A stretch of 64,000 nucleotides of DNA from Bdellovibrionales bacterium (lineage in GTDB: Bacteria; Bdellovibrionota; Bdellovibrionia; Bdellovibrionales; UBA1609), in assembly GCA_965219095.1 (NCBI GenBank), contig CBDCMT010000001.1, positions 928,001 to 992,000 on the forward strand, read 5' to 3'. A program made the position numbers and the translations under genes. Below, in pieces: positions 1-64,000 of the stretch; the stretch's first letter is position 1, and every line of letters starts with the position of its first letter. The notes under the pieces were generated by a model. The model was not told where the DNA came from, made no database searches, and saw only the letters and a program-made list of their open reading frames with translations.

Positions 1-897
1 TTGAGAGGAAAAGCAAAGAAGTAAATCCCCTTTTTTTGACTTTAAGGATAACAAATATGAAGCTCCTAAAAAGGATGTGTTTAAAACTTTACACTCTAAA
101 CCTTGACCTAAGATCAACTGCTCTGGTCTTATAAAAAGCTGAGGCTCTGAAACATCTGTTTTTTGAAAGAGAGGTTGAAAGTTCCCTAAAGAGCAAGAGT
201 TCTTCTCAAAGCTTTTAAGAAAAAATCCTGTCCCTAAAAGTTGTGCTACAAAGGGATGTTGTGGTTTTTGGTAAACTTCCTGAGGAAGACCTTTTTGAAG
301 GAGCCGTCCTTTTTTCATAATACCTATGGTTTGAGCTAAGTTAAAAGCCTCTTGTTGAGAGTGAGTGACAAACAAAACTGTCTTTTTTTCTTTCTTAAAG
401 AGCCGTTTTAAAGTGAAAGCTAAATCCTTTTTGTTATGTTTATCGATGTGAGAAAAAGGTTCATCTAAGAGCAAAAGATCATATGAGGAGTTTAAGGTGC
501 GAGCTAGAGCTACTTTTTGACCTTCTCCTCCTGAAATTTCATGGGGGTATTTATAAAGAAGGGTCTCTAAGCTTAGGCTTTCTATTAAATAAGAGGGACA
601 CTTTTTTTTAATTTCAAGGTTTTCTAGAACATTCAAGTGGGGGAATAAATTGAGTTCTTGAAACACAAAACCTAAATTTCTTTTATAACAAGCTTTATTT
701 TTTACATAAGAGCCTCTTAAAAAGATCTCCCCTCTATCATAGACTTCTAAACCTGCTATAAGTCTCAAAACGCTTGTTTTTCCCGAACCACTTTCTCCTA
801 AAAGACAAGCTATTTCTTCTTTTTTAAGACAAAAGGAAATATTTAAAAGAGTGGGTTTTGTATCATAGGAAAAACAAACATTTTCAAACTTTAACAT
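1..897 (-). CDS. fbpC: Fe3+ ABC transporter ATP-binding subunit (FbpC-like), runs off the window edge
   Basis: Manual translation from ATG at 897: Walker A GESGSGKT, FVFQ Q-loop, ISGGE signature, LLLLDEPF Walker B, FVTH; frame open to position 1; abuts the permease stop. Confidence 0.85.
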   Translation of the reverse strand, partial: MLKFENVCFSYDTKPTLLNISFCLKKEEIACLLGESGSGKTSVLRLIAGLEVYDRGEIFLRGSYVKNKACYKRNLGFVFQELNLFPHLNVLENLEIKKKCPSYLIESLSLETLLYKYPHEISGGEGQKVALARTLNSSYDLLLLDEPFSHIDKHNKKDLAFTLKRLFKKEKKTVLFVTHSQQEAFNLAQTIGIMKKGRLLQKGLPQEVYQKPQHPFVAQLLGTGFFLKSFEKNSCSLGNFQPLFQKTDVSEPQLFIRPEQLILGQGLECKVLNTSFLGASYLLSLKSKKGDLLLCFSSQ

Positions 898-2423
898 TTA
901 CACTCTCTTTACTTTCCAGCAGACTAAAAACGTTAAGACTACAATGCATAAAGAAAAAGGAGCTGCTCTCTCCCACTCTCCCTCAGAAGTAAGTTCAAAA
1001 ATTTTAGCTGATAAAGGGCTCCATCCAGAAGGCCTCATCATCAAAGTCATGGGCATTTCTTTTAAAATCTCTATAAAAACCAAAACGAAAGCCAATCTAT
1101 AAGTCGATTTTAACAAAGGAATCTGCAAACGAAAAAACACCTTAAAAGGTCGAAGTCCTAAGAGCATAGCTCCTTCATCTAAAGACCATTTAAGACGTTC
1201 AAAACCAGCTTCTAAAGGCTTCATTCCCACCATTAAAAATCTTAAAGAAAAGCCTAAAAACAAAGCTATTAAAGATGTAAGAGAAGCCCAAGAACTTAAT
1301 TTCAAAACACTCACAGCCCACACCGTTCCCGGTATTCCATAACCTAAGATAGATATTTTTACCAAAGTCTTTAAAACTATATTCTTTTTCCTTATAAACC
1401 ATCTTTGTGTGAAGCTAAAAACTAAACTTAGAACAATGACTATAAAGGCTCCTATGCTTCCTAAAAAGCAAGATTGAAAAAAAGAGTTAACATACTCTAT
1501 GTCAAAAGACTTTCCCCAACTCCAAAAAACAAGTTGTAAAAGAGGAAATCCAAAACTTAAAAACAATAAAACACTTAAGAACAAAAAAACAAATACTCCC
1601 TTTAACCCAGAAAGTTTTTTCAAAGGAGTTTGGAAGCCTTGAGTATCTGTTGTGAAGCGAGCTTTTTTAAGAGCCTTTTCGCAAGAAAAAATCATAAAAA
1701 GTGAAATTAAAATAAGAGAAAGTGAAATCTGGGCTGAAATTTCCCATGAAAAAAAATCATACCAAGCATGATAGATCACCACACTCAAAGACCTGTAGTT
1801 AAAAAGTGAACTAGCTCCAAAGTCACTAATCACATCAAGACTTACAATTAAAAGCCCTGTCATAATCCAGGGTTTATGAGAAGGTAAAACGAGTTTAAAA
1901 AAACTTTTACCTTCAGAAAAACCTAAGCTCTGAGCCGTTTCTAAACACCTCATCCCATAACTTTTGAAAGCTCTAGAACATATAAAATACACATAGGGAA
2001 AAAGAGACAAGCTCATCACAAAAGAAAGGCCAAACAAATTGTTAACAGGAAAAAAAATATCATATCCATTCTGTCTTAAAAAGCTAAAAAAAGCTCCTGA
2101 ATGAGAGAAAAATCCTAAATAAATAAAAGCTAAAACATAGGAAGGAAAGGCCAAGGGAAGGATGAGGCTTTTTGCAAAGAAATGACGTCCTAAAAAAGAG
2201 TATCTAGCACAAAACCAAGCCGATGACACTCCGAAGATAAGGCTTAAAGACCCTACAATTAAGACGAGAAAGAAAGTGTTCCTAAACGCTTGAGGTAAAA
2301 TGTTAGTTAAAAACAAATTCCAGAGATGAGAGGGTTCAAAAAGAGAGTAAAAAAGAGGAAAGAGAGCTGTAAAAACTAAGAGTGAAAAAAAAACAAAAAA
2401 CTTCGAAAAATAATTTTAGTCAT
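898..2423 (-). CDS. fbpB: Fe3+ ABC transporter permease (FbpB-like); natural start at 2423 appears frameshifted in a T9 tract
   Basis: Two EAA-type modules, PLAFPSYVLAF, KEMPMTLMMRP; ORF track 898..2316; ATG at 2423 overlaps the fbpA stop and joins the frame if one T is added at 2385-2393. Confidence 0.85.
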
Positions 2424-3465
2424 AATGAACTTCATGCATTAAGCTTACAGCTTGAAGTTGGTGTTTTGCTATGTCTTGAAGACGAAAGGACTCATTAACT
2501 TTGATGTTATGGCTGAAAGAATCCAAAAGAACGTGTTCATGTTCAGTGTAAAACAAAGGGTATTCTAAATTTGCGTGAGCGAAAATTTTTTGTGCTTGAG
2601 GAGAAAAAAGCCATTTCACAAATTGTTTTGCTTCGAGATTCCTTTTTGACTGCGTTAAAATACCCACTCCTGAAATGTTCACATGAACCCCCATACTATC
2701 TTGGGGCCAAAAAACTTTTAACGTTTCAGAGATTTTAGAATCTTGCTTTAACAAACGCCCATAGTAATATGAGTTGGCTATCCCTACATCACATTGACCT
2801 GAACTGATAGCTTTGAGTAGGAGTGTGTCACTTGTAAAAACTTTTGTCGCTAGATTTTTCATCCAGTTTTTTAAAACTTGTTTTGTCTTTTCCTCACCCC
2901 AGGCTAAAAGAAAAAACGCCACAAGGGATTGGTTATAAACTTTTTTAGAAGTTCTCAGACAAAGACGGTTTTTAAACTTCGAAGATCCTAGGTTTTCATA
3001 ATTAACAATCTCTAGAGGAGAGAGTTTTTTAGGGTTATAGAAAATAGAACGTGCTCTTAGGGACACACCAAACCAATACCCCTCATCATCCCTTAAGTGT
3101 TCAGGAACAAGATCTAAAAACTTTTTTTGCGGGCTTAGAAGCCCTTTTTCTTTAGCGAAGTCCAAATAGCCTGCGTCAACGGTCATAAAAACATCAGCCT
3201 TAAGGTTTTGGTTTTTAAGTTTTTCAATCAAGCTAGGAGCTTTGTCTGTATGAACTTTAAATGATACATGAGAGTTTTTTTCTTTGTAGGCCTTCAATAC
3301 AGGCTTTAAAAGCTCTGTGTTTCTTTCTGAGTAAATTACTAGACTGTATTTTTGGGTCTTAGAATCGCCAGCTTGTAAAAAAACCCGAGCCTGGCCCATA
3401 AAAAAAGATAAAAAAAGAGCTAATCCGCTGAAAACAATGAGGAAAAAAGTATTTCGGTAAAGTAT
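2416..3465 (-). CDS. fbpA: Fe3+ ABC transporter periplasmic binding protein (FbpA/FutA-like)
   Basis: ADVFMTVDAG, RLCLRTS..YNQSLVA, ANSYYYGR, GVHVNISG motifs; hydrophobic leader extends in frame to an ATA at 3465 after an AGAAAGGA RBS (track start 3399). Confidence 0.88.
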   Translation of the reverse strand: MLYRNTFFLIVFSGLALFLSFFMGQARVFLQAGDSKTQKYSLVIYSERNTELLKPVLKAYKEKNSHVSFKVHTDKAPSLIEKLKNQNLKADVFMTVDAGYLDFAKEKGLLSPQKKFLDLVPEHLRDDEGYWFGVSLRARSIFYNPKKLSPLEIVNYENLGSSKFKNRLCLRTSKKVYNQSLVAFFLLAWGEEKTKQVLKNWMKNLATKVFTSDTLLLKAISSGQCDVGIANSYYYGRLLKQDSKISETLKVFWPQDSMGVHVNISGVGILTQSKRNLEAKQFVKWLFSPQAQKIFAHANLEYPLFYTEHEHVLLDSFSHNIKVNESFRLQDIAKHQLQAVSLMHEVHYD

Positions 3466-3522
3466 AAAAGGTCCTTTCTCTTGTTAATCTCAAGTTTTTG
3501 GAGGCTCTAAACCCCTTCTAAT

Positions 3523-3537
3523 TGAAATTAAGTTTCA
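3523..3537. promoter_or_regulatory. Fur/Zur-family-like 7-1-7 inverted repeat TGAAATT-A-AGTTTCA
   Basis: Near-palindrome resembling TGATAAT-N-ATTATCA, between the divergent iron ABC operon and rpsD. Confidence 0.55.
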
Positions 3538-3660
3538 CTTTCAAAAATCACTATTAGGAAGAAAAAAGTCAATAAAGATTTTGTTATAAAAATCAAATGA
3601 TAGAGAAATGAAAACATTTTGAACTTGACTTTTAAGGTTCCTTGTATGAAATTCAGCTTC

Positions 3661-4281
3661 ATGAGACAAGCTCGTTTTAAAGTGCAAAGACGTCTGGGAG
3701 GGGAGCTTCCTGGGCTAGGAAAACCAGGGGCTTTGGGGCGCCGTCCCTATCCCCCTGGAGAAAATGGCAATAAAAGGCGTAAATACTCTGACTATGCCCT
3801 CCGCATGGAAGAGAAGCAAAAAATAAGGCATCACTACGTTCTCAAAGAACGACAACTTAGACGCTTCATTCGCAACTCCAAAAAAGGACAAGCCACAACA
3901 GCTTGGATTGACACTCTTATAGGTCTTCTCGAACGTCGCCTTGATAACATTGTCTTTCGTTTAGGTTTTGCTCCCAGCATACGAGCTGCCAGACAGTTAG
4001 TCAGTCATGGACATGTTCTTGTCAATGGAAAAAAACTTGATATTAGTTCTTGTGTTTTAAACCAAGATGATGAAGTCACCTTAAGAGACAAATCTTATGA
4101 ACATCAATCTGTAATTTATGCTCAACAAAACCCTCGATTCGATGTCCCAGATTATCTAAAAAAAGAAATGCTTAAAGGTAAAGAAGGTGGTGTTATTTTA
4201 TCTATACCAGAAAGAGGGCATGTACCTTTTACTTTTGACGCTAGCCTTTTTACAGAATACTATGCTGCTAGAAAAGTTTAA
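3661..4281 (+). CDS. rpsD: 30S ribosomal protein S4, stand-alone copy without the N-terminal Cys zinc motif
   Basis: PYPPGENG, SDYALRMEEKQK, LERRLDNIVFRLGFAPSIRAARQLVSHGHV; start likely MRQARFK at 3661. Confidence 0.95.
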   Translation: MRQARFKVQRRLGGELPGLGKPGALGRRPYPPGENGNKRRKYSDYALRMEEKQKIRHHYVLKERQLRRFIRNSKKGQATTAWIDTLIGLLERRLDNIVFRLGFAPSIRAARQLVSHGHVLVNGKKLDISSCVLNQDDEVTLRDKSYEHQSVIYAQQNPRFDVPDYLKKEMLKGKEGGVILSIPERGHVPFTFDASLFTEYYAARKV

Positions 4282-4287
4282 AAGTTT

Positions 4288-4326
4288 GTGACAATTTTTG
4301 TCACCAGTGTTTAACAATTTTTGTTA
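4288..4326. promoter_or_regulatory. Tandem palindromic sites GTGACAA-TTT-TTGTCAC and TAACAA-TTT-TTGTTA, candidate enhancer-binding-protein sites
   Basis: Two related perfect palindromes 50-90 bp upstream of a sigma54 consensus. Confidence 0.55.
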
Positions 4327-4373
4327 CTTTCCAAATTGTAAAAGGTTCAATTCTGAACAATGAGGAGTAAATA

Positions 4374-4390
4374 TGGCATGTTTTTTGCAA
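4374..4390 (+). promoter_or_regulatory. sigma54 (-24/-12) promoter TGGCATGTTTTTTGCAA
   Basis: GG-N10-GC spacing with TGGCA and TTGCA flanks, about 80 bp upstream of the 4471 start. Confidence 0.7.
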
Positions 4391-4470
4391 GACTTTATTA
4401 TAAGAAGGTTAAAAGTCTTTGCCTATAAGAAATAAATAAGACTAAAAAATAAAACAAAGGAGAGGAAAAA

Positions 4471-5472
4471 ATGAACCAAATCAGAACACTAGTCAAAAAA
4501 CTAAAAATGATAATAAAACAAACGAGATATTTTGTTTTATTAACCCTTATTTTGTGTTTGAACACCTTCGCTGTATCAGTCAAGGCAAACGTATTAAAAG
4601 AAAAGAAGGGAGAGGAATTTAAAGAGCAAGCTATTTATTATGGCAATACTCATAAATGCAGGATAGCAGAGCCTATTGAAGGAGAAAATAGCTCTGATAT
4701 TTTGTGTTCCAAAAACCCCAAGACAAGCACGTTAAAAGAAAAGAAGGGAGAGGAATTTGAAGAGCAAGCTATTATTTATTATGGCGATACTCATAAATGC
4801 AGGATAGCAGAGCCTATTGAAGGAGAAAATAGCTCTGGTATTTTGTGTTTCAAAAACCCCAAGACAAGCACGTTAAAAGAAAAGAAGGGAGAGGGATTTG
4901 AAGAGCCAACTATTTATATAAGTAGCGATATTTATAAGTGCAGGATAGCAGAGCCTGGTATTTTGTGTTTCAAAAACTTCAAGACAAGCACGTTAAAGGA
5001 TATCTATTATGGCGATTATAAATGCAGGATAGCAGAGTCTGTTGAAGGAGAAAATAGCTCTGATATTTTGTGTTCCAAAAACCCCAAGACAAGCACGTTA
5101 AAAGAAAAGAAGGGAGAGGAATTTAAAGAGCAAGCTATTTATTATGGCAATACTCATAAATGCAGGATAGCAGAGCCTATTGAAGGAGAAAATAGCTCTG
5201 ATATTTTGTGTTCCAAAAACCCCAAGACAAGCACGTTAAAAGAAAAGAAGGGAGAGGGATTTGAAGAGCCAACTATTTATATAAGTAGCGATATTTATAA
5301 GTGCAGGATAGCAGAGCCTGGTATTTTGTGTTTCAAAAACTTCAAGACAAGCACGTTAAAGGATATCTATTATGGCGATTATAAATGCAGGATAGCAGAG
5401 TCTGTTGAAGGAGAAAATAGCTCTGATATTTTGTGTTCCAAAAAGAGGGAAAAAAAAGGCAGGTTTAGATAA
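4471..5472 (+). CDS. Secreted Cys-repeat protein (7 repeats, core KCRIAE...ILC.KN.KTSTLK)
   Basis: GGAG RBS, hydrophobic leader ending AVSVKA, 35-47 aa units each with 2 Cys. Confidence 0.75.
   Translation: MNQIRTLVKKLKMIIKQTRYFVLLTLILCLNTFAVSVKANVLKEKKGEEFKEQAIYYGNTHKCRIAEPIEGENSSDILCSKNPKTSTLKEKKGEEFEEQAIIYYGDTHKCRIAEPIEGENSSGILCFKNPKTSTLKEKKGEGFEEPTIYISSDIYKCRIAEPGILCFKNFKTSTLKDIYYGDYKCRIAESVEGENSSDILCSKNPKTSTLKEKKGEEFKEQAIYYGNTHKCRIAEPIEGENSSDILCSKNPKTSTLKEKKGEGFEEPTIYISSDIYKCRIAEPGILCFKNFKTSTLKDIYYGDYKCRIAESVEGENSSDILCSKKREKKGRFR
4594..5442 (+). repeat. Intragenic mosaic tandem repeat, unit order A-B-C-D-A-C-D
   Basis: Unit A recurs at offset 504 bp (4594 and 5098); C and D recur near-identically. 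Confidence 0.9.
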
Positions 5473-5486
5473 AACTAACCTGCCTT
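5456..5486 (-). terminator. Intrinsic terminator hairpin for rnpB (possibly bidirectional)
   Basis: AAGGCAGGTT...AACCTGCCTT stem followed by a T-run on the minus strand. Confidence 0.65.
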
Positions 5487-5496
5487 AAATGGCTGT

Positions 5497-5832
5497 GAAG
5501 GCGATTTATAAGCCGGATTCTGTACTTTCTTGAGTTTTGCCAAAACTCAAGAAAGCTGTGTTCATTCATCTGAGAATAAAGTTACCTCTACTCTTCAAGC
5601 GATCGACCCGAAAACTTGTGCTGGCTACACTTACAAACGTTTTCCTATTTGATCTTGCTCCATGCAGAGTTTAGCTGATTTCACTCTAGCAGTTTTAATA
5701 AAAACCCTAGACATACTTTCTGTTCCACTAGTCCTCACCTCAGGGTGGGGGGGCGTTACCCCCTGCAATGCCATAAGGAGTCCGGACTTTCCTCCCTACA
5801 CAAAAATGTAGAGCAAACACATAATCACCTCC
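5497..5832 (-). ncRNA. rnpB: RNase P RNA
   Basis: Minus strand has GAGGAAAGTCCGGACTCC near the 5' end and ACAGAATCCGGCTTA near the 3' end; termini pair as P1. Confidence 0.95.
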
Positions 5833-5857
5833 TAAGATGAAAGCCTATCATAAGAAT

Positions 5858-6298
5858 TTACAAAAAGCCATCTAAAATTTGATTGGCTAACTCATCAGCA
5901 CGAGTGTTCTCTTCTCTTGGAATGTGGTAAAATTCAATATAGGGAATACGTTCGATAAACTGTCTGCATTCCAAAAAAATAGGTTTTAAATGAGAGGCTT
6001 TGACCTTATATTTCCCTTGGATTTGACGAATTAAAAGCTGACTGTCGGTTTTTAAAGTAACCTTTTTAAGTGTGTTTTTTTGTAAACTTGCAAGCTCTAA
6101 AGCTGTTCTTACACCTAAGTACTCGGCTACGTTGTTTGTTGCTTTGCCCACCTTATGGGCTAGTTCTAAAACAGTTTCCCCCTTCTTTGATAACACAACA
6201 ACTCCAAAAGCAGAAGGGCCGGGATTACCACGACTGGCTCCATCTGTGTAGATGGCAACCTCAGAAGGCCAGACTTTTAAAAGTTCATTTTTCCACAT
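5858..6298 (-). CDS. rnhA: Ribonuclease HI family protein
   Basis: YTDGASRGNPG, TNNVAEY, DSQLLIRQ, HIPREENTRADELAN. Confidence 0.92.
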   Translation of the reverse strand: MWKNELLKVWPSEVAIYTDGASRGNPGPSAFGVVVLSKKGETVLELAHKVGKATNNVAEYLGVRTALELASLQKNTLKKVTLKTDSQLLIRQIQGKYKVKASHLKPIFLECRQFIERIPYIEFYHIPREENTRADELANQILDGFL

Positions 6299-6386
6299 GA
6301 TTTTAGACTAAAAATTCTCTACATTATTGTCCATTTGCAACACATGTAGACATAATGAAAATTATTCTATAATTTGAACTTAACAA

Positions 6387-8405
6387 ATGAAGTCTTTAGA
6401 AAAAAATAAAAAACTAATTCAACATAAAGATGTTCGAATTGATCCTTATTATTGGATGAAGAGAAGAGATGATACTTATGTCTTAAAGTTTTTAAATGAA
6501 GAGAATCAAAAAGTTGAAAAGGCCTTAGAAAGCGTTAAACCTTTGCGGAAAGAACTTTTTCAAGAAATGAAAGGTCGTATCGTAAAAGAGGACATCACAG
6601 TTCCTATAAAAAGAGGTTTTTTTTACTACTATATAAAGTACACAAAAAGCAAAGAATATCCTATATACTGTCGTAAAAAGGGTTCTCTTAAAGCTAAAGA
6701 AGAGGTTTTCTTAGATGTGAACTTCCTAGCAAAAGGTCATTCTTACTTTCAAGTTATTGCTGTAACTATGAGCGACGATCACAGCATGGTATCTTTTGCT
6801 GTGGATACAGTGGGAAGGAGAATTTACACCCTTTATTTTAAAGATCTGAAAAAAAGGAGAATCTTAAATACAAAAATTAAGGACGTAACCGGAAACCATG
6901 TTTGGACTCATGATAACAAGACTCTCTTTTTTACAGATTTAGATAAAACAATCTTGAGACATGATAAAGTGTATCGCTACAACTTAAAAACCAACAAAAA
7001 AACTCTTGTCTATACTGAAAAGGATAAAAGTTTTTTTGTAAATTTAAGTAAGTCAAAAACCAAAAAGTACATTTATATTGAATCCATTGCTAAAGAATGG
7101 AATGAAACACAGTACATAGAAGCAAACAAGCCTTATGGAAAATTTCAAATCTTTCAAGAAAGAAAGCCAAAGCTTGAGTATTTTGTAAGCCATGGAGAGA
7201 ATTGTTTTTTTATTTTAAATAACCAAAAGGCTAAAAATTTTAAAATATCGAAAACTCAAGAAAACAAAACAGATATAAAGCACTGGAAGCCTTGGCTTAA
7301 ACACAGAAAAGATGTGTTTCTAGAGAGTTTTGAAGTTTTTAAGGATTTTTTAGTTATTGATACAAAAGAAAAAGGTCTTTCTGAAATTTCTATTATTTTC
7401 AGAAAGAACAAGAAAATTAGAAAGCTTAAGTTTAAAGAAAAAACTTATATGGCACATTCTTTAGGTCATCCTGAGTACAATTCATTGAAATTTCATTATA
7501 GTTTTGAATCACTTAATACACCTCCTTCTGTTTTTGAGTGTAATGTGAAGACTTTAAAATCTAGATTAAAGAAAAAAGTCAAAGTTCTAGGAGGTTTTCG
7601 TTCCTCTTCTTATAAAACAGAAAGACTCTGGGCAAAAGGACATGATAATACTTTTATTCCTATCTCTTTAGTTTACAATAAACGTTTCAAAAGAAATAAG
7701 AACAGACCTCTTCTTCTGTATGGCTATGGAGCTTATGGTATTAGTTCGGAACCTTATTTTAGCTCTTCGAGATTAAGTCTTTTGAATCGAGGTTTTGTGT
7801 TTGCTATAGCCCACGTACGTGGAGGCTCAGAGATGGGAGTTAAATGGTATGAAAAAGGAAAAAAGCTTTATAAGAAAAATACTTTTTATGATTTCATCTC
7901 TTGTACTGAGTATTTAATTGAAAAAAAATACACATCCTCTGAACATCTCTATGCTTACGGAGGAAGTGCAGGAGGACTTCTTATGGGAGCTATCAGCAAT
8001 ATGAGATCTGATTTGTTTCATGGCATCATTGCAGCAGTTCCTTTTGTAGATGTCCTAACAACTATGCTTGATGATAGTATCCCCTTGACAACTATTGAAT
8101 ACGAAGAGTGGGGTAACCCTCATAAGAAGAAATACTACAATTATATAAAATCTTATTCTCCTTATGATAAGGTCAAGGCCCAAGACTATCCTCATTTTCT
8201 TATCCTTTCAGGCTATCATGATTCTCAAGTACAGTACTGGGAGCCTAGCAAGTGGGCTTGTAAATTAAGCTCATATAAAACAAGTGATAGTCTTGTTCTT
8301 CTAAAAACTAACATGGAGGCTGGTCATTCAGGATCTACGGGGAGATTTAAGTATTTAGAAGAAATAGCTCTTATGTGGGCTTTTTTAATTTACTTAGAAA
8401 AATAG
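6387..8405 (+). CDS. ptrB: Oligopeptidase B (S9A)
   Basis: DPYYWM, LLYGYGAYG, GGSAGG nucleophile, HDSQV, AGH catalytic motifs. Confidence 0.95.
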   Translation: MKSLEKNKKLIQHKDVRIDPYYWMKRRDDTYVLKFLNEENQKVEKALESVKPLRKELFQEMKGRIVKEDITVPIKRGFFYYYIKYTKSKEYPIYCRKKGSLKAKEEVFLDVNFLAKGHSYFQVIAVTMSDDHSMVSFAVDTVGRRIYTLYFKDLKKRRILNTKIKDVTGNHVWTHDNKTLFFTDLDKTILRHDKVYRYNLKTNKKTLVYTEKDKSFFVNLSKSKTKKYIYIESIAKEWNETQYIEANKPYGKFQIFQERKPKLEYFVSHGENCFFILNNQKAKNFKISKTQENKTDIKHWKPWLKHRKDVFLESFEVFKDFLVIDTKEKGLSEISIIFRKNKKIRKLKFKEKTYMAHSLGHPEYNSLKFHYSFESLNTPPSVFECNVKTLKSRLKKKVKVLGGFRSSSYKTERLWAKGHDNTFIPISLVYNKRFKRNKNRPLLLYGYGAYGISSEPYFSSSRLSLLNRGFVFAIAHVRGGSEMGVKWYEKGKKLYKKNTFYDFISCTEYLIEKKYTSSEHLYAYGGSAGGLLMGAISNMRSDLFHGIIAAVPFVDVLTTMLDDSIPLTTIEYEEWGNPHKKKYYNYIKSYSPYDKVKAQDYPHFLILSGYHDSQVQYWEPSKWACKLSSYKTSDSLVLLKTNMEAGHSGSTGRFKYLEEIALMWAFLIYLEK

Positions 8406-8453
8406 CCTCCTCAAAAAAATCTGTGAGTTCCGGAGGTTCTGGCAGTTTTCCAA
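8405..8453 (-). mobile_element. ISL3 right-end relic
   Basis: gcctcctcaaaaaaatctgtgagttccggaggttctggcagttttccaa is the reverse complement of the ISL3 3' end at about 35767-35817. Confidence 0.8.
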
Positions 8454-8473
8454 CGCTGTGATATAAGGCCAAT

Positions 8474-9586
8474 TTATTTTACAGTGCTAACTTTAAAAAT
8501 AGGCTCTAAGCATTGGACTGCAGACTTAAGAAGAAACCATGCAAATTTTTGAGAAATCTTTACATCTTGATTGTAAAAAGCAATAAATTCGTCATAAGCT
8601 TGAGCACCTTTGTTTCTCTTAAATCCTCCATTTCCTGCACCTAAATTAACTTTGATTTCTTTTCTTTCTCCTTCCTGGAGAAGGTCTTGAATCAGAGTAG
8701 GATAAAGATTGTTTTTTTGAGGGAGTTCTAAGTCATAGCCAATAAAAACTCCTACAAGAGAACTGCCTCCTTGTTTAAACCCGTAAACAGCATCTATTTT
8801 GTCACCCTTTTTTAAAGTTTTAATTTTTATACTTGAGTTCCTATAAGCTTTAAAGATTTCTTTTGTAAGATGAGGATTATTTTTAAAGTGTTTATTAATG
8901 TAGAGTTGAGAGTAAAGCTTATAAACCCTGTTAACATCTGATTCTTTAAAATCAGAGAAAAAATATCCGCTTTTTTTAAACCTTTTCTTATCTGATTTAA
9001 GAGATTTTCGTGCAGAAATTTCCTGACCTTTACTGTCAACAATATAGGTTGTTCTGTTGTATACAAATTCATAACCTAGCCTCTTAAGATTTTCCATAAG
9101 ATCATAGTTGATGGATTTGTTAAGTGATGGCCATAGAATAATTTTCTTAGGAAATTTCTTTTTAAGAGCAAACGTTATCTCTCTTACTTCATCAAATGTT
9201 AAATCTGAATAAATGTTTTCAGACAGGAGCCAATTGTTCACATAAATAACATCATTAAGGCCACAAAAATGAACAAAAGCTCCTATGAAATCGATAAGGG
9301 GAATAAGAATTTTTTTTCTTCTAGGAAGAAGTGACTTTGCGTAAGAAACATAATGTTCATAGGGGCTACATAAATAACAGTTCTTTTTGTTTCCAGAAGC
9401 TAAAATAATAGGAATGATCTTGTTTTCAATTACAAGAATATAAAAAACCCCTTCTGCATTGGAAATAAAGTGAGAGATACCTTCATTCATTAAGGTTTTA
9501 AGGAAAGGTTTGTCAAGGTGAACTTCTTGTTCTTTAGGCCAGCGAATGTTTTCTAGATTTTCTTTTGAATAAATTTCTATGTCCAT
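8474..9586 (-). CDS. GNAT/FemABX-like fold hypothetical protein
   Basis: C-terminal LYSQLY..K, GYD, NLGAGNGGFKRNKGA resemble a Fem/GNAT C-terminus; start overlaps the upstream gene. Confidence 0.5.
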   Translation of the reverse strand: MDIEIYSKENLENIRWPKEQEVHLDKPFLKTLMNEGISHFISNAEGVFYILVIENKIIPIILASGNKKNCYLCSPYEHYVSYAKSLLPRRKKILIPLIDFIGAFVHFCGLNDVIYVNNWLLSENIYSDLTFDEVREITFALKKKFPKKIILWPSLNKSINYDLMENLKRLGYEFVYNRTTYIVDSKGQEISARKSLKSDKKRFKKSGYFFSDFKESDVNRVYKLYSQLYINKHFKNNPHLTKEIFKAYRNSSIKIKTLKKGDKIDAVYGFKQGGSSLVGVFIGYDLELPQKNNLYPTLIQDLLQEGERKEIKVNLGAGNGGFKRNKGAQAYDEFIAFYNQDVKISQKFAWFLLKSAVQCLEPIFKVSTVK

Positions 9587-10392
9587 AACACAGGTTTCTT
9601 AATTTTAACTTCTTCAGAGGGTTCAGATTTTGGTCTTAGAATTGTGTTGTCGGGAATGTTGGTGCCTTCCTTTAAAAGGGTATGAGGTGGAATGATACAA
9701 TTAGTACCAATATTTACATTATTTTCAATAACCACATAAGAAGAAATACAGGACATAGCTCCTATGAAAACATGATCTTTAATTTCAACCGATTTAGAAA
9801 TAGAAACATCAGCTTGGATGAAAACATGGTTTCCAATATTTGTTCCTGGGCCTACCTTGCTGAGCCCTCCTAAAACAGTAAAATCTCCTATGCGAATGGT
9901 TCCTGTTTTTAAAACTCCATTTTTAGGAACAAGAGAACTTGCAAGAATTGTTTTTTCACCTAAAACAGATTTTTTACCTAAGTAAAGAAGGTTAGGATCC
10001 ATAATTTGAGAGTTTGTTGAAATGTGAGCTGTTCTATGTACATAAGCTCCTAAAGCTCTAAGAATAAAAATTTGAAGAAAGGAGTTTAAAAAAAGAATGG
10101 GTTGAAAAAGGGTTAAATAAAATTGAGAAGAAACTCTTCTTAAAGTCCAAAAAATATACTCTTTATTACTGGCATCAAAAAGAGAGTATTTACCAGGTTT
10201 TAAGGGAGGAAGAAACCAACTTAACAAAGAAAAAGGAATGAGCATAAAGAAAGGAATAAAAATACAAGAAAGGGGTATAGACCAGAAAAGATGATAACCT
10301 GAAGTCAAAAAAAAAGCCGAAAGAACAGGCAGAAGAGCAAAAAAAGAGGCTATAAAGAACCCAAAGAAAAAAATGATATTAAGGAGCAACAT
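9577..10392 (-). CDS. Membrane-anchored hexapeptide-repeat (LbH) acyltransferase-like protein
   Basis: Two N-terminal TM segments, LRALGAYV, repeated I-G-x-x-V-x hexapeptides. Confidence 0.75.
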   Translation of the reverse strand: MLLLNIIFFFGFFIASFFALLPVLSAFFLTSGYHLFWSIPLSCIFIPFFMLIPFSLLSWFLPPLKPGKYSLFDASNKEYIFWTLRRVSSQFYLTLFQPILFLNSFLQIFILRALGAYVHRTAHISTNSQIMDPNLLYLGKKSVLGEKTILASSLVPKNGVLKTGTIRIGDFTVLGGLSKVGPGTNIGNHVFIQADVSISKSVEIKDHVFIGAMSCISSYVVIENNVNIGTNCIIPPHTLLKEGTNIPDNTILRPKSEPSEEVKIKKPVLWT

Positions 10393-10506
10393 ATTATTAT
10401 TCTGGTGCTTCGTAAAGCTTATGTCAAACTTTCATACCAGACCTAAGCCTTATATAATAAAGACGTTTTCAAGAAAGAACGATACTCTATAAAAAGTTAG
10501 AAAATC

Positions 10507-11529
10507 TTAATTTCTTGAAATCTTTGTTCTAAAATTTTTTTCTTTTTGATAAGCCACATTAGAATCGCAGTAGTTGTTAAAGTAAAATTCAAGAAGCTCA
10601 GGCTCAATATAAATGGCTGTGTTTTTAAAAGATTCCTTTCTTTCATATTCAGAAGAGTAAATGATCTCACCTGCCTCTGCTCTGTCTCGAACTTCATCAC
10701 TAGCAACTACGAGTCTTTCTCCTTGATAAACAAAAAAAGCTCTTTTATTATGACACTTAAGATTTATAAAAGACCCTGACATACCAAGTAAGAGAGGACA
10801 TCTATGGCCTAATTTTCTTTTGATCACTCCTTCATTTCTTCGTATTTTCATCCAACTAAGATTGTGGCAAGTATGGCTTTGTATGTAATCTTTTCTAGTT
10901 TTAGGTTCATTTTTTTTCATCTTTTTTAAATGAGGTTTTGTTAAAACTGAAGTAATTCTTGCTTGAAGATAGGGGTCTTTAAAGCAGGAATCTAAGTCTT
11001 CTTTGTTTGCTACCTTGTCTATATCGATCTCAAAAACAGGGATATTGCCTTTTTTGCGGTATCGTATCGGCATAGGAATCAGGGCTTGATCCACTCCTGA
11101 ATGATGAAATTCATCCTCCAGAACATAATCAGGACTCACAAGACAGTTGTGAGGCTTAAGACATTTTTCTTGAAGAGAGGAGATCTTCTTTCTTGGAATA
11201 CGAAAAGTACCTTTATAATTAATAATCCTAATGAGCTTAAAATCCTTTTCAGGTGCCACACAATGACCTGCTGTAAGAAGAAGAGGGTCTTTACACTTTT
11301 TTTCTCCTCTTTTAAGTCTTATCACAAGTCCTGAACAAGTGCCTGCTCCTATCACTCTTACAGTAGCCTTTCTGATGTTTTCATCAACAGGGGTGTTGAA
11401 AAAATGACAGGGCGGGTGAGGACAAAAAAGAGTTACTATGGGATTAAGTTTTGAGAAGGGATTTTCTTCATCACAAGCCTCTAAGAGGATGGGAAGAAAG
11501 ATAAGAAAAAAAAGAATCAAAAACCTCAT
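10507..11529 (-). CDS. Secreted trypsin-like serine protease
   Basis: Signal peptide; CSG, LLTAGHC (His), DQALI (Asp), GMSGS (Ser). Confidence 0.75.
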   Translation of the reverse strand: MRFLILFFLIFLPILLEACDEENPFSKLNPIVTLFCPHPPCHFFNTPVDENIRKATVRVIGAGTCSGLVIRLKRGEKKCKDPLLLTAGHCVAPEKDFKLIRIINYKGTFRIPRKKISSLQEKCLKPHNCLVSPDYVLEDEFHHSGVDQALIPMPIRYRKKGNIPVFEIDIDKVANKEDLDSCFKDPYLQARITSVLTKPHLKKMKKNEPKTRKDYIQSHTCHNLSWMKIRRNEGVIKRKLGHRCPLLLGMSGSFINLKCHNKRAFFVYQGERLVVASDEVRDRAEAGEIIYSSEYERKESFKNTAIYIEPELLEFYFNNYCDSNVAYQKEKNFRTKISRN

Positions 11530-11577
11530 ACTTAAGTTCTATTTTAACATGTAAAGAGGGCTAAAAATAAAGATTTT

Positions 11578-13092
11578 TTAATGCTCATACTTACAATCAA
11601 AAAGTTGGCCTTTCAGACAGATAGTTCTTAAAACTTCATTGTTTTTTTCAATTAAGTCTATGTAGTAGGGAAGGTAATCGATCTTGCTCTTTGTTTGAGT
11701 TGCACTTCCTGAAAGGCCTCTGTCTTTATTCAATAAGGATCTAAGTTCCTCAGCTAAGTTTTTTTTCTTATCTCTTTTAAAGGAGGTGGTTTTTTTGATT
11801 TGAGAAGGAGGAATTTTAAAGCCTATGTAATTTTTACGAAATTCTGCTTGTTTATTAAAGCCCTTTCCTAAAACCCTGCTCTCTTCTTCTGAAAGATAGG
11901 AGTTTTGTTTTGTTTCAGGTGAGGTAGGTTTTGAGAAGGGCTGGGAGTTAAGAAGAGATCCGCTACTGTGGGCTTTTCCTTTGTTAAGGCCTGTGAGTGA
12001 GTTTTGAGAGGCTTTAGGTTGTAGATTTTTATCATTAGGTAAAGAAAGAAGAGGGGAATCATAATCATAGGAAGACTTATGCTGAATATTTTTTACTCTT
12101 CTAGCTGTATCTGGAGGAAGAAGGCTAAAAGAGGGCTTTGGGTATTTTTTACCTTTGTGTCGAGCTTGATTTAACAAACCTTTAGATAAAGTAAGAGCAC
12201 AGGCTATGTTTTTTGCAGAACTCTGATGGCTTGATTTTTCTTGCTTCACCAGTTTGTTTCGGGAAACTTCGTTATTGGCACATTCCGATAAATACTCCGT
12301 ATCAACATTACCACAAACCTTTTGACACTCATTGATAGCTCTTGTGCAAGCTGTATGGTGTGAGTTTGTATCGTATCTTAGAACAGCAGAGTTCACAGCC
12401 CCTTGAGAGCAGGAAGCTAGAGTGCCCATGGTGCCTGCAGCAGAAAGAGCAGGGTCTTTGGAGAAGGTAAGCAACATAGCACCTAAGCTTCCTAGAGTGG
12501 GCATGATTTTAACTTCTGTGGCTTGGTTGAGAGCTTGAGTGAACTCTTCTCCGCATTGAGCATCGGAAGAACAGCAGTTTTGAGTTTCTGTGATCTTTTG
12601 TTGGCAGAGTTGTTGAGTGGTTGCCATTTTTTCGGTGTTTTCTATACAAACACCATCAGTAAGTGTTTGGTTTTCATCATCACAAACGCAAACCCCTTCT
12701 TTGCGTGAAGAATTTTCAGGACAAGAAAGAAAACAACTAATAGTCCCGTTATCAAAGTCGTCAGAACAAGCTTTATAACAACAATTACCTCTTTTTTTGT
12801 ACCCTTCTTTACAAACAGATCCGCTTGAATCAGGTTTCGAAAATATCAAAACACCGTTAGGGTCATGATGATAACCTGGACTACTGGGATCATTCATGCA
12901 CCTTGATATTACCATATTAAATCTTTCTCCCTCAGGACAGAAGTAGCATCCACTTTTTCCAAAACTTTCTTGAACTAAAAAAATACCCAAAAGAAAAAGA
13001 AGAAAACTTAAAATATTTATGAAAAAGTGCTGTTTTCTCTTTACTCTTCTATTTTTTGAAAAAATTCTATTATAAAACAAAATGAAGTTCAT
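11578..13092 (-). CDS. Cys-rich exported hypothetical protein
   Basis: Hydrophobic leader, Cys-rich N-terminal half, low-complexity S/K-rich C-terminal half. Confidence 0.65.
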   Translation of the reverse strand: MNFILFYNRIFSKNRRVKRKQHFFINILSFLLFLLGIFLVQESFGKSGCYFCPEGERFNMVISRCMNDPSSPGYHHDPNGVLIFSKPDSSGSVCKEGYKKRGNCCYKACSDDFDNGTISCFLSCPENSSRKEGVCVCDDENQTLTDGVCIENTEKMATTQQLCQQKITETQNCCSSDAQCGEEFTQALNQATEVKIMPTLGSLGAMLLTFSKDPALSAAGTMGTLASCSQGAVNSAVLRYDTNSHHTACTRAINECQKVCGNVDTEYLSECANNEVSRNKLVKQEKSSHQSSAKNIACALTLSKGLLNQARHKGKKYPKPSFSLLPPDTARRVKNIQHKSSYDYDSPLLSLPNDKNLQPKASQNSLTGLNKGKAHSSGSLLNSQPFSKPTSPETKQNSYLSEEESRVLGKGFNKQAEFRKNYIGFKIPPSQIKKTTSFKRDKKKNLAEELRSLLNKDRGLSGSATQTKSKIDYLPYYIDLIEKNNEVLRTICLKGQLFDCKYEH

Positions 13093-13098
13093 ATAGTT

Positions 13099-13125
13099 TT
13101 TTCGACAAAAGTCTATAAAAACTTA
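13099..13125 (-). promoter_or_regulatory. Candidate sigma28 (FliA) promoter TAAG-N15-GTCGAAAA
   Basis: Matches TAAA-N15-GCCGATAA spacing at the 5' end of the Cys-rich gene. Confidence 0.5.
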
Positions 13126-13311
13126 AATGAAAGTGTTTCATTTTGATACAAAAAGACCCTCAAGATGACCTTGCTTTTTCGTAACTCGGTTATCTGACCG
13201 CCCTATCCAAGCTTAAATTTCTCTTATAAGTTTTTCTTAGAGGGAGGATTTTATGGAAGAAGGGATTAATTTCTGTAATTGGTATTATCTCAATTTTTCA
13301 TAAAAGACTCA

Positions 13312-13652
13312 GTACGTAACCCGAGTTTCGACTTTTTTCAGGACTAAAGGCTAGCTGATATAAACAAACATCAAATTAAATATAGAAAATAAATTGATTC
13401 CCTTAATTGATTCCCTTATTTGACAAGTTGATGTTGAAAAAACGTTCTGTTGTGGAGGTCAGTGATTGGAGTGTTAAAAGGAGAGTTTCATCTTGAGCAT
13501 TTCGCCATCGTAGCCCACAAAACTTTGTCATCAATCTTTTAGGTACTCTCATCTCGTACTTACTTAAAACCTAAAAAACCCTCCATTCAACTTAGAACTC
13601 AAGAACAGAGGCCTCTGAAAAATATATAAAAGTCAAAACTCGGGTTATGTAC
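13312..13652 (+). mobile_element. Internally deleted IS982-family element
   Basis: About 25-bp IRs GTACGTAACCCGAGTTTCGACTTTT / AAAAGTCAAAACTCGGGTTATGTAC; frameshifted C-terminus KRSVVE...RHRSPQNFVINLLGTLISY..KPKKPSI. Confidence 0.8.
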
Positions 13653-13936
13653 GTGGATTTTTTGCGGTTGGGTAGAGCGGAAAATCTATGCACCACTTTT
13701 TGAGCTGAAAAAAGAACAGTTTAGAAAGTTTAAGGCTTCTAAACAAAGGAAAACTGAACATGACGTATTTTTTTATTAAAGAGTTTAACAAAAATGTTCG
13801 GATGCCATGCGTTAACAATGTCGAGTTAATTTATTTTTGGATTTGGATTTTTTTAATGCTTTTTTCAATTGTTTTAAAAGTTGTGTTTTATGTGAATTTA
13901 ATGTAAAAAATTCATGTCTAGATAGGTAAGGAGAAC

Positions 13937-14554
13937 GTGAATATGAGATCTATTTTTATTTATTTTTTGTTTTTATTTATGGTTCCTTTTTCCGTTCACG
14001 GTATAAAAGTAGGTACGTATTTCGTTGGCTTTGATTGGGTAAACTTTCATGAAGTGGATAAAAACCAACTCTATCGAGCAGCCCAAATGGATCCAAAGAT
14101 ATTGCAGGAGACTATAGAAGACTATGGCATTCAGACGGTAATAAATTTAAGAGGAGCAAAAGAACATAAGAAATGGTACCGAAAAGAGGTGCAAGTAGTG
14201 GAGGATACGGGTGTTGAGTATATTAGCATTAGAATGAGGGCAGGGACTCTTCCTAGAAAGGAAAACTTGGTGGAGCTTTTAGATGCATATAGGAGTGCTC
14301 CTAAGCCTATTTTAATTCACTGTGAGTCGGGAGCAGATAGAACAGGAGAAGCTGCAGCTCTTTACCAGATAGAACATATGAATATTAGCAAAAAAAAAGC
14401 TTCTAAGAAGTCCCTTTCTATGTACTATGCTCATATTGCTTTCCTTTGGCCAGCAAAAAAGTATTTTGTGGAAGAAGTGTATCAGGACTATAGGTGGGCT
14501 GTCGAAGAATATGATCCTTGTGCATACTCTTTTGCTCCTAGTAGTTGTGAGTGA
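13937..14554 (+). CDS. Exported protein-tyrosine/dual-specificity phosphatase family protein
   Basis: Signal peptide, LYRAAQ, VINLRG, P-loop HCESGADRTG. Confidence 0.88.
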   Translation: MNMRSIFIYFLFLFMVPFSVHGIKVGTYFVGFDWVNFHEVDKNQLYRAAQMDPKILQETIEDYGIQTVINLRGAKEHKKWYRKEVQVVEDTGVEYISIRMRAGTLPRKENLVELLDAYRSAPKPILIHCESGADRTGEAAALYQIEHMNISKKKASKKSLSMYYAHIAFLWPAKKYFVEEVYQDYRWAVEEYDPCAYSFAPSSCE

Positions 14555-14581
14555 AAACCTGTGAGCCTGTAAAGAATCGTT

Positions 14582-15373
14582 TTAAACTGATCTTTTTTCT
14601 AAAACTTCTTCTTGTTTGAAAAAAGATTTTAATCGTACTCTAAGCTTCTGAATGGCTTGAGCATGAAGCTGTGACACACGACTTTCTGTAACTCTTAAGA
14701 CTTGTCCAATTTCTTTTAATCTTAGTTCTTCGTAGTAATACAGAACTAAGACAAGCCTTTGTCTTTCAGGAAGTTCATTGAGTACTCTTGTAAGAATTCT
14801 TTGCAAAGCTGTCATATCAAGAGATAGATGAGGGTTACTCATCTTACAAACTTCTAAAATGCTCATAAGAGACTTTTTATCCACGTTGCTGTAGGTTGAA
14901 GGTTCATCAATTGATAAAATACTGATCGGCCTAACTGCATTAACTAGTTCGTAATACTGATCAAGACTTAAGTTCATATAATCAGCAATTTCTTGATCAG
15001 TAACATATCTTCCTTTTTCCATTTCTAAATCAGAAACAGTTTTATCTAAGTGCTTAGCTTTATCTCTCAAAGAACGAGGAACCCAGTCCTTAGATCTTAA
15101 TTCATCTAAAATTGCTCCACGAATACGAAACTCAGCATAGGTTTTAAACTTGTTTTTTCTTTCAGGATCGTATTTTTTCACAGCATCCATAAGCCCTATA
15201 ATACCACTGGAAATAAGATCATCGAGTTCAATGTTAGATGGCAATCTTAAAGCGATCTTTTGAGCCACAAACCTTACAATAGGTGCATACTCTAAGATAA
15301 TGTCTTCTAGATCCTTGTCTGTAAGCTCTTTATTCTCCTTGAGTTTTTTCTCTAAAAGATCTCTTTTTGACAC
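14582..15373 (-). CDS. fliA: RNA polymerase sigma-28 factor
   Basis: DDLISSGIIGL, FKTYAEFRIRGAILDELRSKDWVPRS, LKEIGQVLRVTESRVSQLH. Confidence 0.96.
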   Translation of the reverse strand: MSKRDLLEKKLKENKELTDKDLEDIILEYAPIVRFVAQKIALRLPSNIELDDLISSGIIGLMDAVKKYDPERKNKFKTYAEFRIRGAILDELRSKDWVPRSLRDKAKHLDKTVSDLEMEKGRYVTDQEIADYMNLSLDQYYELVNAVRPISILSIDEPSTYSNVDKKSLMSILEVCKMSNPHLSLDMTALQRILTRVLNELPERQRLVLVLYYYEELRLKEIGQVLRVTESRVSQLHAQAIQKLRVRLKSFFKQEEVLEKRSV

Positions 15374-15520
15374 AACTCCCCCCCTTTCTATAAGTTTAAA
15401 AAGAAATTTATAAAATTAAAAGTCCTGAACAAGGCTAGAATCTATCTAGACAACAGCCTAGAAGCTATAACCTACTTAATATATGTCATTTTTTTAATTT
15501 TTAAGATTTTTTTGTGTTTT

Positions 15521-16672
15521 TTAAAGCATCTCATTATGAGACACTTTTGGGCTTTTAGATAAAAAGTTATTTTTAAAATCTGCGAATTCAAAAATCAAAC
15601 TGACAAGCCTTTCTTTTTGAGCTTTTTCAAAGCTATGGGGAATTTCAGGGCCTGAACTAAAGGAATGAAGGGGGCTTTGAAAGTATCTTTGAAAGTTGAA
15701 CATCATACCATAGTTATGCACTTGATCTAGATAAGAAAAGATCACATCATCAAAGCAAAAAAGAGCTTTATAGCGACCAGCTGTCTTGAAGCCTTGTTCT
15801 TCCTTTTCTTTTAAAGACTGAACAAAATGTACAGTGTATCTTATATTTTCAGGGGGAAGAAGACGCTTTAAGGAGCAATAAGCTAACTCATCTTCTAAAT
15901 CATAACTGGGACAATCCGTTAAAATGCAATCAAAATGCTTGAGCTTTTCATAAGCCTTATACCAATCTGAGGGCTTGCGAATCACTCCAAAGGGAACTTC
16001 TAGAGCTTGAGCATGGCGTTTTAATTGTTCAGTATTCTCTTCACATAAAGACAAAATCCCTATTTTCTTTCTTTGTTTTTTAAGTGCATAAGCATATTTA
16101 ATTAAGCAAGTAGTTTTTCCGCTTTTTTCACCTCCAACAAAGCACTGAAAAAGGTTTTTGTCAGAATTTGCTATCTCTATTTGACTCATAATATACTTAC
16201 AGACTTGAGCTTTCACTAAAGATATATTTCTTAAAAGATGTCTTGGCGTTGTCGCTTCAACAGATTTGACAATTTCAAAAGAGTACTCTGGACGAATGCC
16301 AGAGCAAATCATCTGTTTAAAAATTTTTTCAACCAACCTTGAAGGATCGTAATTAGAGTCATTTTTCTGAATATGATAGTTTTTTAAATGAGACTTTAAA
16401 ATAGAAAGCTCTTTTTGTAGCTTCAAAAAACCCTGTTTTTCTTCTTTTTGTTTTTCCTGCTCCATAAGATAATTATAAGAAAGTGCTTGTGGGGAGGTTT
16501 TTAGAGCCTTTTTATGATCCACAGCAGTGACTTCAACGCTTCTCTCCCCTGCTAAACCAAAAGTTTTTTTGTATTCTTTTATAGAAAGTACAATAGCCTC
16601 ACTTCCCATTTCTTTTTTTACAAGGCAAAGTGCATCCTTTAAACTCTTTGCTTCAAATTTTCGAATCTTCAT
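15521..16672 (-). CDS. flhF: FlhF-like SRP GTPase with degenerate G-motifs
   Basis: N-terminal MKIRKFEAKSLKDAL..VKKEMGSEAIVLS and synteny; G1 GGEKSGKTT, G3 DCPS, G4 SYLD. Confidence 0.85.
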   Translation of the reverse strand: MKIRKFEAKSLKDALCLVKKEMGSEAIVLSIKEYKKTFGLAGERSVEVTAVDHKKALKTSPQALSYNYLMEQEKQKEEKQGFLKLQKELSILKSHLKNYHIQKNDSNYDPSRLVEKIFKQMICSGIRPEYSFEIVKSVEATTPRHLLRNISLVKAQVCKYIMSQIEIANSDKNLFQCFVGGEKSGKTTCLIKYAYALKKQRKKIGILSLCEENTEQLKRHAQALEVPFGVIRKPSDWYKAYEKLKHFDCILTDCPSYDLEDELAYCSLKRLLPPENIRYTVHFVQSLKEKEEQGFKTAGRYKALFCFDDVIFSYLDQVHNYGMMFNFQRYFQSPLHSFSSGPEIPHSFEKAQKERLVSLIFEFADFKNNFLSKSPKVSHNEML

Positions 16673-18431
16673 CTTGTTTTAGCTTTTGAGAACTCCTCTT
16701 TATTCTTTCTTTAACATTTTTTAAAAGCTCTTCTTGATTTGAAGAAAACTCTATTTCCTCAGAAATAATTTCAAAAATCATAAAAGCTTCTCTAATAGAG
16801 CCTTCCTCTTCCAATAAAGTTTTTAAAATATAAAAAAGCTGTGTCATAGAAATTTTTTCAGGAATCAATTCAGAACACATATAAGGCTGATCTATCTTGA
16901 TTCTTTCAAACCATTTTTTAGCCTCTAAACGAGTAAAAAGCAAAGCCGCATGGGTCTGCAAAACATGTTTTATGCGATAAGACAGCACTTGTTCAGGTTG
17001 AAAAACACGACATCCTTGAAGGGATGCTTTTTTTTCATCATCTTTAGAAATCCAATAGCTGGGAAGCCCCCAAATAGGTTCACTTGATTCAAAGCCGCAA
17101 AAAAACTCCAAATGCCTCTCATCCTCTATTAGAACAAGAAGTCTTCTTACAGGAATTCTTTCTTCGTAAATTACTTTTCCTTTGATAAAAAGTCTTACTT
17201 CTCCTGTTTTTAAATCCAAATTATCTCTTATTTGAATAAAAGGAATTTTATACCCCATGGAACGGCACAATTCTTTGCGCACACGAGAGAGTTCATGTAA
17301 AAAAGAAGATAGACAAGGAGTCCAATCATACGACATCTGTATTTCTAAAGGACTTGTGCTAATAAGCAAATGATCTTGTTTTTCACTTTGTAAAAAAGTA
17401 GATGAAGATTTTTTTTCTAATTGTTTTATAGATCTTAAGAGAAAGGGGGGCTTTCTTATTTCCGAAACCTCACTTTCTTTCTTAAAAGATGAGAGATAGG
17501 CTATAAGAAATAAACTGACAGAGGTTGTCATAAACAGAAAAACCGGAACTCCTGGTAAAAGACCTATGAACATCAAAATAAAGGCTACAGAATAAATAGT
17601 TTTAGATTGAAAAAGCTCTTTACTTAAAGTTTTAAGCAAGGTCTGAGAGCGACGACTTCCTGTAATTAGGATACCTGCTGAAATGGAAATTAAAACAGCC
17701 GGTATCTGATTGGCCAAACCGTCTCCTATAGTCAACATAGTGTAATGATTTGAAGACTCAGAGAAACTCAAGCCTTTTTGAAAAACACCAATAACAATAC
17801 CTCCTACAAGATTTAGAGCCATAATACAGAGGCTTGCTATAGCATCTCCCCTCAAAAATTTACTAGCACCATCCATAGCTCCATAAAAATCAGATTCTCT
17901 TTCAAGATTTTCTCTTTTCTTCTGTGCTTGTTCTTCTGTAAGATGGCCTGCTTTAAGTTCTGATTCAATAGACATTTGTTTTCCTGGTAAAGCATCAAGT
18001 GTAAAACGAGCTACAACCTCTGCAACTCTCTGAGATCCATTAGAAATCACAATAAAATTTACAAGAACAAGGGTTAGAAAAATCACAAAACCAATGACAA
18101 TATTATTATCACTCACAAGATAACCAAAAAAAGAAATAATTGATCCCACAGCTTCTGTTCCATAATGGCCTTCTGTGAGAATCTTCCGTGTCGAAGCCAC
18201 ATTCAAACAAAGTCTAAAAAAAGTTGTCAAAAGCAATAGCACAGGAAAGACGCTAAAATGAGAAAAATTTTCTGATTTGACCGTCACAATAAGAACGAAC
18301 AAAGAAAAAGTCAAAGACATCATTAGGCCTATGTCTAAGGCTAAAGAGGAAACGGGAAATAGCATAAAGAATAAAGAACTTATGAAAAGGCCTATCATAA
18401 ACATCTCTAAGAACTGAAATCTTTTGATCAT
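16653..18431 (-). CDS. flhA: Flagellar export protein FlhA, C-terminally shortened (592 aa)
   Basis: FRLCLNVASTR, RVAEVVARFTLDALPGKQMSI, FYGAMDGASKF, LTIGDGL, IRDNLDL. Confidence 0.93.
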   Translation of the reverse strand: MIKRFQFLEMFMIGLFISSLFFMLFPVSSLALDIGLMMSLTFSLFVLIVTVKSENFSHFSVFPVLLLLTTFFRLCLNVASTRKILTEGHYGTEAVGSIISFFGYLVSDNNIVIGFVIFLTLVLVNFIVISNGSQRVAEVVARFTLDALPGKQMSIESELKAGHLTEEQAQKKRENLERESDFYGAMDGASKFLRGDAIASLCIMALNLVGGIVIGVFQKGLSFSESSNHYTMLTIGDGLANQIPAVLISISAGILITGSRRSQTLLKTLSKELFQSKTIYSVAFILMFIGLLPGVPVFLFMTTSVSLFLIAYLSSFKKESEVSEIRKPPFLLRSIKQLEKKSSSTFLQSEKQDHLLISTSPLEIQMSYDWTPCLSSFLHELSRVRKELCRSMGYKIPFIQIRDNLDLKTGEVRLFIKGKVIYEERIPVRRLLVLIEDERHLEFFCGFESSEPIWGLPSYWISKDDEKKASLQGCRVFQPEQVLSYRIKHVLQTHAALLFTRLEAKKWFERIKIDQPYMCSELIPEKISMTQLFYILKTLLEEEGSIREAFMIFEIISEEIEFSSNQEELLKNVKERIKRSSQKLKQDEDSKI

Positions 18432-19087
18432 TTTCTATTCCTCATTTTGTTTTTTATGAAACTCCACCGACCAGCTTCTTTCATTTCCCTTCTAGCTTCG
18501 TAATAAGAGACAAGGAGATCTTTTTGATACTCATAGTAGGAACAAATCTGATCTAAGGCAGATGATAGAAAAGACATTCCTAAGAAGAAAATTAGAATAT
18601 AAAAGATAGATGTTTTTACAAAAGTAATTTGATCTTCTATAGAAGAGGTTGCAAAAAGTCCAAGCTCTAAAGAAAGCAAATAATTTATAAGAATGACAAC
18701 TAAAATCATGAAAAGGATCCACTGAAAGAGAAGAGAGATAAGCTTTTCTTTGTTTTCTAATTTCAACTTTATAGGCTTAAAAAAACTTTTCTTAAAATGA
18801 AAACCTTTAGTAAAATGCTGGAAAAGAAAATGCATAACCCAAAAACTTACAAAGGGACTTAAGATTAACAAAAGATCCGAAAAACTTATGAATAACATTT
18901 TATTCCAAGACCTAGGATCTATAGATTGTTTTAAAATTTCGATAATTTTTGAAAAATAAATATCAGAAAACTTCATAAAAAAAATAAGCAAAAGAAAGCT
19001 AAAAACAGTTGACCAAGAACGAGAAAAAAGCTCTCTTTTTTCTTCTTTAAATTGCTTTTCCTTTAAAAAACTTTTATACTGTTTCAT
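18428..19087 (-). CDS. flhB: FlhB membrane domain only (no NPTH/cytoplasmic domain)
   Basis: Between fliR and flhA; TM segments; ends at the D....Y...L....E.R.E.KE linker; stop overlaps the flhA start. Confidence 0.75.
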   Translation of the reverse strand: MKQYKSFLKEKQFKEEKRELFSRSWSTVFSFLLLIFFMKFSDIYFSKIIEILKQSIDPRSWNKMLFISFSDLLLILSPFVSFWVMHFLFQHFTKGFHFKKSFFKPIKLKLENKEKLISLLFQWILFMILVVILINYLLSLELGLFATSSIEDQITFVKTSIFYILIFFLGMSFLSSALDQICSYYEYQKDLLVSYYEARREMKEAGRWSFIKNKMRNRK

Positions 19088-19088
19088 A

Positions 19089-19805
19089 TCACACTACCTT
19101 CATCCAATAGAACATTCTCTCTAAAGAAAATTGGATTAAGCTATTTACAAAGTCTGATAAAAAAGGAAGGTAAGTTAAGAAGATAAAGAGAAAAGCTCCA
19201 AAAGCAAGCATTGTATCAGAAAGAAAAGTTCTCAAATAAGGAGACCATCGGTAAGTCAACAAAGTTAAAACTCTAAGAAGGAAAATACATATGACAAAAG
19301 GCAGGGACAGTCTCAATCCTATCTCCACAATTTGCTGAAAAAATAAAGACCAACTAAAACCATCAAAGTGAATCCAGTCATTTGATATAGGTAAAAGTTC
19401 GAAACTTTTCAAAAGAGCTGAAACAAAAGCATAATGTCCGTTTAAGCAGAAAAACAAAACTGTGATCAAAATAATTTGAAAATCGGAAAAAATATCCTCT
19501 CCTTCTATTTGATGGTGAAAAAAGGTAGCCTGAATCAAATTTCCTGAAATATGAGAAGCTACAAAAAAAATACGACTTAAAAACCCTAGAGAAAAGCCAA
19601 TAAAAATCTCTTTAAAGCCTATCCAAAAAAGACCTGTTTTTGGCAAGTGAGGTGTTTCCTGAATCAAAAGAGGGAACAACATAATCGAAAGACCAAAAGC
19701 TAATGTAAATTTAATAAAAAAAGATACCCTGATTTTATCAAAAACAGGCCAAATCATAAGAAACGTCAACATACGCAATGAAATGAAAAAAAAGGACTCC
19801 ATCAC
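19089..19805 (-). CDS. fliR: Flagellar export gate FliR
   Basis: KEIFIGFSLG, LFFCLNGHY..V.AL.KSF.LLP, LRLSLP; synteny. Confidence 0.88.
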   Translation of the reverse strand: MMESFFFISLRMLTFLMIWPVFDKIRVSFFIKFTLAFGLSIMLFPLLIQETPHLPKTGLFWIGFKEIFIGFSLGFLSRIFFVASHISGNLIQATFFHHQIEGEDIFSDFQIILITVLFFCLNGHYAFVSALLKSFELLPISNDWIHFDGFSWSLFFQQIVEIGLRLSLPFVICIFLLRVLTLLTYRWSPYLRTFLSDTMLAFGAFLFIFLTYLPFLSDFVNSLIQFSLERMFYWMKVV

Positions 19806-20077
19806 AGGGGAACTCCTTTGAGTGAAGGAATTATATGAAATATCTCCTTTGTAAATTCTAGAATCATATCAAACATCCAAGGGCTTAGAACTATAAGGAC
19901 TATAGAAAGAACGATAACTTTGGGTACAAAGCTTAAACTTGCTTCTTGGACCTGGGTCATGGCTTGGAAAAAACCTAAAAGTAAACCTACAGCTAAAGAT
20001 GTTACTAGTAAAGGAGAAGCTAACATAGCTGTCACTTTAAAAGCCTCTTGAGTTAAATTCAACATAATATCTTCCAT
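19802..20077 (-). CDS. fliQ: Flagellar export gate FliQ
   Basis: GLLLGFFQAMTQVQEASLSFVPK. Confidence 0.95.
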   Translation of the reverse strand: MEDIMLNLTQEAFKVTAMLASPLLVTSLAVGLLLGFFQAMTQVQEASLSFVPKVIVLSIVLIVLSPWMFDMILEFTKEIFHIIPSLKGVPL

Positions 20078-20084
20078 AAAACCT

Positions 20085-20786
20085 CTAATAAAAACTCTTT
20101 ACAAGAGCGTCTGTTAACAAAGACCATCCATCAACAAATAAAAACAACATAATTTTTAAAGGTAAAGAAATAGTAAAAGGTGATAAAGCCATCATACCCA
20201 TAGACATAAGGAGTCCTGCCACAACTAAGTCAATAATAAGAAAAGGTATGTAAATGATAAAACCTATTTGAAATGCGGTTTTCAATTCAGAAAGGACAAA
20301 GGCTGGCAGTAAAGCCATATTTTTTTCTTCTTGATCTTGTTTTTTACTTAGTTTTTGAAACAATTGAAGGTCTTGTGGTCTTGTTTGATTCAGCATAAAA
20401 GCTTTCAGAGGCTTAAAGCCTTCCTCTAAAGCTTCTTTTTGAGAAATTTTTTCTTCAGCATAAGGTTGGAGGCTTTTGTTATAGATTTTTTCAAAAGAAG
20501 ATGACATGATGAAAAATGTGAGAAGCAAGGACAAACCTATAAGAAGCTGGTAAGGTAAAAGTTGGGAAAGACCTAAAGCTTGTCTTAAAAAAGAAAAGAT
20601 AATAATAAGGCGGGTAAAGCTTGTCATCATAATTAAAGCAATAGGTATGAGGGCTATCGCTACAAAGTTCATAACAACCTTTAAAGAACCTGCTATATCT
20701 TGGGAGTGATCGAGAAAAGAAATCAAATCCCCAGCCCAGGAGGTCAAAGGAAAAAACAGAAAAAGTAGAAGTAATTTTATTTTCAA
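20085..20786 (-). CDS. fliP: Flagellar export gate FliP
   Basis: MMTSFTRLIIIFSFLRQALG, PAFVLSELKTAFQIGF, ISLPLKIMLFLFVDGW. Confidence 0.96.
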   Translation of the reverse strand: MKIKLLLLFLFFPLTSWAGDLISFLDHSQDIAGSLKVVMNFVAIALIPIALIMMTSFTRLIIIFSFLRQALGLSQLLPYQLLIGLSLLLTFFIMSSSFEKIYNKSLQPYAEEKISQKEALEEGFKPLKAFMLNQTRPQDLQLFQKLSKKQDQEEKNMALLPAFVLSELKTAFQIGFIIYIPFLIIDLVVAGLLMSMGMMALSPFTISLPLKIMLFLFVDGWSLLTDALVKSFY

Positions 20787-20787
20787 T

Positions 20788-21744
20788 TCAAGACACCTCT
20801 TCTGTAAATTTCAGCTCACTGTATTTATGAGGAGCTACTTCACAAGATGTCTGTTCTTTTTGAGTGTGATTTTTTAAAGGGCTTTGAGAGGGAAGTTTTT
20901 TAAGAAAAGATATATTATAGTCAGTAATTCCTAAAAGTAAAAACTCATCACCAATCTTCACAATAGATAAACTTTTTTTAGTACCTAAATAGTGCTGGTG
21001 GATGATTTCCATAGAGTAATTTTTGTTTTTGAAAAGAGGAGGGGTAAAAACATTCTTTTTTTTCCAAAATAAGAGCAAAAGCGTTCCTAAGAGAAGAAAA
21101 GATAAGAGTCCAAAAAACTTAGACAAAAAAGAAGATTGCTTATGGTTTAAACTTTCAAGTTTTGAAGGTTTTTTTAGCTGTAAGGCTTTCTGTGATGAAA
21201 ACTCTTGTGAGGGGTTTTTTTTTGAAAGGACTTTTTTTCTGAACTTCTGACTGTTCTTTGTTGTTTTCCTAAACTTTGATTCCCCCGTTCTTTTTAAACC
21301 CTTTGTTGTAGCTAAAAGAGGTGCTGTAAAAGAACGGTTTGCACCTTGTTTAATAGCTATACGGAGCATATGAGAGCTAAAAGACAGATTGACTTTTCCT
21401 GAAAAATCTTTCGCTTGGAACTTTTTTTGATAAATGATCCGAGTCCTTAATATTTTTTTATTGAATTGATAAATATAAATACTTTTTACTTTGTCATTTT
21501 TTATTTTTTTTACAAACGGCTTCTTTAAGAAACCTCCAGGAATGTTTACCTGAACAGTCTGGTTAATGTAATCTACAGAAACTTTTTCAAAGTCTATGGT
21601 GTTATCGAAAATAAGCTCAGTAATAAACCAGTCTTTTTCTTGATAGGAATAAAAGTCTTCAAGATAGGATGTTTCCAAAAGAGAGGCACTTGACAAGGGA
21701 AAGTAGAAAAAGACTCCTAAAAAATATATGATGAATTTAAACAT
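20788..21744 (-). CDS. fliO: FliO/FliZ-like flagellar biosynthesis protein with extended periplasmic N-terminus
   Basis: C-terminal TM then IIHQHYLGTKKSLSIVKIGDEFLLLGITDYNISFL. Confidence 0.8.
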   Translation of the reverse strand: MFKFIIYFLGVFFYFPLSSASLLETSYLEDFYSYQEKDWFITELIFDNTIDFEKVSVDYINQTVQVNIPGGFLKKPFVKKIKNDKVKSIYIYQFNKKILRTRIIYQKKFQAKDFSGKVNLSFSSHMLRIAIKQGANRSFTAPLLATTKGLKRTGESKFRKTTKNSQKFRKKVLSKKNPSQEFSSQKALQLKKPSKLESLNHKQSSFLSKFFGLLSFLLLGTLLLLFWKKKNVFTPPLFKNKNYSMEIIHQHYLGTKKSLSIVKIGDEFLLLGITDYNISFLKKLPSQSPLKNHTQKEQTSCEVAPHKYSELKFTEEVS

Positions 21745-21770
21745 AAGCCCTCCTAGCTTTATTGGTTGTA

Positions 21771-22352
21771 TTAAATTCTCTTAAAATTTTTCAAATAAAC
21801 TTGAACAATTTCTCCTTTTGTTAGAAACTGATTTAATCGTGTTTTTATTTTATCCTGTATGAGGTTGACTTTTCTTTCATTAGAAAAATCTGAAAAATCT
21901 GTTTTAGATAACATCATGAGAGAAAATTTTCTTATTTGGTTTTCTGTATTTTTAACCTCTTTTTTAGCAGAATCTTGATTTAAATAAAACTCTACATCCA
22001 AACGGGCTATTTTTTTTCCTGATGAGGAGTTTAAATGTAGTAAAAAATCAGACAACTCAAGTTTAGGACCCTTATGATGAAGTATGATAAAATCTTTCCT
22101 CAAAATTTGATCCGTAATGACAAGTTGCTCATAAGACACCGATCGATTCCACTGAAAGTAAGTTAAAATTAGAAACACAACAATGACTTGAGAGCTTAAG
22201 AAAAGAGAGAGCTTTTTTTTGTTCTCTGAATCGGATTTATTCTCTGAAGGGATGTTGTAGCCAGACTTATAAGCTTCTAGCTTAGAAGCTGTATTATGAC
22301 ACTCCACTTTATAAGCACAGTTATGGTTTTTTTTCATACACTCAAACCTCAA
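21771..22352 (-). CDS. fliL: FliL-like basal-body protein (start uncertain)
   Basis: TM then F.L.L..., QIR....MLS, I..RLNQFLTKGEIVQVY..NF; heads the operon. Confidence 0.7.
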   Translation of the reverse strand: MRFECMKKNHNCAYKVECHNTASKLEAYKSGYNIPSENKSDSENKKKLSLFLSSQVIVVFLILTYFQWNRSVSYEQLVITDQILRKDFIILHHKGPKLELSDFLLHLNSSSGKKIARLDVEFYLNQDSAKKEVKNTENQIRKFSLMMLSKTDFSDFSNERKVNLIQDKIKTRLNQFLTKGEIVQVYLKNFKRI

Positions 22353-22392
22353 TACTTCATTTTACTCTCCGTAGAGAAGAACTACCATAGAG

Positions 22393-22420
22393 CTTTCGGA
22401 CAAAATGCTTGATTTCTTTA
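22393..22420 (-). promoter_or_regulatory. Candidate sigma28 promoter upstream of fliL (TAAA-N16-TCCGAAAG)
   Basis: Partial match to the FliA consensus. Confidence 0.4.
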
Positions 22421-22513
22421 CAAAAACAGTCTCTTTGTCTTATTAAAATAGACTTTTGTGCCCGCTGTCTTAATTTTGACAAGCTTTCCTAATCAAGCTA
22501 TACTTTAGTCCTA

Positions 22514-22990
22514 GTGTTGATTCAAAAGACGTTTTTACATTTTCTTTTTCTCCTTTTTTTCTTTTTTTGTTCTTTTTGTCTAGGAGTGTACTGGAGGGAG
22601 CTTGTTCGACCCTCTCAAGCCACCTCATCTAAATCATATCCCCCCCAGTTGCAACAAAAGTTTAGCTCTTCTAAAACTAGGGCAGGTTTCTCAAAATTGC
22701 AAAAAAAATCAAAACCTCAAACCCATTCTCTTCAAAAGAAAAAAAACTATACCCTGCAAATAGCCTCTTATAGGGATGAAAGAGATGCTGTTTACCACAG
22801 TCTTTCGCTAAAGTCTCAAGGCTATACAGCGTTTTATAGAAAAGCCCTTATACGAAAAAAAACATGGTATCGTGTGTTTATGGGTTTGTTTGACCATTAC
22901 CAAGAAGCACGCACTTTTAAAAACAAACTTATAAGGAAAAATAAATTAAAGGAGGCTTTTGTTTTTAAACTTCATGAACCATCACTCTAA
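22514..22990 (+). CDS. SPOR domain protein
   Basis: N-terminal TM; YTLQIASY, WYRVFMGLF. Confidence 0.85.
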   Translation: MLIQKTFLHFLFLLFFFFCSFCLGVYWRELVRPSQATSSKSYPPQLQQKFSSSKTRAGFSKLQKKSKPQTHSLQKKKNYTLQIASYRDERDAVYHSLSLKSQGYTAFYRKALIRKKTWYRVFMGLFDHYQEARTFKNKLIRKNKLKEAFVFKLHEPSL

Positions 22991-25256
22991 AAGCCTTTTT
23001 TTCGAAAACAAACTCAATTTAGCCCAAAACCAAGCTGTCTCTTGCATTGATGGCCCCCTTCTTGTTTTAGCAGGGGCTGGTTCAGGAAAAACAAGGGTTC
23101 TGACTTATCGTATGGCGGAAATCATCCTTAGGAAAAAAGCCTCTCCTACTGAGATTCTATGTGTCACTTTCACCAACAAGGCCGCAGAAGAGATGAAACT
23201 TAGAATTGAAAGTATTTTATCTGGCTTAGAGCTCAATTTACGTCAAAATCTCTGGGTGAGTACTTTTCACTCTTTTTGTTTTCGCATCCTACGGCAAACC
23301 ATTCACCTTATAGGCTATGATTCTAACTTTTTAATCTATGACCAAGCTGATCAGTTGAATCTTATTAAAACCTGCATGAAAGAATTAAGGATAAACACCC
23401 AAACCTTAGACCCTAAAAAAGTTCAAAGTTCATTACAAAAAGTAAAAAATTTAGGTCTGTCGCCTTCTTCAGGGCAGCTTTCCTATTTTATGAGCCACAG
23501 AGAAAAAATCGTTTATAACCTCTACGAACAGAAGCTCAAAGAATCACAAGCACTGGATTTTAATGACTTGTTGTTAAAGACTTATGAAGTCTTTAACAAA
23601 AGCCCCCAAACCTTAGAACACTATCAAAACCATTTTCTTTATATTATGGTTGACGAGTACCAAGATACAAATGCCATTCAATATAATTTACTCAAACAAT
23701 TAGCCCAAAAAAATAAGAACATCTGTGCTGTAGGAGATGAAGATCAATCAATTTACAGCTGGAGAGGTGCTGATTACTCTAACATCACAAATTTTAAAAG
23801 AGACTTTAGAGGAACAAAGACCATAAAGCTAGAGGAAAACTACAGGTCTTCTAAAAACATTGTAAGTGCTGCTAATGGCTTGATCTCTAAAAACAAAAAA
23901 AGAAGTGCTAAAACTCTATTCACTCATAATCCAGAAGGAGAAAAAATTCTTCTCTTTAATTTAAAAAATGAATACGATGAAGCCCGGTTTATTGCAGAGA
24001 CCATCTCTCAAGAAATACAATTCAGATCTTTAGATGAAGTTGCCATTTTTTACAGAACAAATGCTCAGTCAAGAACTTTAGAAGAAGAACTTAGGAGACA
24101 CGACTTAAAGTATAAAATTGTAGGTGGTATGAAGTTTTATCAAAGAAAAGAAATTAAAGATCTTTTAGCTTACTTGAGACTGATTGTAAATTCCAAAGAC
24201 AACATGGCCTTTCAGAGAATCATCAATACTCCTATAAGAGGTCTTGGAAAAACAACAATTAATAAACTAGAGGATTTTTCTTTAGAAAATTCTAAATCAT
24301 TCTACGAAGCTATCCCTATTTGCTTGGAAACAGATCTTTTTAACTCAAGTATAAAGAAAAAGCTTTTAGATTTTTATAAATTGATAGCTGACTTAAGAAA
24401 ATTTTCCTTATCTCACTCTCCTAAAAACGTTTACACGAAAGTGTTAAACCAAACAGAGTACATAGAAATTTTAAAGAAAAAGAATCCCTTAGAAGCAGAA
24501 AACAAATCTGAAAATCTAGAAGCTTTCTATAATGCTTTAGAAGCTTTTGAAAAAAAGCATAAAAGAAAAGCAAAAATTGAGCTCTTTTTAGAAGAGTTGT
24601 CTTTGAGCTCCGATTCAGAAGATGAAGAACAACACTCTTCTGACTGTGTTCATTTAATGACTTTACATGCTTCAAAGGGTTTAGAATTTCCAGTTGTATT
24701 TATCATAGGTTGTAATGAAAACCTACTCCCTTCGTCACAATCCACCCAATCATCTCAACTTTTAGAAGAAGAAAGAAGGCTTTTTTATGTCGGAATGACA
24801 AGAGCAAAAGAAAAGCTCTATCTTTCCTACTCCCATACAAGAAAAAACTGGGGTGTAGAGGTTCATTATTTGTCTAGTCGGTTTTTAAGTGACTTGCCTG
24901 ATGATTACATAGAGTGCTTTAACAAAACATCTTATAACATGTTCTCAAAAAAACATAAAAAACCTAATAGCCAAAAACTATGGAAAGCCCCTCTTCCCTA
25001 TAACAAATCTAATAACTACAAAATAGATAAAACCATTCAAGACAGCAGGCATAAAGACGATTGGATTCAAACAAGACCAGAAGAAGAACCCTATTATCTG
25101 TGGAAAAAAGGCATGAAAGTCCTTCACCCTCAATTTGGAAAAGGTACAATTTTTAAAATCGAAGGAAAAGGCAATTCAGAAAAACTGAGCATTTCCTTTG
25201 AAGATCACAGGACAAAAAAATTTATATCTAAATACGTAAAGCTTCAAAGACTTTAA
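22959..25256 (+). CDS. uvrD: UvrD/PcrA DNA helicase
   Basis: AGAGSGKT, TFTNKAA, DEYQDTN, VGDEDQSIYSWRGA, MTLHASKGLEF, EERRLFYVGMTRA. Confidence 0.95.
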   Translation: MFLNFMNHHSKSLFFENKLNLAQNQAVSCIDGPLLVLAGAGSGKTRVLTYRMAEIILRKKASPTEILCVTFTNKAAEEMKLRIESILSGLELNLRQNLWVSTFHSFCFRILRQTIHLIGYDSNFLIYDQADQLNLIKTCMKELRINTQTLDPKKVQSSLQKVKNLGLSPSSGQLSYFMSHREKIVYNLYEQKLKESQALDFNDLLLKTYEVFNKSPQTLEHYQNHFLYIMVDEYQDTNAIQYNLLKQLAQKNKNICAVGDEDQSIYSWRGADYSNITNFKRDFRGTKTIKLEENYRSSKNIVSAANGLISKNKKRSAKTLFTHNPEGEKILLFNLKNEYDEARFIAETISQEIQFRSLDEVAIFYRTNAQSRTLEEELRRHDLKYKIVGGMKFYQRKEIKDLLAYLRLIVNSKDNMAFQRIINTPIRGLGKTTINKLEDFSLENSKSFYEAIPICLETDLFNSSIKKKLLDFYKLIADLRKFSLSHSPKNVYTKVLNQTEYIEILKKKNPLEAENKSENLEAFYNALEAFEKKHKRKAKIELFLEELSLSSDSEDEEQHSSDCVHLMTLHASKGLEFPVVFIIGCNENLLPSSQSTQSSQLLEEERRLFYVGMTRAKEKLYLSYSHTRKNWGVEVHYLSSRFLSDLPDDYIECFNKTSYNMFSKKHKKPNSQKLWKAPLPYNKSNNYKIDKTIQDSRHKDDWIQTRPEEEPYYLWKKGMKVLHPQFGKGTIFKIEGKGNSEKLSISFEDHRTKKFISKYVKLQRL

Positions 25257-25498
25257 CAAAACAAAAAGGGAACAAAATTTTGTCATTTTGATCTTAAAAA
25301 ATCAAGCTACCTAACCCTTTGAAATTTAAGACAAAATAAAACAGTAGCAAAAAACTGTTTTACTTTTTAACAACTGATCATATTTTTTACATGTCCTTTT
25401 TCTTGTTTTTCATCAATCATTTCAATAAGTTAAAAATTCTATGGATTTTTTATTTTTTGGCCTTATTTTTGAAGTTCTTAAAAGTAAAGGAGGTTTTT

Positions 25499-26545
25499 AT
25501 GAAAAAATCAAGTCCCATATTTTTAAGCCTTATGACTTTAGTAGCTTTTAACCTATGGTTGGAGCAAACCCCTACAGGAGGAACTGAAATGTTCTCTGAA
25601 TCTGAATGTCCTGAAGAGAATACCTTCACTTCAGAAGACGGAAGGAAATTGTGTTGGGATCCAACTCTAGAACAAGCTACTACGTGTACAGACTGTACAA
25701 ACGCAAAATCGTCAGTTAGGATCAGAGGAGGAATACTTCTTCGCAAAGGAGAGTATTTTACACCCTTTGATGAAGATAAAGTAAATTATGAAGAAATTTG
25801 GCCTGATAAACTTGAAGCCTGTTTTGAAGAAGACTTTTCCGAAGAAGCTAAAAGAACACTTATTAGCCTTTCTAGAATTAATGACGAAAGCCTATCGAGT
25901 AAAAAAGAGGAGTACAAAAAACAACTAGAAAACATCGAAGAGACCTTGAGGGAAGCAAAAAGAGAGGAAGTAAAGAACTTTGATTTCTTTGACGATACAG
26001 AAGATGATAGCTTTAAAGAGAAAGGGAGTGAAATTTGTGCAGGACAAATTGTGCATCTTATGAGTAAAAAAACAGTTGATTGGACTAAAAATCAAAGGTG
26101 GATCAAGGCTCTAAAGACAAAATTTTATAATATTTCTAAGCTTCATAATTTTGCAAAAAAGGTAAGTAAAGAAAAAATAGCTCTTAGTAAAATTAAAGAT
26201 ATTAAAGGCTACATAAATCAAAGGTCTAAGATAGATCAAATAGAAAAAGAACTCTATCAAATCTTTGTTAAAACAGAGGGTAAAGATTTCAAAGATGATT
26301 CTTTTAAAAGTCTTATTTCACAGGTAAAAGAAAATATTAATGATGGCATGATTAGACTTAAAGATGATCTTTTCCACAATAGGTGGGGAAATAATGGAAA
26401 TAGGCGGGAAAATAATGGGAATAGGCGGGAAAATAATGGGAATAGGCGGGAAAATAATGGGAATAGGCGGGAAAATAATAGGAATGAAAACAACTCTAAT
26501 AACCTTTCTCCTATATCTCGCCCTAATAATTTGAGGCCTTTGTGA
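25499..26545 (+). CDS. Exported hypothetical protein with C-terminal NNGNRRE repeats
   Basis: AGGAGG RBS before MKKSSPIF at 25499 (track start 25391); leader, CxxC, coiled-coil-like segment. Confidence 0.65.
   Translation: MKKSSPIFLSLMTLVAFNLWLEQTPTGGTEMFSESECPEENTFTSEDGRKLCWDPTLEQATTCTDCTNAKSSVRIRGGILLRKGEYFTPFDEDKVNYEEIWPDKLEACFEEDFSEEAKRTLISLSRINDESLSSKKEEYKKQLENIEETLREAKREEVKNFDFFDDTEDDSFKEKGSEICAGQIVHLMSKKTVDWTKNQRWIKALKTKFYNISKLHNFAKKVSKEKIALSKIKDIKGYINQRSKIDQIEKELYQIFVKTEGKDFKDDSFKSLISQVKENINDGMIRLKDDLFHNRWGNNGNRRENNGNRRENNGNRRENNGNRRENNRNENNSNNLSPISRPNNLRPL
26378..26482 (+). repeat. 21-bp tandem repeat x5 (AATAGGCGGGAAAATAATGGG)
   Basis: Directly visible; encodes NRRENNG. Confidence 0.9.
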
Positions 26546-26586
26546 CCAGTCGGCCAACCAACCTCATTAACAAAATTGGCTATGGG

Positions 26587-27963
26587 CTAAAAGCTCATAG
26601 CCAAACGAGTTCCCATACCCCAAGTGTTGTTTTTTCCTCCTAAAGCAGATCCTGAAAACAAATAAGCTCCTTCAAAAATCCACTTAAACGAAGCTACAGG
26701 TTGATAAGTGAGCGACACATCCAATTCATAACCTAAAGTAGAACCTCTATTTAAAAGCTCTCTTCTTGCAAACGCAGCCACAAACGTACTCTGAAGGCTC
26801 CAATTCTGCTTCCATCTAAATTGAACACTAGGAGCTAAAAAATAAGCATTTGTAAGAGTCTCTCCTTCCAAAAACTCTGTACGACGAGACTGACCTTCCT
26901 CTGTTTTAGGATAAAAAAGATCAGTTCCCAAAGCATCACCTTCTCCTAAAGGTTGGTTAAATAAAATGTAAGCTACATTATAGTTGCGATCTAGAAAATA
27001 GCCCTCATAAAGATTTTCTGTACTAGGGTCGTCTCCGGAAACAACTCCTCCTTTGAGGAGATATGTGAATAAAGAGTGCTTACGAGGTATAAATTTCATG
27101 TCTCCTATTACAGCAAAACTTTTAAAATTGACAATTTGTGTTCCAGCCAAGAGGCCTGAAGAACCCCTATGAAAGGCTCCTTCAACAGCCCATTCAAACC
27201 TTTTAAGTTTCTTTTTAGCATAAAGATTCCATAGTTTAGAACTCACACCTTGATCGCTCCTACTTTCTCCAATACTGCCGGTAGGTAAATCATTAGCCTG
27301 AGCTGAACCTGTACGAGACTGGTAATAAAAGCCTGTTTCAATTCCTTTTTCATAGCTATGATAAAAGACTTTGAAATTCCTTTCAGAAAGATCATCAGCT
27401 TCACTACTTTTTCCTTCAGAGAACTTGCTGTAACCAAAAAAGACAGATAAATTACCAAAATGAGTCTCGTAAGAGATCATATCTCTTGTATCGTACCAGT
27501 GATCAAACTCGCTGTAACCACTATTATGAGTGATCCCTAAACCAAAATGAAGAGGGATTCTTCCTACACGAAGAATTCCATAACGGTGAGAGAAGGTAGC
27601 ATACAGGTCACCTACTTGAAGTAGGCCTGAGTTTTGAGTCTGGGAGAGGAGATTAGAATCAAAAAAACTCCCTCCCCCTGAGCCGCTCCCTAAAAATTGG
27701 CCTAATTGGTTGTTTTTATTTACGCAATGATCTTTGTCACAGTTTAAAATATGAAATCTCCCTTGAACTGAAACTCCATCTCTTAAAATTAAAGTAGGCC
27801 TTAACACTAAATGATGAAGAGCGTACTTTCTACCTTTTGTTTTTCCACTTAAGCTGAGATCAGAAAAAGAACCGTATTCAAAGCGATAAACACCTTTCCA
27901 GTTAAACAAATTAGCGTAAGTTGGCAAATTTATGAATATTATGAGAATCAAATATTTTTTCAT
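26587..27963 (-). CDS. Outer-membrane beta-barrel protein
   Basis: Signal peptide, GRIPLHFGLG, LGYELDVSLTY, amphipathic strands, terminal Phe. Confidence 0.7.
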   Translation of the reverse strand: MKKYLILIIFINLPTYANLFNWKGVYRFEYGSFSDLSLSGKTKGRKYALHHLVLRPTLILRDGVSVQGRFHILNCDKDHCVNKNNQLGQFLGSGSGGGSFFDSNLLSQTQNSGLLQVGDLYATFSHRYGILRVGRIPLHFGLGITHNSGYSEFDHWYDTRDMISYETHFGNLSVFFGYSKFSEGKSSEADDLSERNFKVFYHSYEKGIETGFYYQSRTGSAQANDLPTGSIGESRSDQGVSSKLWNLYAKKKLKRFEWAVEGAFHRGSSGLLAGTQIVNFKSFAVIGDMKFIPRKHSLFTYLLKGGVVSGDDPSTENLYEGYFLDRNYNVAYILFNQPLGEGDALGTDLFYPKTEEGQSRRTEFLEGETLTNAYFLAPSVQFRWKQNWSLQSTFVAAFARRELLNRGSTLGYELDVSLTYQPVASFKWIFEGAYLFSGSALGGKNNTWGMGTRLAMSF

Positions 27964-28235
27964 GATTGTCCTTTCCTTATGAGCTCTTCTTCATAATATT
28001 TATAATAAAGTACATTCCATTCCTCTGAACCTTCTATAACATTTCTTTTTAAAGAGCGGATTTTATTTTCTACATTTTGATCTATTTTTTTACACAAAAA
28101 GACAAACTCTTCTACCCCTTTTAAAGCCCATCTCCTTACCTCTTCTTGATTGCTGGATTTAATCATACCCTGCTTCAAAAACTCATTAACCAGTAAATAA
28201 GCTAAACTTTTTTGACGATCTACGGAAAGGTTCAT
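27960..28235 (-). CDS. DUF507-like small protein
   Basis: KIRSLKRNVIEGSEEWNVLYYKYYEEEL. Confidence 0.7.
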   Translation of the reverse strand: MNLSVDRQKSLAYLLVNEFLKQGMIKSSNQEEVRRWALKGVEEFVFLCKKIDQNVENKIRSLKRNVIEGSEEWNVLYYKYYEEELIRKGQS

Positions 28236-28498
28236 AAAATAAAACCTTTCTTCTCAGCTAATTTCCTTTTTAGCATAGGAAACATTTTGTGTCTTTCAAA
28301 AGATTGGGTTTGTTCTAACTGATCCATCAAAAGATAAACTTCTTCATCCAAACGCTTTTCTTGATCAAAGTCAGTGCGTATGAGAGAACAGCCTTTTTTA
28401 ATAAGGTCTTCTCTAGGCACTTCGTAGGAAATAAGTTTTCGTTCCTCGAGAGTATTTAAAACCATATTCACTAAACACTCGATTTGCTTTTCTCTCAT
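28232..28498 (-). CDS. DUF507-like small protein (tandem paralogue)
   Basis: E..LDEEV, KMFPMLKRKLAEKKGFIL; likely start MREKQ at 28498. Confidence 0.65.
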   Translation of the reverse strand: MREKQIECLVNMVLNTLEERKLISYEVPREDLIKKGCSLIRTDFDQEKRLDEEVYLLMDQLEQTQSFERHKMFPMLKRKLAEKKGFIL

Positions 28499-28518
28499 AC
28501 TTTTGACTAAAAAAACTC

Positions 28519-30807
28519 TTGGGGGTATTGTCAAGGAAGATGAAGAAAATTTTTCTTTTTTTTAGCTTATTAACGCTTCTTGTTATAGTTTTAGCCCTCC
28601 CTTACTATTTTACTTACACTCAGCTCATTGAAGATTTAAAGACTCAGAAATGGCTACCTACGTTAGATATTTATGTTCCTGAAGTCATGCTTAATAGAGG
28701 ACAAAAAATGGATTTAGCTTTGTTTATTAGAAATCTCAAGAACCTAGGTTTTCGCAAAAGAGAAGTTTCAAAAAGACTTTTCGAAAAAGACTATAGTTTG
28801 CTTACAAAAGATGAGTGTAGAGAAAAGATCGATTTAGAAGAAAAAGACAATGTATGCCTTTTCATTTACAATAAGTTTTTACAAATTCTAGTTTTAGATC
28901 AAAACTTAAACATTTCAAACATCTTAAAAGTCTCTTCAAACAATCAAATTTTAGAAACAAAAAGTCTTAACTTTCACCCACAGCTTTTAGCACAAACATC
29001 TCAAGGGAAGTTTGTCTTACAAAATTTCTCTACCTTATCCCAAACACCCCTTTATTGTATTCACTCAACTCTTGCTATCGAAGACCATAGCTTTCTTGAT
29101 CACAAAGGTTTTAATTTGAAGGCTATCTTAAGAGCTTTCACGAGAAATCTGTTAGAAGGGAGGTATGTTCAAGGGGGAAGTACTATAACACAACAGCTTG
29201 TAAAAAATTATTTTTTAACCAATGAAAAAACGATTAAGAGAAAAATAAAGGAGCTGTTTCTGTCCATTCTACTGGAACTTAAAGCCAGTAAGGATCAAAT
29301 TCTAGAAACTTACCTCAATATCATTTACATGGGACAAAAGAAATCCTATGAAATCAGAGGATTCAATTCAGCTTCTTATTTTTACTTTGGAAAACCTTTG
29401 TCATCTTTAAATTTAAGCGAATGTGCTCTTTTGTCTGCTGTGATCAGAAGCCCTGGGACTTATAATCCTTTTCGACATCCTGAGAGAAGCTTAAAAAGAC
29501 GCAACCAAGTTCTACAAAAGATGAAAAATAAAAATTGGATTAATGAAAATCAACTCAAAAAAGCTTCTTCCGTTCCTCTGCCACACCGCTTCTTTAAGAT
29601 TCATACAAATGTCTTTCCTCCTTCTTTAAGCCAAAGTATTGTGGAATTTGTTCATAAAAACCATTCTCAGAAAAAAGGGCTAAAAGTCTTTGTCAATATT
29701 GACCTTCAAGTACAAAAGTGGGCTGAAGACTCTCTTCGAGAAGGGCTTAAACACTTAGAAAAAAAATTTCCTAAGCTAAAAGAAAAGACCCTACAAGCGA
29801 GTCTTATATCTATACACATACCCTCAGCAAAAGTTCTTGCCCTAGTGGGAGGAAGAGACTTTAAAATTAGCCAGTTCAATAGGGTCTTAAAGGCTAAAAG
29901 ACAAATAGGTTCTCTTATGAAGCCTTTTATCTATCTTGCAGGATTTAAAAGTCTTGAAATAAATCCTCTCACTCCATTAAATGATAAACCCTTTGAGTAT
30001 AGCTATAACAAAAAAACTTGGAGGCCTAAAAACTATAAAAACAAATTTTTTGGAAACATACCTCTTTTTTCTTCTCTCATTTATTCTCTCAATGCCTCTA
30101 CAGCTAGATTTGGTTTGGAGAAAGTCGGTTTAGAAAATATTTTATCTGAAATTCAAAAATTAGACCTTCATCAAAACTTAGAAAAGTTACCTTCTATTGT
30201 TTTAGGTGCTTTTACCTTAACGCCTTATGAAGTAGCCCAAATGTACTTGCCTTTAGCAAGACAAGGTCTCACAAAAAAAATTGCTATGATAGATAAAATC
30301 TTAGATAAAAATGACAAAGTTTTATGGGAAAGCTCTCAAAAACAAAAAAAAGCTTTTGATTCCTTAAGAACGGCTCTTGTTTTATCCATCTTAAAACAAA
30401 ACATGATTCATGGCACAGGACAACTAGCTTATTGGCAGAATTTTAGAAGACCTTCTGCGGGAAAAACAGGAACTACAAACAACTCTAAAGACTCATGGTT
30501 TGTAGGTTTTACTCCTGATGTTTTGACTGTGGTGTGGGTGGGTTATGATGATAATACACCCACAGAACTGACAGGAAGTTCCGCAGCCCTACTTCTTTGG
30601 CTTCAGTTTATGAAAAAAGTAAGACCTCTTTATGAGAAAAAAGATTTCCTATGGCCTCAAGAGCTACAGAAAGTTTCTTTTTTTCAAAACATAAAAACAT
30701 CAAAAGTTAAAAAAATGGTGGAACTTTATATCAGAAAAGAAAACAAAGATGAAGTTCTCAAGCTCCTTAAGTTTTGGTACGAAAAAGCTAAGGAAAACTC
30801 AAAATAA
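28519..30807 (+). CDS. mrcB: Class A penicillin-binding protein (PBP1B-like)
   Basis: EDHSF, GGSTITQQLVKN, RKIKE glycosyltransferase motifs; SLMK, SLN, KTG transpeptidase motifs. Confidence 0.88.
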   Translation: MGVLSRKMKKIFLFFSLLTLLVIVLALPYYFTYTQLIEDLKTQKWLPTLDIYVPEVMLNRGQKMDLALFIRNLKNLGFRKREVSKRLFEKDYSLLTKDECREKIDLEEKDNVCLFIYNKFLQILVLDQNLNISNILKVSSNNQILETKSLNFHPQLLAQTSQGKFVLQNFSTLSQTPLYCIHSTLAIEDHSFLDHKGFNLKAILRAFTRNLLEGRYVQGGSTITQQLVKNYFLTNEKTIKRKIKELFLSILLELKASKDQILETYLNIIYMGQKKSYEIRGFNSASYFYFGKPLSSLNLSECALLSAVIRSPGTYNPFRHPERSLKRRNQVLQKMKNKNWINENQLKKASSVPLPHRFFKIHTNVFPPSLSQSIVEFVHKNHSQKKGLKVFVNIDLQVQKWAEDSLREGLKHLEKKFPKLKEKTLQASLISIHIPSAKVLALVGGRDFKISQFNRVLKAKRQIGSLMKPFIYLAGFKSLEINPLTPLNDKPFEYSYNKKTWRPKNYKNKFFGNIPLFSSLIYSLNASTARFGLEKVGLENILSEIQKLDLHQNLEKLPSIVLGAFTLTPYEVAQMYLPLARQGLTKKIAMIDKILDKNDKVLWESSQKQKKAFDSLRTALVLSILKQNMIHGTGQLAYWQNFRRPSAGKTGTTNNSKDSWFVGFTPDVLTVVWVGYDDNTPTELTGSSAALLLWLQFMKKVRPLYEKKDFLWPQELQKVSFFQNIKTSKVKKMVELYIRKENKDEVLKLLKFWYEKAKENSK

Positions 30808-30856
30808 ACCTTATAGAAGGAAATGGACTATGAGAAGAACTTTAGTGTTGTGAAAC

Positions 30857-31470
30857 GACTTTGTTGCATGCTAAGCCTCTGAGCTTAACTAAGGTCTAGC
30901 GATTCATTGATAAACACAAGATGCTTTCCTGTAACCTAAGACCTTAAAAATACAAAATAAGGATGGTTTAGAGGTTTTATGGGAAAATGTTTTTAAAAGA
31001 TCGATTGGAGAAAGATCGATTGGAGAAAGTATAATAAAGAGTTCGTTAAGTGGTGGTATGCCAACTGGCTCTGTCCATTAAAACAATTCCATGATAGTTT
31101 TCTTGAATATTTTTAGATATCTCATCTAAGTGAATTTGCATCATTCCTGAATTACATTCTGGTAAAATCCAAGCACAGCCTTTATCTCTATCCGGACAAA
31201 CTGCTCCAAAAATATAAGTGGATAAAAATTGTCTTTCTCTCACCACTCTAGGCTGTGTGCTGATCTTCCCCTGTTTCTGCGGACAGTCAATTTTCTATAG
31301 ATGTAGAAAAACTTTCTAAAAGAAACAAATAGTTCTCTAAAACTTTTCTAATCAGGGTTTTTAAGTCCCAGCTTTTCAAAAAAAGGCTGGTCATCCATAT
31401 TTTCTTTTTGATAGACACTCTAAAAATTTAACAGAGTTTGATCAAAAATCCAGGACGCTATGCGTTAAAA
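30857..31470. mobile_element. Jumble of IS fragments: IS5/IS903-like start, IS630 internal piece, IS3 left end (31261-31296), IS630 left-end piece
   Basis: GACTTTGTTG end and IDWRKYNKEFVK; YIFGAVCP...MDRASWH; TGATCTTCCCCTGTTTCTGCGGACAG matches 52771-52807; 31410-31470 matches 38205-38260 inverted. Confidence 0.7.
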
Positions 31471-31618
31471 GAATAATGAGAAGCTTTCCTCCAAGCTCTC
31501 TTTCAAGTCTCTTGATGGCATAACTCAAAGCAGCCTGAGTGATCTCTAACATTTCTGAAGCTCTCGTCATGTTAAGAGTACTTGAAATTACAGTAAAATA
31601 GCGAAGATCATCCATCAT
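31470..31618 (-). pseudogene. LysR-type regulator, HTH only, truncated by an IS630 fragment
   Basis: Manual translation MMDDLRYFTVISSTLNMTRASEMLEITQAALSYAIKRLERELGGKL. Confidence 0.8.
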
Positions 31619-31624
31619 TAAAGA

Positions 31625-32082
31625 TTAATTAAATTAACCATGTCTTTTTTCTTTAAGTTTGTAATTTCAGGTAATGTGCAATTATATAACTTGGAGAAAA
31701 AAGAGGGAGGGATTTTTTATGTTCATGGCTTGTCCTAAAAGAAAAGATGGAAATATTGTCTGATTGTATCCTATAGAAAGGAGGGTAAACCTAAATCCAA
31801 AATAGTTCAGAAAAAAAAGGACTAAAGATAGAGGGTGCTATTCGTAATAAGATTACAGTAAATCTTTCAGATGTAGACAAGTGAAGAGCGTCGTAATAAT
31901 GGCTTTAATGACATTCTAGGTTTTACTTACCAACAGTTGGGTTTTAATGATCTCATCCAAGCAGGAAAGAGTTGAGGAGCATTTTGGTAAAAATATAACT
32001 CTCAAACAAATAAAACTTCCTAAATCTCTTAAGGACAGTATTTTGAATAAGAGTAATTACAAAGATGATAAAGTTACAGTCG
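31625..32082 (+). mobile_element. Decayed IS1634-like element flanked by about 20-bp direct repeats
   Basis: AGATCATCCATCATTAAAGA at 31605-31624 and 32083-32102; internal SYRKEGKPKSKIVQ resembles an IS1634 N-terminus. Confidence 0.55.
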
Positions 32083-32204
32083 AGATCATCCATCATTAAA
32101 GAAATAAATATATCTTATTACAATGCTTTATCTAAAGGAGATAGAAACAAAAGAACAAAAAAATAAATTCGAGAGGCATTAAAAGTAGGGAACCCTTTTA
32201 GGCT

Positions 32205-32803
32205 TTAGTCCCTTTATAGCTAGTGCTCAAACTTGCAAAACTTTAGCAAGACAACCTGAGGGTCCTTTTTATCCAGAACATCCTCAAGAAGATACAGACA
32301 ATGACTTAACTCAAGTTTTAGGTCAAAACGGGAATGCTTTAGGCAAAGTTATTAAAATTTCCGGCCAAGTTTTAAGCCAGGATTGTGAGCCTATAAAAGG
32401 AGTTTTAGTGGAAATTTGGCAAGCTAATACCTTTGGTCGCTACAACCATGAAAGAGATTCCAATCCCAAGCCCCTAGATCCAAACTTTCAATACTGGGGA
32501 AAGGCTCTCACTGACGAACAAGGACATTATAGATTCCAGACTAGGCTCTCACTTAAGCCGGGGGCCTACCCTGCCGGAGGTGACTGGATTCGCCCACCAC
32601 ACATTCACTGGAAAATACAAAAAAGAGGCTACCAAGAACTTACCATCCAGACTTACTTTTCTGATGAAGCAGAACTGAATAAAAAAGATCGCATATTAAG
32701 GAGCCTTCCTTTAGCAGAACAAGCTAAAGTAGTGATTGATTTTAAAGAGAGTCTCAATATAAAAGAAGGTGTTTTTAATATTCATCTTAAAGGTTTAATA
32801 TAA
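32205..32803 (+). pseudogene. Intradiol (protocatechuate 3,4-) dioxygenase-like gene with damaged 5' end
   Basis: Frame upstream of the track start reads QPEGPFYP..DTDNDLTQV..ISGQV; EIWQANTFGRY, PGAYP, RPPHIH motifs; no intact start or leader. Confidence 0.8.
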
Positions 32804-32904
32804 TAAATAATAAGGTTTAGATTTTCATGTATGTTCCTTAGAGGTGCTAACCTGAAAATTTAACCCAAAAATAATCATTATAAAAAAAGAAAGGAGAAAA
32901 AAAC

Positions 32905-33180
32905 ATGAAAATAAATAAGAATAAAATCAGTAAACTTTTTGGAGTGTTGGTTGTCGGAGGGGCCATGATAGCTTATGCAAATGACCCTGCTCCTACAGAA
33001 AAAGAAGAGGACTGTGAATTAGAAGTTACACTCAATAATGCATATGATTTTGAGCGTATGGTCCCTAAAAAATACACTACATGTATAGATGACAAGAGTG
33101 ATGAAGAAATTCTTTCTATTATTAAAGAGAAAAAAAAAGCTGCCTGCTACACCCCTCATTGCGGTTGTTGGTTGGGGTGA
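32905..33180 (+). CDS. Small exported protein with C-terminal CYTPHCGCWLG motif
   Basis: Strong AAGGAG RBS, signal peptide ending AYA, acidic core, 5 Cys. Confidence 0.8.
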   Translation: MKINKNKISKLFGVLVVGGAMIAYANDPAPTEKEEDCELEVTLNNAYDFERMVPKKYTTCIDDKSDEEILSIIKEKKKAACYTPHCGCWLG

Positions 33181-33905
33181 TGAAAAAAGGCTATCTAAAA
33201 ATGATTGCTTCGACTTGGGCTCAAAGGGCCCAAGCCGAGCTTAGTGCAGAAGCAAGGTTTAAATTATTAGCAGAAGAACTAACAGATCTAGGTGCAAAAC
33301 AAGAAGTCATTATTTTAACAAAAAAAGCAAAACAAGAGGAGAAAAAGCATGCTCAAATATGCTCTCAAGTTGCTTGTAGCTATGGACATCCCACTGGTTT
33401 TGAATCTTTTTCAGAGCAAAAAACAATAAAAAAAAGCTGGAATCAAAGAATGGTTCCAGAAGAACGTTTATTATGCGAAACCACACTTATGTGCTGTATA
33501 ACAGAGACCATAAATGCAAGCCTTCTTAACTCCATATACATTGCTTCTAAAAATACTTCAACAAGTAAAGTCATTCGAACTATATTAAAAGATGAAGTAA
33601 AACACAGTCAAATAGGATGGGCTCATCTTAGCTCAGAGACACAAAAAAGAAACTGCCAATTTTTAAGTCATTACCTTCGTGAAATGTTAGAAATTTCTGT
33701 GAAAGATGAATTGTTTTTACCAATTTTAGAAGAGAAAGAAGATGAAGGTTTCTTTCATTATGGTGTAATGCCGTTTGCTCTTCGGTTGCAGCAATTTAAA
33801 GATACACTAAATGAAGTTGTGTTTCCTGGATTTGAAAAATTTGGAATTAAAACGTCTCAGGCTAAGAAATGGCTAAAAGAAAAGACTTTGCCACACAGTT
33901 TCTGA
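33180..33905 (+). CDS. Ferritin-like di-iron four-helix-bundle protein
   Basis: RAQAE, EEKKH, CCITE, DEVKH ligand pattern; ATG at 33180 overlaps the upstream TGA (TGATG). Confidence 0.8.
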   Translation: MKKGYLKMIASTWAQRAQAELSAEARFKLLAEELTDLGAKQEVIILTKKAKQEEKKHAQICSQVACSYGHPTGFESFSEQKTIKKSWNQRMVPEERLLCETTLMCCITETINASLLNSIYIASKNTSTSKVIRTILKDEVKHSQIGWAHLSSETQKRNCQFLSHYLREMLEISVKDELFLPILEEKEDEGFFHYGVMPFALRLQQFKDTLNEVVFPGFEKFGIKTSQAKKWLKEKTLPHSF

Positions 33906-34298
33906 AACTTATGAAAACTCTGAAGATAGCCCAGGATCAACTTATTATTGATAAACATGTATAAACAAATATAGTCTGTTTTTAGGCAAGTAGAGACAGT
34001 CTTAATAAGAAACTTTATCTTGAAGCTCTTCTTATTTCATCTAAAAAAGGTTCTTTGATCACTTGGTTCCAAAACTTATACAATAAGAACTCTTTACATA
34101 AATTTCGTAGGAGGTAGCTCAAAAACCTTCTCTTGCCATGTGCATTGCTCCATTAAACGTCAAAAATTCTCGTACTTTGAAGCTTTTAAATAATTTCACC
34201 ATTCCATAATTTTTGCAAAAAAACTTTCCAAGGTAAAATGTTAATTTTTTCTGAAGTGATCCTCTCTTCTTTATCCAAGGAAGTAGCAAAATATTTTT

Positions 34299-35817
34299 GG
34301 CTCCTCTCGGGAATCTGTGGGTGAAAAGTAGTAGAAATCCCCCAAAAAGGCTCATATTAATCAAAGCAAGAGTAAGACATTCTATCTTGTATTTTTGAGT
34401 TCTTTGAGGCCTTACTGGCCTCTATCACCTCCGGTGATTGAACTCAAAAACATTCATTTTATTTGCTTTTATTTGTTGTGTTACATTAAAATTTTAAAAA
34501 AGAAGCACCTACTTCCCAGATGCCTTAAAATGTTATTCAAAAAAAAAAAAAGGAGGGAAGAGATGCTTTTGAAGACTATACTAAATGATTGTTTAAGATG
34601 GAAGTCTTTTGTATACGGAGACATTTATTTTTCAAAAGATAGAAAGTCAATTAATGTTCCTATTAAGGCTCGTAAAAATGGCCAAGCTTTTTGTAGTGTT
34701 TGTAAGAAGCCCTGTTCAGTGTATGACAGCAGTAAATCATCACGGGACTTTGAATCCCTTCCTATTTTAAGTTACAGGGTGTTTTTTGTTTATTTTGTAA
34801 GAAGAGTTAATTGTCCTTGCTGTGGGGTAAAAGTTGAGTATTTACCTTGGGCCGATGGTAAGAAGAGTTTAACGATCTTTTACATGAAGTATTTAGCAGA
34901 CTGGTGTCGTCACCTGTCTTGGAAAGAGGTTTCTTGTAAGTTTCATGTCAGTTGGAATCAGGTCTATGCTTCGGTAGAATGGGTCGTAGAATATGGTTTA
35001 AAACAAAGGGTTTTAAAGTGAATACAAGCTATAGGTGTAGATGAAATACAATGGAAAAAGAACCATCAGTATCTCACCTTAGTCTATGAAATAAGCAAAG
35101 AAAGTGTTCGTTTGCTATGGATAGGAGAAAAAAGAACAGAAAAGAGTTTTAGAAAATTCTTTGATTTACTAGGAGAGAAGTCAAAAGATATACGGTTTGT
35201 GTGTTCTGATATGTGGAAGCCTTATTTAAAAGTCATAAAGGAGAGGGCAAGTGGAGCTTTACACATATTAGATCGGTTTCATATCGTAGCAAGACTCAAT
35301 AAGGCTTTAGACGAAGTGAGAGCTTCAGAACACAAAAAAATGAAAGAAGACGGGTATGAACCCCTTTTAACAAAAGCTAGATGGCCCTTGTTAAAAAATG
35401 CAGAAAATTTAAAATCTTATGAAAAAGTAAAATTAAGGCATTTAATACAGTACAATTTAAAAAGTATCCGCTGTTATTTTTTAAAAGAAGACTTCCGACA
35501 GTTATGGACCTATGTTTCACCAACTTGGGCTGGTAAATTTATAGACAGTTGGACGAGACGAGTCATGCTTTCAAAAATTGAACCTATGAAAAGAGAAGCA
35601 AAAACCATACGAAGACATAAGCTACTTATTCTTAATTACTTCAAGGCTAAAAAAACCTTCTCCTCAGGGATTGTAGAGGGTTTAAACAACAAAGTAAAAC
35701 TCACTATGAGAAAATCTTACGGCTTTAGAACCTCTAAAGCTATAAAAATCGCCTTATATCATAACCTTGGAAAACTGCCAGAACCTCCGGAAACCCACAG
35801 ATTCTTTTGAGGAGGCC
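34299..35817 (+). mobile_element. ISL3-family element, transposase inactivated by one in-frame TGA (35019-35021); left end approximate
   Basis: Zn-finger CxxC pairs, IGVDE directly after the stop, CSDMW, LDRFH, VEGLNNKVK; ends GGCTCCTC..GAATCTGTGGG / CCCACAGATTCTTTTGAGGAGGCC. Confidence 0.88.
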
Positions 35818-36051
35818 AAAACTTAAAAAAGCTAAAAGTTGCTAAAAAATTGGGATCAAAAGTTGCCTTTAATAATGCAGGAGTCCTACTTTTTTCAAAA
35901 GACCTGGAAGATATTTATCTTCATACAAAAGTATCATGTGTGCTTTTTAAGGGGACAGAAAAAATTAAAGTTCTCGATAGAAAGATTTTTAATAAAGATA
36001 TTTTGAGTAGTGTTGAAGAAGCTCTTGTATTTCTAGAAAAACATTTGCGGT

Positions 36052-37446
36052 GAGGATGTCCCATTTCTCGGTGGAATTAGTTAGAGGGCGATTTCATGTT
36101 TAAGCGACCTTTCTTTGTTTTGCAACCATTTTTTCTAAGTTTTCTTTAAAGTTTTTTAAATACATAAAGCCTCTGATTCGTTTAAATCTTTTCTCAGCAT
36201 CAAAGAGAGTAACAGCAGCCCAACGACTCACTTGGTCTGCTCCTCTTTTCCAGTTCTTAACTCTCCCTGTTCTATACCTTGTGTAGGAAAACATGGACTC
36301 TATAGGATTTGTAGACAGTAAAGTCTTTTTTAAGGAGGGGGTAGCTTTAAGACGAATCACAGTCAAAGTCTCCTTACAAGCTTCTTCAAGAGATTCTAAA
36401 GCTGAATGGTTGATCTGTTTCAACCAACAAACTAACTCCTCATGCTCTTTCAAAGCCGATTCATAATCTACTGAACCATGAAGTCTTTTCCAACGAATGC
36501 GAAACTCTTGATGTCTTTCTTTTGGCAAATAATTGAGGATATTTCTTTCTTTGTGACGAATGCAACGTTGAACAACAGACTTTTTTCCCCAAACTGCCTT
36601 GATAGCCTTCCTTAGAGCTTTAGAACCATCAATAACAAAAAGATAGCCCTTATCTGAATCCATACCTCTAGAAACAAGGTTCTCTAAAAGATCTTTTGTC
36701 AGCTCGCAATTTTCTGTAGTTCCTTCTCGTAACCCTATAATGTGCTTTTTGCCCGTCACGTCGATACCTAAAGCAACCACCACTGTACGATCTCCAAAGC
36801 CTACTCCATCTATCATGACTGAAACAAACTCATGCTTAGACAAGTCCTTAGAGCTTATCTCATCTAAAGCCTTCTTAGAGGAATTTACAAAAGCTCTAGA
36901 AACAGAACTCTTCTTAACTCCTGTGCCACCAGAGATCTCCTCTAAAAGAGGATCGTAGTCCCTTGTTGAAACTCCATGGAGAAGGTGGTTCTGAATCTTT
37001 TCAGTGAAAACATCGTAGTTTCTCAAAGCAGAGTATGTTCGCAGTTTGACATCTTTTCCGTCTTTTTTAACTCTGGGCTTTCGAATCGAAACTCTTTGTC
37101 CTTGAGCATAAACAGACCCAGGATCGCTTCCATTTCGCATGCATTCTTCCTCTCGATCGTATAGTGGACCACAGAGCTTAGTGACTTCGTCATTAAATAT
37201 CCAGTAGATTACGTCAAGAATTCTATGCTTCATATAGTTATGAACAGCATCTTGAATCTCCTTGTGATCCGATAGTTCTTGAATTGATATTTTTTCTTTT
37301 GTATTCTTCATTTTGGACTCCTTTTGTTTAATTTTTAATTCATTCTAAATATTTATTAAATCCTAGGTGGACTTAAAAATCCACCAGGGAGTCCTCTTAT
37401 CTGCTCCATTTTTGAACAGAATTCCACCGAGAAATGGGACATCCTC
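36052..37446 (-). mobile_element. IS256-family element, intact, transposase 36100..37311
   Basis: IRs GAGGATGTCCCATTTCTCGGTGGAATT at both ends; 8-bp TSD TTTGCGGT; GVSTR, MIDG, QRCIRHK, STNPIES motifs. Confidence 0.95.
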
Positions 37447-37841
37447 TTTGCGGTTGGAATATAGAATTATTTCTGGAAAAATTCGGAGGGAGGAAATTTT
37501 AGAGATCCCTGAAAAAGCTCTGAGAGAAGCACTTATTAATGCAGTAACCCATAGAGATTATTGGAGCAAAGGTCATATCTCTGTTGAAATCTATGATGAT
37601 AGAGTAGAAATTACCAATTTGGGAGGGCTTCCTAAAGGCTTAGATAAAAAAGATTTTGGTGAAATAAGTGTGCCCCGAAATTTGCTCATCGCCGGGTTAA
37701 TGCAAAAAGCAGGGTATATTGAAGATGTAGGAATGGGAATTAAGAAAATGAGAGCTTTAGTAAAAAAAGCAGGGCTCCCGTCTATTCGATTTAAGTTTGG
37801 TAACTTTTTTACCATTATATTTCCTCGAAAGTCTCTTTATG

Positions 37842-37930
37842 AAAATGTCCCTAATAAAATGCCCAAAAATGTCCCTAATAAAATGCCCAAAAATGTCCCT
37901 AATAAAATGCCCAAAAATGTCCCTAATAAA
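37842..37930 (+). repeat. 24-bp tandem repeat x3.7 (NVPNKMPK)
   Basis: Directly visible. Confidence 0.9.
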
Positions 37931-38171
37931 GCCTTTGATCAATTGGATGCAAAAGGGGGAAGATTGCATAAGCTGTTAAAAATGCTAGAAAATATAGATT
38001 TTGGCACATTCTCTCCCATTGATTTTGCCAATAAACAGAGTTCTACCTTAAAGACAGTTAAAAGAGATTTGAGATTTTTAAAGGAAAAAGGCTTTATCTC
38101 TGTAAAGGGAAAAACCAAAGCTGCACAATACAAAGTCACCGAAAAATACAAAAAGCTAAAAAAGAAGCTCT

Positions 38172-38436
38172 AATACCATTTCCAAAAATTAATTCGACAT
38201 TTTTTTTAACGCATAGCGTCCTGGCTTTTTAATCAAACTCTGCTACATTTTTAGAGTGTCGTCGAAAAAAGATTTAGTTACACAGATTCAAGGGTATGAT
38301 TTTCTAGCTACTTACAAAGTGGAAAGAAGTGCCAACATCAAGATAAAACTTCAAGCTTTGCACCATATGCAAAAAGGAAAATCGATTCAAGAAACAGCAG
38401 GTATAGTTTTGTATCACCGTCACAGTATCAAATCCT
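38172..38436 (+). mobile_element. IS630-like left end and transposase N-terminus, truncated by IS1634
   Basis: Starts at the TA of the upstream stop; IKLQALHHMQKGKSIQETA HTH; homologous relics at 31410-31470, 40364-40460 and 46075-46210. Confidence 0.6.
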
Positions 38437-40363
38437 CCTGACTTCGACACAACACACTGCAACAAGTGAATAATTTCAAATAGTTACAATTTTTGGGGCC
38501 ACAGGAAAGGGTTTTTTAAAGGTCGACAGATGTTGTGGGAATGAGGCTCATAGAAGAGTTTCTTTTAAGCGAAAAAGCACTATAAATTTCTTCTACTTCC
38601 TTTGTACAACCTGAGGGAAGGCGATAAAGTTTTTTCGTCTTTTTTTCTTCTAAAATACTGTACTGATCTCTTTTTAAGATCTTTCTCATTCTTTCAAAGC
38701 TTAAATTAAGTCCTGCTTGTTTGAGTTTATAAACCATTGTGTAAGAGATCGCATAGGCTAAAAAACAAATGGCAATGTGAGTTTCTATTCTTCTTTTTTT
38801 CCAATGATAAACAGGCCTCATTTTTAACGTCGTCTTATTCACTCTAAAAGCCTCTTCTATTCTCCAAAGACTTCTGTAACGACTTAAAAGCTCACTGGCT
38901 GTCTTGTTTTGAACATTTGTTATAATTCCATGAAGACCGTCCCACAAAGCTTCTTTTTCCATTTTCTCCTCATCTATGGTCACTTTCACATCGTCAACTT
39001 TAATAAAACGTTTGGTTCCATGATTGGAGATCAACTGACTCACAGGAATCTCCTTGTTTCTTACTTTCTTCATCAAACGATTGATCAAACGCTCTCTTTG
39101 ATTTTGATCTCTTTTGGCTCTTTTGTTTGAATAACTGACTATCAATCTTTTTCCTTCATGCTCTAGCTCTTTCACCCAAAAAAGATGAGACGTATCACAA
39201 GCCACTTGGGTGGGCTTATAGTTTTTATAACTTAAAACCTCTTCTTTTTTCTTGCTAGAAAGGGATTTTAACTTTGCAGCCACAACATACTCTATCCCCA
39301 TCTTATCCATAGTCTCTAAATTCTTTCTTACAAACATAGCTCTATCAGCTACTAAAACAGCTCTTCTTACATTAAAACGAGTCTTTAGCTTATTTATAGA
39401 CTCTACCAGTGTAGCCCCCTCACTTGTATTGCCCGGAAAAAGTTCATAGCTTATAGGATGCCCTTGTGAGTTTGTCATAAGTGCCAAAACAACCTGTGTC
39501 TCTTTAAATTTACAATCTTTACTAAAACCAAACCTGCGAATCTCATCCTCTGAAAAGCTCTCAAAATACAAGCTCCTCACATCATAAAGCAAAACATCCA
39601 CCTCATGGTTAAACAAAGACAAGGTGTTCTCAGATACCTTTTTCTTCGAGGTCTCAATAAAAGGATAAAAACGATCCATAGCCCTATAAACTTTCTCTAA
39701 AGGAATCTGTCGGTTAAAATCTTCAAAAAGTGTTTCTACACTACCTCTTTTTGATTCTGGATTAAAAACTCTTGATAAAACACAGTGCTTTAAAAAATCA
39801 TTCCACTCTAAATCTTTCTTTGTACCCTCAATCAAATTTACAAAACCTAACTCAGCATAAAGCTCATTAAAAACTTTCTCAATACCACAAACAACACGCT
39901 TTTTCTCCTCTAAAATACTGCCTGAAAACTGGAAATCTTTCTCACTCTTTTTTTTCTTCTCTTTCTTCTTCTCCTTAGGCCTTCTACCATAAACTAGCTT
40001 CTCACAACCTGAAAGCACAGGATTTCTTTGATTCTTAATGTCTATGATCAACTCTTCTGCTAACTTCTTAGCTTTTTTAACTTCCTTATCACTTGCAAAA
40101 ATACCCATAGAACGAATGGTCTTTTGTACACACTTCCCCTTAAGCCAAACAGACTCTACAATCCGTACACTTTTTTTACCCTTAGACTTTGATGTTACTT
40201 TTACAAACATTCTTTAAAAAGGCTAAACAACTTTTGCAAACTTGTAAAATGGGCCGGGGCCACAGAAACAACCTAAAACCTGTGTATAACTCCTTCAACT
40301 AAAAACTAGAGGCAAAAGAACGGAAATATTTTTTTTAACTCACTGTGTTGTGTCGAAGTCAGG
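38437..40363 (-). mobile_element. IS1634-family element, transposase 38516..40210
   Basis: IRs CCTGACTTCGACACAACACA; LLYDVRSLYFES, GFSKD, VADRAM, YRSLWRIEEAFR, RPVYHW; no adjacent TSD. Confidence 0.92.
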
Positions 40364-40839
40364 TGAGAGAGTCAATAATTTCATCTTGATATCGGATTCC
40401 TCCACTTTGTAAGTAGCTAGAAAATCATATGCTCTTCAATCTGTGTAACTAATTTTTTTTCGAAATCATTCCTAGAATTAATATGGCTTGATGAAAAAGT
40501 TTGAACATTACACATTAAAAATATCAAGTTGATTTTTTAGGTTTGTTGTAGTTTAAAAAAATTACAAAAAAAGAAAAAGCTATGGACATAAAAAATTCTC
40601 TAGAGACAGGCTTACTTAAATTTTTACCCAAAGGTATACACTAGGATTTTTAGCGTTGTATAAGATGTGTTTTTAAAATTGCCTCCTCAAAAGAATTATA
40701 TTTTTTATAGATGGAATCCATAATTTATTGAGATGCTCGGGTAACATTAGAGTTTGAATTTTTTTATCCTTCCATTTTGGATTACCTTTTGAGTTGTTAT
40801 CTGGTTTAGGAAGATCAAAATTGGGATTCAATCCAGACG
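40364..40839 (-). repeat. About 475-bp inverted duplicate of 45699..46173
   Basis: Near-identical reverse complement; starts exactly at the IS1634 end. Confidence 0.85.
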
Positions 40840-41279
40840 ATAAGACTAGAAAAATACCAGAAGGAGAGGCTGTAGAAGAAGGGCTTTGTTGAATCATCTT
40901 TTTTGAATCCCATTTATTTTAAAATGTCTGTCAAAAAATATGTCAAATCGAAATAAATGCTATTTGAGAGTTGATTCAACAAAATAGTAAAAATTACAAC
41001 TTGAATGGTTTTTATTTGAATTTTTTATGCAGTACATTACTATGTTTTGAAGCAATTACTTGAAAGGTATGACTATCTGGAAGCAGAGCTCTCTTGGACT
41101 TAATATCAATCATCTATTGACAGAGCATCAGTAGCTTTATAAGATATTGCTTTACCTAAAGGTAAGAAAAAGCTTTGATTTCCCCTAAAAAAGCTTAATC
41201 GTCATGGGTTTGAAAGTATCCCATTGCTATCTTCTCATCATTTCCATTCCCGTTGTACTATTCTGGCCATTAGATACTT

Positions 41280-43204
41280 CCTGAAATCTGTTAATTTTGG
41301 TACTAGGTTTCAGGACTAAGAGCCTGTTTTTTTTCAACAGAATACTCCTGATAAATCATAAGAACGAGTTAATTTAGTCTCATTGAGTTTTTCTGGAGAA
41401 CTTATAACACACTATTTTTATAGGTCTTTTTAAAGCTATGTTTTTCATAGGCTCTGTTTTTGGATTGAAATTTGATTCTGTCGTTAAGAGTTTTGAGCCA
41501 TCAACAGGGAGTTGACAAAGCCCCTAAAACATAGTTCAATTTGAACTATGTCTTATAGGTATGAAGAGAAAAGAAATGGAAGCATCTATGTGTATGAGAT
41601 AAGCAGTTACTGGGACAAAGAAAAAAAACAATCTCGTCAGAGAAGAGTTTATTTGGGCAAGAAGAATCAATCTACGGGGAAGCTTGAAGCCAAGTTGAAC
41701 AAACATCCTATAGGTTCTGTAGGTGTTGGGGGGGTGCATCTTTTGCGAGAGATCAGCAAGCAATTAAATTTAGTGAAGGTGTTAAAGAAAGTTTTTCCGA
41801 AAGAATATGAGAAGGTTCTTTATTTGTCTTTTTTTAAAGTGATTAGGGGGGAAGCTTATTATCTTTATCCGTATTGGTGTCAAGAATCCTTTGTTTCTTC
41901 CAAGAATTGTCTTAATTCACCGGACATAAGTAATTTTCTTTTATCTATAGGTTTAGACGAGCAGAGAGTGGAGAGATTTTTTATGGAGTGGATTGGTGTA
42001 CACAGAGAAAGCTCCAGAGTTTTTATGTTTGATATTACATCTATATCTTCTTATGGTGTTGAGAATGAGTTTTTAGAAAGGGGTTATAATCGAGATGGTG
42101 AGTCTTTGGATCAAGTCAATTTAGGAGTTTTAAGTCAGAGCAAGGAAGGTTTAGGCAAAGGAAGTTCAAGCCTTCCTTTGGGTTATCGATTGTATCCGGG
42201 CAGTATTACTGATGTTGTGTCATTAAGGAGCGTGTTACAGTTAGCCAAGGAATACGATTTAGATTTGAAGTGTTTTGTTTTAGATAAAGGGTTTTACAGC
42301 CAAGAAAACATAAAAGATTTAAACAGGGAGGCTTCATCGTATATCGTCCCTATGAGCTTTAGTACGAGTCTATCCCATGCTTTATTGGGATCTGTGAGTA
42401 AGGAGCTTGATTCAATTCCCTCTTCGTTTGTATTCCGTGGTCAAGTTTATTCTTACTGCAAACGAGAAATTAAAATTGGAAAGACTCGTTGTATGGCTCA
42501 TATATATTTGGATGAAAAGAGAAGGGTGTCTAAAAAAAATGAAATGCTATTGAAGTTGGATTGTTTTGAGCGAAGATTTTCTAAGAAGAAATTTAGGACA
42601 AAGAAAGAGTGCGATGAGTGCATAGCAGAAACCTTAAAGAGTGCCAAGAAGCGCTTTACAGTTGTCAAGAAAAAGGGAGGTTTTTTTATTTCGAAAGATT
42701 TGGATTATATTAAAAAGCAGATGCGAAAAATGGGTGTGTTGATTTTACTTACCGATTGCGATCAAAAGCTTTCAAAAGATGAGATCTTAGAGTTGTATAG
42801 AAACAAAGATAGCATTGAAAAGATTTTTTTGTCTTTCAAGCATGATATAAATGAAAAGCGAACGAGGACTCATTCGCTACAAACCATGAGAGGAAGTTTA
42901 TTTATTAACTTTATAGCTTTAATTTTAATCTCTCACATAAACAATGTGATGAAAGAAAAGAATCTGTACAAGAAATTTTCAAAAACAGAGGTCTATAAAA
43001 TTTTAGATAAATTAAAGTTCTATAAATTGGCCACAGGACAAACAAGATTAGGAGAGTTGTCCGGTAAGCAAAAGAGCCTTTATAAAGCTTTTAATGTGAC
43101 TCGGGAAATCCCACACAGCTTTAAGTTGTAAAATCCCCTCCAACTAATGTGACGCATTACGAGGGCCGAATAAAAACCTAGTACCAAAATTAACAGATTT
43201 CAGG
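41280..43204 (+). mobile_element. IS1634-family element, intact transposase 41548..43131
   Basis: 31-bp IRs CCTGAAATCTGTTAATTTTGGTACTAGGTTT; 6-bp TSD ATACTT; FDITSISSY, GYNRD, LDKGFYS, YRNKDSIEKIF. Confidence 0.93.
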
Positions 43205-43318
43205 ATACTTCCCCATTCAGCAAAAAAGCCCTTTATTTTTCCTATACTCTAATATAAGTACCAACTTGTTTGAAATTAAAAAACTCTTGTTTTTTTTGAT
43301 AAGACCGACTAATATAAA

Positions 43319-44566
43319 ATGAGACTTTATATTAGTCGAAAAACTATGTATATTCAGCGCACCATCACTCAATCTCTATTAAAGGCCAGCCGCTCATTTC
43401 CTGTTATTCTGCTTACTGGCCCTCGGCAGGTGGGAAAAACAACACTGTTGCAAAATCTGCAAAAAGGCAAACGCTCTTATATTTCTCTTGATGATCTGGA
43501 TAGACGCATTGCCGCTGAACAAAACCCGGCGGAATTTATTGATCGTCTCGAATTACCTGTGCTTATTGATGAAGTACAGTATGCCTCTAATCTGTTTCCT
43601 TATATTAAAATGGCTGTTGATAAGCTTAAAAAGCCGGGACTTTTTTGGCTCACAGGTTCTCAACAATTTGCCATGATGAAAAATGTTTCCGAATCTCTTG
43701 CCGGTCGGGTTGCTGTTTTTAAATTACAGGGGATTTCTCTTGCGGAAGAAGAAGGGCGTCCTTACACTCCTCCTTTTCTTCCTACAGTTAAGGCACTTAA
43801 AAAAAGACAACAGATAGGGAAACCTGTTTCTTCTCAAAAACTTTTCAGAAAAATATGGCGAGGCTCTTACCCTCAAATGGTGGTAAATAAAAAAACCACA
43901 TGGCAGTTGTTTTATGAATCCTATATTGCTTCTTATATTGAACGGGATGTGAGAGATTATTTAAAAATTGACAATTTAGCAGCTTTTAGAAAATTTATTC
44001 GTGTTGCGGCAGCTCGCACAGGACAGGTGCTTAACTATCGGGAGATTTCAAAAGATACAGGAGTCAGTGAGCCAACAATTAAATCCTGGTTTCATGTTCT
44101 ACAGGCAACAGATCTGATCACTATAGTGCAACCTTATTTTAACAATAGGACTTCTCGTTTGCTTAAAACACCAAAATTTTATTTTATGGATACTGGTCTT
44201 GCTTGTTTTTTAACAGGCTGGCTCAGTGCGGATGTTCTTGAGCGAGGAGCCATGGCAGGGGCTTTTCTGGAAACTTATGTTATTTCTGAAATTATAAAAT
44301 CTTATATTCATAATGGTTATTCTCCACAAATATTTTACTGTGCCAGTAAAGACAAACAGGAAGTGGATTTACTTATAGAACAGTCAGGCTTTTTACATCC
44401 CATTGAAATAAAAAAATCCTCTTCTATTAGAAATATGAAATTCAAAGATTTTGATTTTTTTAAAAAACTAAAAACTTCCATAGGGCATGGCTGTCTTTTA
44501 TACACAGGCTCTTCTCTTTTGCCTTTTAAGCCAAATGTTGATGCTGTTCCTATAGGCTTTATCTGA
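43319..44566 (+). CDS. AAA+ ATPase with DUF4143 / PD-(D/E)xK-like C-terminus
   Basis: TGPRQVGKTT, IDEVQY, LTGSQ, ESLAGR, YIERDV, KTPKFYFMDTGL, EVDLLIE..PIEIK. Confidence 0.88.
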   Translation: MRLYISRKTMYIQRTITQSLLKASRSFPVILLTGPRQVGKTTLLQNLQKGKRSYISLDDLDRRIAAEQNPAEFIDRLELPVLIDEVQYASNLFPYIKMAVDKLKKPGLFWLTGSQQFAMMKNVSESLAGRVAVFKLQGISLAEEEGRPYTPPFLPTVKALKKRQQIGKPVSSQKLFRKIWRGSYPQMVVNKKTTWQLFYESYIASYIERDVRDYLKIDNLAAFRKFIRVAAARTGQVLNYREISKDTGVSEPTIKSWFHVLQATDLITIVQPYFNNRTSRLLKTPKFYFMDTGLACFLTGWLSADVLERGAMAGAFLETYVISEIIKSYIHNGYSPQIFYCASKDKQEVDLLIEQSGFLHPIEIKKSSSIRNMKFKDFDFFKKLKTSIGHGCLLYTGSSLLPFKPNVDAVPIGFI

Positions 44567-44818
44567 GTTTCTTACTTTAGTTAAGCGGATAAAATTCATA
44601 TCATGAAAAAAACTCAAAAAAGTAGCAAAGACAGGTTGATATGAGTCGAAATGGTGGAGTAATTTTTAACGTAATTCATACTTCATTTGCTCCTTTTTTT
44701 CAAATTTCAATCAAGATCAAAAACTCATTTTAGGGTCATTAATGAAATGCCAGATTTACTTTACAACAAGTTATTAAAAAATGAAATGGAGTTCATGCCG
44801 CTTCCTCCTTTGGATAGT

Positions 44819-45212
44819 CCCGACTTCAGCGTTTTCCACTACTAAAACTTCATAAAAGTGTGCGAGCTATGTTTAGAACAGAGTTGGGGGGTATTTTTCC
44901 AGACAGTGCATTTGTAGTGTCAGAAATCTTTTTTTGAGGTCTTTTCAAGGCTGGAAATTTCTTTTAACATTTAAATATGTTTGTAAAAAAGATTCCAAGA
45001 AAGAATAGTTTTATTTCAGTTCAGATTGTAGAGAACAAGAGAGTGCAGAATAAAGTCATCCAAAAAACCATTCAACATTTGGGGCAATATACAGTTTTAA
45101 CCCCTAAAATCATATAAAAATCCTATAAGGCACCGTTTAAAATGTAGTGATCACGATTTTGCGTAACCACTTGAAATCATTAGATTCTTGAAAAGAAAAC
45201 GCTGAAGTCGGG
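44819..45212 (+). mobile_element. 394-bp non-autonomous IS1634 derivative with 202-bp flanking direct repeats
   Basis: IRs CCCGACTTCAGCGTTTTC; N-terminal relic MFVKKIPRK..SVQIVENKRVQNKVIQKTIQHLG; 44617-44818 repeats at 45213-45414. Confidence 0.88.
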
Positions 45213-45830
45213 AAAAAGTAGCAAAGACAGGTTGATATGAGTCGAAATGGTGGAGTAATTTTTAACGTAATTCATACTTCATTTGCTCCTTTTTTTCAAA
45301 TTTCAATCAAGATCAAAAACTCATTTTAGGGTCATTAATGAAATGCCAGATTTACTTTACAACAAGTTATTGAAAAATGAAATGGAGCTCATGCCGCTTC
45401 CTCCTTTGGATAGTGAAACAACAGATGAAAATACTCCTGAATTTAAAAAAGAAGTGTTTATCGCAAAAAAATACAGATCAGGAATATATAAAAAATGCCT
45501 CCTCAAAAGAATCTGTGGGTTCCCGGAGGTTCTTTTGAGGAGCCTAAAAAATATCCAAGCAATTGAACAAGAACAAGAAGATAACCTTAACGAAGCTCAT
45601 GAAAAAGTTTTAAGGTAGCTAAAAGACAGGATAAGAATTAAATTGGGAATGTCTCCCAGATCAACAAAAGATACACCCATAGAAGATCACTGTAAAAAGT
45701 CTGGATTGAATCCCAATTTTGATCTTCCTAAACCAGATAACAACTCAAAAGGTAATCTAAAATAGAAGGATAAAAAAATTCAAACTCTAATGTTACCCGA
45801 GCATCTCAATAAATTATGGATTCCATCTAT
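45213..45830 (+). pseudogene. Fragment resembling the N-terminus of DUF4011-domain helicase proteins
   Basis: FRVINEMPDLLYNKLL...LKDRIRIKLGMSPR...GLNPNFDLP...DKKIQTLMLPEHL with stops and a mini-ISL3 insertion; recalled similarity only. Confidence 0.5.
45497..45544. mobile_element. 48-bp ISL3-derived MITE
   Basis: GCCTCCTCAAAAGAA...TTCTTTTGAGGAGCC with 8-bp TSD TAAAAAAT on both sides. Confidence 0.82.
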
Positions 45831-46457
45831 AAAAAATATAATTCTTTTGAGGAGGCAATTTTAAAAACACATCTTATACAACGCTAAAAATCCTAGTGTA
45901 TACCTTTGGGTAAAAATTTAAGTAAGCCTGTCTCTAGAGAATTTTTTATGTCCATAGCTTTTTCTTTTTTTGTAATTTTTTTAAATTACAACAAACCTAA
46001 AAAATCAACTTGATATTTTTAATGTGTAACGTTCAAACTTTTTCATCAAGCCATATTAATTCTAGGAATGATTTCGAAAAAAGATTAGTTACACAGATTG
46101 AAGAGCATATGATTTTCTAGCTACTTACAAAGTGGAGGAATCCGATATCAAGATGAAATTATTGACTCTCTCATCTATGCAAAAAGGAAAATTGATCCAA
46201 GAAACGACAAATATTTAAAACACCTCTCAAGGTTTAATTTAACTAAACAAACTTTATAAAAATTCTAAATCAAGCAAAAAAGTGATAATTTTTGTCACTT
46301 TTTGAATTTTTTTCAATATCCTAGGGTTTATTTTTATAAGGATTAAGTTTGGTAGATTTTTTATGTTATGCTTTTGTAATTTTTTTCATTTTGTAAAAAT
46401 TTTCAATAATTGCAAGCTATATGTTTTCGTTAAGTTACTTTACTATGTTACTATTTG

Positions 46458-48177
46458 CCTAAATTCGAGATAAATTTTACTCACTAGGATTTTCCATTTT
46501 AGGTCACCTCAAAGAAACTCCATTTCTATAGGGGAAATACAGGAATTTTCAATCCAAAGAAAAATAAGCCTTGACTTTTCTTAGGTTTATAGTGAGTATT
46601 ATACTCACTAGGAGGTGTTCATGAGCTTTATTAGAAGATACAAAAAGGGTGGTGTCGTTTATCTTGCAGAAGTAGAAAATCGATGGGTTAAAGGTAAAGT
46701 TGTTCAGAAATACATCCGTCATATTGGAAAAGAAGTTAATAAAGAGGCTGTCATTTCTCTTTCATCAAAAGATATTCAAATGGATGGTTAAAAATCTATG
46801 GTCCCTTGCTTGCCTTTCACAGCATTGCAAAAAAAATAAATCTTCCAGAAATTTTAGGGGGAATACTCCAACGAAATACTAAGCATGACTTACGCTCACT
46901 GTATAAATTATAAAAGCTTACGGAATATGCCAAAATGGTATGAAAGAACTGATTTAAATTTGCTTCTAAACTTAGATTCTTTGACAGAAAGTCGATTGGT
47001 TTCTGCAATGGACAGTATTAACGATGAGCAAATAGAAGCTTATCAGAAAACCATCTTTAATAAGGTCAAGAGAACATATAAATTAGATACCAAAGGTCTA
47101 GTTTATGACACTACAAACACTTATTTTCATGGAAAGGCCTGCTCAATGGGAAAACAAGGAAGAAGTAAGGATGGTCAAAGACAAAATGATCTTATTCAAA
47201 TAGCTTTGGTGACAACACAAAATGAAGGAGTTCCTGTATTTCACAAAACATTTGATGGAAATATTCATGACGCAAGAACTCTTTCATGCGTTCTAGAGTA
47301 TTTACGAAAAAGTCAAATTCGTCCTCAACTGTTTGTTTATGATCGGGGTGTAGTTTCTAAAAAAAATCTGATGTCCTCTAGAGAAATAGGCTTAAATACC
47401 TTATGTGGCTTGCCCATTCGAGAGAAAGAAAAGGCTATTATAAGAAAGTTTTCAAATAAAAAATTCCTGGACAACATATCAAGCATAGTCCGAGTCAATA
47501 AGAGTAGTTTTTATGTGGGAGGAGTTGCTTATAAATTAGCTTCAATTAGTGGAAAATTGGTAATTTGTTATAATGCATCGAAAAAATTAGAGGAAACAGA
47601 ATCAAGAAGATTGGGCTTTCTTGAGGCTCAAGAATTAAGAAAAAAAGGGAAAAAGATAAATGAACGTTTTGAAAGATATTTAACAGCCACTGGCAGAATC
47701 AGGACAGAGCTTTTAAAAAGAGAGGAAGAGTTGGATGGATTTTTTTGTCTTTTCTGCACAAAGAAATCCATTTCAGAAAAGGAAATGGTAAGGATTTATT
47801 TTGACAAGGATGTTATAGAACAAGCTTTTAAAGTATTGAAAGGTATCTCGAATATACAACCTATCAGATTTTGGCTAAACAAAAAAGTTAAAGCCCATGT
47901 GTTCATATGTTATTTATCCTATCTTTTATTATCAATTTTAAAAATGAGATTAAATCATAAAAATGTTGGAATATCTCCACAAAAAGCCATTGAGGAGCTG
48001 GAAACAATGTATAATGTTTATTTTTCTGATAAAAAGAAAAAAGTAAGGTTGATGAAAACTGTTACTTTAAATAAGAAGCAAGAAAAAATACTGAATTCCA
48101 TAGATTTAGGAATTTTGAGAAATCGCACTTCCATACTTTCTTAAATCCTAGTGAGTAAAAATTGTCTCAAACTTAGG
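46458..48177 (+). mobile_element. IS1634-family element; transposase 46621..48144 with two compensating frameshifts near 46788 and 46860
   Basis: About 34-bp imperfect IRs CCTAA..TACTCACTAGGATTT; 6-bp TSD TATTTG; YDTTNTYF, GRSKD, YDRG, IEQAFKVLK. Confidence 0.9.
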
Positions 48178-48343
48178 TATTTGATGTTACCTTTTTAGAA
48201 AGGTTATTAGGGTAAAGGTTCTGTTCAATAAAAATCAGAGCTTAAAAATAAAAAAGCTTAAGAAGAGGTTTTCAGGATTTCAGGAAAAGGAGTTTTCTTG
48301 AAAAAAGTTAAGCACTCAAAGCCAAAGAGGAGATAGGGGCAAA

Positions 48344-49717
48344 ATGAAAAAACATTTATTTTTTTTATTTACTTTTACTTTCTCCTCTTTTTCAATTCAC
48401 ACTTATATTTCTGAAAAGTCTAGTTCTTTGTTTTTGGGCATTTTTTCTTCAAAAGCTTTAGCTGAGAGTAAGAATGACACTCAGTCCATCACTTATCAAG
48501 AGTTGTTAGAAGCTCTTAAAAAGAAGCGAACTCAAGTGATTGAGTTTGAAAGAATAAAAGCCGTTGCTAAACAACTAGGTATAAGGGTATGGCTTTTTGG
48601 TGGTACAGCAGCTAGTTTTGCTCACTATGTGAAATGGGATTTAGAGAGATTGAAAGGTGATCTTCAATACTAGAAAGAGCATTTTGATTACAGCTATGTG
48701 CAAATCTACCGTTCTACTCAAGATATGGATTTAGTTATAGACGGACCAGAAGAGAAAGCCCAGAGACTACAATCTATTTTAAGAGAAGATCTTCCTTATT
48801 TTTCTGGTAACAAAGAGCATTGGGAGGTGAGGCTTTTAAGAGAGCCAATAGGGGATAAAGCACCTTTACTTCGTAGTTTTGAATTTTTAAACCAACACAC
48901 TGATTCTCATTCTACAGGTATGATTGAGTTGACAGGAGGGTTCAAATCTTCTTCTGAGATCGATTCCCAACCGTCTATGGTTAAAGATTTAAGAGATTGG
49001 GGGTCTAAAGAATCTAAGTTTTTACAAGATGTCCTAGACGGAAGGCTTACCTACTATGATTCTAAAACCCATAAAGAAACTCAGAGGTACAAAGAGGGCA
49101 AAAACCCTGAGATATTTTCAGTGATAAGATATTTTACAAAACTTTTTCAATATCAGCTTGAGCCCAGAGAAAAGGACTTAAAAAGACTTAAAGAACTCAT
49201 CAATGATTTTTCAAATAAAAAGCTCGAGACAGATTATGCACAGTACTGGGTTGAAGAAAACGGTAAAAAGTTAATCCTCCATGCAATGGATGTAGAGTAT
49301 GCGTGGAATGTTTTAGAAAAAATTGGTTTAAGAAAAAAGCTTATGGGATTAGGATCCAAAGATGAAGAGAATTCTCTTTCATGGTGGATGAATAAGGAGC
49401 CTTTAAGGACAAAGCCTATTTCTGATAACAGATCTAAGAAAACAGCTCGAGAATTAGGAATAGAGATTGTTACTCATGAAACAAAAGATTTAAGAGCCTA
49501 TGAGGTGATTACAAAATCTAAAAAAGGTTTCTCCAATGTGTTTATTTCAAGAAGAAACGTCTCCAGTGAAGCGGCAGCTGGGGGAGAGGGGTTTTATACC
49601 ATAATTGGTAAAAAGGGAGGAGCAGGTACTGGTATATCCATCCGGTTTCGAATTCATCCCGAAGCTAAAGAAAGTGAGGATTTCATAAAAGAATCTGCTT
49701 ATGATATGGTTATATAG
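48344..49717 (+). pseudogene. Exported multidomain protein (NTase-like plus ART-like motifs), in-frame TAG at 48671 and 3' truncation by IS630
   Basis: Two track ORFs in the same frame separated by one TAG; leader peptide; VWLFGG...DMDLVID; HET...GEGFYT. Confidence 0.65.
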
Positions 49718-50854
49718 TGCTTCCGCTTAGGTTTTCCGTTTTTTTTTGAGTTGAGGTCTAGTTTTTATTCTAAGGCCTTGATAAAAAGTCATTTATTTTT
49801 AAAAATAGTTTCATATATCAGGGTTTCTATCAAAAAAAGAGCGAAAAGATTTACTCTATGAACTATCTCTAGAGAAAAATATTAAATACGTAAAAAGGAT
49901 TATGACAATTCTCCATTTAGATAAAGGTGAGTTGTGTAAAGATATTTCCCGTTTTCTTTTCATTGATGAGGGCACGATAAGAGCCTGTAGAGATCGTTAT
50001 AACAAAGGTGGGATAGAGTGCTTAATCAACGACAATTACAACCCTAAAAGGTCCTTTTTAACTAAGAAAGAGGAGAAAATGCTTTTAAAGGAGTTAGAAA
50101 AAAGAATTTTTCCGTCATCACAATCTGTTATCCAGTTCATTGAGGAGAATTTTGGTGTTACGTACTTTAACAAGTGGTGTAATTGATCTTCTCCATCGCC
50201 TTGGTTTTTCTTATAAAAAAGCCACAGCGATACCGGGTAAGGCAAAGAGAGAAGAGCAGAAAAAGTTTGTGCGTAAATACAAGAGAATTAAGAAGAAAGA
50301 CGGTCCTGTTTACTTTGCTGATTCCACACATCCTGAGTGGGGCCCTACGATTTCATATGGTTGGATAAGAGAGGGTAAGAAGTTTGAAGTGAAGACCAAT
50401 TCAGGCTGGAGAAAAAGAGTGAATGTTTGTGGAGCTATTGAGATCAATAGTTTGAAGACGGTAGTCAGGAGTTATAAGACAGTTAACCATGTTTCCATAT
50501 GTGATATGCTCCATCATATTCGCAAGAAGCATCCCGATGAAAAAGAGATTCATCTTATCTTAGATGGGGCCGGATACAATAGATCGAAGTCTGTCAAGAA
50601 GTTAGCGAAAGAGTTGAATATAAAGCTTATTTATCTTCCTCCGTACTCACCGAATTTAAATCCTATAGAAAGGCTTTGGAAGTTTATGAAAAAAGAGGTC
50701 ACGGCGAATCGATATTATGAAAACTATGACGATTTCAAGGGAAGTTTAAGTCAATTTTTTAGAGGAATACGAAAACACAGATCTAAATTAGAAACTTTGA
50801 TAACTGATAACTTCTCTATCTTAGGAAACTGAAAACCTAAACGGAAGCACTATA
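49713..50854 (+). mobile_element. IS630-family element, transposase split over frames
   Basis: IRs TAGTGCTTCCG.TTAGGTTTTC at TA sites; LGFSYKK, FADSTHP, LDGAGYN, LPPYSPNLNPIERLW. Confidence 0.92.
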
Positions 50855-50856
50855 TA

Positions 50857-51556
50857 GTGCTTAGGATCTAACTCCACCTTCTTACAACTTTCCACAATAG
50901 TGTAAAGCACTGCTGCTGTTTCAGCTCCTCTCTGAGTCCTTGACCCATGAAAGTTCTTTCTTCCCATCACAGAATGTCGAATCGTTCTTTCTGCTTCATT
51001 GTTGGTCATAGGAATTTTCTCATTTTCTAAAAATAAATTTAAGCCATCCCAATGGTTAAAGCTATAATCAATAGCCTTTTTTAACCCACTCTCAGGACGA
51101 GCTTTTCCATAAAGCTCATAATACAGATCCTGGAGTTTAAGAACTAAATCCTTTGATTCTGTTTGTCTTAAACTTTTGAGCTCTTCATAAGTTTTTGCCT
51201 TTGATTCAACTTTAAAAATCTCCCCCATAAGCTTTAATACTTTTCCACACTCCTCAGGGTAATTCTGTTCTATGTCAATAAACTTTTTTCTCGCATGAGA
51301 CCAAAAAAAAGCAAGATCAATTCCCTTTTCACCCTTAAAATGTGTTTTATAACTAGCGTAGCCATCTGTTAAAATAGGCCCCTTATAAGAGCCTAAGAGT
51401 TCTTTAACAGAACAAGCGGCTCTCACTAAAGTAATAAAAACTTCCTCCCTGATGACTTATAACAAACATGTAGCCGTCCTTTTGATGTGAATTATTAATA
51501 GGCCATGGAGTTTCATCAATATGAATCGTTCTGTCTAGTTTAAGAAGCTCCTCTTT
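50857..51556 (-). mobile_element. IS66 transposase fragment
   Basis: TDGYASY, WSHARKKF, NNEAERTIR, GRKN; cut by IS3 and IS630. Confidence 0.85.
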
Positions 51557-52807
51557 TGATCTTCCCCCAAAAAAGTGGACAGTTTTTATGTTCTTAAAGC
51601 CCTCCTTTGTTTAAATTCTTTTGGGCTCATGTATTTCAAGGAAGAATGCATTCTTACCTTGTTATACCAATCCATGTAAATTGCAATTTTTTTCTCCAAC
51701 TCTTCCTTTGTTGTACAGTCTTTGTATTCCAGTTCATCCTTCAACGTATGGAAAAAGCTCTCCACAAACGCATTATCATAACAATTTCCTTTCCTAGACA
51801 TAGATTGCTTGAGGCCAAAGAATTTCAATTCTTTTCTAAACCCTTCACAACAATATTGAACCCCTTGATCCGAGTGGATTATCAAGCCCTCTAAGTTCCC
51901 AGAAACAGATTGGACTGCGGCTCTCAGAGCCTGTTTTGAATGAACCCCGTCCAAGCTCTCACAGAGCTTCCAAGACTTAATCTCTCGATTATAGACATCT
52001 AAAAATACAACCAAATACAGAAATTTATCTCTAAAAGGAATATAGGTTAAATCCGAACACCATACCTGGTTTTCTTTTCCTGCTTGGCTCTGTCCTGTCT
52101 TAAACAACCGAGGAGACTTAATCATGAGAGGGTTATTCTTTGTTGTTCTAGGAACATAGGGTTTTTTCTGACGGGCACTGAGATTCTTTAGTTTCATAAT
52201 TCGAGCTACTTTGTTTTCTCCAGCACTCACTCCGCAACGCTTTAATTCCCTATACACCCTGGGGGAACCATAACAGCCTTTATTTTTTTTAAAAATAGAT
52301 TCTATGTTTTTCTCCAGATTTTTATCCTTTTCAAGCTTTCCCCTGGTTTTTAAAAAACTATAAAAACCAGAACGAGATCCTCTTAATAATTCGCAAATGC
52401 GAAGCACTGGATGCCCTTTCTCTTTTACATAAAACATAGCCTTAAATCTCATTTCAGGATTTCCTTTGAAAAAAAAGCCGCTGCCTCTTTCAATATACCT
52501 ACACTCCGCCTCTCATAGACCAGCTCCTTTTTTAACCTCTTTATTTCCTCCAATGCCGAAGCCAAGTCATGGGAAGCTTGTCTTTCTACTTCAGGCTTTA
52601 GAAAACGCTTCCAAGAGCTTATCACTTGGAAATTTCTCAGTCCTAGCTTCTCTGAGGCTTCCTTTGCACCTATTTCCTCTGCCAATTCAATGGCTTGCTT
52701 TTTAAACTCTTCCGAGTACTGTTTTACTTTTTCCATTCTTTCTTTTACCTCCATTTTATGGAGACTTTAAGAGAAAATTGACTGTCCGCAGAAACAGGGG
52801 AAGTTCA
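51557..52807 (-). mobile_element. IS3-family element (orfA 52449..52754, orfB 51586..52452)
   Basis: TG...CA ends with CTTCCCC; YSEEFK HTH; YGSPR, WCSDLTY, HSDQG, CYDNAFVESFF; no TSD. Confidence 0.93.
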
Positions 52808-53321
52808 ACCTTTTGAGAGAGCTTAAATTTATAGAAGAAAGCAATGGATTCAAATGGGCTACAAATCTCAAAAAACTTCTTAAAGAGACTGTGGAGTTAG
52901 TTCATAAAAAAGAGTCAAGAGTTCTGACTCAAAAAGAGTACGAAACTCTTCAGAGAAGGTATAGGAGTATTCTTACAAAAGGCTTAAAAGAGCTTCCAGA
53001 ATTTCCTAAGAAAAATGGCAAGAAAGGACGAATAAAGCATACACAAGCTCAGAACCTTTGGCTGCGATTTAAAAAGTATGAAGCAGAAATACTGTGTTTT
53101 GCTAAAAGAAAGAACGTAGATCCTACTAATAACAGAGCTGAAAGAGATCTAAGAATGACTAAGGTGAAAAAGAAAGTGTCAGGGTGTTTCAGAACAGAAG
53201 AAATGGCAAAATATTTTTGTCGTATTACCAGCTATTTTAAAACAATGAGAAATAAAGGGTATTCTTCTTTAGAAGCCATCTCTATGGCTTTAAATAAAAA
53301 CTTACGAGAGTGAGCAGTTAC
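52808..53321 (+). mobile_element. IS66 (single-ORF type) 3' fragment with right end
   Basis: PTNNRAERDLRMTKVKKKVSGCFR; end GTGAGCAGTTAC. Confidence 0.88.
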
Positions 53322-53402
53322 AAATTATTAAAAAATAAAAACCCTTAATATTGTATTTTGAATGTGTATCAATTATAAAAATCTTTACAGGATCACAAAA
53401 CG

Positions 53403-55784
53403 TTACTTCTTATTCTCTTTTTCTTCTAAACGACGAAGCTCTTCTTCAAGAAGTTTTTCGTCCTCTAATTCCTCCTCGACATCCTCAAGCCCCTCTTTTT
53501 TATCTTCTTTCTTAGGAAAAATTTCGTTAAGAGGTGCTTCTTGTTTGTCGCCTTTTTTTAAATTCTCTTCTAAATTCAAAGAATCGTCTAAAGCTTCTTT
53601 CTTCTCTTTCTTATTTTTATGTGAAATAAGCTTAGAAAACTCCTCTTTATGAGGATCCACACCTCCTAAGTATTTATCAATAAAATCCAGTCTGTTTTTA
53701 AGAGTTTTGCTAAAAAGGTTTCTTTGCTCATCTTCTGTGCGTACAATGTGAGGCGTGATGAACATAACAAGATGACGTTTTTCAGTTTTTCTTAGATAAC
53801 CTTTAAAAAGCCATCCTATAAGAGGAAGGTCTCCTAAGATAGGAATTTTAGATTCGTTTTTCTGAGCCTTATCGCGTGCTAAACCTCCTAAAACAGCCGT
53901 TTCTTTATCATTAACTAAAATCGTAGTCTTAAGATCCCTTGTGTCAATAACCACACCGCCTCCCCTTCCTACTGTTGTGTCCTTTAACTGAGCTTGATCC
54001 TCTCTGACTTCCTCTATTTTTTGTTCCAATGATAATTTTACTTTATTTTTTCCAGGGCTAATGCGGGGGGTGAGTTTCATTTCAATTCTTGTTTTTTTGT
54101 ACTCAACAGAAGTTGTTGTCTGACCTGTGCCTACGACTGATTTTTGAATAGGAACATCAGAGCCTACGGAAATGACCGCTTCTTCATTATCTAAAGCCAT
54201 AATATTAGGACTTGATAAAACGTTACCTCCTCCATAATTTTTCAAAAACTTTATAAAACCTGATACAGATTTTACTTTTTGTGTCACATCTCCTAATTTC
54301 AACTCAACCATATCTCCAAAACCAAACCCGATTGTTCCTCCCCCATCATTGCCAACAGACAAAAAATCGGCTAAATTCCCTGTACTTACACCTATACGTC
54401 CTAAGCCATTTGTTCCTGGTATAAACTTATAGTAATTCAAATTCCATGTAAGCTGCTTGCTAGAAGAAAGCTCCATGATCACCATCTTTACAAAAACCTG
54501 ATCCCTTGGAATGTCCAGTTTTTCTAATAAACTAAGTATGGTTTTATAATCCTGCCTACTTGCTGAAATGATCAAACTGTTGGTCTTTTTCTCAGAAACA
54601 AGGGATATGTTCTCTCCTAATAGATTACCTTGTGAACCACTTCGTATAAAATCATCATCAAAACGAGAAGATCTTCTAGGAGGAGATCTTCTTCTTTGAG
54701 TTTTGTTTTTATCCTTGGCTATATTATTAATGGTTTTAGCTATCTCCTCAGCATCTCCGTACTTTACGTAATAGACATAGAGTCCTCCGCTATCGGTGAC
54801 ACTAAAATCCAGTTTTTTTACCAAATCTTTTATTTCCACAATACCAGCATCATTTCCCACAACCACAAGAGAGTTGGTTCTTTCGTCAGGAAGCACAACA
54901 GACAGTTTAGAGCTTTTCTTGTCATCTGAACTCCTCCTTCGTGAGCGAAAACTGTAAGATCTCCTTGATCGGGAAGAAACTGAAGAAGGATTTTTTTGTT
55001 TTTCTATGATCTCTGTTAAAAGACTGGCAAGCTCTTTTGCCTTTGCATGCTGTATTTTGAGTACAACCATCTTCTCAGCAAAGCCCTTAACATCTAAAGC
55101 CTTAATAATTTGAGTGATCCTTTCTATGGAGCTACCGTAGTCTGTGATAATAAGAGAATTCGTGGGAGCGTAAGCTTGGATGTTAGAACTTTTACTTGTA
55201 GCACTGCCCTTTAAAATATTAATCGTCTCGCCAGCATCAATAAACTTAAGTTTAATAATTTTTGTAATCACTTGTTCTATGTTAGGAAAGTAATCTCCTG
55301 AATAAGTTTCAATAGCATGTTTGGAGGCTTCGCTGGATTTAACAATTTTCAAAAATTTCCCTGATTGAACCACTGTATAGCCCTTGCTTGCTAAAGCTGC
55401 TAAAAAAGCTTGATAAGCCTCTGCTACAGTGATCTGACTAGGTGTTATAATGGAAATGTTGCCTGATATATTGGGACTGAGAATAAAGTTTTTTCCTGTC
55501 ATTCTACTAATAGCTTTCACAAGATCTTGAATATTAGCATTAGGATAATCAAAACTATCTATAATTTCAGGAAAGTTTTCATTGTTAATGTCTTCTGGAG
55601 CTGCAGTTTGAAAGCTCTTTGTACTCTTACCTCGACTAGGTAAAACAGGAGTTCTGCTCAGCCTGCTTCTTACTTTTCTTTCTTTTTCAGGATCAGAGGT
55701 TCTGCCATCAACTAAAACAACATAATTAAGACTCACAAAGAACAGATAAACAATGAACAAATAGAAAATATTTTCCTTTTTCAA
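53403..55784 (-). CDS. gspD: Type II secretion secretin GspD
   Basis: N0-N3 domains (TGKNFIL, TNSLII, DERTNSLVV), LDIPRDQV, ALDNEEA, KIPILGDLPLIGWLF. Confidence 0.93.
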   Translation of the reverse strand: MKKENIFYLFIVYLFFVSLNYVVLVDGRTSDPEKERKVRSRLSRTPVLPSRGKSTKSFQTAAPEDINNENFPEIIDSFDYPNANIQDLVKAISRMTGKNFILSPNISGNISIITPSQITVAEAYQAFLAALASKGYTVVQSGKFLKIVKSSEASKHAIETYSGDYFPNIEQVITKIIKLKFIDAGETINILKGSATSKSSNIQAYAPTNSLIITDYGSSIERITQIIKALDVKGFAEKMVVLKIQHAKAKELASLLTEIIEKQKNPSSVSSRSRRSYSFRSRRRSSDDKKSSKLSVVLPDERTNSLVVVGNDAGIVEIKDLVKKLDFSVTDSGGLYVYYVKYGDAEEIAKTINNIAKDKNKTQRRRSPPRRSSRFDDDFIRSGSQGNLLGENISLVSEKKTNSLIISASRQDYKTILSLLEKLDIPRDQVFVKMVIMELSSSKQLTWNLNYYKFIPGTNGLGRIGVSTGNLADFLSVGNDGGGTIGFGFGDMVELKLGDVTQKVKSVSGFIKFLKNYGGGNVLSSPNIMALDNEEAVISVGSDVPIQKSVVGTGQTTTSVEYKKTRIEMKLTPRISPGKNKVKLSLEQKIEEVREDQAQLKDTTVGRGGGVVIDTRDLKTTILVNDKETAVLGGLARDKAQKNESKIPILGDLPLIGWLFKGYLRKTEKRHLVMFITPHIVRTEDEQRNLFSKTLKNRLDFIDKYLGGVDPHKEEFSKLISHKNKKEKKEALDDSLNLEENLKKGDKQEAPLNEIFPKKEDKKEGLEDVEEELEDEKLLEEELRRLEEKENKK

Positions 55785-55800
55785 ATCACCTTCCCTAGCT

Positions 55801-56685
55801 TCACTCTATATTATACTTAAAAGTATTTGTTTGTCCATCACGTAAAACACTAATTTCTAAGTTTTTAGCATTTTTCAATTCATTGTAAATTTGAAGAGCT
55901 TTTTGAGGGTTATTTATATCCTCGCCATTGACCTCTAAAATACAATCTTTAACTTTAAAACCCAATTTTCTAAAAATACTAGAGCTTTTAATCCAAGAAA
56001 AACAAAAACCCTCAACCTTTCCTGTCTCTCCTCTGCGAGGTTTCATAGCAGCCTCCTTAAGAAGGTTTGGTAGATCAGCTGTTAGCTTGCTGATTTCAGA
56101 ACGTTTCAAATTAAAAGTAGAATCCTCTTTTGAAATCACAGGTTTTTGTTGGGGACGAAAGCCTAGAAACTTTGAGCTTTCCTGTTTTTCTAACTCCACG
56201 TATTCATAGGTCCTTTTTTCTAAGTTTAAAAATAAAACCTTTCCTCTTTCAATAAAATAAATTTGAAATTTTTTGGCAAGTTCTTCACTTTCTTTGCCTG
56301 CTAATATCTGCCCTCCTACATCAAAAGTAGCCACTGATTTACTAGGGTTCACATGCACGATCGTACCAATGAGTTTGACAGATAGACTTGTTAAAGTAGC
56401 TTGAGAGGGATCTGAAGCAATTTCTTGTTCTTTGTCCTCTCTTTGCAAAGGCTCAGGCATCACACCACTTGCCAAAAACCAGTTGGTTTTTTGAAGGTCA
56501 TGGTAAAAAAATGTAGAGGGCTTTAATTTTATGGTTTTCTTAACGAAAATGGGAAGGTTTTGAGGTAAAAAAGAGCTTCGATAAAAAACAAGCAACAAAT
56601 CAGCCATCATAATCCCAAAAGCCATAACGAGCATAAAATGAAGGTAAAAACCTTTTTTTAGTAAATAATCTAACATACTCACCAT
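55801..56685 (-). CDS. gspC: Type II secretion protein GspC (HR plus PDZ)
   Basis: TM, KLIGTIV HR domain, PDZ IFRKLGF...VNGEDI...VLRDG; upstream of gspD. Confidence 0.85.
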   Translation of the reverse strand: MVSMLDYLLKKGFYLHFMLVMAFGIMMADLLLVFYRSSFLPQNLPIFVKKTIKLKPSTFFYHDLQKTNWFLASGVMPEPLQREDKEQEIASDPSQATLTSLSVKLIGTIVHVNPSKSVATFDVGGQILAGKESEELAKKFQIYFIERGKVLFLNLEKRTYEYVELEKQESSKFLGFRPQQKPVISKEDSTFNLKRSEISKLTADLPNLLKEAAMKPRRGETGKVEGFCFSWIKSSSIFRKLGFKVKDCILEVNGEDINNPQKALQIYNELKNAKNLEISVLRDGQTNTFKYNIE

Positions 56686-56894
56686 TCAGACTAGCAAAGG
56701 AATACAAAAGACCAGAACTCTTTTTGAAAAATACAGACTAAAAGACAGATGAAAAAAAGGAGAAAAAAGATCCTGATCTTGCAATAATTATTGCTTAGCA
56801 TTATAAGAGGGTTTTGAAAAATCATTAGAAAGAATATTGTTTTTATGTTATTGATAAAAGAAAGAGAAAACAGGACTTAAAAACACAAAAGTTT

Positions 56895-57656
56895 ATGAAT
56901 TTTATAAAAGAAATAAAGACAAAAAAGTTTTGGACCGATGGCATAGGCTCTTTGATTTTAGCAGTACTGCTTGCCTTGTGTATACGTTGGGCTTTCTTAG
57001 AGGCTTACGTAATTCCCAGTGGTAGCATGCTTCCCAGCCTTTTGATCAATGATCATATTTTTGTGAACAAAATTATTTACGGAGTAAGAGCCCCTTTCAC
57101 AGGCAAATGGCTTGTTCGTTTGTCTGATCCTCAAAGAGGGGAAGTGATTGTCTTCCGTCCACCTGATGAACCTCATCGCTTTTTTATTAAAAGAATTGTG
57201 GGTATTCCGGGTGATAGAGTCTTCTATGAGAACGGAAGCCTTTATATCAATGACAAGTTAGTTGCTAAAAGGCCTGCTAAAAGCAAAAAAAGTGATTTTA
57301 AATGGCTTAGAGAAAGTGATTTTGCTTTTAGTGCTCCTGGTGCTCTTAAAAAATATGAACACTTTGAAGAAAACTTAGGAGAGAATACCTTTAGTGTTCT
57401 TCTAAAGAAGGACTCATTCCATGGAAACTTCGGCCCCTACACAGTACCTGAAAAAGGCTACTTTGTCTTAGGAGACAATAGGGATCACTCAAGTGATAGT
57501 CGCCTCTGGAAAACAAGTCACTTCGTTACTATGGATCTTATTTTAGGAAGAGCTAGTTTTGTATGGTTGAGTTGTGAAGAAACTATCTCTTGGATTCCTT
57601 TCCTCTGTAACCCTTTAGAACTCAGATGGTCTCGCTTTTTTCATTTTATGCACTAA
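56895..57656 (+). CDS. lepB: Signal peptidase I
   Basis: IPSGSMLP, FIKRIVGIPGD, GDNRDHSSDSR. Confidence 0.95.
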   Translation: MNFIKEIKTKKFWTDGIGSLILAVLLALCIRWAFLEAYVIPSGSMLPSLLINDHIFVNKIIYGVRAPFTGKWLVRLSDPQRGEVIVFRPPDEPHRFFIKRIVGIPGDRVFYENGSLYINDKLVAKRPAKSKKSDFKWLRESDFAFSAPGALKKYEHFEENLGENTFSVLLKKDSFHGNFGPYTVPEKGYFVLGDNRDHSSDSRLWKTSHFVTMDLILGRASFVWLSCEETISWIPFLCNPLELRWSRFFHFMH

Positions 57657-57786
57657 ATTTCTTTTTTCATATACAAGATTTCCCTTTATGTTGCAAAGCA
57701 CATTCTTAAAGAGGTTTGTTTGGTCTCTTTAAAAGGAGTTTTTTGCTAAACCTTGATTGTTATCTAGCAATTTGTTAAAAAAATTT

Positions 57787-58941
57787 ATGCACACTAAGCT
57801 TTTTACAAGTGAATCAGTATCAGAAGGACATCCTGACAAAATAGCAGATCAGATCAGTGATAGAATTTTAGATGCTTGCCTAGAACAAGATCCCTCATCT
57901 CGTGTAGCATGTGAAACTATGATCTCAACCAATTTTGTGACCATTTCAGGAGAAATTACATCGAAAGCCCAACTTAGAATAGAAGATCTTGTTCGTGATC
58001 AAATTCAGAGAATTGGTTATGACAACAAAGAAAAGGGATTTGATTACAAAACATGCAAAGTGTTTGTGGCTTTAGATAAGCAAAGTAATGACATCACTTT
58101 AGGAGTGAACCAAAAGGAAACAGGAGCAGGAGACCAAGGTATTATGTTTGGTTATGCTGTTAACGAAACTAAAGAGCTTATGCCTCTTTCCATTCAACTT
58201 GCTCATGAACTGATGTTTCAATTAACCCAAATAAGAAAAGAAAAAAAAGTGCCCTTTCTGCGACCTGACAGCAAAGCTCAAGTGACAGTGGAGTATGAAA
58301 AAGAAAAGATCAAACGTATTGATACTATTTTAGTATCAACCCAACACTCTTCTGACATAACTCAACAAGATTTAGAAGCCTTTTTAAGAGACGAGCTTAT
58401 TGATCAAGTCATTGACAAAAATCTTATCGATAGGAACACAAAAATTCTTATCAATCCCACAGGCCGGTTTGTAATAGGAGGGCCTAAAGGAGATTGTGGT
58501 TTAACAGGAAGAAAGATTATTGTGGATACTTACGGGGGACATGGATCTCATGGAGGAGGAGCCTTTTCAGGAAAAGACCCCACAAAAGTTGATCGTTCAG
58601 GAGCTTATATAGCACGTTATATAGCTAAGAACATTGTAAGAGCAGGGTTTTGTGAACGTTGTCTTTTACAGCTTTCCTATGCCATTGGCATTCCTGAGCC
58701 TGTGAGTGTTTTTATAGAAGACTACGGTACTTCTCGTTATCCCACTGAAGTGATTTTGAAAGCAGTCAAAGAGCTTTGGAGTATGAAGCCTAAAGACATT
58801 ATATCTGACTTAGAACTTTTAAAGCCTATTTACACAAAAACTGCAAGCTATGGGCATTTTGGGCGAAAAGACATAGATTTCAATTGGGAAAAAACAGATA
58901 AAGCTTTAGCCTTAAAAGATATAGTCAAAACCTTGTCATAA
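57787..58941 (+). CDS. metK: S-adenosylmethionine synthetase
   Basis: FTSESVSEGHPDK, GAGDQG, GGGAFSGKD; ATG start at 57787. Confidence 0.97.
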   Translation: MHTKLFTSESVSEGHPDKIADQISDRILDACLEQDPSSRVACETMISTNFVTISGEITSKAQLRIEDLVRDQIQRIGYDNKEKGFDYKTCKVFVALDKQSNDITLGVNQKETGAGDQGIMFGYAVNETKELMPLSIQLAHELMFQLTQIRKEKKVPFLRPDSKAQVTVEYEKEKIKRIDTILVSTQHSSDITQQDLEAFLRDELIDQVIDKNLIDRNTKILINPTGRFVIGGPKGDCGLTGRKIIVDTYGGHGSHGGGAFSGKDPTKVDRSGAYIARYIAKNIVRAGFCERCLLQLSYAIGIPEPVSVFIEDYGTSRYPTEVILKAVKELWSMKPKDIISDLELLKPIYTKTASYGHFGRKDIDFNWEKTDKALALKDIVKTLS

Positions 58942-58956
58942 AGCTACCATAAAAGT

Positions 58957-60756
58957 ATGAGTTCATCTCTCATTAGAAATTTTTGTATCATAGCTCATGT
59001 AGATCATGGAAAATCCACCTTGGCTGACTCCCTTTTACGAGCCACAAACACTCTCGAAGAAAGAAAAGCAAAAGCTCAGTTCCTAGACAATATGGAGTTA
59101 GAAAGAGAAAGGGGTATTACTATTAAAGCTCAAACAGTCCGTCTTTCTTATATATCTAAGGATCAAAAGACCTATCAACTCAATCTTATTGATACTCCCG
59201 GACATGTGGATTTTAGTTATGAAGTGTCTCGTGCCTTGGCTGCTTGTGAAGGGGCTATTTTAGTTATTGATGCTGCTCAAGGGGTAGAAGCTCAAACTCT
59301 CGCTAACGTGTATCTTGCTTTAGAGCATAACTTAGAACTTATTTTAGTTTTGAATAAAATTGATCTTCCTTCAAGCGATCCAGAAAAAGTGAAAAAAGAA
59401 GTAAAAGAAGCTCTTGGTCTTGACACAAAAAGTGCCATTTTAGCAAGTGCTAAAGAAAACACAGGTATTGAAAACATTTTAGAAGCCTTAGTAGAAAAAA
59501 TTCCTCCTCCTCAAGGAAAAAGGAATGCTTCTCTTAAAGCCTTAGTTTTTGATTCATGGTTTGATTCCTATCAAGGTGTTGTAGTTTTGATTCGTGTTGT
59601 AGAAGGGGAGATTGCGGTAACACAAAAAATCACTTTTCTGTCTTCTCAAAACTCTTATGAGGTTTTAGAGTTAGGTGTTTTTAATCCTTTTGCTAGAGAG
59701 TTAAAGCAACTTAAAACAGGAGAGGTAGGATTTCTTATTTGTGGAGTCAAAGATATAAGAGAAATTACTGTAGGTGATACTATCACTTCCCATCAAAAAC
59801 CTGCTGTAACACCTTTAAAAGGTTTTCAAAAAGTAAAACCTATGGTGTTTTCTGGAATCTTCCCTATTGATACATCTGAGTTTGGGAGCCTCAAAGAGGC
59901 TTTAGAGAAATTATCTCTCAATGATCCTAGTCTTACTTATGAACCTGAAAGTTCTCAAGCTCTTGGTTTTGGAATGAGATGCGGGTTTTTAGGTTTACTC
60001 CATATGGAAGTGATCAAAGAACGACTTGAAAGAGAGTTTAATTTAGATTTGATTTGTACAGCACCTTCTGTGATCTATAAAATCAGTAAAACAAATGGAG
60101 AGGTTTTAGAAATTGAAAATCCCTCACAAATGCCTGATGCTTCTCAAATTGCAGACATAAAAGAGCCTATGGTGAAAGTGTCTATCTACACTCCTTCTGA
60201 TTATATTGGTAGCATTTTAAACCTTTGTGAGGAAAGAAGAGGAGTTCAGATCAAAATAGACTATTTATCAACAGATAGAGTTGTCATTGAGTATAAGCTA
60301 CCCTTAAATGAAATTGTTTTAAACTTTTATGATCGTTTAAAATCCCTTTCAAAAGGCTATGCTTCTATGGACTATGAACTTTCAGGCTATGAAGCCTCCT
60401 TACTTGTAAAAATAGACATCCTCTTAGCAGGAGATCCTGTAGATGCTCTTTCTATCATTGTCCATAGACAAAAAGCTGAATACAGGGGACGTCTTTTAGT
60501 GAAAAAACTAAAAACTCTCTTAAAGCGACATCAGTTTCAGATTGCTATTCAAGCCGCCATTGGAGCTCAAGTTATTGCCCGTGAAACTTTAGGAGCCTAC
60601 AGAAAAGATGTCACAGCTAAACTATACGGAGGTGATGTTACTCGCAAAAGAAAGCTCCTAGAAAAACAAAAAGCAGGAAAGAAAAAAATGAAACAAATCG
60701 GAGCCGTAGAAATTCCTCAAGAGGCTTTCTTAGCTATTTTAAAAGTAGAAGATTGA
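58957..60756 (+). CDS. lepA: Elongation factor 4
   Basis: [42 protein letters not shown]. Confidence 0.97.
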
Positions 60757-60827
60757 GCTAGGATGTCGTCAATTTAATGTGGTAACATTGTTGTAGGAAA
60801 GGGAGTGAAGGATGCTCAGTTAAGATA

Positions 60828-60901
60828 TATAGTGCTTCCGTTTAGGTTTTCAGTTTTTTTCTCTAGAGAATCGATCGGAAAATCTAAGCGTATTCACTAT
60901 A
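60828..60901. mobile_element. About 72-bp IS630-derived mini-element
   Basis: TAGTGCTTCCGTTTAGGTTTTC ... GAAAATCTAAGCGTATTCACTA inverted ends in TATATA context. Confidence 0.65.
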
Positions 60902-61338
60902 TAGTGCTTCCGTTTAGGTTTTCAGGTTCCTAAGATGGAGAAGTTATCAGTTATCAAAGTTTCTAATTTAGATCTGTGTTTTCGTATTCCTCTAAAAAAT
61001 TGACTTAAACTTCCCTTGAAATCGTCATAGTTTTCATAATATCGATTCGCCGTGACCTCTTTTTTCATAAACTTCCAAAGCCTTTCTATAGGATTTAAAT
61101 TCGGTGAGTACGGAGGAAGATAAACAAGTTTTATATTCAACTCTTTCGCTAACTTCTTGACAGACTTCGATCTATTGTATCCGGCCCCATCTAAGATAAG
61201 ATGAATCTCTTTTTCATCGGAATACTTCTTAATGAATATGATAGAGCATATCACATAGAAAAACTTCGTTAACTGTCTTATAACTCCTGACTACCGTCTT
61301 CAAACTATTGATCTCAATAGCTCCACAAACATTCACTC
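60900..61338 (-). mobile_element. IS630 3' fragment, diverged copy of 49713..50854
   Basis: Near-identical C-terminus LDGAGYN...ITDNFSILG and right IR. Confidence 0.9.
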
Positions 61339-61441
61339 TGAACTTCCCCTGTTTCTGCGGACAGTCAATTTTCTCTTAAAGTCTCCATAAAATGGAGATT
61401 TTAAGAGAAAATTGACTGTCCGCAGAAACAGGGGAAGTTCA
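61339..61441. repeat. 103-bp foldback made of two IS3 left ends
   Basis: 50-bp arms with one mismatch and a 3-nt loop; arms match 52758-52807. Confidence 0.92.
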
Positions 61442-62811
61442 GCATTTAGAAGAAGAGCGTGAGCGTTTAGAAGAAGAGAACAAGCGTTTAAAAAAAGATA
61501 ATGAACATTTTAAAAAAGAAAATAAGAAACTAAAAGAGGAGCTTCAATCAATACGCAAGCCTCCTAAGTGGGCTAAAAAGAACAAGAATAAAAATCCAGA
61601 TGGAAGCCTTAAAAAAGGAAAAAAGAAGGGTCCTAAAAAGGGTCATAAAGTTCATCGAAGAAAAAGGCCTGAGGAAGCGGATCAGGAGACCACTTGGACT
61701 TCACTGGTTTGTAGTAAATGTGACTCTGATCTTCCTCCCTCTCATAAGTGGCATGTTCACTATCAGGTGGATTTACCACCTGTAAGTCAAGTCATCACCA
61801 CGAAACACATTTTAGGCTGGAGTTGGTGCAGTTGTTGTAACAAGGAGGTTTCTGTCAGTGATAAGTTGGGAGCGAGTCTTTATGGTCCTAAGTTTCATGC
61901 TCAAGTGTGTTATTGGAAATATGAGTTGGGTTTAAGTTTTGGTAAAATAACAAATCTTTTGTCTGATCAATATGGTATGGAAATCAGTCGTGGTGTTTTG
62001 TCAGAGATTATAAGTCGTACGGCAAGGAAGTTTGAGGGGGCTTACGAGGATATCAAGTCCGTGTTATCGGAGCAGGGGCATTTGCATGCTGATGAGACAG
62101 GATGGAGAGTGAATGGGAACAGTCATTGGCTCTGGAGTTTTTCAAATGATGATGTGTCATTTTATAAGATTGATCAAACTCGTTCGCAAGATGTAGTTAA
62201 AAATGTTCTTGGAGAAGTTTTTCGTGGAGTTTTAGTTTCAGATTTTTATGCTGCCTATAACAAGATTGACTGTCAAAAGCAAAAATGTTGGCCCCATCTT
62301 TTAAGGGAGCTTCATGGGCTAAAAGAAAAACATCCTAAAAGCAAAGAAATTGCTCAGTTTTCTAAGAGAGCCAAACTTTTTTTCAAGAGGGGAAAAAGGT
62401 TGCAAAATGAATATGAGAGTAAAGAGAATATCGATCGAAAATACAAACTGCTTATGTGTGATACAGAAAAATGGGTATCAAAAAAATACAGAAGCCATGA
62501 CTTACAAAGACTTTGTAAACGTTTGGTCAAATATCGAGATGAAATTTATACTTTCATTAAGACTGGAGTAGACCCCACTAACAATTATGGAGAGAGGGAA
62601 ATTAGGCCTGCTGTACTTATGAGAAAAATCTCTTATTGCAATCGCTCAGAACAGGGAGCACATAACCAAGAGGTTATGATGAGTGTCGCTCGAACGGCCA
62701 AAAAACAGAATCTATCCTTCGTTGACATAGCTACTGAATACCTCTCTAAACATTAAAATCACTAGAATTTAAGTGAATAGTTACTAAAAACTTAAAGGGG
62801 TGAGCAGTTAC
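61442..62811 (+). mobile_element. IS66 single-ORF-type element, 5' truncated and frameshifted near 61700
   Basis: Coiled coil, GPKKGH, CxxC, ADETGWR, SDFYAAY, QKCWPHLLR, TNNYGEREIR; two right-end motifs GTGAATAGTTAC and GTGAGCAGTTAC. Confidence 0.88.
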
Positions 62812-62950
62812 AAAGTTTCTTGCATGGTAAGTAACAATACAAAGAATGACTTTATGAGGTGAGGATAGATAGCTTAACGAAGGCGTCTATCGTGCACATA
62901 TAAATACGCCTGTATCAAAATTAATTCCTAATAATTTAACATCTCTACTG

Positions 62951-63517
62951 CTACCTTTTCCACAGAAAGGGCTTCTTGTCGTATAGAGGAACATATATTC
63001 TGATCGCCGTATTATTATCTCGATTCTCACATTTCTTGATTCCAGCCTCAAAAAGAATTTTACGCTCATAATCATTTAAAATACCATGCTCATCATAAGT
63101 AAGATGCGGACTTACTTCAGAAGCACGAAAGCCTTTTGAATAAAATCCTTTGTCACACTCTCCTTGGGTAAAATAGAATGACTTGCTTTCAAATAATTCT
63201 ACGAAAGAGGACTGAGGAGTGGTTATTTTTTTTATTACTGGATCTTGATTCTCACATTTCTTGATTCTAGTACCAGCAACAAGAACCTTGAATTCCTTAG
63301 AAAGAGCCCTTGTTTCCTTAAACCCTTCTCTACACTCTCCTTGGGTAAGATAGAATTTTTCGGTTTCTGATGTTTTTATGAAAAAAGGAAGCTCCTCTGC
63401 ATTGACTAATAGAGCGGCTGTGCTTAAGCACAAAATAGGGATTAATAAAAAACTAAAATATTTCATTTGATTTTTTTCTCCTTTCAATTTCTTTGACCAT
63501 GCTTCAAACAAAGTCAT
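62951..63517 (-). CDS. Small exported protein with two Cys-bracketed repeats
   Basis: Signal peptide from MKYFSF (63466); FYxTQGEC..GF...IKKCEN.D twice. Confidence 0.7.
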   Translation of the reverse strand: MTLFEAWSKKLKGEKNQMKYFSFLLIPILCLSTAALLVNAEELPFFIKTSETEKFYLTQGECREGFKETRALSKEFKVLVAGTRIKKCENQDPVIKKITTPQSSFVELFESKSFYFTQGECDKGFYSKGFRASEVSPHLTYDEHGILNDYERKILFEAGIKKCENRDNNTAIRIYVPLYDKKPFLWKR

Positions 63518-63609
63518 TTGTTTTGGGTTTATTGATTTGGTTCATTTTACTTCTCCTTTCGATTTTTTTATTTAGGGTTAAAACCCCCGGGTTTTTTAAT
63601 TGTTAATTA

Positions 63610-64000
63610 CCTAAACTCGTGACTAAAAATGTACACTACAAAGCTATAATTTCCTATTTTCCATAAAAATCTCAGTTTTCATAGGGGAATTTTCGATTTT
63701 TAGATAAAATCACAAAAAATAACTTGCCTTGCATTTTCCTTTGTAGTGTAATATATTACACTACATGAGGGAGAAATATGAGCTTTATCAGAAGAATAAA
63801 AAGAGGAAAGGTAACATATCTTGCAGAAGTAGAGAACAAAAGGGTCGATGGAAAAGTTATCCAAAAGCATATTCGGTACATCGGGAAGGAAGAGAATGGT
63901 GAAACTGTAATTTCAATGAGTTCATCTGATCTTGAAATAAAAAAGGTCAAGGTTTATGGTCCTTTGCTTGTTTTAGATAAAATAGCTAGAGAAATAGATT
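63610..64000 (+). mobile_element. IS1634-family element, left part (transposase from 63778)
   Basis: CCTAAACTCG left end; MSFIRRIKRGKVTYLAEVEN...YGPLL homologous to the 46621 N-terminus. Confidence 0.88.

Follow-up and report, generated by a model that had tools for sequence, protein, structure and literature searches.

Of a whole flagellum, one Bdellovibrionales genome retains only an export gate, a clipped FliF and a few regulators. Judging by its sequence, the clipped gate is not decaying and is under long-term selection. There is an even chance that, in this small non-flagellated clade of Bdellovibrionales, the gate works as a late-locked exporter of FlgM that frees sigma-28 (FliA). A wider reading is somewhat more tentative. 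It holds that the gate is a natural minimal type III device without ATPase, sorting ring, axial structure or switch, serving as a valve for one anti-sigma factor and driving a switch in the life cycle of a predator. Such a device would have repeated the shortening from FliF to SctJ independently, and would combine two cuts that arose separately in laboratory selections.

If this is correct, it would be the smallest natural type III export machine that could be found, and an evolutionary test of the current secretion-switch model, in which removing the FlhB C-domain and FlhA D4 locks leaves late export as the default. It marks one route from a flagellum to something else, with a shortened FliF resembling an injectisome ring, and also bears on what controls sigma-28, which regulates the attack phase in Bdellovibrio, after motility loss. 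No description of the clipped-gate architecture was found in the literature searched, which lay mostly outside subscription journals.

Inventory of flagellar genes

The genome (2 contigs, 94% complete) is repeat-rich, and repeats of at least three copies make up 36% of it. The genes fliLOPQR, flhB, flhA, flhF and fliA lie at one locus within the window, the whole stretch of 64,000 nucleotides that was analysed; a clipped fliF and an intact flgM lie elsewhere. Genome-wide searches of this 94% complete assembly gave no match to the C-ring proteins FliG, FliM and FliN and none to the ATPase complex FliH/I/J. Three FliI-like matches are non-orthologues, taken as F1 alpha, F1 beta and Rho by size and position. 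The genome-wide searches likewise found no rod, hook, junction, filament, cap or ruler genes and no MotAB stators, MotB plug or chemoreceptors; of four MotA/ExbB matches, the two near flgM proved to be TolQ in a family scan, and the other two have no MotB plug to pair with. No axial or outer-membrane conduit and no injectisome SctN ATPase or SctV/SctJ orthologue was found in the genome, whose single FHIPEP gene and single YscJ/FliF gene are both flagellar-type. As tblastn detected no remnant of the lost flagellar genes, their loss appears to be old while the gate genes are intact.

The initial annotation, made from the locus, had proposed a non-motile, switch-less apparatus independently repurposed from the flagellar gate. 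The genome-wide inventory agrees: the rest of the flagellum, with C-ring, filament and stators, was not found, and nor was an FlhB C-domain gene. Independent repurposing is likewise supported, and the cuts are common to long-diverged lineages.

Pfam assignments, family scores and native operon position place FliP, FliQ, FliR, FlhB and FlhA as being of flagellar descent. The gene set of the nanotube CORE, FliOPQR-FlhBA, is thus present, with FlhB and FlhA clipped. Since fliL, fliO, flhF, fliA, flgM, csrA and fliW persist piecemeal in gate-less relatives, only FliPQR, FlhB, FlhA and FliF are special to the lineage.

Layout of the gate operon

All nine genes are open on the minus strand, as first annotated, and each has a Pfam assignment (Table 1). 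The gaps between fliL and fliO (26 nt) and between flhF and fliA (147 nt) leave no room for fliM, fliN and flhG, as had been noted; in flagellated relatives (locus L034), fliM-fliN and flhG occupy these positions. The overlaps of flhB with flhA (4 nt) and of flhA with flhF (20 nt) indicate that the missing DNA was deleted and coupling restored.

Table 1. Features of the gate operon, in window coordinates
Feature	Position	Strand	Remarks
Candidate sigma-28 promoter, fliL operon	22394..22420	-	TAAAG-N16-CCGAAA, one mismatch to the -10 consensus
fliL, 193 aa	21771..22352	-	Pfam; fast-evolving; ATG at 22337 may be the start
fliO, 318 aa	20788..21744	-	FliP assembly chaperone; long N-terminal region of family
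fliP, 233 aa	20085..20786	-	Gasket MMM replaced by MMA; retains the equivalents of E178 and D197
fliQ, 91 aa	19802..20077	-	Salt-bridge E46 and K54 equivalents kept
fliR, 238 aa	19089..19805	-	About 7 residues lost at start of plug region
flhB, 219 aa	18428..19087	-	Membrane domain and start of linker helix
flhA, 592 aa	16653..18431	-	Membrane domain, FHIPEP loop, D1-D3; without D4
flhF, 383 aa	15521..16672	-	Retains N-terminal region and GTPase domain; shorter B-domain linker
fliA (sigma-28), 263 aa	14582..15373	-	Pfam; well conserved

Truncation of FlhB and FlhA

FlhB does stop before the NPTH autocleavage motif, its last residue corresponding to E. coli residue 247, and lacks the C-terminal switch domain. 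Neither a stand-alone FlhB C-domain nor a second FlhB gene was found genome-wide. The protein is about 18% identical to its relatives; among 635 candidates it recovered only itself, in a word-based search that is insensitive at such divergence. In Salmonella, losing both the cleaved FlhB C-domain and Fluke sends FlgM-Bla to the periplasm in the absence of rod-hook and FliK. A stop at residue 258 is enough for this export, which in FlhB-truncated strains required overexpression (PMC13344023). The present FlhB ends about 10 residues short of the shortest permissive allele found.

FlhA was also correctly described as clipped. Relatives have about 698 aa, and its last residue corresponds to E. coli residue 597, 14 residues into D4, which spans residues 584-682 (excerpts of PMC5916509). 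The same excerpts describe an FlhA ring built by D1-D3 and D3-D3 contacts and, citing earlier work, D4 truncations that allow FlgM into the periplasm. The equivalents of R94, R147, R154, D158, K203, D208, D249 and R391 are kept. According to bioRxiv 10.64898/2026.05.20.726703, R391 is required for late switching and ATPase-independent gate activation.

A sister FlhA (P0003, a metagenome protein of 587 aa) is 57% identical, ends at the same column and scores better to the FlhA model than to SctV. Both lineages keep R391 and the membrane charged residues. E351, the partner of R391, is unconserved in relatives and sister, and the chaperone-dimple equivalents F459 and T490 are changed in the present protein. 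The cytoplasmic domains are about 30% identical to those of full-length relatives, which share about 80% among themselves, and 42-56% identical between the sisters; they were probably strongly remodelled on the stem and conserved between the sisters afterwards. In the FlhA tree the clipped clade groups with E. coli; its best hits and synteny are those of Bdellovibrionales, so the grouping is taken for long-branch attraction. A quick RpoB tree gives this genome a long branch (0.95 vs a median of 0.24) and an uncertain position. Searches with this FlhA or P0003 gave no confirmed sister locus in the metagenome and genome collections covered, and none of 384 order genomes held a further clipped-clade FlhA at E <= 1e-150.

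FliPQR pore and FliF ring

The gasket methionine is 99% conserved, yet is Ala in all three FliPs of the clade. Gating is required during active secretion only (PMC8239009). Because small gasket residues leak during secretion, the MMA gasket is as compatible with a non-secreting pore as with a slow one.

FliF is reduced to 316 aa and comprises RBM1-RBM2 only, without RBM3 and the C-terminal tail. Two short FliFs from metagenomes (P0124 and P0125) align with it end to end at 39-46% identity. A tail motif invariant in the three lineages suggests a retained binding role; a predicted complex of this tail with FlhA-C and FlhF scored 0.06 and speaks neither way. The clipped FliF matches the EscJ and PrgK structures, and like these injectisome SctJ proteins it has RBM1-RBM2, a membrane helix and a short tail. 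SctJ carries a lipoprotein anchor, whereas the clipped FliF has an N-terminal membrane helix, lies much closer to FliF than to SctJ by family-scan score and descends from Bdellovibrionales FliF.

Proposed release of sigma-28

A secretion role and a regulatory role had both been considered for the locus; the clipped FliF and the distant flgM point to the latter, by FlgM export. FlgM is the sole known flagellar substrate left in the genome, and the genes for FliA and FlgM are both intact. flgM lies at its native site beside a lytic transglycosylase, with flgF-flgJ cleanly gone; its product scores above the family cut-off, begins with the canonical MK[IV] and retains the middle motif.

By analogy with established flagellar biology, FliO would aid FliP assembly, and FliP, FliQ, FliR and the FlhB membrane domain would form a pore, seated in a FliF ring made of RBM1-RBM2 alone. 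FlhA would still form its D1-D3 ring and draw on the ion-motive force, and FliA would act as the chaperone of FlgM. With the FlhB switch domain and FlhA D4 lost, both late-export locks would be gone, and FlgM would reach the periplasm although rod, hook, ruler and ATPase are all missing, freeing sigma-28. Control could lie in the timing of gate building or energising, with FlhF possibly placing the gate, and positive feedback would arise if the gate operon is itself driven by sigma-28.

The attack-phase sigma-28 consensus of Bdellovibrio is TTAAG-N16-CCGATA (PMC3627812). Promoters were scanned by consensus, as the flagellin promoters of relatives gave 0 sites fitting the search pattern for a position-specific matrix. 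Consensus matches peak at spacer 16 (15 matches; 22 other spacings average 5.5), with patterns that were chosen partly after seeing matches and that agree with the published consensus. The candidate motif precedes the type IV pilin gene, a PilZ-like gene, a response regulator and the gate operon. Most likely, sigma-28 release would switch on the pilus and other attack-phase genes.

FlgM export is supported by the coincidence of both cuts with Salmonella alleles reported to unlock it. The reading is weakened by the change of the gasket Met to Ala and the shortened FliR plug, by the changed F459 and T490 and the unconserved partner of R391, and by the absence of ATPase and C-ring, since efficient late export in Salmonella depends on near-wild-type FliI (excerpts of PMC12802181). 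Further weak points are that whole FlhA or FlhB C-domain deletions are described as assembling without secreting (PMC8239009), and that the Salmonella FlhB truncations needed overexpression and stop later than the present one. It is also weakened by the persistence of FlgM and FliA in some gate-less relatives. In the family, FlgM occurs in 55 of 58 relatives with an FlhA vs 9 of the 50 in which FlhA finds no match; two others also carry FlgM-like genes, and FliA is retained in all 10 gate-less relatives tested. One genome (G043) has a near full-length FlgM and no match to FliP, FlhA or flagellin. Sigma-28 is thus manageable without a gate.

Alternative functions

It is rather unlikely that the complex assembles without secreting, serving as a polar membrane scaffold, as a sensor or ion conductor, or as a platform that regulates pili or resembles the nanotube CORE. 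The joint loss of ATPase, C-ring, FlhB C-domain, D4, gasket methionine and part of the plug would suit such a role, as would the restriction of gating to active secretion and the FliF tail motif. FliOPQR-FlhBA is enough for B. subtilis nanotubes, without FliI or FliF (PMC6456723), and Lysobacter gate genes influence twitching (excerpts of PMC7688988). A scaffold would, however, leave unexplained why the cuts coincide with alleles that unlock FlgM export, why the FHIPEP loop (80% identical between the sister FlhAs) and the energy-coupling residues are kept, and why FliF is retained though nanotubes do without it.

Also unlikely is a needle-less exporter delivering non-flagellar proteins, such as envelope enzymes or prey- or host-directed factors, to the periplasm, with FlgM incidental. 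Lysobacter sends non-flagellar proteins through its flagellar gate (PMC7688988), and the present genome encodes a type IV pilin and further pilin-like proteins. The remodelled, then conserved, FlhA cytoplasmic domains and the SctJ-like FliF layout would also be in keeping with new substrates. Such export would nevertheless have to proceed with no ATPase to unfold substrates and no axial or outer-membrane conduit found, and neither the operon nor the surroundings of fliF contain a candidate substrate or chaperone gene.

Selection or decay

The initial annotation had inferred selection, and this stands. Lineages diverged by 43-61% share the cuts and have kept their frames open. When neutral divergence was simulated down to the observed FlhA and FliF identities (300 runs each), a mean of 18 (FlhA) and 16 (FliF) stops accumulated, and 0 of 300 runs was stop-free in either case. 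A slowly decaying remnant, midway through flagellar loss, is therefore very improbable, even though FlhA finds no match in 50 of 109 family genomes, FlhB retains just 9 of 29 invariant columns, and the rate ratios of FlhA, FlhB, FliF and FliL (4.9-5.4) exceed that of RpoB (2.7). FliPQR evolve at the housekeeping rate (2.6-2.8), and the housekeeping control MlaE itself reaches 4.5. That the rest of the flagellum sits in the unassembled 6% of this repeat-rich, two-contig genome is scarcely credible, given deletions inside contiguous native loci (fliL-fliO, flhF-fliA, transglycosylase-flgM and fliF) and a FliF without the RBM3 and tail that would carry a C-ring.

Comparison with known systems

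Buchnera shows a symbiont-type motility loss in which the export apparatus is kept, as a hook-basal body without filament; unlike this genome, it keeps rod, hook and ATPase.

The closest functional counterparts of the proposed FlgM exporter are the late-locked Salmonella laboratory mutants (PMC13344023; D4 truncations as cited in PMC5916509), which likewise do without rod, hook and competing late substrates. The flhB mutants lack the cleaved C-domain in a flk null, rod-hook null strain. As here, FliK is unneeded, FlhB is without its switch domain or FlhA without D4, and FliA and FlgM are present. Those mutants differ in keeping C-ring, FliH/I/J and full FliF and in needing overexpression; in the present genome the two cuts are found together in nature, FlhB has about 10 residues fewer and the pore is sealed differently.

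The B. subtilis nanotube CORE (PMC6456723) has nearly the same gene set and works without FliI, rod or flagellin, but is an additional role of a complete flagellar system whose proteins are full-length, and FliF is dispensable for it. Lysobacter enzymogenes OH11 is also a non-flagellated predator with a repurposed gate; in the excerpts of PMC7688988, it keeps FliI, FliN, FlgC/G/E/D and FlgH/I, its secretion is FliI-dependent, and no domain clipping of its gate is described. The FlhA-FliF-FliI remnant of the likewise non-motile Chlamydia pneumoniae (excerpts of PMC2830194) has an FlhA of 583 aa and a FliF of 342 aa with two membrane segments, a likeness to the 592 and 316 aa here that is one of length only. 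Its flagellar orthologues are FliI, FlhA and FliF, and it has a full injectisome; in the present genome no FliI and no injectisome ATPase or SctV/SctJ orthologue was found, and FliOPQR-FlhB and FlgM of its own stand beside a single FlhA-family gene.

Repeat-free stretch and FlhF

The absence of insertion sequences from the locus had been taken as a sign of selection. The 7.8-kb repeat-free stretch is real, but as strong evidence it is rejected, being expected at about 19% of unique positions. A public contig from a separate assembly, which may share the same sample, covers 13985-22532 with 0 differences and only argues against assembly error. The sequence was found in four sequencing runs of one study, none of the runs listed being RNA, and no usable polymorphism occurred across the sequencing-run contigs.

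FlhF does carry DCPS and SYLD, as first described, but a lineage-specific degeneration is rejected. Among 15 relatives, DTAG occurs in one, TKLD in three and a G3 ending in PS in two, so that these changes are mostly family background. The P-loop still agrees with G-x4-GKT, and the protein retains 32 of 40 invariant columns.

The export gate operon

The genome of this Bdellovibrionales bacterium (GCA_965219095.1, here G000) comprises 3.11 Mb in two contigs (C1 and C2), is 94% complete, and is the only one of its genus in the comparison set. All named matches of its FlhA come from Bdellovibrionales, and in a quick tree its RpoB branch is long (0.95 vs a median of 0.24). The IS load is unusually heavy, with repeats of at least three copies forming 479 blocks and 36% of the genome.

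A public contig and window positions 13985-22532 show zero differences. As the initial annotation had stated, fliM, fliN and flhG are missing from the gate operon: the fliL–fliO gap is merely 26 nt and the flhF–fliA gap 147 nt, where flagellated relatives carry fliM-fliN after fliL and flhG before fliA. FlhB (219 aa) and FlhA (592 aa) are also as short as reported, their last residues aligning to E. coli residues 247 and 597. The FlhF motifs DCPS and SYLD read as first given, but DTAG and TKLD, from which they were thought to have degenerated, occur in just 1 and 3 of 15 relatives. The operon is indeed IS-free, but a repeat-free 7.8 kb arises at about 19% of unique positions.

Flagellar genes lost and retained

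The G000 inventory used E. coli proteins against all six frames, profiles from relatives' flagellar loci, tblastn for gene fragments, and Pfam families with positive controls. By these searches, fliG/M/N, fliH/I/J, fliE, flgB-E, flgG (its profile also covering flgF), flgA/H/I/J, flgK/L/N, fliK, flagellin, fliD, fliS, the MotB plug, chemoreceptors, flhG and any second FlhB were not found genome-wide, in line with the switch-less apparatus proposed initially. It is highly improbable that a missing piece of the assembly hides the rest of the flagellum.

Features of G000 and of relatives (G003, flagellated; G024 and G043, both without a gate match); L numbers are extracted loci
Feature	Position	Strand	Remarks
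fliL-fliO-fliP-fliQ-fliR-flhB-flhA-flhF-fliA	window 22352 to 14582	minus	all frames open
SPOR-domain gene	window 22514-22990		divergent from fliL; 158 aa vs ~265 in relatives
Tyrosine/dual-specificity phosphatase family gene	window 13937-14554		converges on fliA
384-aa ORF	window 25391-26545		short Asn/Arg/Gly-rich tandem repeat at its end
fliF	C2:1413298-1414248 (L049:9299-10249)	minus	outside window; stand-alone, 316 aa vs ~550; adjoins an IS cluster
flgM	ORF C2:1439340-1439657 (L096)		outside window; probably 93 aa from internal GTG; alone beside lytic transglycosylase gene, surrounding flgF-flgL genes removed
fliW	C2:1973718-1974224		outside window; retained apart from csrA; flagellin, part of the usual partner switch, is missing
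csrA	C2:1607651-1607884		outside window
tolQ-tolR-tolA-tolB-like operons	C2:1431346-1434505; C1:625587-628734		two, closely similar
Type IV major pilin gene	C1:411277-411777		near-perfect candidate sigma-28 site 39 nt upstream
flhA, G003	C2:618401-620369		split in two frames near profile position 560; frameshift or assembly error
Rod-protein-like genes, G024 and G043	L165:4063-4722; L187:8659-9399		open, just upstream of flgM; 220-247 aa, FlgF/G profile match

Domain borders and conserved residues

As judged from alignments and predicted structures, the cuts in FlhA and FliF track domain borders. The predicted FliF comprises TM1-RBM1-RBM2-TM2-helix, with structural matches to FliF, EscJ and PrgK; RBM3 was lost through an in-frame internal deletion, and the C-terminal tail, the FliG-binding part, is also lost, while the motif after TM2 is kept. 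FlhA is predicted (mean pLDDT 80) to retain the membrane domain and D1-D3, its end lying beyond the D3 helix. It keeps R391 and charged residues 94, 147, 154, 158, 203, 208 and 249, the latter presumably having roles in energy coupling; F459 and T490 are altered. In Salmonella, D4 spans residues 584-682, and the ring is described as built by D1-D3 and D3-D3 contacts (PMC5916509). FliQ E46/K54 and FliP E178/D197 are retained, the third gasket methionine of FliP is Ala, and about seven residues are missing from the FliR plug region. This Ala occurs in 3/3 FliPs of the clipped clade, at a position reported as 99% conserved among ~2500 homologues (PMC8239009).

Selection in sister lineages

A metagenome FlhA of 587 aa (57% identity) ends in the same column as that of G000, and a second member of the clipped-FlhA clade lies on an 879-kb contig; a FliP with 71% identity, whose two contigs match theirs in length, probably stems from the same contigs as these sister FlhAs. 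Two metagenome FliFs (320 and 325 aa; 46% and 39-41% identity) align with G000 FliF end to end, and all three have the invariant tail LPRTVEELEEWHSE. Neutral substitution to the observed identities, simulated without indels, produced on average 18 stops in FlhA, 16 in FliF and 5 in FliP, with stop-free runs in 0/300, 0/300 and 2/300, respectively. Because the sisters keep the cuts and neutral runs gain stops, decay of a flagellar remnant is very unlikely; the selection assumed by the initial annotation holds, and the existence and selective maintenance of the clipped gate are well supported.

In a tree the clade is fully supported; its stem measures 1.05 and its tips 0.4-0.5 substitutions per site. 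Taken against 3-16 relatives per gene, the approximate rate ratio is 2.7 for RpoB, and six other non-flagellar genes range from 1.5 to 4.5. It is 2.6-2.8 for FliP/Q/R, 3.1 for FliA, 2.2 for FlgM, and 4.9-5.4 for FlhA, FlhB, FliF and FliL. The FHIPEP loop of FlhA is 80% identical between sisters. The cytoplasmic domains of FlhA share only ~30% identity with full-length relatives yet 42-56% between sisters, which we interpret as a phase of remodelling on the stem, after which the sequences were conserved.

Possible function of the gate

We infer an export function for the clipped gate, chiefly by analogy with Salmonella; Fluke, one of the parts removed there, is enterobacterial. Removal of Fluke and the cleaved FlhB C-domain is reported to lock late secretion and abolish early export; FlgM-Bla is then sent to the periplasm even when rod-hook and FliK are absent, and ending FlhB at residue 258 is enough (PMC13344023). 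Truncations of FlhA D4 are said to let FlgM into the periplasm (PMC5916509, citing another paper), R391 is described as needed for late switching and ATPase-independent activation (bioRxiv 10.64898/2026.05.20.726703), and FliA is given as the export chaperone of FlgM (PMC8527033). Both cuts are present in G000, as is FliA, and FlgM is the one known flagellar substrate that it still encodes. A gate with both cuts would stay in the late-secretion state and pass FlgM; such a late-locked FlgM valve is the most economical reading, with about an even chance of being correct. Ion-motive force and substrate excess can reportedly bypass ATPase and C-ring defects (PMC4230889).

Two rivals keep some weight because efficient late export is said to require FliI (PMC12802181), C-domain deletions are stated to assemble without secreting (PMC8239009), FlhB is shorter than the permissive Salmonella allele, the pore seal is loosened, and gate-less genomes also carry FlgM. 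All these points count against the valve. A non-secreting scaffold is nevertheless unlikely, and export of proteins other than FlgM ranks next and is also doubtful.

Known relatives of the system

Of flagellar descent, the system fails membership tests for both flagellum and injectisome. Repurposed flagellar gates are already known as a kind, and FliO has been reported in non-flagellated bacteria (PMC12248157). At 583 aa (FlhA) and 342 aa (FliF), the Chlamydia remnant comes close in length but is described as retaining FliI beside an injectisome (PMC2830194); Lysobacter, unlike G000, is reported to retain ATPase, rod and rings (PMC7688988), and the nanotube CORE is presented as a second job of full-length proteins (PMC6456723), whereas FlhB and FlhA are clipped here. 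A literature search, thin for subscription journals, found no description of the G000 architecture.

Sigma-28 motif

In unique DNA of G000, T[AT]AAG-N-CCGA[AT][AT] occurs 15 times at spacer 16, where 22 other spacings average 5.5, and TAAAG-N16-CCGATA six times vs 0.8; the five pattern pairs tried, chosen partly after seeing matches, all peak in the same register. The Bdellovibrio consensus TTAAG-N16-CCGATA is reported at 92/140 attack-phase promoters (PMC3627812). Candidate sites precede the type IV pilin gene, a CheY-like regulator, several secreted-looking proteins, the fliL operon and a 176-aa PilZ-like gene (labelled by eye).

Relatives with and without a gate

Of the 41 genomes in this comparison, 29 relatives carry FlhA and FliF together with flagellin and rod/hook domains, and 11 lack all of these; only G000 has FlhA and FliF but no flagellin or rod/hook domains. 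FlhA is matched in 59 of 109 family genomes; a complete clipped flhA occurs only in G000, since the remaining short frames either sit at the edge of a contig or continue in a neighbouring frame or contig. FliA is encoded in all ten gate-less relatives tested (out of 11), often still beside fliL, fliO or flhF-flhG, and this repeated retention (L107-L121, L162-L165, L187-L193) suggests non-flagellar roles.

FlgM-like genes occur in 55/58 FlhA-bearing family genomes vs 9/50 without an FlhA match (one of the nine only 78% complete), and in two gate-less genomes from other families. Most of ten gate-less FlgMs inspected match chiefly in the C-terminal half, that of G043 being near full length; G000 FlgM scores above the cut-off of its family and still has the canonical start and the middle motif. 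In several gate-less relatives csrA, mostly with fliW, remains next to flgM.
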